64,000 nt of DNA from the NCBI RefSeq assembly GCF_009914755.1, contig NC_060930.1, one strand, 5' to 3'. Source of the stretch: the human T2T-CHM13v2.0 reference genome, Homo sapiens. Position 1 is the first letter of the stretch; every line of letters begins with the position of its first letter. The position numbers were made by a program, and so were the translations under genes. Positions 1 through 64,000 of this stretch are shown here, piece by piece. Under the pieces are notes generated by a model that saw only the letters and a list, made by a program, of their open reading frames with translations, did no database searches and had not been told where the DNA came from.

Positions 1-935
1 TTAATTTCAAGAATCTCAGTGTAACAAATATGTAGATTGAATAAAAAGATCCACAGAAGAGATGAAAAGTATTTAGAGAAACAGAAGTATTGATGTATTC
101 CTACAGAATTACAGATTAAAAACACTAAATGCAGACCTCGACGAAATAATAATAACCCTGGGGCTGAATAACTGAATATAAATATTCAAAGGGTGTATAT
201 CCAAGAAAAAAAATGTAAGTGATTTAACTGGACATCAGGAGCACAAATAATTGGTAAATACGATTGACTTGCTCATTTTAGTTTGGACAAATTAATCTGA
301 TATATGTCTAGTTAAAACTGGAGACCTTCCTTTCTTCTAGCTTGGTCAGTGCTTAATCACCATAGACATACTACTATGTTCTTGGCTTCGATAAAACTGC
401 TCAGCCTACACAAAATAATTCTCTCCACTAGGCTTTCTTTTCATCTTGCTTTACCAGAAATTTAAATCATTACAATGTGTGAAGAAGGCCTTGCCTAAGG
501 CATTTTCTCTAAAAATGTATCTGATAAAGAAAGTGAATGTGTTATTTAGAAAGGAGAGAAGCATCCTGAGATCTCTTCATAATAGGTGCCCTAATTTGTT
601 CATAGAGGTTTTTAGTTGCCTTCTTAGAAAGGAAAGCAACATAGTTCCGAAGGGAAAAGTTCTGTAGAAATTAATTTCACTGGAAATATGCCTATACTTA
701 GCATTGATAAGCCCTTACCTAGCTGAACAACCTAATTTTGTAGAATTCTGAAGGGCATGCTCAGAAAATAGTTACTGGTTGAAGGACAGTACTCTTAGGG
801 GGAGGAACTTTTCAGAATCCTCACATGTTATATTTTGTTACAAATTTGAAATTTGATTGATGAATCACTTTGTTATTTATGTATCTCAAAGCTAACTCAG
901 TAATCTCCAAAGTGTATTATTTAAAATTCTTAATT

Positions 936-1167
936 CAGGGCTTAGCAATTTACAACCTGAGAGCCAAATCCAGATACTGTCTGTTTTGTAAATACAGTTC
1001 TATTAAAACACATCCATGCTCATTTGTTTATAGATGTCTGTGGCTACTTTTCCTATGCAAATCTGCTATGATGGAGTTAAATAGTTGCAACATAGACCAT
1101 GTGGCCACCAACAATGGCTAAAATATTCACTATCTAGCCTCTTATAGAAGAGGGTTGCCAACTCTTT
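936..1167 (+). mobile_element. MER58A-like hAT-Charlie MITE
   Basis: Starts cagggcttagcaatt and ends gttgccaactct (degenerate TIRs). Internal aaaacacatccatgctcatttgttta...aaaatattcactatctagcc follows the recalled MER58A consensus over about 230 bp. Confidence 0.8.
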
Positions 1168-1209
1168 CTCTAGTTCTTTTGGGATGTATTAATAAGTATT
1201 ACCTGATCA

Positions 1210-1440
<231 letters not shown>

Positions 1441-1645
1441 TGGGAGACATTTTACTTCGTTAAATAACATTAAAGTTTTCTGTAAAATTTCTGAGTCTTT
1501 AACATTTGAATCCTCAATATTCAATGGCTCACAAATTTATTCGAGACCACAAAATCCTTTTTTATGAACTATCTTGAAGTACCTGTTTTCTGTAGAATAT
1601 GCTTAAAGGAACTACAATATTCACTCAATTAAAAGTAATATTAGC

Positions 1646-2219
<574 letters not shown>

Positions 2220-3589
2220 AAAAGTAATATTAATAGATCATCCAATAGGTGACAAACATTAGAGATTTAAAGTTGTATCAGATACTAGCTTTGCCCTTGA
2301 AGAGCTCAGTGATTATTAGGGATTCAAACATTAAACAAATAATTGCAGTGCAGTTCAGGAAGTCCTAACCTAGGATTTACATGCTGATCAGTATTAGTTC
2401 AAAGGAAAGAAAAATCAACTTTCATTAGGGTAGGTGAAAGTTAGAAATCATAAGAAAGGTATAGAGAATATACATGAACCATGTATGCTTTCAAGAATGT
2501 ACAAAAATTTTCCCTGCAGAAAATGTAGAGAATGTCATCCCAGACAAAAGAGACAAATATATCTATAAAAATAAAATTTTTGTTTTGGAAACTACAAGGA
2601 ATTTGCTTTTGAGAAGTCGGCAAGATATTTGGTTCAAGAAGTAGGTAGCTCTCATATCCCTAACCTTGAGCATGTGTGAAGGACCTATGAGAAACAGAAT
2701 TAATGACCAAGATAGAGACATAACATCACATACCATCTGTGTTAGTGCCATACAAAATGATGAAGCAAATCAGTAGTGCTTCCACTTCCCTCCAAAAGCA
2801 AGAGTTTGGAAACTAAAATGAAACATGATATTTAGAGATAACATGGAAAGTTTTCAGTAATAACGTAATTGTAGCTTCATCCCTGAGGCAGTGTTCAACT
2901 TCTCCTTCAGATAACTAATGGGGAAATTCGTTGAAAATATGGATGCCTGCCAGGTAGACAGGGGAATTTTGACTTTAAAAAAAGATTGCAGATTTCATGG
3001 AGGAGAGCTATTCCCAATCTGCCTGACAAGGAATAATACAAATTTCCACAGTGTTAGCCTGACTATATTTGGAAACTCAACCAATAAAAATGCCTGGCAC
3101 AGAGATTGGCATGATCCATAGATAGATTTGGAAAAAAAAATCAATAAAATTTTAAAAGATGCTTTGGAAACCACAGATAAACTATAGGCCAACAGACCCC
3201 TGGTAAATAGTTGGCTATTAGTATACATAGCTTTTTATGTTTCACGATGGTGACAGGGCCTCTGGTAAAGGCTGCTGTGGAAAAGATCTAGAAACATTAA
3301 CAAATATATTTTCTGTTCATAATTTTCAAATTCTGCCTGAATTTTCTGCCTTACCATTTTTCTCTTCAATTCCATTGCTTTTTCTCCAGATAACCTTTCT
3401 ATCTGTCTCTGAGTCCTAAGGAATCCACTCCTTGGCTTTTCCAACTTTGTCTTGTTTACACAGCCTCTGACTCTGCAATAGTAACTACACTGAGATGATA
3501 AGGTGTCTCTGATATGAAACTTCTCAACCTTTTTCTCTTTTATCTAAAAATGTCTATAGATCCATACCAGTTTTCTCTTCTTTCCCTTC

Positions 3590-4180
3590 TTCTTTCTTAA
3601 AAGAAAAAAGTGTCCTCACTCCTTTCCAAGCTAGCCTTTTAACATGTTATTTTTGATCCCATTTGAGCTCCCAGAACTTGCCTCATAACTTTTCTCTTTT
3701 TTCATCACCCTCAATCTTGTCTTCATGTTGGCTTCTTTCTTCATCTGCAAATACACTAAAGGTTCTCCAATTCTAGGTAGATTTTTCCTCAAATCTGCCT
3801 TTCAACCTCTTCCCTTTTCATTCCTCTGAACACCCATAGGAGTAATTCTCCCTCGATTCCTCTATTCAACATTGCTCACTTTCACCTTACCCTTAGTCTA
3901 GGTTTTAATCTTATACGGCTTCCATAACACTCCTCTTTAAAATAACCAGTAATGTCATTGCCTAGTCTAAGAGTTTTGACTGTTTCCTTATCATGCTTTA
4001 TCAGAAGCAGTTGACAATATTAAATGGAGCCTCCTTCATGAGATTTACCTCCTCTGTCTCCAGCGACTTTGAAACTCCTTCTGTTTCTTTTCCTACTCCT
4101 TCTCTCACCAAGTACATCATGTGTTTCTCAAAGTTCTGTTCTTCCCTCTTTCCTCTTCTCTGTATTTTTATAATCCTTTT
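3590..4180 (+). mobile_element. L2 LINE fragment (ancient)
   Basis: Pyrimidine-rich stretch resembling the L2 RT region (aataaccagtaatgtcattgcctagtctaa...tcagaagcagttgacaatatt...ctccttc). Boundaries approximate. Confidence 0.6.
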
Positions 4181-4329
4181 GTAAGCCTTTATTCTCTCAC
4201 ACTGGGCTATCATAGAAACACCCAAATTGGACATGGTGCTGTTCTCTCATTTCTCCCAATCATTCTTTAAACTGGCCCAATGACTATTTCATTAAAACAA
4301 ATGTCAGATCATCACAGCAAAAATAAGAA

Positions 4330-4532
4330 CACTTAAAATCTGTATAGAGCTGTATCATTTTCCAAGCACTTTTATTATTAGTGAATGGATAATATTCACT
4401 GTCCTGTCAGTATTATTCTAATACATTTCTGAGCTAATATATTAAGGCACTGAGTAAGTAAATGACTTTCCCAGGGTCACACCATTTATGAAGGGCTGCA
4501 ATCGTATTTGAACTTGTCACCTTTGACTTCCT
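4330..4532 (-). mobile_element. MIR SINE fragment
   Basis: aaggcactgagtaagtaaatgactttcccagggtcacac...atttgaactt...tgacttcc resembles the MIR core in reverse. Confidence 0.6.
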
Positions 4533-5379
4533 AATATTAGGCAGCTGCTTTCATGTCACTCCCCTTTTACCGAAACCATCCCTGAATTTGGAGTATGTGG
4601 TTTCTTATCCAGTGCCCCCTACCTTTCCATCTAATCTCCCACTATATGTAGTAGAATATGTAAAATGCTAAAAGAACACATCACAAAGTGTAAGTGCTAC
4701 ATGGTACATAAAGTTTATTACTATTTCTATTTTCATCTTTCTCACTTTGCCATGTGCTTCCCCAATTCATATCTCTGCTCATACCTTTCCTTTCTTTTCT
4801 CTCTTTACTTTCCGAATCCATGTAAAAGATTCTAATGGATTATCTAAAGGCCCCCATATTAAATGCATTGCTCCTCTAACAGTTCTGCTATCACATGTGC
4901 TTCATTCTGTTTGTATATCTTCCCCAGGAGACTCAGGCCTATTGATGTAAGTGTTATCATCCCTATTTTATAAGTTCATACCTAGTCTTAGAAAGCCTAC
5001 GCAGTTTGGCTTCTCAAAAGGTGAGTGAGTTAGACTCAGTCAAGTTCCCCAACTGGAAATAATCCAATTTTTACAAGGCAAAATGGAGAAGACTGTTACA
5101 TAAATAGATGTAAATAATCTTTTATGTCAATCCCAGACACATCTTTATTTTCAACATGTGACAATGCAGTGATTGCTATTAATATGTACCCTTTTCTTGT
5201 TTAATATCTTCAATTAAAAAAATCATGGTTGTTCATATTTATTTAGGGCTCTTATTTTCACATCTTTTGTTCTTTGGAGCATCCTAATTTATACATCTAA
5301 GATAAACTCATTATGGTGAAGATTAAAAAAATTTAATAAGATTATGATTCTAAATATGCAACACTCTCATTGTTGACTT

Positions 5380-5730
5380 TTTGGACTATGTAAAAAGTCA
5401 AAAAAAATTCTCACCTATTCATACCTTCCAGAAGATAATAATTCTTAACAATTTAATGTATTAGCATCCTGTTTTTCATTTACACATAACAAAAATGAAA
5501 TGATTGCAGATACAATTTTGTACATTATTTCATTCACCTAATATGATATATGTCCTCATGCCTTTAATTATTTCATAAACACCATTTTAATGCCCTCAGA
5601 GCACCTCATCATCGATGTATCAAATTTTATTTAATCATTTTTAAAATTTGGGTGTTTTATATTACTGTCCGTTGTTACTATCACAAATAATGTTGTGATG
5701 AATTTTTTGTACATAAATCTTTATTTGTTC
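5380..5730 (-). mobile_element. Ancient L1M (L1ME-like) 3' fragment
   Basis: ttactatcacaaataatgttgtgatgaattttttgtacataaatc and upstream motifs match old L1 ORF2-end/3'UTR in reverse. Confidence 0.55.
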
Positions 5731-6923
5731 TTCAGAGTATAGAATTATACAATCTTGAGTTCATACTTTGATTCTGCCTTTTTTTACAACTTTACTTCAA
5801 ATCATAGGTCCTATAAGTCACTAGAGTATTGAATGGGAACCCTTAAGAATAAAAGCATTTGAGAACATAAAACAGCAGACTAGGTAATCCACTTTGTCAG
5901 TAGAAAGGCTGAAAAATTTTATAAATCAGATACCATGAGGGTGCCAAAAAAAGAGCACTAGTGACCCAGGTGGAAGTTCCTGTTTACAGTAGATCTACAC
6001 ATGTTCTGTACCTGTCATCATAAAATTGAATTTGTCTGGATGGTTTGTTGAGATGGGCAAAAAAGAGTTTCTGTAATGCTCTGTTTTTAAGTAGAAAGTT
6101 TCTTTGTTATAACCTATGGAATAAAACGATTGTCCTTAAAACTCTAAATCTTGCAAATCTGGTTTTACATGTTTGTTTTAAGAAATTGAATTTACCCACT
6201 ATATGTTTGTTATAGCAAATTGTATTTATTAGGATATGTTTGCTGTAGAAAATTGAATTTACTTCCCTAAGTCATAATATACACATCAGCACAGTAATGA
6301 TGAACTAACTCACTGTCTGTGCCATCACTAATTTTATTCGGTAACTTTAGCAAATGGCATGAATTCACTGAGAATCATAATCTTCTGCGTTTGCTTTCTT
6401 CTACATGACTTTTTGAGAAAAATTAATTAGAATAACAACAACTTCACTCTTAAAGAATACACAAAAATTTTTTTACATCAAGATCCACTTCTAAAAACTG
6501 GATTCAAAGGAAAATGTTACCAAATTTCAAGGATCTTTATACATTTTACAAAAGATATTTATATAAAAACTCATTTATTCAACAGATTCATATTAAGCAT
6601 TGATTATTCCGAATGCTAAACAGGGATACAGTCCACGATGAAAAATAAATGGGTCCAAAGTCATAGTCCCAGTGATGATGAATGAGGGTACTCAAGGTAC
6701 TATGCCTTTCCCAGTACTGAGTATCATTACTTTAAATCTTGATGGTTTTATTTGCCAAATAAAGCATACCATTTTATTAATTTGCTTAACTGTTACTAAA
6801 ACTGATGTTAAAATTCTCCTTATATCTATTTCCCTTTTCATTTACTCATTTTTCTTCTGGGATTTTTCATTTAATTTAGTCATGGGTGTGCATTATATTA
6901 AGGCAAATATAATTTTGTATCAA

Positions 6924-7070
6924 ATATATATATTATATATTTTACATGTAGAATATATATATTTATAATTATATATATAATATATAAATTATATATAAAT
7001 ATATATAAATTATATATAAAATATATAAATATAAATCTATAAAATATATATATAATGTATATTTATATAT
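6924..7070. repeat. (TA)n-rich low-complexity tract
   Basis: About 150 bp almost entirely A/T, built from atatataaatt-like units. Confidence 0.9.
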
Positions 7071-7399
7071 TTTACACGTAGAATAGTTTTTATTTCCATC
7101 TATTGTTTTTATGATACCTGATATCATTTTATGCTTATAAATTTTTTTGTCCCAAGATCAGGCCTACCTCTGGCCACCTGCCTGATACCACAGCATAGCA
7201 CACGCTTGGAAGTAACATTTACATGTCAGACAGTGTGAACAGCACCCTCAGCAGATATGTAATGAATAGGTCCCTGAACATACCATCATGTCACACCTAT
7301 TCTGGAGTGCCTTGTTCACAGGTCTCCCCTGCTCTCAAATTCCCAAACCCTTATGCAAGTTTTAATCATGCCCCAAGGTATGCATGCATATGCACATAC

Positions 7400-7433
7400 C
7401 ACACACACACACACACACACAGATACACACACA
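7400..7433. repeat. (CA)n microsatellite, interrupted
   Basis: Directly visible. Confidence 0.9.
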
Positions 7434-8949
7434 ACCAAATAGGATGTGGCTAAGTATGAGATGCCAGAAAGTTTGACTCTTTGCAAGGTGACTCTACCAG
7501 GCTCCATTCATATGATGCTTCCTCCCATTTTTCTTTAGGTTTGGCAAATTTACAATAACTTTGATGAGACTTGGGAGTGAGAAGCCTAAGTCTGACTCAG
7601 CAGGTCTTTTCCTAAATCCTGAGTTCTCTTAAATAAGAGTCTAACTTCCAAAAGCCTTTATTCACACTCACCAGTACAAGTTCTGATTATCTTATCAATG
7701 CTTGAGCCTAAGGGAGATCAGTGATGGTCACTTGCCTTTACCCCCACTTCCATTTGCTTATACCTGAAGTCCTGTCCAGTCATATCCAGCAGAATTTTAA
7801 AAAATAAAAGATGGCCAATAAACTAGACCAAAGGACAAAAAGATAATCGGTGAAACCTCACCTCAAAGATGGCAGAGGACAGGAGTTTAAGAAAACAAAG
7901 GGACAGTTGAATGGACACTAAGGAGAAAGAGAGGTTCCCAAAGAAGGGATATAAACACTTCCTGAGAAATCCAGAGATGTTCAACCCCTAGAAATAAGAA
8001 GAAAGACACATTGGGAATAGGTGTTTAAGATGTAGATGAGGCAAGATCAATAAAATAGAGGCACATATGTGCCACGAAGGGACACTCCATGTGAATTATA
8101 ATAGGCAACTTATGGCTCACCTCAAGAACAGTTATGTCCATTGTTCTGAACTTTGACATATGCACCCACATTATTGAACTTACAAAGCTTAAGGAGTGGA
8201 AAGAGATCAAATGCATTTGGAACTGATGATAAACGTATGTGACAGAATGTGCCTGTACTTTGGGTGATATCATTGAGTGAATACACATATAGAAGAAAGC
8301 TTTAATTTTCATTTTTTGCCAAAACTCATGTCAACTTTAAAATATGCTCATATTTCATTAACAAGAAAACAAAATATCCTGTCATAAAAATGCTTTTACC
8401 TTAGTTTTATTGTTTTGTTTTGTTTAATTTTTATTTCTGGAATTCATTTTTTCAAGAGTCCTACCTGAACTCTATTCACATCTAACCATATGGCTCTGAC
8501 AATTAAATTGTTTTTATTATCACAAACTTCTTCTTATGGACCAAATGCCAAATCAGTCTCAAACGGCACCATCGATGTTTCCAATTGTTTTAAAATACAC
8601 ATCTTTTTAAATCTAAGCATAACAATGTAATAGCTTATAAAATTGTACAATTCCTCTTTATGAAAAAGCAATCTATGCCTTAACTTAGCTTTGGGTGTGT
8701 TTTTAATGTATATCTCAGTATTTTCATCACTTAAGCCAGAGAGTTGCTATCTAATATTAATGCCAACTTAAATCAAGCATATTCAATATGCCAAACTATT
8801 CCCTCTTTCTAGTTCCTAGAAAAAGACGTATTCATCTTTGGTTAAACACACTTATCAGAATGAAAGGGAAGGTTTTGCTAAATATTGGGTTCTTTTGGAA
8901 AGTCGCATTTTCTTCCTCCCCCCACCACCACAACCATCACACTGACAAT

Positions 8950-9160
8950 CTCTTTTAGGCTCTTCTCTGTATCACAGAGGCTAGAAGCCAAGGAACTGCA
9001 ACTCCTGAACTCCCCTGCTCTCAGTATTCTAAATGCATTTAGAGTTCTGCCAATAGGAAGCCCTTGCTCAAGATTTGGAAGGAGAAATAGAATCACTCTG
9101 GGTCCATTTCTCTTTTCCCACAGGAGGCAGATACAAGGATTTCTCAGCTGTAAGTGTTGG
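8950..9160. mobile_element. ERVL LTR fragment (LTR33/LTR16-like)
   Basis: gaggctagaagccaaggaactgcaactcctgaactcccctgc...gttctgccaatagg...agatttggaagg resembles LTR33. Confidence 0.5.
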
Positions 9161-10169
9161 CAGCAGCCTTCAATCTCTTAACATTCACCTGCCTTGGGGT
9201 TGAATTAGACTGCTCTCATCTTAAGGGATATTTCTGATTCTCAATATCATCAATATAAACATCTGGAAATTACTGACGAAAAATCTGGAAGGGGAACATT
9301 AGAAAAGGAAAAATATTTCCAATTAACCAACTCAAGTCACAGAGATCAACACTGCTACAAAAATTGATTGAATTGTCCTGAGACCAGACAAAAGTGTAAG
9401 AAATAATTTACATAAGTTTCCACCTGTCATGGGTATCAAAAAGACAAAAAGGCTCAAAAGCAAATAGAAAGCTTCTTCATTGTGCCCAGAGTGATCTATT
9501 TATCAGGGCAGAGAGGTAAGAAGAACTAAGGTGGAAAAACTCTCAGAGGAGTGCTACTCCCTCAAATCTTACCCTGGAACAGATTCACTAGAAGGAGAGC
9601 TTCAGTCAGTAATACTTGTATGAGAGATTTATTGAGGAAGGAAGTGGCTGGGGCTGGGAAAGAAGATGAGCAAAGATATGGTTTCAGATAAGCTTGGGAG
9701 TCTGATGGCTCCACAGAGTTTTTCACCTGGATGAAAGGGGGCTGGGCTCTGGCTGGGAAACGCAGCACCAGGGCATGGCTCATCCTCTCAGCTAAGGATG
9801 TTGGTGGGGCACCAACATCCACTGCAAGCCCTACAGCAGAGCTACTTTTTGTTTGCATGCAATGTACACCTATACTCACTGACAGCCAGACCCAAATCCA
9901 TGTCCCATCACAGAAGAAATTTTATGCCTATAGTACTAATACCAGGACCACGGAAGAAAAATGAGATGTACTCTATCACCAATTCTGTTCAATTTTCCAG
10001 AAACAGTAAGTTCTTTTTAAGACATTGATAAGATGATTTATCTTTGGATATTCTAAAAGTGCCATCATAGCTATATTTTAAACAGTTGTATACATTCCAC
10101 TGAAGATCAAGTTAGAGACTAAAATTAACCTCTAAAATGAAAGAAACGGAAATACCTTCATACAATGAA

Positions 10170-10985
10170 AATCTTATATACCAATGTATCTGTTTCTGAG
10201 CTCTCTACTCTGATCCACTGGTAAATTTATTTATCCCTTTGCCAATATTATATTGCCTTAATTCATGGAGCTTTTTATTAGTATATTCAGTAAGACAAAT
10301 TCCTATATCTGTTTCTTCTTCAGGAAAGTTTTGGTTATTCTTGAGCCTTTATGTTTTCATTTAAATTTTAAAACCAACTTGTCAAGTTCCTTAAAAAAAA
10401 AAGTTCTGGTGACATTTTGAACGTAATCCCATTCAGGCCATAGAACAAAGTTAGGAAGAACATTATTGAGTCTTCCTATCTATGAGTATGTCGTGTTTTT
10501 TTCTTTTATTTGTGTCTTATTTAAGGTTGTTTAATAAACTCTTAATAATAAGATTTTGATAGATATTTTTCTAGGTGTCATGCTTTTATGTTATTATCAA
10601 TGGTATCTTTTTGCAAATAACTTTTTCCAACTGTTGCTGTTTAAAATAATCATTGATTCTTGCATTTTAATTTTATATCCTTCTACCTTATTACTTTCAT
10701 TAATGCCAGTAATTCATCTGTAAATACTTTTGGTTTTCTATATTATCATCTTATATAATAATAATAGTTATAGTTCTTCCTTTACAGATTCTAAATCATT
10801 TATTTATATGTCTTTCTTCTTTGTCTAGGCTATTACAATATTGAATTAAAATAATATTAGACATCATTGTCCATTCCTGACTGTAAAGTAAATACTTCTA
10901 ATGTTTTCACTGATGTTTGGTACAGGAATTTTGTTGATATTCTTTATCACTTAAGGAAAGATTTCTACTCATATCTTTAAAACAA
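10170..10985 (-). mobile_element. Ancient L1M ORF2 fragment
   Basis: tatctgtttctgagctctctactctgatccactgg and ttttggttattcttgagcctttatgttttcatttaaattttaaaaccaacttgtcaagttcc are reverse L1 ORF2 motifs. Confidence 0.75.
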
Positions 10986-10991
10986 CTTCAT

Positions 10992-11271
<280 letters not shown>

Positions 11272-11368
11272 TTACATTTTATGTCTAAAAGTTCTGTTTA
11301 ATTCTTGTTAAAAATTTCCAGGTCATTCTGAATAGTTTTTATTGCTTGCTTATTATTGTAATTCCATC

Positions 11369-13590
11369 TTTTATTATCTTTTTCATTAACTTTTATTTTA
11401 GGTTCAGGGTACATGTGCAGGTTTCTTATGTAGGTAAACTCATGTCACAGGGATTTGTTGTACAGTTATTTCATCACCCAAATATTAAGCCTAGTAACCA
11501 ACAGTTATATTTTCTCATCCTCTCCTCACACCCTCTACGTTCAGGTAGGCCCCAGTTTGTGTTGTTCTCCTCTATGTATCTATGCACTCCCATCATTTAG
11601 CTCCCCCTTATTAATGAGAATATGCGGTATTTGGTTTTCTGTTCCTGCATTAGTTTGCTAAAAATAATGGCCTCCAGTTTCATCCATGTTCCTGCAAAGG
11701 ACATTATCTTGTTCTTTTTTGTGACCATACAGTATTCCATGATGTGTATGGACCAAATTTCCTTTACGCAGTCTGTCATTAATGGGCATTGAAGTTGATT
11801 CCATGTCTTTGCTATTGTGAATATTACTGTAATGAACATACATGTGCATGTGTCTTTATGACAGAATGATTTATATTCCTTTGTGTATATACCCAGTAAT
11901 GGGATTGCTGGGTCGAATGGTAGTTTTATTGTTAGCTCTTTGAGGAATCACCACACTGCTTTCCACAATGGTTGAACTAATTTACACTCCCAACAATAGT
12001 GTATAAGTGTTCCTTTTCTTCACAACCTCACTGGCTTCTGTTACATTTTTTAACTTTTTAAGAATAGCCATTCTCACTGGTGTTAGATAGTATCTCATTG
12101 TGGTTTTGATTTGCATTTGTCTAATGAGTGATACTGAGTTTTTTTTTAAATACTTCTTGACCACATGTATGTCATCTAAGAAGTGTCTGTTCATGTCCTT
12201 TGCCCACTTTTTAATGGGGTTGTTTTTCTTGTAAATTTGTTTATGTTCCTTATAGATGCTGGATATTAGACCTTTGTTGAATGCTAGTTTGCAAAAGTGT
12301 TCTCTCATTCTGTAGGTTTTCTGCATATTAGATCTTTGTCAGATGCATAATTTACAAATATTTTCTCCCATTCTGTAGGGAGTCTGTTTACTCTGTTGAT
12401 AGTTTCTTTGCTGTGCAGAAGCTCTTAAGTTTAATTAGATTCCATTTGTCAATTTTTGCTTTTGTTCCAATAGTTTTGGCATCTTCGTCATGAAATCTAA
12501 TGGTATTGCCTAGGTTTCCAAGGTTTTTATAGTTTTGGGTTTTACTTTTCAGTCTTTAATCCATCTTGAGTTCATTTTTGTATATGGTGTAAGGAAAGGG
12601 TCCAGTTTCAATCTTTTGTAAATAGCTAGCCAGTTATCCCAGCACCATTTATTAAATAGGTAGTCCTTTCCTCATTGCTTGTTTTTGTCAGCTTTGTCAA
12701 AGATCAGACGGTTGTAGATGTGTGGCCTTATTTCTGGGCTCTACTAGGGGTCCTCTCCAGCCCCTAGTTGCTTCAGACTCTCCAAATCCCAAAGACAACA
12801 ACAGCTAAGACTGCAAAACAGGAAAGATGGTGACCGGCTCCTCCCTCTGGGAGCTCCATCACGTGGCTGGGGGGTTTGAAAGTGCTGTCAGCCAGAAAAT
12901 ACCGCTGGGGATGGCTATAGGCCTCAAGAGGGAGATTTTGCCCAGCGAAGAGAACCGGGATCGGGACCTGCAAGAGAAAGCAGTCTGGTCGCTTCTCTGC
13001 AGAGCTGCTGCTGGGAGACGGCGCCAGTCCCTAGTTGCGGCGGATTCCCTACAGCCTGACGGCAACCAAGCTAAGGCTGTGAAACAGCAATTACAGCCCA
13101 TCCCTCTCCCTGGTAGTTCCGTCCCACGGAGGCTCCGAACTACAGCCAGCTGGAAAACACCGCCAGGGTGGCTGGCGACCCAGGTCTGGAGGCCCCGCCC
13201 AGTGAAGAGAAGCGGGGTCAGGGACCCGCATAAAAAAGCGCAGTCTGGCCGCTTTTCCCACAGGGCAGCTGTACCGAAGGCACCAACAGCTAAGGCTGCG
13301 AAACAGCAAAGATGACGGCCGCTCCTCCCTTTCGGGAGCTCACCAGGGAGGTGTAATGCTGCTGGCTGGCTGGAGTTCCAAGCCAAAGGTGCCATGGAAG
13401 CCGGGCTTACAGACCATTGCTGCTCAGCTCCCTGGATTCAGCCCCTTTCCCAGGGGTACGTACGGAGGTCTAACCTCCCGCTGTGCCAGGCTTGCAGCCA
13501 CTTTTCCCGAAAACCCGGGTATATGAAGTTCCCTGGGCTCCACATGTGCCTGAGCGGTCGCTATGCCAAAACGCCATCTCCATGTAGCTC
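11369..13590 (-). mobile_element. Internally deleted L1PA13-16-like element: 3'UTR and ORF2 end (11369-12743) fused directly to a 5'UTR (12744-13590)
   Basis: 3'UTR type (ggtaaactcatgtcac...tcatcacccaaatattaagcctagt). ORF2 C-terminal peptides appear in the track at 11597-11839 and 11982-12326. Abrupt switch at about 12743 to a GC-rich 5'UTR with three related internal units (about 12801, 13067, 13287). Confidence 0.8.
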
Positions 13591-13591
13591 T

Positions 13592-13701
13592 ATTTTTTTT
13601 TTTTTTTTTGCCCAGGCTGGAGTGCAGCGGTGATCCGCCTGCTTTGGCCTCCCGAAGTGCTGGGATTCCAGGCGTGAGCCAGTGAGCCACCGCGCCCGGC
13701 C
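13592..13701 (-). mobile_element. Internally deleted Alu (about 110 bp)
   Basis: poly(T), then gcccaggctggagtgcagcgg (right arm), then tgatccgcc...cgcgcccggcc (5' part of left arm). Confidence 0.85.
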
Positions 13702-13705
13702 AACT

Positions 13706-14027
13706 GTTTTTGTTTGTTTGTTTGTTTGTTTGTTTGTTTGTTTTTGAGACGGAGTCTCGCTCTGTTGCCCAGGTTGGATTGCAGTGGCACGATCTGGGCC
13801 CACTGCAACCTCCGCCTCACGGGTTCAAGCGACTCTAGTGCCTTAGCCTCCCGAGTAGCTCGGATTACAGGTGCGGTCCACCACACCCGGCTAATTTTTG
13901 TATTTTTAGTAGAGACTGGGTTGCACCATGTAGGCCAGGCTTGTCTCGAACTCCTGACCTCAAGTGATCCGCCCACCTCGGCTTCCCAAAATGTTGGGAT
14001 TACAGGCATGAGCCACCGCGTCCGGCC
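13706..14027 (-). mobile_element. AluS SINE with (CAAA)n tail
   Basis: Full dimer in reverse; ctcctgacctcaagtgatcc is S-type; (tttg)n tail at 13706-13745. Confidence 0.95.
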
Positions 14028-17000
14028 TCCAGTTACATCTTATTGGATGTTTTTTCTGTTTTATTTTGTTGCATAGAGAGAGGAGTTTGTTTTTCCCCCC
14101 TTACTTCTTATGAGCCGTGCAATGAATTAAATATTATGGTTCATAAAGGGTCTGGATGTTTCATCATAAGAGAATCCTATATGGCCAGATGCTGAAGCCT
14201 TACTCTAGCTCTATCTCCCAAATTGCAATGTGTTAGAAATTACAGTTAAACCATAAAACACATTCAGTATCAGAACCAGATCTCTATGAAGCATAGTTCA
14301 TATCAAATGTACATTTTTATTTATTGAACTCTTGCATCAGAATTAATAATATTTTTGGTAGTAGTCTTCCTTAGGTTGCAGAAATATCAACATGCTGAGT
14401 CCCTCGGGATAGCTGTTTTTGTTCAACAGATATTAGAGTGCTTCACACATAGCAGGCACTGATAAATACTAATTGTTTGAGAAGACTAGACATAAAACAC
14501 AAAAGAATAAGGTGGCCAGACTTTATCCAAATAAATCCTTAAACCCATCAGCATGTTATTTTATATAAATATACATCATTTAGATACATTTCCTATTATA
14601 TCACCCAAGTTTCAATTCCAACTTAATTCCTTCAACCTGCCATAACTGCACTCAACCTCAAGGAATAAGAACACATAATAAAAATCTAAGGGTGGAAAAC
14701 TGGATAAAGGTTCTTAGTTTTATTTGGGCGACTTGGTACAAGTAAGGCAGAGGGACCAAAGGGGGAATTATTCCAGAAATATAGAAAAGAAGAGATGATG
14801 TAGATAGTACTTCAGTGAAAAAAAAATAAATGATTATTTTGATTCTTTGTTGTAGACAGCTGCAAGCCAAACAAGTACACTTTTTCCTATGGCAGATATG
14901 TATGGGAACCACACCAAACTTCCTTTACACATCTACAAATGGATGTACAATTTAACCTCTGGGTTGGACCGGCACCTCCACAAAGAACTAATTTTCCTTC
15001 CATTAATACTCTAGCAAACAATAGGAGTCTATAGAAACAGCCGGGTCACATTTGTTGAGAAAGGGAACAAAACATTATGTCCACATGTTAGATATAGAGT
15101 ATACTGTATATGGCACTCCATTCAATCCACTAACAAACTTTCCAGTGCAGATCCATGACTCTTTCACTTCCATAGCATTCCTATGCATAATTAGTGGTAG
15201 CTTAGGTTCTTTCTCTCTCAGTCAAAATAGAACATTAGAATACATGCAAACAAAGAGCAATGTTGTTTTAAAGATAAATGTGAATTCATTCTAATGTATT
15301 AAAAAGTAGATTATTTATGAACTTAGATTACTTACAAACTTTAATATTTTACCTATGATTTATAATAAACTACCTACAATACATATTACACCTGAATATG
15401 ACATGCCAGTGTATATGGTAGTTGAAAACCACTGCCATTTATCAACTAAATTTTGATCATCTGCAAAAAAGTGAAGATAATCTGCAATTATAAGTATCTT
15501 CTATTAAAAGAGAAAGAAATGAGTGGCTCTAGTCACTGACAAACATCAAAGCACAGCCAAATGGTATGATACTTATATTAATTAATAGACCATACAAATA
15601 AATGTGAAGAAATGCTGAGATTTCCCAGTATTTTTTGACTTGACATTTCTTCCAGAATATCACATTTTGTTGTCCCTAATTTATTGGTGCCCAAAGCACG
15701 TCTTTCTCATCTTTATTGGATGTCCCCACAGGAGAGGAGGGAGGTGGTGGGGCAGAGTGCCCAAATGCTGTTGGTGGCTACTGCCACCTGGCACAGGAGA
15801 AAACTGAGGAAGTCCTAGCGACTGTTAGTACGGCAAAAATCTCTTATGGGAATTGCTCCATTCTACAAATACAATCCCATCTGCATTGGCAACCTTACAT
15901 TGTTTCTGGATTAGTACTGGCAGAAAAACAACTCTATCATATGCTCTGCTGACATGTCAATAACAGCCTCAGGATGCAATTGGCATTGTAAATGATTATC
16001 AGCTAATGTATGCTTACATTGCTTAACTGAGTGGTTTTACTAATTTTGAAAATTTAATTACTTTTGATTACATGTAACATTAATGGTGTAAGAGCCAAAA
16101 GCATATTCACATATAATTCTATAATCTAAGTATAAAAAGAAATGAGAAGCATGACAAATTAAAAGTTCAAACACTGAAAAACAAAAATCAGATACTCAGA
16201 TATTCATCAGCTAGTTTTCTCCTTCCTCCACTACCTAGTTTTATTAAATAAATTTTGGTGATAAAGAAAGATTAGGAATAAAAGCCTACATGGTAAAATC
16301 AATAATACTAAATGTACTGAAGTGCTAAATCTTATGATCATGTGGGTGAAGCATTTATTTATTGTTTTATCCATTTGATGAAGCAAACAATAAATTGCTT
16401 AGGGAGACTGCTATGTCACTAAATTGAAGAGAGATTTATGTTTTAGAAGCTATATTTGCACTTGCATTCAAAACAAGTTTTGTAAATAGATTTCTCCAGA
16501 ATTGTTTATTCAGGTATTCAGTATTAGAGGCCATATTTTGAAACTGGCAAATAGAACAAAGGAAAGGCTGTAGGATTTCTTGAATTACATGGCCCTTTTA
16601 AACCTGAAATTGTAGCATAGATTTCCCAACAAATGTAACCTATTCTACAAGAAAAATGGTGTATGTTTTATCCCACCGAAATGATTTGCTTATTCTTTTA
16701 AACTGGTCATTGGAGGATATTCTAAGATTAACTTGAAATATAAAATTTAACAGAGCATAGAAAAATGAGAAATGGGATATACTTATTATCTGAGAAAAAA
16801 ATAGCATTATAACTTAGTATTCTTCTGTCCATAATGCCCTTAAAATTGTGATGCTTGCTTGATGTAGTCTCTGCCAGGTTAGACAATAGTATACAAATAC
16901 CCTATTCTTAAATTTTACCTTCACTTTGAAAAATAAATCCCATCTGGCCTCTTTTAAGAGCCAGCCTCTCTACTTATCCCACCCCCAAACTGTTTTCACC

Positions 17001-17924
17001 CAACAAAATACATCTATATGTAATTGGGTCACATAGTGCTACATACTCTGGCCTCAGGTTTTAATATACATATATTTAAAATTACAAACAACAGGGGAAG
17101 GCAAGTAGGTATAATCCAAACCCAGTGATTCCTAAGCAGGATTTTTCCACTAGGCATTTCTCTACCTCAGTGGAATTTATTGTTTTCTTGTCAACCAAGT
17201 CCTGATAAAACCATCTTCTTACAAAGGCAAGCAGGCTGTCTAAGAGACAGGTGGGTAGGGAGGATCTTTCCCCCACATCCATACCCTACACCAACACTAG
17301 AACTCATGCTTCTTCTTTTCTCTAGAAAGAACTTCTATCCTATTTGCTTTTGTAACTGTCTGGGTGTCTAAGGCATGGTACATGCTTTTGAAATTTTTTT
17401 GATTCCTTGAAAATATGAAATTTGAGTAACTCCCACTTATTTCTGGTCTCTAAGGAAGCAAGAATACTTGAAGGATTGTAATAAGAGGATTGAACTGTGT
17501 TCATGAGGACTATGCCAATTGATTACCAATTTGAAAGTCCTAGAACACAATGAAATAAAAATTAAGAATAAAATACTTCTAAACCAAACATAGCCTGTCA
17601 TTGATCATTTAGCAAGAACTTCAGTATTTTATTATACTTGAAGGTCATTGTTATTTGTATCATTTTTTACTGCGTATTAGAGGTATTAAATATATATCAG
17701 GCTGAATCTGTATGGACTTCATAAAATATCCTGGAAGTTAGATTTTAAGATAAATCTGTGACTAGATAATTTATTTAACAGTTGGTTCTAAATTATTAGA
17801 AAAACACTGCAATTCAGAGCTATTCAAGGTCTCTAATTCAAGATAAAATGAGAATATGTTGAAATGAAAACCTTAAAATCAGTTATCACACTGGAAAGAT
17901 ATGAAACACATTTCTCAGTACACA

Positions 17925-18120
17925 TGGTGGTCACTTAGGTGCTGTACAATTATCTGCTTGGGTTCAGTCTTCATGCCACCACTTGGTATGAAGTGGTCAT
18001 ACACCACTTGGTATATAACCTTGGACAGGGATTCTTGCTTCTTAGTGCCTCAGTTTCCTTATCTGTAAAATACAGATTATAATAAAACCTACCTCATAAG
18101 TTATTCTAAGGATTAAAATA
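17925..18120 (+). mobile_element. MIR SINE
   Basis: accttggacagg...tgcctcagtttccttatctgtaaaat...cctacctcataagttattctaaggattaaa. Confidence 0.8.
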
Positions 18121-18124
18121 ATTG

Positions 18125-18890
18125 ATGTTATCCTTGATTTCTAATTTTTCTCATCCCTCACTCTCATATGCAATTCATCATGAGGTCCTATTTTTCTTCC
18201 TCTAACCATATCTTGATCCTTTCCATTTAAAACTATTTTTATGTGCCCATCTTCATTAAGACCACAATCATTTTACAGATGCATAAATAGATCTCCCTAA
18301 ATCCACACATTTCCAACTCTAGTCCATTCTCCAGAGTGATCCTTTTAAAACGTTTAAACAAATCACATCTTTCTCCTTCTTAAAATTCTGTCATGAATTC
18401 TTCTTATTGTTCTTTAAGGAAAAAAAAAACAGACTTTTTAACATGGTCAATATCATTCAGCATGATTCATTTCCTCCAGATCTATGAATTTCATCTTCAC
18501 AATTTTGCCCCTTCACTCATTTGCCATCCTCCTGTCAGTTCCTCAAACCTAGCAAGTCCTTCGCATTGCAAGGTTGTGGTATACATTCTTCTCTGGAGCC
18601 GTAAACCCTTCTCTGAGCCCTGCACATGAACTTCTCCTGTTCATTCCTGAAGAATCTCTGAAATGTATCTCCTTATGTATGTATTTCCGTGCCACTCTAT
18701 TTAAAGTGGCGATCCCACATTATTAATTATGCCATTACCTTGAATACTAATTACCATAATCTTCAACTATCTCATTTGTTATTTACTGCCTACTTTCCCC
18801 AATCAGAATATAAGTTCCTCAGAGTCAGGCTATCTAATTCATTCTTTATTTTCATTGCTTGGCACATAGTAGGTGGTTAACAAGTTAAGA
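18125..18890 (+). mobile_element. L2 3' region
   Basis: tagtccattctccagagtgatccttttaaaac...cagaatataagttcctcagagtcagg...gcttggcacatagtaggtg. Confidence 0.75.
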
Positions 18891-19297
18891 ATAAAGAAAA
18901 AGCTCACCACTATTTGTGGCACATATAAATGCTCCATCAATAGTGGCTTTTATCATTAGAATAATTATTTTATTCAAGGAAATTATGTAAATTATCAGGT
19001 AAAAGAGTGAATATAAATGCATAACTTGAGAGACTGCTTTTGGCATTGAAAGAAATTCACCAGCTCAGTGAATAAACACTGTGACACTGAATAGCATCCA
19101 AATTAATTTTATCATGCATATTGAGATCCCGAGTTTAATTTTTTGGCAGTATTATTTGGGTTTCTCTTTGAGAACTGCAGAAATATTCGAAGAGTAGATA
19201 GTAAATACAACCTCCATTGCTGCTTCATGGCTGTCTATCAAACCCCACTGGTAAGCACCTTGTGGATAGGCATGATATTCCACTTAACATACATACA

Positions 19298-19298
<1 letters not shown>

Positions 19299-19332
<34 letters not shown>
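19299..19332. repeat. (CA)n microsatellite
   Basis: Directly visible. Confidence 0.95.
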
Positions 19333-19336
<4 letters not shown>

Positions 19337-20855
19337 CTCAAGTTAACATGCAGATGACAGGTGTTCAAATATTTGTTTACTTGAATTGAATTTGATAGAA
19401 AGGTGGAGCAATGTCACAAGAGAAAGATCGAAGGTTTATTAGCAAGAGCCACACAAATGCTTGTCTACTTAGATAATAGCTTGGGCTTTGGTGCTCTCAA
19501 TTAATCAGTGATTCTAACCAACTGGCCAGAATTGTTTAATTAGCTGAAACACAAACAATTAGCTGTTTTACTAGACAACTAATCCATGGAAATAACTAGC
19601 TAGAAAAATTCCATAGATTATCCAAGGTCTGTGGTCTGTAACTGTCTCTTTGTAGGTCGTCTCGCAAAATTCAGAGAAATGTATGCTCTGCCTGTAATGT
19701 CAGGCAGTGGAAATGCTCTAGGATGAGAGGGAAAGCTGAAAATGACAGAAGGGCTGAAAACATGACTCGACTTGATTAGAGCAAAGAGAAGACATTATTG
19801 TTGCAGCACAGAAAGAAGAGGAATAACGAATAGGGAGACTTGCTGACAAAAATAGAATCAAGTGACTAGATTGGAAGTTTTGAGGTAAAATCAATTTCAG
19901 TTATAGAAAACAAGAATGAAGAGAAAAGCAGATAGGATAGAAGGCAAAAGAGGAAAGTTTGGAAAGCTTTCATTCATAATCGTAATTAAATATTCAAAAT
20001 ACCCTACTTATCCCTTATTAATACAATATAAAAGAACATGCTTTAGTATTAAAATCTAAGTCTGATTTTTTAAGAAGTTTATAAACTTTGTTCGGAAAGT
20101 TTACATTTCAAAGGAAATGAGATCCAGAAAAATAACAATTTAGAGCACTTAACGATAAAGTAAAAGGAAAAGGTGTTATTTCAGACACAAAAACTTCCAT
20201 TAATATCTGAAGATCTCTGTGCTATAGCAGAAATTGTGTAGAATAAAATATCACATATGTATGTGTGTACATATATATATACATAGCATGTATAAAACTA
20301 AATAATTTGTAACATGTCTGCAGCTTTCAGAGATCAAAACCAAATAATATCTTCGTTGATTTAAAACCTTCTTCTCATGATTTCAAGGCATGTTATTGCA
20401 TGATAAAATTCATTTGTTACACCTACTCAGGTGGTAATACATGTTATAGCAATTTTGTAGAAAAGGAAATTGAGTATATTTTGTGGGACTTCTCTAACTT
20501 AAAGCAATGAATCAAATCAAGCAAAAAAGTTATAGTCTCAAGCCAGAAGACCCAGTTCACCAAGTCTTTTCTCTCTCTTACTTTCAATAACTAAAACTAA
20601 TATAATATTGAGCCACTGATTTGATTTTTACCTACTACTTGTATGTGCTATTATAAATAAGATCAATGAAGTGAAAAATTTAAAAATAAAAGTCAAATTA
20701 TATATTTTACCTTTAACTTCAAATAACTTTGATCATTGGAAAATGTAACCCATGGATTTTTCTAGAATAAAACATATAAAAATGAATAGACATACTTAGA
20801 AAAATAAGACTCTAACACTGACTCTTCTATTTCTTCTTAAAAGTCTTACATTTGG

Positions 20856-21208
<353 letters not shown>

Positions 21209-21279
21209 TTACTGATCTTTATTCCCTTTGGATTTGCAAGTACATACTCAGCATCTCTTGTACTTTACAAATTCCAAAC

Positions 21280-21370
21280 AGATTACTGAGAAGCTTGTTA
21301 AACACCCAAGCACCTCAGGTGGTTCTGATCCAGGTAGTCTAGGGAACCAACTTTAAAAACACTTGATCTA
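21280..21370. mobile_element. MER5-like hAT MITE remnant
   Basis: aagcttgttaaacac...aagcacctcaggtggttctgat...caactttaaaaacact. Confidence 0.5.
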
Positions 21371-22099
21371 GGAGTTAACAAGCCAGTTGTGAAAACAAAA
21401 AACATACATAACACGAGAACAACACATAGCCATCAATGCAGGGCAGATGTTACTACATGGTCACTTGTGTGGTCAACAGAGAGAGAATGCGGGCATGGTC
21501 AGGGCCTGCTCTACAGGGTTGGTGTTTTCTAAGTTACTTAATTAAATAATTCACCCTGGAACCAGGCATAACTAGAAGAATGAAATATCCGTCTTCCTAT
21601 TTCCCACAAAAAAGCCTGGGGAAATATTTTTTTCCCTGGCTAAAATTTAACTGAATCCCACAAGTAATCAATCCAAGACTTTTTCTAGATTGTACTGAAA
21701 AGAACTAACTCTAGCCTTGAAAATTATGAGCAGTTAGGAAAATACTTCCCCTATTTTTCCCACAGGGAGGACAAGAGGCTTTACTCCATTACTTACAATT
21801 TCCCAATAAATAGCTCCTCATTGCTTTCAATTTCAATTTCAAACTCCTCAGTATGGGCACAGTCTTCCCAATACAACCTCTACCTCCCTTTCCAGATTAC
21901 TATTTGAGGATTACACAACCCTGGCCCTTCACTCCAGTGGAAAGTAAGATGGTTTCAGATGTGAAAACAAGGAAATGCATTGGCTCACTTAAGAATAAGC
22001 CCCAGTTGCTACAATTGACCATGTAGCAACATCTGCTTTGCACTGATGTCTATGTATTGTCCTTGTGTTCTGTATTTTTCTTGTTTTTACAACTAACTT

Positions 22100-22460
22100 G
22101 TTAACTCACAGGTCAAGTGTTCTCAAAGTTGGAAACTAAACAGCCTGAAATGGGCTTTAGAGTTGGTTGATAAAGTGCTTCAATGATTAAATGAAGAACC
22201 TGTAGTCTCTTTACTTGTAAGCTCTACTAAATATTAGATTGATCCTAAGATTGGTTCCTCTGAAATTGCATAATGGCTTCCAGTAGCAATAGAGGCTAAA
22301 TGCATCTTCCTTTTCATCCAGCAGGAGACAGAAGGAAGCTTCCCATAGTTTGTTCTAAGAGTAAGAAACTTTATTCTCAGAACTCACCAACAAATTTCTT
22401 GTTGGGTCTCATTGGCCCAGATCACTGTAAATGTGCCCATCTCTGAACCAGATATGACCT
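22100..22460. mobile_element. MLT1-type MaLR LTR fragment
   Basis: aatggcttccagtagc...gggtctcattggcccaga...atgtgcccatctctgaacca. Confidence 0.6.
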
Positions 22461-22519
22461 GATATGTCATGATGTTTGATAGTCAATCACAGTTTCCACT
22501 ACACTGACCTACTTGCAAT

Positions 22520-22900
22520 TCTAGTAATGCCCACATTCTCTGAGACCACCGTAGCTTTCACATTCTTTTGCCTCTACCTTGAATTTCTTTTCTGCTCATC
22601 ATGATTGGTCAAGTCATACCCTGTAATATTTATTTCAAATGTCACCTCCTTTTGAAAGGATGTTTTATCACTTTATTCACCTCCCTAAATTTAGTTTGTT
22701 GCCACTCCTTTTTATTCCCATACTACTCCCATAAAAACCTTGATGCTAACATTGTACTCACTTTTTTTTGGTCTCAATTATTTAAGGGTGTAGTTATAAC
22801 ACTCTAGTTATAACAGAACAGTGACTGTCAGTGACTTACATGTATGGTAGATGATTAATAAAATACTGGTTAAATTAATTAGTAAAGAAATAAGTGAAAA
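22520..22900 (+). mobile_element. L2 3' end fragment
   Basis: ttcaaatgtcacctccttttgaaag...agaacagtgactgtc...gtagatgattaataaaatactggttaaattaat. Confidence 0.55.
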
Positions 22901-24720
22901 CAGCATCACCATGAAACTGCCCTCCCCAAAGTCAAAACCAAGACCTGCCCTGTTTATGAGCCGTAACACCCCCACCATTCAAGGGGGTGGTGACGTCAGC
23001 CAGGAAGCGTCTTGAAAGCAAGAGTCAACACTAATTAAATGCTCAATAAATGTTAATGAATATAGGAATAAATATTAATACATGAAAAATAAAGTTACAC
23101 ATAAATATGTTAAAATTCCCTTACAAAACAAATATAATTCCCTTATATGTCACCCTCTGGGTAGGAACCAAGTCGCAGTTTTATTTTGACTAATCGTATT
23201 TTGTGAATAGAAACGATAGCCCTGGTTGCTGTTCTCTGGGAGGAAACACTCTACCTCACTTCATCCAAACCTCATTTTACAAACTGAGTTGCCCTCACTG
23301 GCTTTATAGGTCTCTCAACTTACTGGTTTTCTTGCTGTATTTGTCAGATGCCTATACTTTCTTAGAGGTAACAGGAGCTACATTAGTATAGCCATGGGGC
23401 CAAGAGTCAAACCAAACAGGCAAGGTTCCCAATTCTTCCTCCTGTTTTTATTGGGTGTGCTGTGATTTGTATGTATTTTATATATGAAAGGTCTTTTAAG
23501 ATTTTAGTCTAATCATTTTCAAAACATTATCTTAGCCCTAATGACTAACATTTATTAATCATTAACTTTGTACAAGGTTTAGTGTTTAACGTGGATTATA
23601 GGGCTATAAAAAACCCTGTAAAATTTGTACTATATGATTTTCATTTTTATAGATTCAGAATCTAAACTTAAATGAACACTCTAATGGGGAAATTACAATT
23701 TAATAAAAAAATTGTATAGAGATAAATTTGGTAATATTTGTCTAAAGCCTTTAAAATGTGTATATTTTTTGAAAATCTTAATTCTAACTTTCATTTATAT
23801 GGGCTAGCAAAATGAGCCAATAAGACCAAGTTATTTTCTTGACAGTCTTGGCCTAAGTTGGTCATTTTCATTGTATTTAACTTATAAACAATCTTTTTCC
23901 TCAAAAGAAAATATGCAAGAGTTGTTCATAAATTCATCTAGTAGTCACACCTTACCCACAAGGCACTGATATGTCATGTGAATTTTGGAGTCTCTTGTCC
24001 TTCTGTGACTTCAGCCTCCCATAGCCAGCCTTTTTGCCCAATTTCACATCAAAGTTCATGTATTGTATAAGTCTGAAAAATGCTATGAATAAATAAATGA
24101 GAGATATATTCCTGAAAAGATAGAGTATTGGACTGGGACTAAAAAGAATAAATAAATGAATCTTTTAAAACTTGAGGATACAGAATAGACTGCATCCATT
24201 GAAAATATATTTGTGTCCAAAATTGAAATAATAAAACTTTTATAATATAAAGAGCTTTTAGAAATTAATTAAAACTAGATGAGCTATCCTCCCCCCAAAG
24301 AAATTTGCCTGTGAGTTTAAAAATGTGCTCAACTATGAATTAAAGAACTATATTAAATACAGTTGTGCATCATTTAATGGTAGGGATACGTTCTGAGAAA
24401 TGTGTCATTATGGGAACATCATAGAGTATACTTACACAAACCTACAAGCATAGCCTGCTACACACCTAGGCTAGATGATATGGCCTTTTGCTTCTAGGCT
24501 ACAAATGTGTACAACATGTTACTACACTGATTATCACAGGGTATTGTAACACAATGGTAAGTCTTCATGTATCTAAATTTATCTAACCACAGAAAAGGTA
24601 CAGAAAAATATGTGGTATAAAAGTCAAGAATGGTACACCTATATAAAAGCACTTACCATGAATAGAGTTGACAGGAAGTTGCTCTGGGTGAGTCAATGAA
24701 TGAGTGGTGGGTGAATGTGA

Positions 24721-25144
<424 letters not shown>

Positions 25145-25902
25145 TTAAAGTAACTTTTTAACTTTATTATTATTATTATTTATACTTTAAGTTCTGGGTT
25201 ACATGTGCAGAAGGTGCAGTTTTGTTACATAAGTATACACATGCCATGCTGGTTTGCTGCACCCATCAGCCTGTCACCTACATTCGGTATTCTCCCAATG
25301 TTATTCCTCCCCTAGCCCCACACACCCTGCAGGCCCTGGTGTGTAATGTTCCTCTCCCTATGTCCATGTGTTCTCGTTGTTCAACTCCCACTTACAAATG
25401 AGAACATGTGGTGTTTGGTTTTCTGATCTTGTGATACTTGGCTGAGAATGATGGTTTCCACCTTAATCCATGTCCCTGCAAAGGACATGAACTCATCTTT
25501 TTTATGGCTGCATAGTATTCCATGGTGTATATGAGCCACATTTTCTTAATCCAGTCTATCATTGATGAACATTTTGGTTGGTTCCAAATCTTTGCTATTG
25601 TGAATAGTGCTGCAATAAACAAACATGTGCATGTGTCTTTATTGTAGAATGACTTATAATCCTTTGGGTATATGCCCAGTAATGGGATTGCTGGGTCATA
25701 TGGTATTTCTAGTTCTAGATCCCTGAGGAATCGCTACACTGTCTTCTACAATGGTTGAACTAATTTACACTCCCACCAACAGTATAAAAGTGTTCCTATT
25801 TTTCCACAACCTCTCCAGCATCTGTTGTTTCCTGACTTTTTAATGATCGCCATTCTAACTGGTGTGAGATGGTATCTCATTGTAGTTTTGATTTGCATTT
25901 CT

Positions 25903-28061
25903 TTATTTTGAGCCTATGTATGTCTCTGCACATAAGATGGTTCTCCTGAATACAGCACACTGATGGGTCTTGACTATCCGATTTACCAGTCTGTGTCTTT
26001 TAATTGGGATATTTAGCCCATTTACTTTTAAGGTTAATATTGTTATGTGTGAATTTGATACTGTCATTATGATGTTAGCTGGTTATTTTGCCCGTTGATT
26101 GATGCCGTTTCTTCATAGCATCAATGGTCTTTATGATTTGGCATGTTTTTGCCATGGCTGGTACCAGTTGTTCCCTCCCATGTTTAGTGCTTCCTTCAGG
26201 AGCTCTTGTAAGGCAGGCCTGGTGGTGACAAAATCACTCAGCATTTCCTTGTCTGTAAAGGATTTTATTTCTTCTTCACTGATGAGGCTTAGTTTGGCTG
26301 GATATGAAATTCTGGGTTGAAAATTCTTTTCTTTAAAAATGTTGAATATTGGCCCCCACTCTCTTATGCCGAGAGATCCGCTGTTAGTCTGATGGGCTTC
26401 CCTTTGTGGGTAACCCGACCTTTCTCTCTGGCTGCCCTTAATAGTTTTTCCTTCATTTCAACCTTAGTGAATTTGACAATTATGTGTTTTGGGGTTGCTC
26501 TTCTCGAGGAGTATCTTTGTGGTGTTCTCTGTATTTCCTGAATTTGAATGTTGGCCTGCCTTGCTAGGTTGGGGAAGTTCTCCTGGATAATATCCCAAAG
26601 AGTGTTTTCCAACTTGGTTCCATTCTCCCCGTCACTTTCCAGTACACCAATCATAGATTTGGTCTGTTCACATAGTCCCATAATTCTTGGAGGCTTTGTT
26701 AATTTCTTTCCACTCTTTTTTCTCTAATCTTGTCTTCTAGCTTTATTTCATTAATTTGATCTTCAGTCACTGATATCTTTTCTTCCACTTGATTGAATCA
26801 GCTACTGAAGCTTGTGCATGCATCACGAAGTTCTCGTGCTGTGGTTTTCAGCTATTTATCACGTTTGTGATAAATTGACCTTGTTATTTTGAGATATGTT
26901 CCACCAATACTTAGTTTATTGAGAGTTTTTAGCATGAAGTTTCAGGTCATTTAAGGTCTTCTCTACACTCCTTATTCTAGTTAGACTTCATCTAACCTTT
27001 TTTCAAAGTTTTTAGCTTCCTTGCAATGGGTTAGAACATGCTCCTTTAGCTCGGAGAAGTTCGTTACTACTGACCTTCTGAGGCCTACTTTTGTCAACTC
27101 GTCAGACTCATTTTCCATTCAGTTTTGTTCCATTGCTGGCGAGGAGCTGCAATCCTTTGGAGGAGAAGAGCCACTCTGGTTTTTGGAAGTTTCAGCTTTT
27201 CTGCTCTGGTTTCTCCCTATCTTTGTGGTTTTATCTACCTTTGGTCTTTGAAGTTGGTGACCTACAGATGGGGTATTGGTGTGGATGTCCTTTTTGTTGA
27301 TGTTGATGCTATTACTTTCTGTTTGTTAGTTTTCCTTCTAACAGTCAGGCCCCTCAGCTGCAGGTCTGTTGGAATCTGCTGGAGGTCCACACCAGATTCT
27401 CTTCACCTGGGTATCACCAGCAGAGGCTGCAGAACAGCAAATATTGCAGAACAGCAAATATTGCTGCCTGATCCTTCCTCTGGAAGCTTCATCCCAGAGG
27501 GGCACCTGCCTGTATGAGGTGTCTGTCAGCCCCTACTGGGAGGTGTCTCCCAGTCAGGCTACGTGGGGGTCAGGGACCCACTTGAGGAGGCAATCTGTGC
27601 ATTCTCAGAGCTCGAACGCTGTGCTGGGAGAACCACTGCTCTCTTCAGAGCTGTCAGACAGGGACGTTTAAGTCTGCAGAAGTTGTCTGCTGCCCTTTAT
27701 TCAGCTATGCTCTGCCCACAGAGGTGGACTCTAGAGAGGTGGCAGGCCTTGCTGAGCTGTGGTGGGCTCTGCCCAGTTCAAGCTTCCTGGCTGATTTGTT
27801 TACCTACTCAAGCCTCAGCAATGGTGGACGCCACTCCCCACCACCAGGCTGCAGTGTCGCAGGTCGATCTCAGAGTGCTGCACTAGAAATGAGCAAGGCT
27901 CCGTGGGCATGGGACCCTCTGAACCAGGCACAGGAGGGAATCACCTGGTCTGCTGGTTGCTAAGACTCAGTTGGAAATGCAGAAATCACCCATCTTCTGC
28001 ATCAATCTCGCTGGGAGCTACAGACCAGAGCTGTTACTATTTGGCCATCTTGGAAGAAACC
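25903..28061 (-). mobile_element. L1 element B: L1PA6/7-like 5'UTR, ORF1 and about 130 nt of ORF2; 3'-truncated, inserted in A
   Basis: Perfect 14-bp TSD tgatttgcatttct (25889-25902 / 28062-28075). ORF1 peptide at 26364-26681. No poly(A). Confidence 0.9.
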
Positions 28062-31000
28062 TGATTTGCATTTCTCTAACAACCAGTGATGATAAGCATT
28101 TTTTCATATGTCTGTTGGCTGCATAAATGTCTTCTTTTGAGAAGTGTCTGTTCATATCCTTTGCCCATTTTTTGATGGGGCTGTTTGCTTTTTTCTTGTA
28201 AATTTGTTTAACTTCTTTGTACACTCTGAATATTAGTCCTTTGTCAGATGGGTAGATTGCAAAAATTTTCTCCCATTCTGTAGGTTGTCTGTTCACTCTG
28301 ATGATAGTTTCTTTTGCTGTGCAGAAGCTCTTTAGTTTAATTAGATCACATTTGTCCATTTTGGCTTTTGTTCCCATTGCTTTTGGTGTTTTAGACATGA
28401 AGTCTTTGCCCATGCCTATGTTCTGAATGATATTGCCCAGGTTTCCAGGTTTTCTTCTAGGATTTTTATGGTCCTAGGTCTTACTATTAAGTCTTTGATC
28501 CTTCTTGAGTTGATTTTTGCATAAGGTGTAAGGAAGGAATCCAGTTTCAGTTTTCTGCATATAGCTAGCCAGTTTTCCCAGCACCATTTATTAAATAGGG
28601 AATCCTTTTCCCATTTCTTGTTATTGTCAGGTTTGTCAAAGATCAGATGGTTGTAGATGTGTAGTGTTATTTCTGAGGCCTCTGTTCTGTTCCAGTGGTC
28701 TATATATCTGTTTTGGTACCAGTACCATGCTGTTTTGGTTACGGTAGCATTGTAGTACAGTTGAAGTCAGGTAGTGTGATGCCTCCAGCTTTGTTCTTTT
28801 TGCTTAGGATTGTCTTGGTGATGTGGGCTCTTTTTTGGTTCCATATGAAATTTAAAGTAGTTTATTCCAATTCTGTGAAGAAAATCAGTGGTAACTTGAT
28901 GGGGATAGCACTGAGTTTATAAATTACCTTGGGCAGTATGGCCATTTTCACAATATTGATTCTTCCTATGCATGAGCATGGAATGTTTTTCCATTTGTTT
29001 GTGTCTCCTCTTATTTCCTTGAGCAGTGGTTTGTAGTTCTCCTTGAAGAGGTCCTTCACATCCCTTGTAAGTTGGATTCCTAGGTATTTTTTTCTCTTTA
29101 TAGCAATTAATGGGAGTTCACTCATGAATTGGCTCTTTGTTTGTCTGTTATTGGTATATAGGAATGCTTCTGATTTTTGCACATTAATTTTGTATCCTGA
29201 GACTGTGTTGAAGTTGCTTATCAGCTTAAGGAGACTTGGGGCTGAGATGATAGGGTTTCCTAAATACACAATCATGTCATCTACAGAGACTTCCTCTCTT
29301 CCTATTGTAATACCTTTTATTTCTTTCTCTTGCCTGATTGCCCTGGCCAGAACTTCCAATACTATGTTGCACAGGAGTAGTGAGAGAGGGCATCCTTGTC
29401 CTGTGCTGGTTCTCAAAGGGAATGCTTCCAGATTTTGCCCATACAGTATGATGTTGGCTATACGCTTGTGATAAATAGCCCATGTTATTTTGAGATATGT
29501 TCCACCAATACTTAGTTTATTGAGAGTTTTTAGCATGAAGGGTGTTAAATTTTATCAAAGGCCTTTTCTGCATCTATTGAAATAATCATGTGGTTTTTGT
29601 CATTAGTTCTGTTTATGTGATAGTTTATGTTTATTGATTTGCATAAGTTGAACCAGCCTTGCATCCCAGGGATGAAGCTAACTTGATCATGGTGAATAAG
29701 CTTTTTGATATGCTACTGGATTCAGTTTGCCAGCATTTTATTGAAGATTTTTGCATGGATGTTCATCAGGGATATTGGCCTGAAATTTTATTTGTTGTGT
29801 CTCTGCCAGGCTTTGGAATCAGGATAACGCTGGCCTCAAAAAATGAGTTAGGGAGGAGTCCCTCTTTTTCTATTGTTTTGAATAGTTTCAGAAGGAATGG
29901 TACCAGCTCTTCTTTGTACCTCTGGTAGAATTTGGCTGTGAATCCATCTGGTCTTGGATTTTTTCTTTCTTTTTTTTTTTTTTTTGGTTGGCAGGATTTA
30001 AATTACTGCCTCAATTTCAGACCTTGTTATTGGTCTATTCAGGGATTCTACTTCTTCCTGTGGTGTATGTGTCCAGGAAGTTACCTATTTCTTCTAAATT
30101 TTCTAGTTTATTTGCGTAGAGGTATTTATAGTATTCTCTAATGGTAGTCTGTATTTCTATGGGATCAGTGGTGATATCCCCTTTATCAATTTTTATTGTG
30201 TCTATTTGATTCTTCCCTCTTTTCTTCTTTATTAGTCTGGCTAGCGGTCTGTCTATTTAGTTAATCTTTTCAAAAACCAGCTCCCTGATTCACTGATTTT
30301 TGAAAAGTTCTTCATGTCTCTGTCTCTTTCAGTTGTGCTCTGATCTTAGTTATTTCTTGTCTTCTACGAGCTTTTAAATTTGTTTGCTCTTGAGGGTGGA
30401 GCCAAGATTGCCGAAGAGGAGCAGCTCCAGTCTACAGCTCCCAGCGTGAGTGACGCAGAAGATGGGTGATTTCTGCATTTCCAACTGAGGTAGCGGGTTC
30501 ATCTCACTGGGGAGTGCCAGACAGTGGGTGCAGGACAGTGGGTGCAGTGAACTGAGCATGAGCCGAAGCAGGGCGAGGCATTGCCTCACCCAGGAAGTGC
30601 AAGGGGTCAGGGAATTCTCTTTCCTAGTCAAAGAAAGGGGTGACAGACGGCACCTGGAAAATCAGGTCACTCCCACCCTAATACTGCACTTTTCCAACAG
30701 GCTTAACAAACGGCACACCAGGAGATTACATGCCGCACCTAGCTTGGAGGGTCCTACACACACGGAGCCTCGCTCATTGCTAGCACAGCAGTCTGAGATC
30801 AAACCGCAAGGCTGCAGCGAGGCTGGGGGAGGGGCGCCCGCCATTGCCAAGGCTTGAGTAGGTAAAGAAAGTGGCAGGGAAGCTCAAACTGGGTGGAGCC
30901 CACCACAGCTCAAAGAGGCGTGCCTGCCTCTGTAGGCTCCACCTCTGGGGGCAGGGCACAGACAAACAAAAGGCAGCAGTAACCTCTGCAGACTTAAATG

Positions 31001-31419
31001 TCCCTGTCTGACAGCTTTGAAGAGAGTAGTGGTTCTCCCAGCACGCAGCTTGAGATCTGAAAACAGGCAGACTGCCTCCTCAAGTGGGTCCCTGACCCCG
31101 ATGTAGCCTAACTGGGAGGCACCCCCCAGTAGGGGCAGATTGACACCTCACACAGCCGGGTACTCCTCTGAGACAAAACTTCCAGAGGAATGATCAGGCA
31201 GCAGCATTTGTGGTTCACCAATATCCGCTGTTCTTCAGCCTCTGCTGCTGATACCCAGGCACACGGGGTCTGGAGTGGACTTCAAGCAAACTCCAACAGA
31301 CCTGCAGCTGAGGGTCCTGAATGTTAGAAGGAAAACTAACAAACAGAAAGGACATCCACACCAAAAACCCCTCTGTACGTCACCATCATCAAAGACCAAA
31401 GGTAGATAAAACCACAAAG

Positions 31420-32434
31420 ATGGGGAAAAAACAGAGCAGAAAAACCAGAAACTGTAAAAATCAGAGTGCCTCTCTTCCTCCAAAGGAATGCAGCTCCTCA
31501 CCACAACGGAACAAAGTTGGACAGAGAATGACTTTGACAAGTTGACAAAAGATGGCTTCAGAAGATCAAACAAATCTGAGCTAAAGGAAGAAGTTTGAAC
31601 CAATGGCAAAGAAGTTAAAAACCTTGAAAAAAATTAGATGAAAGGCTAACTAGAATAACCAATGCAGAGAAGTCCTTAAAGGAGCTGATGGAGCTGCAAA
31701 CCATGGCATGAGAAGTACGTGATGAATGCACAAGCCTCAGTAGCTTATGCGATCAACTGGAAGACAGGATATCAGCGATGGAAGACGAAATGAATGAAAT
31801 GAAGTGAGAAGAGAAGTTTACAGAAAAAAAGAATAAAAAGAAATGAACAAAGCCTCCAAGAAATACGGGACTATGTGAAAAGACCAAATCTACGTCTGAT
31901 TGGTGTACCTGAAAGTGACGGGGAGAATGGAACCAGTTGGAAAATACTCTGCAGGATATTATGCAGGAGAACTTCCCCAATCTAGCAAGGCAGGCCAACA
32001 TTCAAATTCAGGAAATACAGAGAATGCCACAAAGATACTCCTCAAGAAGAGCAACTCCAAGACACATAATTGTCAGATTCACCAAAGTTGAAATGAAGGA
32101 AAAAATATTAAGGGCAGCCAGAGAGAAAGGTCGGGTTACCCACAAAGGGAAGCCCATCAGACTAACAGCTGATCTCTTGGCAGACACTGTACAAGCCAGA
32201 AGAGAGTGGGGGCCAATATTCAACATTCTTCAAGAAAAGAATTTTCAACCCAGAATTTCATATCCAACCAAACTAAGCTTCAGAACTGAAGGAGAAATAA
32301 AATCCTTTACAGACAAACAAATGCTGAGAGATTTTGTCACCACCAGGCCTGCCCTAAAAGAGCTCCTGAAGGAAGCACTAAACATGGAAAGGAACAACCA
32401 GTACCAGTCACTGCAAAAACATGCCAAATTGTAA
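31420..32434 (+). pseudogene. L1 ORF1p (element C), disrupted
   Basis: ATG at 31420 (MGKKQSRK). N-terminal half broken by frameshifts and stops; C-terminal 165 aa open (31937-32434, ARREWG, YPTKLSF). Confidence 0.92.
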
Positions 32435-32497
32435 AGACCATCGAGGCTAGGAAGAAACTGCATCAACCAACAAGCAAAATAACCAGCTAACACCATA

Positions 32498-36310
<3,813 letters not shown>

Positions 36311-39300
36311 GAACGATGAGAATACATGGACACAGGAAGGGGAAGAACACACACCGGGGAATGTTGTGGGGTGGGGGGAGGGGGGAGAGATAGCATTAGG
36401 AGATATACCTAATGCTAAATGACGAGTTAACGAGTGCAGCACACCAACATGGCACATGTATACATATGTAACAAACCTACATGTCGTGCACATGTACCTT
36501 AAAACTTAAAGTATAATAATAAAAAAAAAATTTGTTTGCTCTGGCTTCTCTAGTTCTTTTAATTGTGATATTATGGTGTCGACTTTGATCTTTCCCACTT
36601 TCTGAGGTGGGTATTTACTGCTGTAAATCTCCTTCTAAACACTGCTTTAGCTGTGTCCCACAGATTCTGGTACATTGTCTCTTTGTTCTCATTGGTTTCA
36701 AAGAACTTCGTTATTTCTGCCTAATTTTGTTATTTACCCAGTAGTCATTCAGGAGCAGGTTGTTCAGTTTCCATGTAGTTGTGCAGTTTTGAGTGAGTTT
36801 CTTAATTCTGAGTTCTAATTTGATTGCTCTGTGGTCTGAGAGGCTGTTATGATTTACGTTCTTTTGCATTTGCTGAGGAGTGTTTTACTTCCAATTATGT
36901 GGTCGATTTTAGAATAAGTGCTATGTGGTGCTGAGAAGAGTGTATATTCTGTTGATTTGGGATGGAGAGTTCTGTAGATGTCTGTTAGGTCCACTTGGTC
37001 CAGAGCTGAGCTGAAGTCCTGAATATCCTTGTTAATTTTCTGTCTTGTTTATCTAATATTAACAGTGGGGTGTTCAAATCCCCCACTATTATTGTGCGGA
37101 AGTGTAAGTCTCTCTGTAGGTCTCTAAAAACTTGTTTTATGAATCTGGGTACTCCTGTATTGGGTGCATATATATTTAGGATAGTTAGCTCTTCTTGTTC
37201 CATTGATCCCTTTACCATTATGTAATACCCTTCTTTGTCTTTTTTGATTTTTGTTGGTTTAAAGTCTGGTTTATCAGAGACTAGGATTGCAACCCTTGCT
37301 TTTTTTCCTTTCCATTTGCTTGGTAAATATTCTTCTATCCCTTTATTTTGAGCCTATGTGTGTCTTTGCATATGAGATGGGTCTCCTGATACAGCACACC
37401 AATGGGTCTAGACTCTTTATCCAATTTGCCAGTCTATGTCTTCTAATTGGGGCATTTAGCCCATTAACACTTAAGGTTAATACGGTTATGTGTGAAATTG
37501 ATCCTGTCATCATGATTCTGGCTGGTTATTTTGCACATTAGTTGATGCAGTTTCTTCATAGCATCATTGTTCTTTGTATTTTGGTGTGGTTTTGCAGTGG
37601 CTTGTACTGGTTTTTCCTTTCCACATTTAGTGCTTCCTTCAGGAGCTCTTGTAAGGCAGGCCTGGTGGTGACAAAATATCTCACCATTTGCTTGTCTGTA
37701 AAGGATTTTATTTCTCCTTCACTTATGAAGCTTGGTTTGGCTGGATATGAAATTCTGGGCTGAAACTTCTTTTCTTGAAGAATGTTGAATATTGGCCCCC
37801 ACTCTCTTCTGGCTTACAGGGTTTCTGCCGAAAGATCCACTGTTAGTCTGATGGGCTTCCCTTTATAAGTAACCTGACCTTTCTCTCTGGCTGTCCTTAA
37901 CATTTTTTCCATCATTTCAACCTTAGAGAATCTGATAATTACATGTCTTCTGGTTGCTCTTCTTGAGGAGTATCTTAGTGGTGTTCTCTGTATTTCCTGA
38001 ATTTGAATGTTGGCCTGTCTTGCTAGCCTGGGAAGTTTTCCTGGATAATATCCCGAAGTGTGTTTTCCAACTTGGTTCCATTCTCCCCATCACTTTCAGG
38101 GACCCTAATCAATTGTAGGTTTCGTCTTTTCACGTAGTCCCATATTTCTCAGAGGCTTTGTTTATTCCCTTTCATTCGTTTTTCTCTAATCTTGCCTTCA
38201 CGCCTTATTTCAGTAGTTGATCTTCATCTCTGATATCCTTTCTTCTGCTTGATAGATTTGGCTATTGATACTTGTGTATGCTTCATGAAGTTCTCATGCT
38301 GTGTTTTTCACCTCCATTAGGTCACTTATGTTCTTTTCTAAACTGGCATTTTAGTTTGCAGTTCCTGTAACCTTTTATCAAGGTTCTTAGCTTCCTTGCA
38401 TTGGGTTAGAACATGCTCCTTTAGCTCAGAGGAGTTTGTTATTACCCCCTTCTGAAGTCTACTTCTGTCAGTTCATCAAACTTATTCTCCATCCAGTTTT
38501 GTGCCCTTGCTGGAGAGGAGTTGCAATCATTTGGAGGAGAAGAGGCACTCTGGTTTTTGGATTTTTCAGCATTTTTGCTTTGATTTTTCCTTTGATTTTT
38601 CCTCATCTTCTTGGATTTACCTACCTTTGATCCTTGAGACTGATGACCTTTGGATGGGGTTTTTGCGTGAGGGTCCTTTTTGTTGATGTTGATGTTATTG
38701 CTTTCTGTTTGTTAGTTTTTCTTCTAACAGTCAGTTCCCTCTTCTGCAGGTCTGCTGCAGTTTGCTAGAGGTTCACCCCAGACCCTATTTGCCTGGGTAT
38801 CACCAGTAGAGGCTGTAGAACAGCAAAAATTGCTGCCTGCTCCCTTCCTCTGGAAGCTTCATCCCAGAGGGGCACTGTCCTGATGTCTGCCAGAGGTCTC
38901 CTGAATGGGCGGTCTCTCCTAGTCAGGAGGCACTGAGGTTGGGGACCCACTTGAGGTGGCAGTCTGTCCCTTAGCAGAGCTCGAGTGCCGTGCTCGGAGA
39001 ACATTCTTTGTCAGGATCTGCTGCTCTCTTCAGAGCTGGCAGGTAGGAAAGGTTGAGTCTGCTGAAGCTATGCCCACAGCCATCCCTTCCCTCAGGTGCT
39101 CTGTCCCAGGGAGATGGGAGTTTTATCTATAAGTCCCTGACTGGGGCTGCTGCTTTTCTTTCAGAGATGCCATGCCCAGTGAAGAGGAATCTAGAGAGGC
39201 AGTCTGGCCACAACCACTTTGCCACACTGTGTCAAGCTCTGCCCAGTCCAAACTTCCAGGCCTCCTTAGCACTATCAGGGGAAAACCATCTACTCGAGCC

Positions 39301-40277
39301 TCAGTAATGGCAGATGCCACTCCCTCCACCAAGCTCAATCATCCGAGGTCAACTTCAGACTGCTGTACTGGCAGGGAGAATTTCAAGCCAGTGGTTCTTA
39401 GCTTGCTGGGCTCCATGGTAGTGGGACCCACTGAGCGAGACCAGTTAGCTCCCTGGCTTCAACCCCTTTTCCAGGGGAGTGAATGGTTCTGTCTCGCTGG
39501 GATTCCAGGTGCCACTGTGGTATGGGGGGATAAAAAAACTCCTGCAGCTAGCTCAGTGTCTGCCCAAAAGGCCACCCAGTTTTGTGCTTGAAATCCAGGG
39601 CCCTGGTGGTGTAGGAACCTGAGGGAATCTCCTGGTCTGCAGACTGCAAAAACCACAGGAAAATTATAGTATCTGGGCCAGATAGCACAGTCCCTCACAG
39701 CTTCCCTTGGCTGGGGGAGGCCACCCACTTCCTGGGTGAGGTGATGCCCCACGCTGCTTCTGCTCGCCCTCCATGGGCTGTACCCACTGCCTAACCAGTC
39801 CCAATGTGATGAACAGGGTACCTCAGTTGGAAATGCAGAAATCACCTGACTACTGTGTTGGTCTCACTGGGAGTTACAGACCGGTGCTGTTCCTATTTGG
39901 CCATGTTGCCAGATCCCCCTGATCTTTTTCAGCTTTTTTACTTTAGAAACTTATTAATTTTTTTAACTTTTGTGTCTTTTGTAATAACACTTAACTTAAA
40001 ACACAAAGACATTGTACAGCTGTACAAAAATATTTTCTTTCTTAATATCCTTATTCTATAAGCTTTTTTGTTTTTAATTTTTTTTTTTACTTTTAAACAT
40101 TTTTGTTAAATATAAGACACAAACGTAAACATTATCCTAGGCATAAACAGGGTCAGAATCTCAATATCACTGTCTTCCACCTCCACATCTTATTGCACTA
40201 GAAAGTCTTCCAGGACAATAACACACACGGAGCTATTATCTCCTATTATAATAATGCCTTCTTCCAGAATACTTCCC

Positions 40278-40311
40278 ATCACTTCCTGGACTTTTGGCTA
40301 AGACCTAGTGT
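40278..40311 (+). pseudogene. U2 snRNA 5' fragment (nt 1-34), tailless retropseudogene
   Basis: atcacttcctggacttttggctaagacctagtgt against recalled U2 ATCGCTTCTCGGCCTTTTGGCTAAGATCAAGTGT is 28/34. Flanked by a degenerate duplication agaatacttccc / ggaataccttat inside Tigger3b. Confidence 0.8.
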
Positions 40312-40719
40312 GGAATACCTTATAAAGGACCTGCCTGAGGCTGTTTTACACTTACCTTTTATTTTACATAAGTAAAAGGAACACAACCTAAAATATTTAT
40401 GCTACATAAGTAAACCAGTAACAGAGTTATTCATTATTATTATCAAGTATTATGTACATACATAATTGTAGGTGCTGTACTCTTGTATGGCTAGCAGTGC
40501 AGTAGGTTTGTTTACACCACCATCACCGCAAACACGTGAGCAATGTGTTGCACTACAACATTATGACAGCTATGTCACTAAGTGACAGGAATTTTTCAGC
40601 TCCATTATAATCTTATGAGACCAGTGTCGTATATGCCATCCATTGTTGATGAAAGTGTTATTATGCGGTGCGTAACTGTATTCAATACTATGTATTAAAT
40701 AACTATAAATTATAAAACA

Positions 40720-41610
40720 GGATGCCAAATTTTGATTGTCAAATTAGCAAATTTTAACAACAATGAGAGAAGTCTTTGTTCAGAAGCAAGCATTCAGAGA
40801 AAAGTTTATTTAACATAAAGCAGAACTGAGTATAAATACATCTAAAACTGGGGGGGAGATTTTAACAAAGTTTACTAAAACCTTTTTTTAAATATTTCAT
40901 ATTCCCTTTCATCCTAAGAAATAATCAGTGAAATGCACAAAGTTATAAGAATAAGAATATATATCTCAGTAATATTTATAATACTGAAAAAGTTTAAGCA
41001 ACCTCAACATCCAAATATAGGGGATTGATGAGGTAAATTATGCATTCAATAATGGAAAGCTATCCAAGCAATAAAGTTTAATGACTTGGAAGATGCTAAA
41101 TATATGTATTTAACGAGTGGCAATAAGCAGTCCTTAATATTTACATCATAAATCAATTTGTGTTTTTAAGAAAAAGAGACTGGCCGGGCGCGGTGGCTCA
41201 CGCCTGTAATCCCAGCACTTTGGGAGGCCGAGGCGGGCGGATCACGAGGTCAGGAGATTGAGAACATCCTGGCTAACATGGTGAAACCCCGTCTCTACTA
41301 ATAACACAAAAAATTAGCCGGGCATGGTGGCGGGCACCTGTAGTCCCAGCTACTCGAGAGGCTGAGGCAGGAGAATGGCGTGAACCCGAGAGGCTTGCAG
41401 TAAGCCGAGATCGCGCCACTGCACTCCAGCCTGGGAGACAGCGAGACTCCGTCTGACAACAAAAAAAAAAAAAAAAGAAAGAAAGAAAAGAAAAGAAAAA
41501 GAGACTGAAAAATGTTAGGTAGATAACTCTGATTAGTAGAAATACAAAGATTTCCTGTATTTTCCAAGTTTTTTTCAATGAATCTATATTATAATTATAA
41601 TATAATTATT
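40720..41610 (+). mobile_element. Ancient L1ME-like ORF2 end and 3'UTR (interrupted by AluY)
   Basis: cagtaatatttataatactgaaaaagtttaagcaacctcaacatccaaatataggggattg...aaattatg. Confidence 0.6.
41182..41492 (+). mobile_element. AluY SINE
   Basis: Full dimer with a small right-arm deletion. TSD aagaaaaagagact (41168-41181 / 41493-41506). Confidence 0.95.
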
Positions 41611-42847
41611 TTGAAAGTAGTGGAACAGAAGTATTCAGAGCCCACTGAAAGAGGAGAACAAAAAGAAGATAATCATGGCTAAACATAAGAAGCATGCTAC
41701 AAAAAGAAGAACCAAAATGAAAGCCAGTGGGGTAGGAAGTTTTCAGAAAACACCTGATTCAATCCCCACTGTTGAATCACTTCAAATTGCAACTATCTTG
41801 CCCTGCACTGAATAAGCCAGCTCCACTAGCCTAGAATTCTACAGATGACCCTGTCTATGACAAGAAAGGTAAAATGAAGACACACTTGCCCGTGGCCCTG
41901 ACTGAGAATGATGCGTAAGTTCTGGATTTAGTTAAAAGTAAATATACTCCTCAAAGTGAGAAGCTCTCTAATTCTTAATCAAACTGCAAGTCTTCAAACA
42001 AAGCTCTTGGCAATGACTTCATCACAATTCATGAGAAATCTGTTCTCATCAACAAAAAATTAAATTTTTGTCTTTTGAAGTGTTTTGTCAATATCCCTAT
42101 TAAGCATTCATACTATGTATATATTTCTCTATGTTAGGAAGTTTAGAAGAAATAAATATGTGAGACTTTTTTATCTCACCTTTATATTAAGTGACAACCT
42201 GTTTCACCTCCATCTATCTTCTCACAGAAGTACAAGGATGGTAGGTCTCTTACCAATCAGGCATCAATGTCCTCCCAATTTGCAAGTTTGTCTCCATCTT
42301 CATGGTGAGAATGGTATTAACTGATATACTTAAGAAGGTAAACTTCACTTTTTAAATTTTTGATTCACTTTTAAAATTTTTTTACTAGATTGTGCAGAAT
42401 ATATTACACTACATAGTAAAAAGTTAAATACAATATACTCAGAAAAAAATCTGTCAAAAAATCAGTCCTTTATTTTCTCAGTGATCTTCTTAATGTTCAT
42501 AAATTTCATTATGGTATATGGTCTCCTTTGATTTATCCAGCTTAATGCCTGGTGTAAAAGAAGTACTAAAATAAGAAATAAGTTCAACAGTTTTTTTATC
42601 CTTTAAGTGTTCCAAATTTTTATCAGTCTCATTGAGTTTGATCTCCATTCAGAAGTTAATGAGGCTGGATTAATACCATGATGTCAAGACATTTCAATTT
42701 TTATTGGCTTATAGAAAAATATAGTTGAAAGGAGCCCGTAAAGGACACCAGTGTCTCTCCTCAATACAAAAATTTATTCTCCAGCTTTTCTAGTAAATGA
42801 TCATCAAGGGTATATTTGAACATAACCAGTCATGAGTAACTATCAGT

Positions 42848-43180
42848 GGTGAACATTATGATATGCCACTGGACACCCTTCATGGAGGACTCATTGCCAG
42901 CTCCTGGTGTGCTAGTAGTAAACAGTCTTCTCTGGGGATGGCCTCAGCTGCGTAGGCCTGCCTCACCCAGAGACATGCACCTCCAGAATACTCAGAGCCA
43001 ATGATTGGCCCAACTGAAGACAATTTTGAGGGGCCACTGGGCTTCCATTGTAGTTAAAAATCTGCAGAATTCTACTTAGTTCTCCTGCTTTCCACATGCA
43101 TTCCATGGGCACTTTTCAAATAATTCCCTGAACACTAAACTCTGTCCCAGAGACTGCTCCTAGGGAATCCAACTGGCAAT
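42848..43180 (+). mobile_element. ERVL LTR (LTR40/41-like), apparently inserted in an L3/CR1 remnant (about 42700-43300)
   Basis: ggatggcctcagctgc...agccaatgattggcc...ctgtcccagagactgctcctagggaatccaactggcaa. Flanks resemble CR1 (aatatgcctcttgcatttccacttaccagtcc...ctgtcctcagaaccaacac). Confidence 0.5.
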
Positions 43181-44349
43181 GCTTTTCATGCAACTCCATC
43201 CATTGTTTTCTTCATTTTTCTCTTATTGGGCCCAAAAATATGCCTCTTGCATTTCCACTTACCAGTCCTTCTTCTGTCCTCAGAACCAACACAAATAGGA
43301 ATATTCTGATGTTAATTTGAAAATTCCTTTAAATATTTGTTTATTGGAATTTCTTGAAACATACCTGATCAATGCAATGACAACAGTTAACTAGGTCAAT
43401 ATTTATACCAACATATAACTTGCAATTCTTTCTCCAAGAATTAAAATACAAATTCATTGAAAACTGCTAAAAAACTAATCGATACTTTCCAACATATTTA
43501 TACTGTTATAAGACCTATTTCATCAGTTGGACCCTCCTTTTCTAACATAGCTGTCAAAAGAATGAATTTTACTAGAGTTAATATTGGGTTTTTGCTATTG
43601 ATTGTTATTTTAGCCAGGGACACAGGAATAGTAAAATTCTGCGCTGTCTATATTCCTAATCCACCTTCACCCTCAGTCTGTCTAGAGGTTTCTGATAGAG
43701 ATTAGTGCAAAGACATCAGTGATACAGAAGAAGAAGTAACATTTTATTAATATTTAAGTCTGTGTCTGATAAAGATTAATATAGGGCTCTAGTAAATCTT
43801 GGATTGAGCATGTAGCTTTGGTTCGAGTTGAAACTGCAGTACCCTACCTTCCTTCAAGTCTGAGTCCAACACTTGCATCTTTGTTACTACTTGCTGATGG
43901 CTGGAAAGAATAGGAACTAGATGCAAAAACCAACATACTCAACTGTGAGGAGGCCCTGAATACAGTTAACAATCAAAATGCATAGAAGACAGATAACTAC
44001 TATGCATAGATACAAGAACTTCTATAAGAAACAGTAATCCCACCTACTAGTAACCATGGTCAAAATTGCATCTAGAAAGTGAACTGATCCCATTGGAATT
44101 TCTTTATGCTTGAAAGAAAGTTCTTAGGGAGATGGAAAAGAAATAACAACTCTTCCTACATTATTCGCTACTTGCCACTGTCTTAGAATATGAAGATATT
44201 TACCCTCAAACACCTCTTCTCTGTGATTATTTTATCTAGACTTCTCTCTAATATATGTTTTCAAACATGCTTCTTAATATCTGTGTTTTCCCTCCATATT
44301 ATACAACCTACCCTAAATTTATAGATTTAGATTAGAATGAAATAACACA

Positions 44350-44720
44350 CTTATGAGCCATATGGTCTTTGAAAAGGTATCTCCTCAGTTTCTGTTTGCA
44401 AATCTTAAAAATGGTAATAATGTCTACCTCATAAAGTGTATAATTAGGAAGGAATACGCAATCACATGTAAACTGACATAGTGGTTAAGAGCTGTGGAGT
44501 CAGATACCCGCATTTTAAACCAGTAAATTTAATTAACCTTGCAAGGTATCATTTTAACCCACAGGTAAATTGGAAATAACAGCATCTTCTTTATAGCTAT
44601 GTCATGGGGAATGAAATAAAATCATCTACATAAATCACTTAGCACAATGATTGTTTAACTATTATTAGTTACTATTCTTATTTAAGAGCCTGGAATATAG
44701 CAGACACTCAATAATTGTTG
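44350..44720 (+). mobile_element. MIR fragments (two or more)
   Basis: cctcagtttctgtttgcaaatcttaaaaatggtaataatgtctacctcata; tagtggttaagagctgtggagtcagata; taaatcacttagcacaatg. Confidence 0.6.
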
Positions 44721-46724
44721 GTGCTATCTCCCTCCTCCCAACCCCCACTTCTTTTACCTTTAACCAATGTCTACAGAAAGTACATACGCCTTTTACTGCC
44801 TGATCCTTGACAATAATGATGGGTAAGGGACTCATATCCATGTTTTTTTGCTAAAGGGCTCTAATTAAGAACGATGCCATAGTATATCTTTTGAGTTATT
44901 TGAAGATTCTTCTCTGAAAACTTTATTCAGTGGAGGGCCCATATTGGTGCTAAATCTGAGACTCAAAGTACATGGATAGATAAATATATTTTATATTTAT
45001 TGGCTTTGGCAATTTAGGTGGCACATATAATATTTTACTTAGAATAACCTTGAACTATCTCTTTCTAACCAAAGTGTAAGTATCCTTCAGTAGTTACAAT
45101 CTTTTAGAGCATAAGCATCTTAGGACATACTTTAATGCCTCTCGGACAGCACAGATCAGTAAAGAAAGAAGGAAGGAAGTCTTTGTGATCCAACATTATC
45201 TTTTATGGCCCATCAGAGCTTTTACTGTGTCATTTTCTTTAACTCAGACCCATATTGAAGTTGTCTTTTGTTTTCTTAATGAGCTACTTTTACACAAAAT
45301 CATGTGTCCAATCATGTACTTTTAAAAAATATGCTGTATTATCAAGGCACAAGTTTACAAAAAGGCAATTATTTAGTGTTAGCACTTCTATCCAATCCCA
45401 GCATGACACATGCATTAAATGTGCTCTCAGTTGTAAACATTGTCATTATTCATGGCACACCAGTAGGCACTACAAAAATAAATCAAATACTATTCATTTA
45501 TTTCCACTTCAACTCAGTTATGCTTTTGCTTCACAAAATTTCTTTAAAACTAAGAAAGATGATTCTAAATTAAAAGTTTTAATTTCTCCACAATATGAAA
45601 ATGCTTCAAATTTTCTTGTTGTAAATGGCAGAACGTTAACTTTAGAGAATCAAATATCCATAAACCTCATTATGCTAATACCAATTAAAATTTCTAACTT
45701 AAGGTAAATTCCGATAAGTTTGTTCAGAAATAGAGGTGTTTCTTGTTATTCAGCATAACCTGATGGAGAAATAGAAATAATCAAATCTATATCTATACAT
45801 AAAAAAGACTCCTTAACTAATTCTAACCTCTAGATGCCTCAGTTCCCCAGTTTATTAACAAGGAATAATATTCTTCCCTCTGGCAAATTTGCTAGTCTGT
45901 TTTAGAAATAAGTTACACCTACCAATTATGAAATTAAAATTCCTCAACTAACAGAACAACAAAAGATAAATCCCCTGCGATGTAATGGTCACTTGGAAGT
46001 CAATAAAATTCACTTTATTCTGTGCTTAAGTAAAAATGCTTTAAATTGGAAGAAAATGTTATTAGGGAATGTATGCAGAAAAATATGTATTAACTAAAAT
46101 ATTACTTGTCATGCTTTATTACCAAAAGGGGATTATTTTAAACACTGAGTAATATTAATTAGACTTTTACAATCTTAAGTTAAGGTTAGTTTTCTCCAGC
46201 AATGACTTCTTTCTCAAAGTACCTTTGGTCGACCAGGATGCATAGAGTTAAAGAGACATTTTAAACCCCCTCTGCTGAGGCCATTTATTAGCCCTTGATA
46301 CATTCTCAGAGCAACAGAGGTTTTCACACCAGTGACTACTATCGTATTTTTATAATTATTGGATTAATGTCTGCTTCTTGTGATAGATTTTGAGTTTTGT
46401 GAGAAAAAGGATATTCTTGGTATTGGTTGTGCTGTATACCCAGCACCAGTACTGTCTTTGACATAGAGTTGATTATACAAATTTTCATTGTTGTTGAATG
46501 AATTGCTAAATTAATAAACTAGAGAAAGGGTATACTTGTGAAAGAGTGAATGAACAATTAAAGTACAAAATTCCCCTAAGCAGTCAGTATAGGGAGATTT
46601 TTATTAATTACTTGCATCACAGAGCAATGGAAATGTTTACTGATTATTCCTAGGAGAGAGAAATAAAATAATAAAACTTGGCATAGTCACAACACGTGAC
46701 ATTTTATTTTTAAAAATGCAAATA

Positions 46725-47018
<294 letters not shown>

Positions 47019-47864
47019 GCAAATAGTGAAAGTTTAGTGCTTCAGGTGCTTCATAGTAAATTAATTTCAATATTTCTAAAATAATTTTACTGGAGCTCTT
47101 AGGTTGTATAATAAGGCAAGGCAATAAAACAAAAGGCATACAGATTGGAAGGGAGGGGGAATATTTCTCCTTATTTGCATATTATAGGATCATGTACATA
47201 AAAAATCCTAAGAAATTCCTAAGAAAAAAGCTGTTAGAAATAATGCAGTGGTTTTCATATATCCATAAATTGTCTGATACTCCTCTCTTCAAGAGATGGC
47301 ACCTAATTTTCCTTCCCTTGCATGAGGTATATCTATACATTCACCGTGTCCAGCAGTTGAGTACTTACTAGCTGCCAGGCAACATGGCATGGGTTTTCCA
47401 TTACTGTACCACTTAATCTTCACAACAAATCCCTGAGATATGTACTTAGCACCTTCAGACAGAGGGCATGGAAATATAAATTAACAGAAGAGGCAGAAAC
47501 AGAGGAATGTAAATCATGAACTGTCTGAAGGATCCCTGTATGTGTCATCACCACATTGTTCTTCCCTACTCTCAGGCTTGAAATAGTGTTTTGCCACCAT
47601 GCTGATGCCAGAGAAACAGCCTATTTAAAAATGAAGTAATCTAAATAAAACTCTCAGAGTTATCACCATAGGAAGGCCCTTCTTACTTTGCTATTGGCAA
47701 GATTTTCTTTTCATTGGAGGAGGTGGGCAGAGAAGTGACCAAAGGACATGTAGTCTTATTGTCTTCTCCCTGCCTCCATACTCTAAAACAAACCTTGCCA
47801 GTCCAGGTGGCCTGACCATGTCTGCAGGTCTTGTAGTTTGCTCTTTCAGAGATGGCCAAGACCA

Positions 47865-47941
47865 ACACACACACACACACATACACACACACACACATAC
47901 ACACACACAGACACACACACACATACACACACACACACACA
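47865..47941. repeat. Compound (CA)n microsatellite with TA/GA interruptions
   Basis: Directly visible; it explains the THTH and VCVC ORFs in the track. Confidence 0.95.
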
Positions 47942-48149
47942 GGTAAGCAACCTAGAGGATCAGTCATGGAGGTTCAGTTTTCATTTAAGAAAGTTCCACA
48001 AGGGAAAAACAGAAAAAATAGAAGGGAGGAAATAACAAAAAAATCAGGCGCAATTTTTCAAACTGAGAAAATACAACACAAATTTTTAAATTGAAAGGGA
48101 TCACCAAGAAGAAAAATGGAAACATTTTTAAAAGAATTTTTTTAAAAAT

Positions 48150-50950
48150 GACTTCTAGAATCAGCCCTAATATGTAAAAAGCAATATGGTGCTATTTGAA
48201 AATGGACTTAGATTACTTTATGATGTGTACTGCTAACTTTAGAGCAATCACTAAAAAATTTTAAAAGTGTAAATGATGAACTAAAAAATGAAATAAAATG
48301 GAATTATATAAAAGGCTCAATTAAAACCAAAGATATCAGAAAAAGAAGGAAAGTTTAAATAAATAAATAACAAAGAAAAAGTGGAACAAATAGAAGAAAT
48401 ATTACAAACATGGTAGATATTAATCCACATATATTTAAAAAGCCACTTTAAATGTGAACAGTCTAAATTATTACTGATTTAAAACCAGGGGGGTGTCAGA
48501 GTCAGAATAGGTTTTAAAAAAACAAAAACAAGAACAAGACCAAACTATCTACCATCTACAAGAAATCCACTTTAAACATAAAGTCAGAAACAAGTAAAAC
48601 AAAAAGAGATGGAGAAAGACATACATCACTAACCCTAATCAAAACAACCCGGAATAGTAGCATTAATTTCAGAGAGAATAGACTTCAAAATAAGGAAAAA
48701 TTTCCAGGAAGACATAATAATCTTTAATGTGCATGCAGCAACAACTGACCATCAAAATGCATAAGCAAAAACTGACAGAGCTGCAAGGAGAAATAAACAA
48801 ATCCACTATTACATTTGGGGTCTTCAACATCCCTCTTTCAGTAAGAATAATTCAAGATGAAATGCAGAATGCAACACATCAATCTATTACAAGTGTAGAA
48901 AATAACCTCACAAAAGCAGGTAGGGGAAAAGGTGCAGTATACCACAGATGTATAGGTCAATAATTCTGATATTGCTATACATGTAATTGGAATTGAACAA
49001 TTAGGTAAATGGATAGTAGCTGGTGGGATCCGGCCTTCTTGCTGCTGAAGCAAGGATTCACAGATAGTAAGGGAAGGAGGCTATGATGATTCAGGTGGTA
49101 ATGCATTAGAATTGTAGCCATCAATAAAAACTCTGCTTTTATTTGTATAAATGTAGATGGTTACATATAGAAATATATATATGAGTGTATACACATGTGT
49201 TAGTATGCACACATGTATTTCTATAATCTGTCAGCAGAGAGGCCCTAGAAGCAATGACACTTAGTTTCAATCATCACAGTTAAGACCCAAATCTTAGTTC
49301 TTGTGGCATTTTCAATAAAAGGAACCATGGGTACATGTGCACAACGTGTAGGTTTGTTACATATGTATACATGTGCCATGTTGGTGTGCTGCACCCATTA
49401 ACTCCTCATTTACATTAGGTATATTTCCTAATGCTATCCCTCCCCCCTCCCCCTACCCCATGACAGGCCCTGGTGTGTGATGTTCCCCACCCGGTGTGTG
49501 ATGTTCCCCACCCTGTGTCCACATGTTCTCATTGTTCAGTTCCCACCTATGAGTGAGAACATGTGGTGTTTGGTTTTCTGTCCTTGTGATAGTTTACTGA
49601 GAATGATGGTTTCCAGCTTCATCCATCTCCCTACAAAGGACATGAACTCATCCTTTTTCATGGCTGCATAGTATTCCATGGTGTATATGTGCCACATTTT
49701 CTTAATCCAGTCTATCATTGATGGACATGTAGGTTGGTTCCAAGTCTTTGCTATTGTGAATAGGGCCGCAATAAACATACGTGTGCATGTGTCTTTATAG
49801 CAGCATGATTTATAATCCTTTGTGTATATACCCAGTAATGGGATGGCTGGGTCAAATGGTATTTCTAGTTCTAGATCCTTGAGGAATCACCACACTGTCT
49901 TCCACAATGGTTGAACTAGTTTAGGTTCCCAGAGAAATTGCTGATTCTAGGACTGTAGCAGGAAGTATACAAAGTGAGTTCTGGTGGTGACAGAAAGTAA
50001 CAAAGTCCTCAGGAAAAATAAAAAAGCAAACTACATTGATGGAGTATGTCAAACAGGCACAGAAGCCAATTGAAAGCTTTTCCAATGGCCAAAGCTGGAA
50101 CAATTTGAACAACAAAATAAAGTAGCATTGGATTATAACCCAGAGTATAAAAAAAATTATGAGGCTATACTAATATATATGTGTATGTGTGTGTATATAT
50201 ATATAAATATGATTAAATAAATTAATAAATGAGGAGAAGAGACAAAATTACCTTGCAGAAAAATTCCAAATAAGTCTATGTAGTTACTCTAAATGAGGGG
50301 GAGCAAAACTCTGCATCCCTTAGCCATAGGCTGTCCTCCTTGCAAAGAGTGTAGTGCAAAAAAGTGGAGAAAATGATAACTTTAAAGTGGAGAAACCTGA
50401 AAAAACAGTTTCAGTCAGATTATCAAAATCCAGGTCAGCAGCCACAAATCATGTTGACACTATGTGCGTTTGATATGATGTGAAGAAAATGACACTTTAC
50501 TTCTGTGATCTTCCTCCCCAAATCTTATAACCCCAGTCTATTCATGAAGAAATTTTTTAATCCAAAAAATGGGCATGCTACAATATACCTAACCAGTACT
50601 CTGAAAAACTGCCAAGGTCATCAAAAACAAGGAAAGTTTGAGAAACTCACAGCCAAGAGGAGTCTAAGACACAACAACTAAATGTGATAACCTAGATGAG
50701 ATCTTGAGGCAGAAAAAAAGTCAGTTAATAAGAAATGAGAGACAAACTATGAACTTTAGTTAATAATAAGGTACCAGTATTGATTCACTAAAGATAACAA
50801 ATATAACATAGTAATATAACATAGTGACATAACATGTTTCTAATAGAAGAAATAGAATATATGGGGTGAGTGTATTTGGGAACTCTCTGTACTATGTGCT
50901 CAATTTTTCCATAAATCTAAAAGTATTCTAAAAAGTAAAGTCTGTAAATT
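48150..50950 (+). mobile_element. L1MC/L1MD-type element (start of ORF2 EN joined to a long 3'UTR), interrupted at 49329-49922; flanked by older ORF1/HAL1-like sequence (about 47945-48110 and 50960-51400)
   Basis: ctacaagaaatccactttaaacataaag (EN region); aataaaaggaacca|aggttcccagagaaattgctgattctagg; ataaccccagtctattcatgaag; gggaactctctgtactat. Confidence 0.7.
49329..49922 (-). mobile_element. L1PA (about PA5) 3' fragment with no poly(A) and no TSD
   Basis: gggtacatgtgcacaacgtg...ttccacaatggttgaactagttt, with a 21-bp internal tandem duplication at 49472-49513. Confidence 0.9.
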
Positions 50951-52689
50951 GTTTTAAATTTTTTCAATGAACTTTTCTCATGCAGAGCCTCTAGAAATTT
51001 CTGAACCCCCAAGAACAAAAAGAAAAATTAGACAAGATTTCAGAAAGAAAAAACGTGGATGATTTTCAAAGTGCTGAGGCTCAGGATAGCATAAAATTTC
51101 TCATCAATAATACTGGGTACCAGAAGAAACTGGGACAATGCCATCAAAGTTTTGAGGATAAAAAAAGAATTTTGAGCCAAGAAAAATAAATAATTTGGAG
51201 CCTAGCCAAGCTGCTACCCAAATAAACTAGTAAAATAGTAACATTTTCAAACTTTCAAGGACTCAGAAAATTCGCAGACTTTCCCCAAATAATTATTAAA
51301 ACATATTCTTTAGCAAAATTAAAACAAGGAACAGAAGAAAGAAGACAACATAAAAGCTAAGATGAAAAAATGTAGCATACCAAACCCAGAATTACAATGA
51401 AATCTTAGAAAAATGAGTGTATATCAGGATGAGAAGGAAAATGGTCCATACAGAACTGCATATCAGAACCTTTGAGAAGACGGTCTTGAAGAAGAGAATG
51501 AATTCCCTATAACAAAAAGCACGGTGAAAAATCTGAATCATTGTAGTGAGAAGATGAGTAAATATCATATTAGATAATTTAAATAAAATGTTTACCTCCA
51601 TGCCTCAAGTTTTATAAATCATGCTTCTCATTCAAGAAGCCAAACTTAGTAAAATAAGATTACCTCTCCCCGCCATCGTTTCAAAACTCAACCTCATTCC
51701 TTAGTAAATAATATCTATATACTCAACTGTTTGACATCTTGTAGTAAAATATTTACAATAAATCTATAGAGAAAGCATGAAAGACTTATAGAATAAGATA
51801 TAAATGATATAAGCATAAATAAATAAAAGTCATAATAAGGAGGATGGTGGTGGTATGTGGAAAAGTTGGGAGGGTTGGTGAGCACCATAGATGTACTCAT
51901 TCTTTCATCTAATAGGGCAGTCAAGAGAGTCTGCCTACAGTTAAGAAACAGATGGTTAATTCTATCATGTACTGATATAGGCAACCAATAAAATAACTGA
52001 AAAATAAATATGTGACTGAATGAGAGAGTAGCAGTTTGGGAGGGAGTTGGAGGAGTAACGAGAAAGTAATATAATGACCTAAATTCCTCATTTTTCAGAG
52101 TAGGGGGTTGTAGCTATTCACTTACATTGATAAATGAAGAAATATAGATAATCCCGCATTAAAAAAAATGTTAAAGACAAGATAAGGTGTAATTTATTTT
52201 GAATTTTTTAATTGAAACATCAAAAAAATTAAATTTAAGCTTTCTTTGGTTATTTGGAAATTATAACGCTTAGTCCCAAATTCTGAAAGATAAATACACC
52301 TACATCCCTGCAACATTAATTGCAGTCTACATTCCTTAGAAAGCCACAGATTCATGATACAAATGGAGACAGCCATTCTGAGCTCAAAGCATGTACTGAG
52401 CTTCAAGTCTTCACTGTTTAACAAAGAAAGCATGAATATAAATCAAATACTCAGTTCATAATATAGAAAAACAAAAAGCTAAGAAATAGAAATACAAGCA
52501 AAACAAGACAGGAAAAACAAATTCCTAAAGATTTTTTTTAATGAATGAATAATGAAAGAAACAAAATAGTTCTGACAAATAATCCAAATTTTATTCAAAA
52601 TATGAAACATACATACTTCCAGCAAGTTGGTTTACTTGTTTTCTGTAAAGTGAAAATATAAGTATACATAATTAGGAACCAGAAATGGA

Positions 52690-52900
52690 ACAGATAAAAT
52701 ATATTATTAAATCATATATAATATAATGGATAAAATATATTTTTATAAAATATATTATTTTATTTTTAAAATATATTATTTTATATTATTAAATTATATA
52801 TCAGATAAAATTATATTATTAAAAATACTATAAACAGATATCTGTTAAGCAGATAAAATATATTACATAACAGATAAAATTATATTATTTTTAATTATAA
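52690..52900. repeat. Degenerate AT-rich minisatellite (cagataaaatatattatt-like units)
   Basis: The unit recurs at least five times with variation. Confidence 0.7.
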
Positions 52901-53419
52901 TTATGATAACTAGACTCTGAGAAAGCATGAAGCAATTTAAGCACAGAGCTTGTAATGCAGTACCTTATAAGCCAGCCCATGCAAATATAAAAATAACTTG
53001 AATGTAAAACATTAATTAAGTACCCTAAAAGTAACAACAATAAGTAGAGCCAGTTATATGAAGAAGGAAGAACAGGATAGTTCAGTAACACGGAAGCTGA
53101 ATAATGAGAAAATTTCCAGAAGAAATAGGCAATCAGTAAGTCAATGATGCAGTGTCATCAGGCAGAATGGATTCTGCATAGATAGGAAGCCAAATAGTCC
53201 CTTTGCTACAATCTCTGAAATAGCTATCAATTAAGAAGTGACTGGATGACCAAAGTTTGTCAACCAAAAAAGCAGGTCTTTGAAATATCTATGAAACAGA
53301 GAGGAAGAAAAAAGGAAATGGGCAAAGGAAGAAAGATTGAGAAGGAAATAGAACAAATAAATTTCTGGTTTCCTCTGAGGCAACATTGGACACCATTATC
53401 TTTCACAGACATATCAACT

Positions 53420-53580
53420 TAGGAGTGGTAAGGACCTTAGAGATCATTTTCTGAATCCTCCCCATTTTACACATGATGAACTTGTGCTCCTCGGTGAGGA
53501 ACAAGGAAAGTCACACTCCGGAGAAGAAACCCGGGACTCCAGATTTACAGTACAATTACCATTCCATTACACCGCATGGT
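53420..53580 (-). mobile_element. MIR3/MIR fragment
   Basis: aggaccttagagatcatt...cccattttacacatgatgaac...aacccgggactccagattt. Confidence 0.6.
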
Positions 53581-55490
53581 CTCTCATTTACTTCAACAAA
53601 AGACAGGGGGTGATAATCCATGATTTTTCACCATTTTAAAATTTATTTACAATATTTGTATTTTTCTTATGTAATTAAACAACACTTAGGTTGCAATGGG
53701 GTGAGTAAAGAAAATCTTAAAAAGGAAGCCATCTCCATTTCATAGTTACATTCTATGAAACTATGAAACTCTACTTTGCTCAATTTCTACATGGCTGTTC
53801 CTGCTGAACCCTTGGGGCTCAGGCACTTGCACAGAAATTATCTGGCAAAGTGCTGTCCTATTGGGACATGGCAGCATATTATCTTGATTCTTATTCAAAT
53901 GTGCAAATCATGAAGTCCCCTGTAATAGAATGTAAATACAGTTTTTGCCTTTCAATACAAGGTCAAGCCGCAATTTAAGGCTCTTTGTAATATTCCTAGC
54001 ATCCTAGTCTCCAGGCCTCTAAGAACACTTAAAAACAAAAACCTGCAACCAGCAATGTTTTGCAGTTCAATTATGCCGGAAATAGGAAGTAATTCTAAGA
54101 TTCTGAATAGGTTCTTGATGAAAATATTGGCTAGGAAAATGATTGTGCCCTCATGCCTATCCAGCACATCTGGTAGGAAAGGATTGTTACTTTATTTGCA
54201 TTCCATGAACAATTAAAAAACTAATTTGCAGTTTGGGACAAACAAAGAAATGTGAAACAGCAGTTGACTGATTGAAATCTTTTAAATAAAAGAATAATCC
54301 TGACAGAATTACTTTAAAGGGTTTTTTCTTCCTTTAAAAATCTTCATTAATTGAGTTCCATTACTTTAAAAATTATCTTGGTTTGAACTGATATTTATCT
54401 TTGTGCTAAATAATTTAGCAGCAGTGGGAAGGTTGGGGGAAGGACTGTATGGGACATATGGTTAAAAGACACGAGTGGAAAGAGGCTCACAAAAGACTAA
54501 GTAAAAGAATCCCCATATACCCTCAAAATGGAGAAGAAAGAGTGAGAGAGAGGACAGAAGGAAGCTGACAAGCCAGGGGACAAAGAAAACAGAAAAGCAG
54601 TTAACACAGAGGTGAAAAGAACTCATGTGTCTTCCTTTTCCAGTAGGTGGGGAGGTTTGAGCAGAGAGGTTGTGAATAGTCCAGGCAGGCAAGCATGCAG
54701 CAAAGTCCACATCAGCATCAGTGATGTTTCCTGCAGGCTCTGAACACACTGAAGATCTGGTCCTCAGCTAAAGTGCCCTACCTGTGAATGTGCGCTATCC
54801 TTCAGGCACATATTAAATGGAAGGGCATCTACACATTCTGATGCTGTTAACTTAAAGAACTACATTTTTCTTAGGAAATTTCTGACCTAATATTTGGTAC
54901 ATTTCATTTCTAATTTCTAATTAAAATATATGTTGAGATAATTCTGCTTAACAGCATCTGGAACTCTACTTCAAATATACTCTTGTGTTCTAGTAGAGGC
55001 CAGCAGGAATTACATTCTATGAAACTAAATATCTGTAGATCAGAACATGAATTGAGAAGTAAAGCTTGTGAGGGACAGGGTTTACCCCATAGTAAGAGCT
55101 ATGGGAAAGTATAGCTGGCTGAAATGCAATATCGGGTACACTCTTACTTTCAGTTCTGGACAGACACTTGCACTGAATCTGAGACTTCTTTTTCCAATGG
55201 TTATTTTAGGAAGAACAATTATAAGATCTGTACACCACTTTCCCCATGCCACTCAACTCCTCTGCAGACATTACTGACCAGTCACAGTTTCTCTTCTATC
55301 TGAAGCAGGACTCAGCTTCATTGTAACATTATACTCATTAAAGTGGCTTGAGAGTAGAAATCTTTTCTACCTGTGAGTTATTCTCTTATCTTCTATGATG
55401 CTTTACTCAAAAATTAGCCATTAGTAATTACATTCAGGCCAGATTCTTACAACTGCAAAAATGTAGAACTGGAGGACAAATGTAGATCTA

Positions 55491-55850
<360 letters not shown>

Positions 55851-57029
55851 TTAAATCTAGGTGTTGTGTATTAAGTATGCAATTGTATAATGTTTCATAA
55901 TCTTCAAAGAATTTTCACATACTTTTTTCAATTTGACTTATATTGCAATCCTGTGTGAAAGAGAAAATGAATTCAACAAAAGAAAGAAACCACCAGAAGA
56001 TGAGAAATTGAGGCTTTGGTAATTTTGCTTTGATGATTTTGAAAGGCAGAAGTACTAGTTCATTCAGTACACGGCAGGCTTGTTATTTCTCCTCTGCTCA
56101 ATTTAGTGCTAAACAAATAGTCTCAAACTTGCTGTATTACGTGGCACTGCTAAATCCATGGTTTTTCTTTGCATTTCTAACTCAGTATTTCAGGAGCTAG
56201 GAATAAAATTGAAATTACAAGTGTTCTATGATCTGCAGCCAAAATTTGATCTTAGAAACAAAAGCAATCATTAAGGTAATATGCTTGAAAAATACTTCTA
56301 CTTCCATGAAGTGTTTGCTATAGAAAAATAATTGGACATATTTTTTCCTAGATCTAAAGCATTTCAATGCAGATCATTCTAATTATAGCTGATTAAACCA
56401 GGCCTTTGCTATGACACATTAGGTCAAAGACATCTTTTTCCTTTAAAACAAAAAAAATTAATCTTTCTGAATAAGTAATTACTGAGATCCTTTCAATACT
56501 TTAACTCCCCCCAACCCAAGTCACCTACATATAGTTAACATATACCAGTTAATCCTACTGTGTTCCTTATCATTTGGATTTTAATTGCCACAGTAAACTT
56601 GTTATTCATATCTATGACTGTAATATCCTTTATTATAATGATATCCAAAGTATACAATGTTCCAGAAAGAAAAGGCTTTGACTCAGCAGAAACAAAAACC
56701 TAGTATATAAAACACCACAAAGTCAATCAAATCAATTTTCTTTCATTTTAAGATGTACATTATTTTGGATACATATTTTCTTATGCTCTATGTAAGTCTT
56801 CTCCTAGGATTCTTTTTATTTTTGTGAATTATTGGCAAGAAAATTGCTAACTCATGAAGTTCAGCTTATAGAAAAGCTAGTTATGTTAAATAAATTGATT
56901 TTACCCCACCCAACCTGCCTTCCCTATTTTTCTGTGTTTTCCACTTTAGTATTTCTCTCTTAGATTTGCAAAATTATAATAACAAAGTTGGAAACAGAGT
57001 TCCCAGGAAAAGTTTCCATGTCATTGTAT

Positions 57030-57371
57030 CTTTTTGTTATTATTTGTATAAATTTATAATGTACAAGGGTTACTTTGTTCATAGATATATTGACTATTGA
57101 TAAAGTCAGGGCTTTTAGTGTATCCATCACCTGAATAATGTGCATTGTACACACTAAGTAATTTGTCATCATCCACTATCCTCTAATCACTCCCTTCAGA
57201 GTCTTCATTGTCTATCATTTCACGCTCTATGGCCATGTGTACACATTATTGAGCTCCCACTTATAAATGAGAACATGTAGAACATGTGGTATTTGTCTTT
57301 CTGTGTTTGAGTTGTTTCACTTAAGATAAGGGCCTCCAGTGTCACCCATGTTGCTGCAAAAGACATGATTT
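57030..57371 (-). mobile_element. L1PB/L1MA-type 3' end
   Basis: agtcagggcttttagtgtatccatcacctgaataatgtgcattgtac...agctcccacttataaatgagaacatg...ttgctgcaaaagacatgattt, cut by an LTR. Confidence 0.85.
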
Positions 57372-57426
57372 TGAGACAGGAATAATACAGGGTGGTTGCA
57401 AAGGAATAGAAAATTCTAGGCAGTAG
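57372..57426 (+). mobile_element. First 55 bp of an ERV1 (MER4-group-like) LTR
   Basis: Begins TG: tgagacaggaataatacagggtggttgcaaaggaatagaaaattctaggcag. Interrupted by the next LTR; family uncertain. Confidence 0.6.
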
Positions 57427-59617
57427 TGTTGCAGGACTTTTCCTTAGTTCAGCTAAAGACAGGGTCCTTGTCTGTCCCATGGCCATGAAAATTTAGGCTT
57501 GCAGATGGTTTGAAGGGTGAGTAAAGCAGGGTTGTATTGGATGAAAAGGAAGAAAAGGGGGAAAAAGGGACTCTTGCAAGGCCAGAGTCCCTGCTAGAAC
57601 GCTTCCTGCCTGCAGCTTGAATCCCAGGTTCCACCCAGGAAAAGGAGGGGCCAGGCTCCTCCTGGCTGCAGAGGGTGAGGACTTCCCAAGGCTCCACCCC
57701 AGTGGGCAGGCTGGTGGAAGTTTCTCCAGGGACCCTCCCTTCCACCAGACTATCTCATTCCCCCCTGTAAAGAAGTATGTCTAACTGCCATTAGATTAAG
57801 GATAAGGACAAAGACTGATCTTAACTGCTTCCTGCTGACAGGGGCACAGTTTTGGGGAAATGGTAGTCAGAGCTTTCTCAGAGGCCTATTTAAGGGTTCC
57901 CAGCAGAAAGGGGCATCATCAGAGGCTCCAGTTGCATGAGAGTTTGGAGTTTGATGCCCTGAAGGCAAGAACAGACAAACCAGGTTATTAGAAAACATGT
58001 ATCAAAACGAAACAAGGGGAGGGGTAAGGACAGCTCAAAAATTCCAAGGCCTTTCACAACTTTGCACAAGAGGGAGGCCGAAAGCCCAACTGGTAAAAAA
58101 AAAAAACCTTTACCCTTTTGCCGACATGTTGGGCTTCTGGGTTCCCTTCACCTGAGCCCAATCTTAAGCCAACCAGTTTATGGTTTGGGAAATTAGCGCT
58201 TTCTAGTTTGGAGGATGCATCTGAGGGGAGTGACCTATAGGATGGAGACACAATTACCTAACTGAAGAAAGGAATGAGGAGGAGAAAGAAAAAAAACAAG
58301 GCACTTTTCAAAGGAGTCCCAGGGGTTCAGGTTGCATTCCAAAGGCGTACAGACTGAAGATGAATGGCTACCCATCTAGAAAAAGGGGAGCAGGTATCTC
58401 TGGTTCCCTTCTCTTCCTTGCAGATAATGGGTACATGAGGGAGAGAGGGAGGAGCATCCTCTTTCCCTCTTCTGTCCTTGCATCCCCAAGTCCTGGTGAC
58501 CTTGGCAGGCACTGCCATGGGTGTAAAAGTGGCTTGCACCTATGAAGCAGGGGGGTTTAGGGGGTGGGGTGATAATCATTCACTCTTACCCATGTATGTC
58601 CTATCTCCCATGTTGTCAGTAGCCTTGGAGTTCTCTAGACCTCATTTATCCCATGGATACTAATGTGGCCTTTATCCATAAAACAGGAAGCTTGGGATTG
58701 GCTTAATCAGCAGGAATCAGCCATACTTACCTGCACTGTGCCTTTTAACTTCTGTTGCCTGCCTCTGGATCCCTTAGATACAGTTTTCTTTCCCAGGACT
58801 TTGGCTCAAAGCTTGGAATTGAGTCTGGAACAAAAATGTATCTAAGGGGCATTGCACAGACTCCTTATGATAAGCCAAATGCTAAGGTGAAACTGTGGAA
58901 TTGAGTCCTCCTCCAATAAGGGAGAGAAAATAATGTCTTGTGACACACTGAGATAACTGGTGACTATAGTTACACTTGCTAGGATTTGGGTGCATGGTAC
59001 TTGACTTTAGTTAGCTCCCTTGGTCTTACTTTCCCAAAAAGGAAACCTCCAAGTGATAGGCATCCTATTTATTCCCTATTTATTAAATCACTTGGCAGGA
59101 TTTGCAGGATAATTACTCAGAACTAGAATACTGATCCAGATTTTTACATTACCCATCCCTCTTGTTCTTTCTGAGCTGCAGTCAGAGATTGCTGGTTGGT
59201 TCACAGAAACAAACAGGATTAGTCTTAAATGTAGGTGAAAAGTTAAAAACAACTAGTGAGTTTAGAATTTAGTGACAACTATGTAAGTTTTGAAACATGA
59301 TTTCTCTCTCTCCAGTCCTCATGTTTGTTAAAAAAACAAATCATCATAGGACTGAGTGGTGTGCAAAATAGACTTTTGCCTTTTTCTTTGCTAAAGATTT
59401 TATACGCTAATTTGCATAAAGTGCAGCAAGAATAACTATTTCTATATAGGCCTTTAGGACTGACTTTAATGGAAGTCTGTTCCACAAGGAATCTCATATA
59501 AGACCTTTTAAAGCTGAGCCCACCCATGAGATTATCCTCAAATAACTGTGAGTTGGGTGATCTTAAGATCTCAAGATAAACTTGGAGCTCCTGAACCTGT
59601 TAGAAAGTGACATTCTT
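57427..59617 (-). mobile_element. MER61-like ERV1 provirus: 3' LTR (57427-57757) and internal 3' region (57758-59617)
   Basis: TG...CA-bounded 331-bp LTR (tgttgcaggacttttccttagttcagctaaagac...ctatctca). A polypurine tract aggggggaa lies immediately upstream on the minus strand. The internal region has no recognisable retroviral ORF. Confidence 0.75.

Positions 59618-64000
<4,383 letters not shown>

What the first reader, a model, noticed from the sequence alone, without database searches (positions are those of the whole stretch)
12744..14027. Old L1 5'UTR plus adjacent Alus resist CpG decay: candidate exapted promoter
Seen: about 36 CpGs in 12830-13575 and about 23 in the two Alus. The same L1's 3' part (11369-12743) and the old Alus at 10992, 46725 and 55519 are CpG-poor, and the AluS here has many non-CpG substitutions yet keeps about 16 CpGs. 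On the + strand (antisense to the L1) there is a GC box (13191-13200), a TATA-like cataaaaa about 30 bp later, a possible donor ggg|gtacgt (about 13455) and pyrimidine-rich acceptors downstream (14076, 14854). Known: germline methylation erodes CpGs in old repeats. Inference: long-term germline hypomethylation, i.e. an active TE-derived promoter or enhancer. This is the most likely functional element in the window.
Basis: inference. Interest (0 to 1): 0.7.

Follow-up and report, generated by a model that had tools for sequence, protein, structure and literature searches.

The report
Old LINE-1 fragment escaping germline methylation
A 1.1-kb patch of old jumping-gene debris on human chromosome 6 has kept about six times more of its mutation-prone CpG sites than sister copies, likely because it has long been under-methylated in germ cells, but nothing tested here shows that it works as a promoter.

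Summary
The 5'UTR remnant of an old primate L1 (12744-13589, minus strand) has 36 CpGs (O/E 0.50), against 0-22 (O/E 0.00-0.34, median 0.11) in 65 paralogues. It keeps 15 of 54 ancestral CpG sites versus 69 of 1471 (p=6e-8) and carries 12 new CpGs versus 0-6. The adjoining AluS keeps 11 of 19 versus 63 of 272. Non-CpG divergence is ordinary (12%), so the copy is neither young nor visibly constrained. Protection is partial: CpG decay ran at about 30% of the normal rate in both insertions. The L1 has lost its 5'-most ~337 bases (start site, YY1 core) and nearly all coding sequence; but a paralogue cut at the same place is CpG-poor, so that loss alone is not the cause. The promoter clues are weak: the TATA-like word and the donor occur in 7 and 12 of 25 decayed paralogues; only the GC box is peculiar to this copy. 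Best reading: a repeat-derived, long-lived germline low-methylation patch, probably neutral, with at most mild GC-biased gene conversion. No methylome, CAGE or chromatin data could be reached. Known kind; promoter claim unproven.

The parts
11369..12743 (-). 3' end of an old primate L1 (end of ORF2, 3'UTR, poly-A); CpG-poor; holds a 63-base tandem duplication at 12259-12379. Subfamily about L1PA13-16 (name recalled, not tested)
   Evidence: 75-82% matches to many genomic copies; 2 of 15 ancestral CpGs kept, no W-to-S excess; tandem repeat
12735..12752 (-). Junction of the internal deletion that joins the 5'UTR to the end of ORF2; short imperfect homology, no GT donor
   Evidence: Alignment to paralogues on both sides; none of 39 other scored hits spans the junction
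12744..13589 (-). 5'UTR remnant of the same L1: about three GC-rich tandem units plus unique part; 36 CpGs; lacks the 5'-most ~337 bases (start site and YY1 core)
   Evidence: 29 of 29 first paralogous loci hold at least 284 of the 337 bases
12900..14024 (.). CpG-protected patch spanning three separate insertions
   Evidence: 15 of 46 ancestral sites kept in 12900-13570 against 61 of 1276; CpG positions; 13010-14030 has GC 58%, O/E 0.61
12860..12865 (.). E-box word CACGTG, made with a 5-base insertion relative to most paralogues; lies at the left edge, outside the protected core
   Evidence: some E-box word occurs somewhere in 9 of 65 paralogues
13191..13200 (-). Sp/KLF-type GC box: a kept ancestral CpG (13196) plus one T-to-C change
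   Evidence: only in this copy among 26 aligned; 1 of 65 paralogues has such a word anywhere; motif recalled
13229..13237 (+). CATAAAAAA, a by-product of CpG decay at an ancestral site; not a consensus TATA box
   Evidence: CA at ancestral CpG 13229; 7 of 25 paralogues share it; no TATAWAW in the region
13453..13461 (+). Donor-like GGG|GTACGT, a family feature
   Evidence: 12 of 25 paralogues
13590..13702 (-). Internally deleted Alu (about 73 bases of the left arm joined to the 3' end and tail); 7 CpGs
13703..14027 (-). Full AluS (Sx/Sz-like, name recalled) with (TTTG)n tail; 16 CpGs; no W-to-S excess (3 against 10)
14031..14043 (+). Possible decayed right target-site duplication of the L1 (left copy about 11360-11372); weak, 9 of 11 bases
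   Evidence: other equally good low-complexity matches exist

Best explanation
This is the CpG-rich 5'UTR remnant of an old, truncated and internally deleted L1 plus two Alus, whose CpGs decayed at about a third of the rate of sister copies, likely because the patch has been only partly methylated in the germline for tens of millions of years, and it likely evolves neutrally rather than as a selected promoter. Shown: the family was born CpG-island-like (60 ancestral sites in 860 columns); sister copies lost 95% of them, this one 72%; new CpGs also persist here; the effect covers about 1.1 kb and three insertions. Inferred: methyl-cytosine deamination in germ cells is the eroding force, so low germline (most likely sperm-lineage) methylation is the protection. 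The same residual rate in the older L1 (0.31, CI 0.17-0.50) and the younger Alu (0.30, CI 0.05-0.72) suggests a steady partial state (intermediate, cell-stage-limited or one-sex methylation), not one late switch. Speculative: the copy lost the start site and coding body through which L1s are found and silenced, and gained a GC box, so CpG-island-type factors would keep it open; loss of the 5' end alone does not suffice.
For: Retention 15/54 vs 69/1471; gains 12 vs 0-6; O/E 0.50 vs 0.00-0.34 in 65 copies; AluS 11/19 vs 63/272; ordinary non-CpG divergence 12.3% vs 11.3%; hazard ratios and rejection of full protection (p=6e-11 for the L1, 0.003 for the Alu); a younger L1 5'UTR in the same window has O/E 0.28. 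Literature: sperm methylation, not somatic, tracks CpG O/E (PMC13308097, section 6 read); older sperm hypomethylated regions have higher O/E and non-promoter ones are poorly conserved (PMC5793779, section 8 and passages); an L1's methylation state spreads up to 300 bases into flanks (PMC10879037, passages).
Against: No methylome of this locus was seen; the inference is from sequence alone and reports past, not present, methylation. The locus is not in the oocyte-methylated/sperm-unmethylated table of PMC5106035 (no row between hg19 chr6:78.74 and 81.57 Mb), which weakens the one-sex version. A mild W-to-S excess outside CpG contexts (15/109 vs 211/2718, p=0.03) is not explained by hypomethylation alone. 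A paralogue truncated at the same place has O/E 0.11 (L095), against the 5'-loss mechanism. Paralogues were picked by similarity to this copy, so they lean to low divergence and few indels.
Confidence: 0.62

Rival explanations
1. An exapted, selected promoter or enhancer: factors bound at the GC box and E-box drive a germline or embryonic transcript, antisense to the L1, or act at a distance; hypomethylation follows from that activity.
For: Protection is local and long-lived; GC box unique to this copy, E-box; 13010-14030 meets loose CpG-island criteria; many small deletions could reflect open or transcribed chromatin; over 30% of lineage-specific sperm hypomethylated regions overlap somatic ones (PMC5793779 passage).
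Against: No constraint (11.5% non-CpG divergence, range 7-16.5% in paralogues; longest clean run 55 against 26-96); TATA-like and donor words are family features; the L1's own start is deleted; no RefSeq transcript within 77 kb upstream or 100 kb downstream (hub note); nearest coding gene found starts about 238 kb downstream.
Confidence: 0.17
2. An ancient recombination hotspot: GC-biased gene conversion fixed G/C alleles, both rescuing and creating CpGs, with normal methylation.
For: W-to-S rate doubled in the 5'UTR overall (32/280 vs 427/7275, p=5e-4), still raised outside CpG contexts (p=0.015-0.03); 10 of 12 gained CpGs are W-to-S; most small deletions. Hotspots without PRDM9 sit in hypomethylated regions (PMC11161765 passages), so both may act together.
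Against: S-to-W rate is not lowered (26/251 vs 759/7038, p=0.9); no W-to-S excess in the AluS, which is protected (3 vs 10), nor in the adjoining L1 3' part (17/335 vs 478/9641); two paralogues reach similar ratios without keeping CpGs (0.63-0.67 vs 0.71); no PRDM9-type 13-mer (motif recalled).
Confidence: 0.12
3. An age or lineage artefact: the copy comes from a younger or CpG-richer source element, or was overwritten by one.
For: Best paralogue identity is only 76%; only 40 of 581 candidates were scored; some 'gained' CpGs could come from a different source element.
Against: Non-CpG divergence is as high as in paralogues; no paralogue shares more than 12 of its 85 derived states; retention at shared ancestral sites and in the independent AluS cannot come from the L1's source.
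Confidence: 0.04
4. Loss of the 5' end (YY1 site, start site) by itself let the copy escape methylation, as reported for young L1s lacking the YY1 motif.
For: This copy lacks the 5'-most ~337 bases while almost all paralogues have them; young L1s without the motif are 11-21 points less methylated (PMC10879037 passage).
Against: L095 is cut at the same place and has O/E 0.11; four more copies whose match stops 80 or more bases short have 0.03-0.18; L092 keeps most of its 5' part and has 0.34.
Confidence: 0.05

Closest known systems
Non-promoter, lineage-specific sperm hypomethylated regions (Qu et al. 2018, PMC5793779; section 8 and passages read)
   Same: About 1 kb, far from genes, intermediate CpG O/E, ordinary or raised substitution rate, primate-specific sequence
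   Different: Methylation not measured here; that study worked on sequence orthologous across seven mammals, which a primate L1 is not
TE-derived orphan CpG islands (You et al. 2025, PMC12582260; parts 1-2 of 6 read)
   Same: L1 5'UTR sequence meeting loose island criteria without an annotated start site
   Different: There the LINE-derived islands are mostly young subfamilies that have not yet decayed; this one is old (12% non-CpG divergence), half decayed, and is gaining CpGs; O/E is borderline (0.56-0.64)
YY1-site-truncated L1s that evade methylation (as discussed in PMC10879037, passages read; the original 2019 study not seen)
   Same: 5' end with YY1 core missing; signs of low methylation
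   Different: Those are young L1HS/L1PA2 with small truncations measured in cell lines; here a same-site truncated paralogue shows no protection
L1 antisense promoter and L1-derived chimeric transcripts (recalled)
   Same: Candidate transcription direction is antisense to the L1, out of the 5'UTR into the flank, with a donor-like word
   Different: Described for young L1PA 5'UTRs of another type; no transcript evidence here
Spliced integrated retrotransposed elements, SpIREs (PMC5860796, passages read)
   Same: L1 with a large internal loss starting in the 5'UTR
   Different: No GT donor at the junction; SpIRE97/622 was found only in L1PA1-6; this junction was seen in no other scored copy

Membership tests
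Germline hypomethylated region | Low CpG methylation measured in sperm or other germ cells | not testable with these tools
   No methylome reachable; two supplements too large to read
Germline hypomethylated region | Reduced CpG decay relative to age-matched copies | tested here: met
CpG island (Gardiner-Garden and Frommer: 200+ bases, GC over 50%, O/E 0.6 or more) | Length, GC and O/E thresholds | tested here: met
   Marginally: 13000-13340 O/E 0.62, 13010-14030 O/E 0.61; 12900-13580 is 0.56
Exapted TE promoter or enhancer | Transcription start or enhancer chromatin at the element | not testable with these tools
   No CAGE, ATAC or ChIP data; RefSeq shows none (hub note)
Exapted TE promoter or enhancer | Sequence constraint relative to neutral copies | tested here: not met
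   Divergence 11.5% within the 7-16.5% range, 9 small deletions against 0-7; paralogue-based, not orthologue-based
Exapted TE promoter or enhancer | Core-promoter and splice signals peculiar to the copy | tested here: inconclusive
   GC box unique; TATA-like and donor words shared by 7 and 12 of 25 paralogues
GC-biased gene conversion hotspot | W-to-S up and S-to-W down at non-CpG sites over 1-2 kb | tested here: inconclusive
   W-to-S mildly up in the 5'UTR only; S-to-W unchanged; nothing in the Alu or the L1 3' part
Maternal germline DMR persisting in embryos | Oocyte-high, sperm-low, blastocyst-intermediate methylation | tested here: not met
   Not listed in PMC5106035 supplement 11; absence may reflect coverage or thresholds
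SpIRE | GT-AG splice junction | tested here: not met
   5'UTR side has no GT; short imperfect homology instead
L1PA15/16-L1PB subfamily assignment | Diagnostic 3'UTR and 5'UTR consensus match | not testable with these tools
   No repeat library on hand; name recalled

The most novel reading that the evidence does not exclude
A CpG island being born from dead transposon DNA: an old L1 that lost its start site and coding body slipped out of germline silencing, gained a GC box and an E-box, now keeps and creates CpGs, draws mild GC-biased gene conversion, protects two later Alus, and serves as an unannotated primate germline or embryonic promoter/enhancer in a gene desert upstream of IRAK1BP1/PHIP.
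Probability: 0.15. Interest if true: 0.5.

Novelty: new member of a known kind. Interest (0 to 1): 0.27.

Why it matters
As it stands it is a clean single-locus fossil record of germline methylation: three insertions of different age in 1.1 kb report the same partial protection, and 1 of 66 copies examined shows it this strongly. The paralogue test used here could be run genome-wide to list old repeats that escaped germline silencing, the raw material for new CpG islands. If a transcript or enhancer were shown, it would be a dated example of an orphan CpG island arising from an old L1. Without that it is an ordinary member of the many non-promoter low-methylation regions.

Tried and rejected
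Young age or conversion by a younger copy: rejected. Spliced L1 origin of the internal deletion: rejected, no GT donor and no second copy among 39 scored of 3679 candidates. Loss of the 5' end as sufficient cause: rejected by L095 and four partly truncated copies. Gene conversion bias as main cause: not supported outside the 5'UTR; part of the first W-to-S signal came from two unit types in 12750-12900 and the test was redone on 12900-13570. TATA, donor and acceptors as evidence: rejected. Scan of 16 recalled factor motifs: only GC box, E-box, two CRE half-sites, one E2F6-like word and one YY1 core; no CTCF, NRF1 or PRDM9 word. Looking for the locus in print: searches with chr6 plus approximate hg38/hg19 number stems, IRAK1BP1/6q14/methylation and L1PA15/16 with sperm or methylation gave listings with no evident report of it; only listings were seen. 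The lift-over (about hg38 78.63 Mb, hg19 79.34 Mb) rests on recalled IRAK1BP1 coordinates and the start codon found. Supplements that could bear on the claim but were not seen: CoRSIV tables of PMC6545702 (too large), tables of PMC13308097, file 3 of PMC6040841 (the other files had no match), files 13-15 of PMC5106035. One recalled paper on primate sperm methylomes was not held. A regional Alu control from the 100-kb flanks was not obtained, so the Alu control is 8 window Alus plus 30 from other loci.

Full report
Anatomy. The finding covers three nested minus-strand insertions. An old primate L1 has its 3' end at 11369-12743 and, directly joined to it, a 5'UTR remnant at 12744-13589 made of about three GC-rich tandem units. 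The join removes ORF1 and most of ORF2; the two sides share a short imperfect homology, the 5'UTR side offers no GT donor, and none of 39 other scored hits crosses it, so it is a one-off deletion rather than a spliced L1 of the kind in PMC5860796 (passages). The remnant stops about 337 bases short of the family's 5' end, so the L1's start site and terminal YY1 core are gone; 29 of 29 first paralogous loci hold at least 284 of those bases and the piece is nowhere else in the window. An internally deleted Alu (13590-13702) and a full AluS (13703-14027) follow. Subfamily names (about L1PA15/16-L1PB; AluSx/Sz) are recalled, not tested.

The observation. All counts are as stated. Searching the genome with the remnant gave 29 paralogous loci (40 of 581 candidates scored) with 0-12 CpGs over the matched span against 36 here. 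In an alignment of 25 of them, 60 columns behave as ancestral CpG sites (mixed TG and CA). This copy keeps 15 of the 54 it covers; the others keep 69 of 1471 (p=6e-8). It also has 12 CpGs at columns that were not CpG, against 0-6. With 38 more loci, O/E over the homologous 850 bases runs 0.00-0.34, median 0.11, in 65 copies, against 0.50. The AluS keeps 11 of 19 scored sites at 7.5% non-CpG divergence; 15 Alus at 4.7-10.6% keep 63 of 272 (p=0.002). Protection begins near 12900 (0 of 7 kept to the left) and ends with the Alu at 14024. The L1's 3' part is ordinary (2 of 15 against 34 of 429).

Not youth, not constraint. Non-CpG divergence from the column majority is 12.3% against 11.3%, no paralogue shares more than 12 of 85 derived states, and the cleanest stretches are no cleaner than in paralogues. 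The copy has nine small deletions of 1-16 bases against 0-7; paralogues were chosen by similarity, which inflates this contrast.

Partial protection. An unmethylated CpG should survive at about 0.78 (L1) or 0.86 (Alu) given background divergence; observed 0.33 and 0.58 are well below (p=6e-11 and 0.003). Relative to controls the CpG-specific hazard is 0.31 (0.17-0.50) in the L1 core and 0.30 (0.05-0.72) in the Alu. Equal values in insertions of different age fit a steady partial state better than one late switch, although the Alu may simply be the shore of the patch. A sperm-low, oocyte-high state would give about this figure (inference from recalled male mutation bias), but the locus is absent from the published table of such regions that persist in embryos: no row lies between hg19 chr6:78.74 and 81.57 Mb (PMC5106035 supplement 11).

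Gene conversion. W-to-S substitutions are doubled in the 5'UTR. Ten of them create CpGs, which hypomethylation alone preserves. Outside CpG contexts, and outside the left unit where two unit types confuse the majority, the excess is 15 of 109 against 211 of 2718 (p=0.03), with S-to-W unchanged; the Alu (3 against 10) and the L1 3' part show none. At most a mild, local contribution, which would be compatible with recombination in hypomethylated DNA (PMC11161765 passages).

Promoter clues. The GC box combines a kept ancestral CpG with one T-to-C change and is unique to this copy among 26; the CATAAAAA is a CG-to-CA decay product shared by 7 of 25 dead paralogues; the donor word is in 12 of 25. 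No TATAWAW, CTCF, NRF1 or PRDM9 word is present; an E-box lies at 12860, outside the protected core (motifs recalled). Polypyrimidine-AG words are common (21 strict matches on the + strand of the window). RefSeq has nothing here (hub note) and IRAK1BP1 starts about 238 kb downstream. None of this excludes a weak germline transcript, but none shows one.

Why this copy? [quoted passage not shown] Yet L095, cut at the same place, has O/E 0.11, and four copies stopping 80 or more bases short have 0.03-0.18. So truncation is at best permissive; the gained GC box or the chromosomal setting would have to supply the rest. L092, near the chr14 centromere, has 0.34 with most of its 5' part, which points to position effects (PMC13308097 abstract).

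Comparison and verdict. CpG O/E is known to track sperm methylation and the age of hypomethylation (PMC13308097 section 6; PMC5793779 section 8), and LINE-derived orphan islands are known though mostly young (PMC12582260 parts 1-2). This locus works like a non-promoter germline hypomethylated region; membership needs a methylome, which could not be reached. My searches (listings only) showed no report of the locus, and several supplements were unreadable. New member of a known kind; interest 0.27.

Noticed in passing
L092 (G000:C14:15365400-15366800): A paralogous 5'UTR with intermediate CpG retention (22 in 850 bases, O/E 0.34) that keeps most of its 5' part; it lies near the chr14 short arm/centromere, where sperm hypomethylation domains are reported (PMC13308097 abstract).
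   Followed up: partly
L095 (G000:C2:154236700-154238100) and window 13589: Two copies end within about 10 bases of the same 5'UTR position; may be a recurrent truncation point or chance.
   Followed up: no
window 30395-31500: 5'UTR of a younger L1PA on the + strand with O/E 0.28, lower than the older element studied here.
   Followed up: partly
window 13590-13702: The short Alu joins left-arm and right-end sequence at a short homology; if it came from recombination between two Alus it could have removed the L1's 5' end.
   Followed up: no
L015 (G000:C12:20014249-20015011): The paralogue with the most CpGs in the first set (12) also has the second most small deletions (7), echoing this copy (36 CpGs, 9 deletions).
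   Followed up: no
window 12259-12379, 27428-27464, 60407-60460: Small tandem duplications inside L1 sequence (63-base and 17-base units).
   Followed up: no
L013 and L014 (G000:C1:108.34 and 108.42 Mb): Identical inverted pair, a segmental duplication; counted once.
   Followed up: yes

What the first reader, a model, noticed from the sequence alone, without database searches (positions are those of the whole stretch)
27955..28061. L1 element B appears to be a spliced retrocopy using the +98 donor and an unusual acceptor near +310
Seen: in L1 sense, B reads ...catttccaactgag|tcttagcaaccagc (junction 27966/27965). Neighbour C, unspliced, reads ccaactgag|GTagcggg (30490) ... cacttttccaacAG|gcttaacaaac (30700). 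B therefore lacks exactly a 211-nt GT...AG segment with a pyrimidine tract, starting at L1 position +98/99. A microhomology deletion through ggt would leave ctgaggtctt; only one g is present. Known: this is the conserved L1 5'UTR splice donor used by spliced integrated retrotransposed elements (SpIREs), whose acceptors I recall lying much further 3' (about +620, +790, +975). Inference: B came from a spliced RNA using a proximal acceptor, perhaps created by CpG decay (acgg>acag; D has acgg here). This removes part of the internal promoter.
Basis: partly seen in the sequence, partly recalled or inferred. Interest (0 to 1): 0.8.

Follow-up and report, generated by a model that had tools for sequence, protein, structure and literature searches.

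The report
Spliced L1 retrocopy, new acceptor class
One old L1 retrotransposon copy in this window lacks exactly an intron-like piece of its leader, as expected if it was copied from a spliced L1 RNA, and about 26 other human copies show the same or a neighbouring splice junction that the main published catalogue of such elements does not list.

Summary
Element B (28061→25903, minus strand) reads CCAACTGAG|TCTTAGCAACC. Unspliced neighbour C has GT at 30490 and AG at 30699-30700, 211 nt apart. B's own closest unspliced relatives read CTGAG|GTACCTGG…TTTTCCCACAG|TCTTAGCAACC. So B lacks one 197-198-nt GT…AG block, and the odd "t" is simply its subfamily's base.

B has perfect 14-bp target-site duplications. 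The same junction occurs in three other independent insertions (chr7, chrX, chr20). In the tree and the AU test, B and the chr7 copy are not sisters.

A second junction, CTGAG|CAAACGG, uses an AG 7 nt downstream (CTTAG|). It occurs in 23 further insertions spread over several successive subfamilies. Their nearest relatives are unspliced.

I read B as a SpIRE (spliced integrated retrotransposed element) made from the known G98U99 donor and a proximal acceptor near +309. Larson et al. 2018 list acceptors 620/788/851/974 only.

B is also 3'-truncated: it ends in an internal AATAAA stretch of ORF2 with no poly(A) tail. The 1069 and 3275 copies carrying matching 5'-end sequence give only rough denominators.

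Untested: primate orthologues, RNA evidence, and formal subfamily names.

The parts
25903..28061 (-). Element B: L1PA copy, complete at the 5' end, 2159 bp. It carries the 5'UTR deletion and is truncated at the 3' end, at the position equivalent to nt 2278 of element C (early ORF2).
27966..28061 (-). B 'exon 1': the first 96 nt of the 5'UTR, ending ...CCAACTGAG. It is 93-97% identical to unspliced relatives.
27965..27966 (-). Splice-type junction CTGAG|TCTTAGCAACC.
28062..28075 (-). 5' target-site duplication AGAAATGCAAATCA, inside the host L1 'A'.
   Evidence: (host coordinates overlap at 5402-5415)
25889..25902 (-). 3' target-site duplication AGAAATGCAAATCA. It directly follows B's last bases ...GGCTCAAAATAAA; there is no separate poly(A).
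30391..36514 (+). Element C: full-length unspliced comparator with poly(A) and TSD AAATTTGTTTGCTCT.
30490..30700 (+). Intron-equivalent segment in C (GT...AG, 211 nt), preceded by CCAACTGAG and followed by GCTTAACAAACGG.
59616..64000 (+). Element D: unspliced comparator. Donor CCACTGAG|GTACC. Its acceptor region reads TTTTCAAACGGTTGTAG|CAAACAG: CGG at the first site and AG at the second.
25200..25902 (-). Host L1 'A', 3' piece (C coordinates 5402-6107).
28062..30392 (-). Host L1 'A', middle piece (C coordinates 3086-5415), lying between the B and C insertions.
36529..39908 (-). Host L1 'A', 5' piece (C coordinates 14-3101).

Best explanation
B is a SpIRE, a spliced integrated retrotransposed element. 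A source L1 of an older L1PA subfamily was transcribed. The known 5'UTR splice donor (CUGAG|GU, G98U99 in L1.3 numbering) was joined to a proximal 3' splice site: a pyrimidine run CUUUUCCCAC followed by AG, about 200 nt downstream, near +309. The spliced RNA was reverse-transcribed into a nick in an older L1, leaving 14-bp target-site duplications.

In B's subfamily the acceptor AG is not ancestral: the site was CACGG. The source copy must therefore already have carried the CpG-to-CpA change. This step is inferred.

Reverse transcription appears to have started inside ORF2, at the AAAAUAAAG stretch, rather than on a poly(A) tail. That gives a 2.16-kb copy that is 5'-complete and 3'-truncated. 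This step is also inferred.

B belongs to a small recurrent class: 4 copies use this acceptor and 23 use an AG 7 nt further on.
For: - **Boundaries.** B lacks one block beginning GT at the published donor and ending AG after a pyrimidine tract, judged against four unspliced members of its own subfamily and against C.
- **Recurrence at this acceptor.** The same junction is found at chr7:100.93 Mb with unrelated flanks, at chrX:61.69 Mb (full length, poly(A), 13-bp TSD) and at chr20:14.32 Mb. These lie in three different subfamily backgrounds.
- **B and chr7 are not sisters.** The chr7 copy groups with unspliced L018/L026/L029 (SH-aLRT 99). Forcing B and chr7 together costs 27.2 lnL (AU p = 0.025). 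The chr7 copy is not among B's 39 best relatives (88-89% identity). I checked 7 of those 39, and all 7 carry the unspliced acceptor region or unspliced 5'-end spacing.
- **Sibling junction.** CTGAG|CAAACGG gave 22 hits at up to 3 mismatches of a 30-mer (control 0), plus chr4:137.01 Mb. It lies exactly after CTTAG. That is the majority state in unspliced copies (1351 CTTAG against 198 CTTAA), and it is the first AG there because the upstream site is non-AG in 83 of 100 listed copies.
- **These 23 are not one lineage.** They are spread along the subfamily ladder, with unspliced C nested inside. L039's best relatives are 37 loci that do not carry this second junction, at 92-94% identity, 5 of them verified as unspliced. 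Its best match among copies with the same junction is 92.5%.
- **Retrotransposition hallmarks.** B has perfect 14-bp TSDs. TSD plus poly(A) is clear in 4 of 5 other spliced copies examined.
- **The donor is used in B's own subfamily.** A chr4 copy joins it to the CTGCAG|CCTCCACTG acceptor (compare).
Against: - In B's subfamily the acceptor site is ancestrally CGG. An ordinary source RNA would have had no AG there, and B's actual source cannot be inspected.
- The next AG (TCTTAG|CAACC) is constitutive in that subfamily, yet no copy with a CTGAG|CAACC junction was found.
- Donor and acceptor flanks are an imperfect direct repeat (CTGCA-TTTCCAACTGAG / CTGCACTTTTCCCAC-AG). A homology-assisted deletion could mimic this one junction.
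- B has no poly(A) tail.
- The AU p-value of 0.025 is modest.
- No RNA evidence or orthologous loci could be examined.
- One hit of the degenerate junction pattern was a chance match outside any L1 (chr1:24.13 Mb).
Confidence: 0.8

Rival explanations
1. B did not arise from its own splicing event. It is the offspring of an already deleted element: an earlier SpIRE, or a deleted master, that was still transcribed and retrotransposed again.
For: The deletion is small (about 200 nt) and leaves most of the 5'UTR. B and the chr7 copy share the junction and belong to the same 10-row clade. L039's 39 best relatives include 2 other copies with the second junction, where about 0.3 would be expected from 22 of 3275.
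Against: B and chr7 are not sisters. There are only 2 such copies among 1069 copies matching the subfamily's 5' 41-mer. Spliced copies are closer to unspliced copies than to each other. The original deletion would still have to be explained, most simply by splicing.
Confidence: 0.08
2. This is a DNA-level deletion, either at the B locus after insertion or in a source copy, by slippage or recombination between the imperfect direct repeats that flank the segment.
For: The repeats CTGCA-TTTCCAACTGAG and CTGCACTTTTCCCAC-AG flank the lost block. The acceptor AG is not ancestral in B's subfamily, and a deletion needs no AG.
Against: The crossover would have to fall in the last 1-2 nt of the repeat, rather than in its longer identical blocks, and do so identically in four independent copies. 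The 23-copy sibling junction lies 7 nt beyond the repeat, exactly after another AG. The 5' edge is always the known donor.
Confidence: 0.06
3. Reverse transcriptase switched template within the L1 RNA during target-primed reverse transcription and skipped the segment.
For: B's reverse transcription was atypical in any case: an internal 3' start and no poly(A).
Against: A homology-guided jump would copy the downstream repeat first and so keep its version. B keeps the upstream repeat intact. Nothing in this model explains the GT...AG edges or their recurrence.
Confidence: 0.04

Closest known systems
SpIRE97/622 (Larson et al. 2018, PLoS Biol, PMC5860796)
   Same: Same donor (G98U99). Splicing is within the 5'UTR. 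The elements are retrotransposed with TSDs, recur at independent loci, and are a small percentage of 5'-intact copies.
   Different: The acceptor is about 310 nt upstream of A620G621. Only about 200 nt is removed, against 524. The host subfamilies look older: Larson reports no 97/622 copies in L1PA7 or older, and I could not name subfamilies here. In B's family the acceptor AG depends on CpG decay. B itself is 3'-truncated and lacks poly(A).
SpIRE97/790, 97/976 and 97/853 (Belancio 2006/2008 as cited by Larson 2018; Larson 2018)
   Same: Same donor. Acceptor choice changes with sequence changes in the 5'UTR: Larson showed this for the 129-bp deletion, and here single-base gain or loss of an AG has that effect.
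   Different: Those acceptors lie far downstream, and two of those splice classes remove the ORF1 start. The junctions here leave ORF1 and most of the 5'UTR untouched.
129-bp 5'UTR deletion of L1PA3-to-L1PA2 (ZNF93 escape; as described in Larson 2018, section 16)
   Same: An internal 5'UTR deletion in the L1PA lineage.
   Different: That deletion became fixed in a propagating lineage. The deletions here recur sporadically and do not found a lineage.

Membership tests
SpIRE (spliced integrated retrotransposed element) | The internal L1 deletion starts exactly at the 5'UTR splice donor G98U99 (…CUGAG|GU). | tested here: met
   13 of 14 close relatives of B read CTGAG|GT; the 14th is itself spliced.
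SpIRE (spliced integrated retrotransposed element) | The deletion ends directly after an AG preceded by a pyrimidine tract in unspliced relatives. | tested here: inconclusive
   The four relatives aligned, and 44 of 100 listed copies, read TTTTCCCACAG|T. The ancestral state is CACGG, so the AG in B's own source is inferred. For the 23-copy sibling junction the AG (CTTAG|) is the majority state, 1351 against 198.
SpIRE (spliced integrated retrotransposed element) | Hallmarks of target-primed reverse transcription: TSDs, a plausible endonuclease site and a poly(A) tail. | tested here: inconclusive
   B has perfect 14-bp TSDs and a TTCT/C-type nick site, but no poly(A); it ends in internal AAAATAAA. 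The other spliced copies show TSD plus poly(A) in 4 of 5.
SpIRE (spliced integrated retrotransposed element) | The same junction recurs in independent insertions. | tested here: met
   chr7, chrX and chr20 have distinct flanks. A further 23 copies use the neighbouring AG.
SpIRE (spliced integrated retrotransposed element) | The corresponding spliced L1 RNA can be detected (RT-PCR or RNA-seq). | not testable with these tools
SpIRE (spliced integrated retrotransposed element) | The deletion was present at the moment of insertion (orthologous loci never carry the full form). | not testable with these tools
   No other primate genome is held.
Distinct L1 subfamily with a natively shorter 5'UTR | Deleted copies form one clade with their own diagnostic changes and many members. 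| tested here: not met
   Counts are 4 and 23 copies, against 1069 and 3275 copies matching the 5'-end 41-mers.

The most novel reading that the evidence does not exclude
The proximal-acceptor junctions (donor 98 to about +309, 4 copies; to about +316, 23 copies) form an unreported SpIRE class. It would be the second largest in the human genome after 97/622. It spans several successive, mostly older L1PA subfamilies. Within it, the AG that is used tracks single-base gain and loss of AGs by CpG decay in the 5'UTR. A possible further point: a branch-point-like CTAAT is present in C but not in B's subfamily, which may explain why the +316 site was used only later.
Probability: 0.5. Interest if true: 0.45.

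Novelty: new member of a known kind. Interest (0 to 1): 0.4.

Why it matters
SpIREs record how often L1 RNA is spliced in the germline, and how changes in the 5'UTR create or remove splice sites that disable new copies. A further class of about 27 copies, using an acceptor only about 200 nt from the donor, would extend the published catalogue, which was built from four junction probes. It would also show splicing-derived copies in apparently older subfamilies. It gives a concrete case where a single CpG transition switches an acceptor on. None of this changes the known mechanism, and no gene or regulatory element is affected in this window.

Tried and rejected
- **Subfamily-trait idea.** My first idea after one search was that B belongs to a subfamily with a natively short 5'UTR. 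I rejected it: spliced copies are few, scattered along the tree, and closer to unspliced copies than to each other.
- **Degenerate junction pattern.** Of 11 hits, chr1:24.13 Mb is not L1 at all and was dropped. chr1:243.99 Mb (CTGAGGTTTAGCTC) was left unclassified. Five hits are a different junction.
- **CTGAG|CAACC junction in B's subfamily.** None was found.
- **Extra hit chr4:55.66 Mb.** It looks like a mutated unspliced acceptor region and was not counted.
- **Tree rows left out.** L030 and L034 had no anchor, L041 was short, and L021/L023/L024 duplicate L040/L035/L056. Only 14 unspliced rows were available, and only one of them (C) comes from the younger families.
- **Literature not available.** Belancio 2006 and 2008 are not held. 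Whether they mention an acceptor near +310 is therefore unchecked. Belancio 2010 passages and the 2025 bioRxiv passages do not mention one. Searches found no other paper on it.
- **Subfamily names and L1.3 numbering** could not be assigned, because no repeat library is held. The figures '+309/+316' are C coordinates minus 3.
- **The chr7 copy's 3' extent** is unknowable: it abuts a younger antisense L1 with no TSD.

Full report
**What is in the sequence**

On the minus strand, B reads ...TTTCTGCATTTCCAACTGAG|TCTTAGCAACCAGCAGACC, with the junction between 27966 and 27965. Element C on the plus strand reads CCAACTGAG|GTAGCGGG at 30490 and TTTTCCAACAG|GCTTAACAAACGG at 30699-30701, so the extra block in C is 30490-30700, 211 nt. 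BLAST of C against the window aligns B to C 13-100 and C 295-1299 with nothing between.

**The surroundings**

- An old minus-strand L1 ('A', 39908→25200) is split twice.
- The first split is by C, a full-length element with poly(A) and the TSD AAATTTGTTTGCTCT.
- The second split is by B. B runs 28061→25903 and is flanked by a perfect 14-bp duplication, AGAAATGCAAATCA, at 28075-28062 and 25902-25889. B is therefore a discrete insertion.
- B starts within a few bases of the L1 5' end. It stops at C coordinate 2278, in early ORF2, at ...ATAGGCTCAAAATAAA, where intact copies continue GGGAYGGAGG. There is no poly(A).
- The nicked target end (5'-GCATTTCT-3') could pair with AGGGAUG of the RNA. I therefore infer internal priming. 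That step is not shown.

**B's own family**

A search of the window's genome with B's first 182 nt scored 40 of 3928 candidates. Apart from B itself, two groups came back.

- 24 places match B's first 96 nt at 92-97% identity. For 16 of them a second piece about 200 nt further on was also listed. 17 were fetched (L018-L034); 3 turned out to be duplicates of spliced loci, which leaves 14, and 13 of those are unspliced.
- 15 places align straight across the junction.

The unspliced relatives read CCAACTGAG|GTACCTGG and, further on, CTGCACTTTTCCCACAG|TCTTAGCAACC. A global alignment of B to L018, L019, L026 and L029 gives one gap of 197-198 nt. It can be placed as GT...AG, with the 2-nt AG ambiguity that any exon ending in AG has.

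**Recurrence**

- The exact 19-mer junction occurs once more in 3.1 Gb, at chr7:100.93 Mb, with unrelated 5' flank.
- A degenerate 26-mer at up to 3 mismatches gave 11 hits, with 0 for the reversed control.
  - Four are true copies of this junction: B, chr7, chrX:61.69 Mb and chr20:14.32 Mb. The chr20 copy is verified. The chrX copy is full length with poly(A) and a 13-bp TSD.
  - One hit is non-L1 DNA.
  - One is unclear.
  - Five carry a different junction.
- The four copies lie in three sequence backgrounds: TCTTAGCAACC, GCTTAACAAA and CTATCTGAG|GCTTAAAAAA.
- In a maximum-likelihood tree of about 1.1 kb downstream of the acceptor (38 rows), the chr7 copy groups with unspliced L018/L026/L029 (SH-aLRT 99) and excludes B.
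- Holding B and chr7 together costs 27.2 log-likelihood units (AU p = 0.025).
- B's 39 best genomic relatives over 700 nt are 88-89% identical and do not include the chr7 copy. For 7 of them, the acceptor-region or 5'-end hits show that they are unspliced.

**A sibling junction**

Thirteen of the 15 'straight-across' hits read CTGAG|CAAACGGCACACC instead.

- A 30-mer at up to 3 mismatches finds 22 such copies (control 0). A degenerate version adds chr4:137.01 Mb.
- All have different flanks.
- Four of them were extended and are full length; three of the four show clear TSD plus poly(A).
- The junction falls exactly after CTTAG, 7 nt beyond B's acceptor.
- In unspliced copies, CTTAG|CAAAYRGCAC... 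occurs 1351 times and CTTAA... 198 times.
- In those CTTAG copies the upstream site is ATGG 68, ACGG 15, ACAG 16, ATAG 1 among the first 100 listed (hand count). CTTAG is therefore usually the first AG after the pyrimidine run.
- These copies are spread along the whole ladder of the tree, with unspliced C and the chrX copy nested among them.
- For one of them (L039), 37 of the 39 best relatives are loci without this junction, at 92-94% identity, and 5 of those are verified as unspliced. Its best match among copies with the same junction is 92.5%.
- They are therefore repeated events, not a lineage.

**The acceptor in B's family**

- Among the first 100 of 140 copies matching TTTTCCCAYRGTCTTAGCAAC, the site reads CACAG 44, CATGG 45, CACGG 5, CATAG 6 (hand count). 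That symmetry is what decay of an ancestral CpG gives, so typical active sources had CACGG and no AG.
- In the C-like TTAAC group the figures are ATGG 47, ACGG 31, ACAG 21, ATAG 1.
This fits their rarity: 2 copies, against 1069 copies matching the subfamily's 5' 41-mer. It also fits the CACAG seen in all three unspliced sisters of the chr7 copy. It remains an inference.
- A point against the simple model: the constitutive TCTTAG|CAACC of B's subfamily yielded no spliced copy. By contrast there are 22 second-junction copies against 3275 copies matching the later families' 5' 41-mer.
- C has a CTAAT about 20 nt before the AG, where B's relatives have CAAAT. A better branch point in later families is a possible reason. 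This is untested.

**Rivals**

- The flanks of donor and acceptor are an imperfect direct repeat, so a DNA deletion could mimic B's junction. However, the crossover would have to fall in the last 1-2 nt of the repeat in four independent copies, and the 23-copy junction lies outside the repeat, after another AG.
- Descent from a deleted master is disfavoured by the tree, the AU test and the nearest-relative lists.
- A template switch by reverse transcriptase would keep the downstream repeat, not the upstream one.

**Comparison with print**

- Larson et al. 2018 (PMC5860796; sections 7, 11, 16, 17, part 1 of S1 Table and a term search of all eight supplements) searched with junction probes. They list acceptors A620G621, A788G789, A851G852 and A974G975 only. 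They report no 97/622 copies in L1PA7 or older subfamilies, and their supplements list no copy assigned to PA7 or PA8. They state that the donor is conserved in L1PA1-L1PA10.
- I found no paper naming an acceptor near +310 (searches; passages of the 2025 bioRxiv preprint and of Belancio 2010).
- Belancio 2006 and 2008 could not be read.
- This is the known mechanism with a new acceptor class, not a new kind of element.

**Limits**

- No primate orthologues, no RNA data and no repeat library were available.
- Counts from pattern searches are lower bounds for diverged copies.
The tree therefore holds few unspliced rows from the younger families.

Noticed in passing
L030/L061 (G000 chr4:29.85 Mb): This is a tiny retrocopy of about 320 nt from B's subfamily. 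The same donor is joined to CTGCAG|CCTCCACTGGTGATACCCAGG, which looks like the published 97/622 acceptor sequence seen in Larson's S1 Data. The copy ends about 40 nt into ORF1, with no clear poly(A), and has a 13-bp TSD AAA(G/A)TCCAAATTA. Like B, it is spliced and 3'-truncated.
   Followed up: partly
G000 chr5:132249445, chr7:85496108, chr12:58404027, chr2:99594232, chr2:177856255 (L066 holds the chr5 copy): Five copies share another junction, CTGAG|TGTAAACAAAG, which joins the donor position to about C coordinate 466. The chr5 copy is only 69-81% identical to C, so it looks like an older family. I did not determine whether this is a further spliced class, a repeat-mediated deletion (CTGAG / TTGAG) or a native 5'UTR form.
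   Followed up: partly
window 25200-39908: There is a nested L1 pile-up. Old L1 'A' (minus strand) is interrupted by full-length C (plus strand, TSD AAATTTGTTTGCTCT) and by B (minus strand, TSD AGAAATGCAAATCA). Both young insertions landed inside the same old element.
   Followed up: yes
window 30690-30712 (element C): C itself carries the rarer pair of states: AG at the first site (CAACAG) and no AG at the second (CTTAAC). In the tree it is sister to the chrX spliced copy that used the first site (SH-aLRT 93).
   Followed up: partly
window 25903-25917: B ends in the internal AATAAA-containing stretch of ORF2 with no poly(A). The nicked target end can pair with the next RNA bases AGGGAUG (5 Watson-Crick pairs plus 2 G-U pairs), which suggests internal priming of reverse transcription.
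   Followed up: partly
L006+L062 (G000 chr7:100.925-100.935 Mb): The chr7 spliced copy stops at about C coordinate 2590. It directly abuts the 3' end of a younger antisense L1 that shows no TSD. This may be a deletion caused by that later insertion.
   Followed up: no
L038 (G000 chr13:96.26 Mb) and L047 (G000 chr1:226.42 Mb): One copy with the second junction is 5'-truncated at about nt 55 and sits inside another L1. Another has an additional internal gap (C coordinates 472-624).
   Followed up: no
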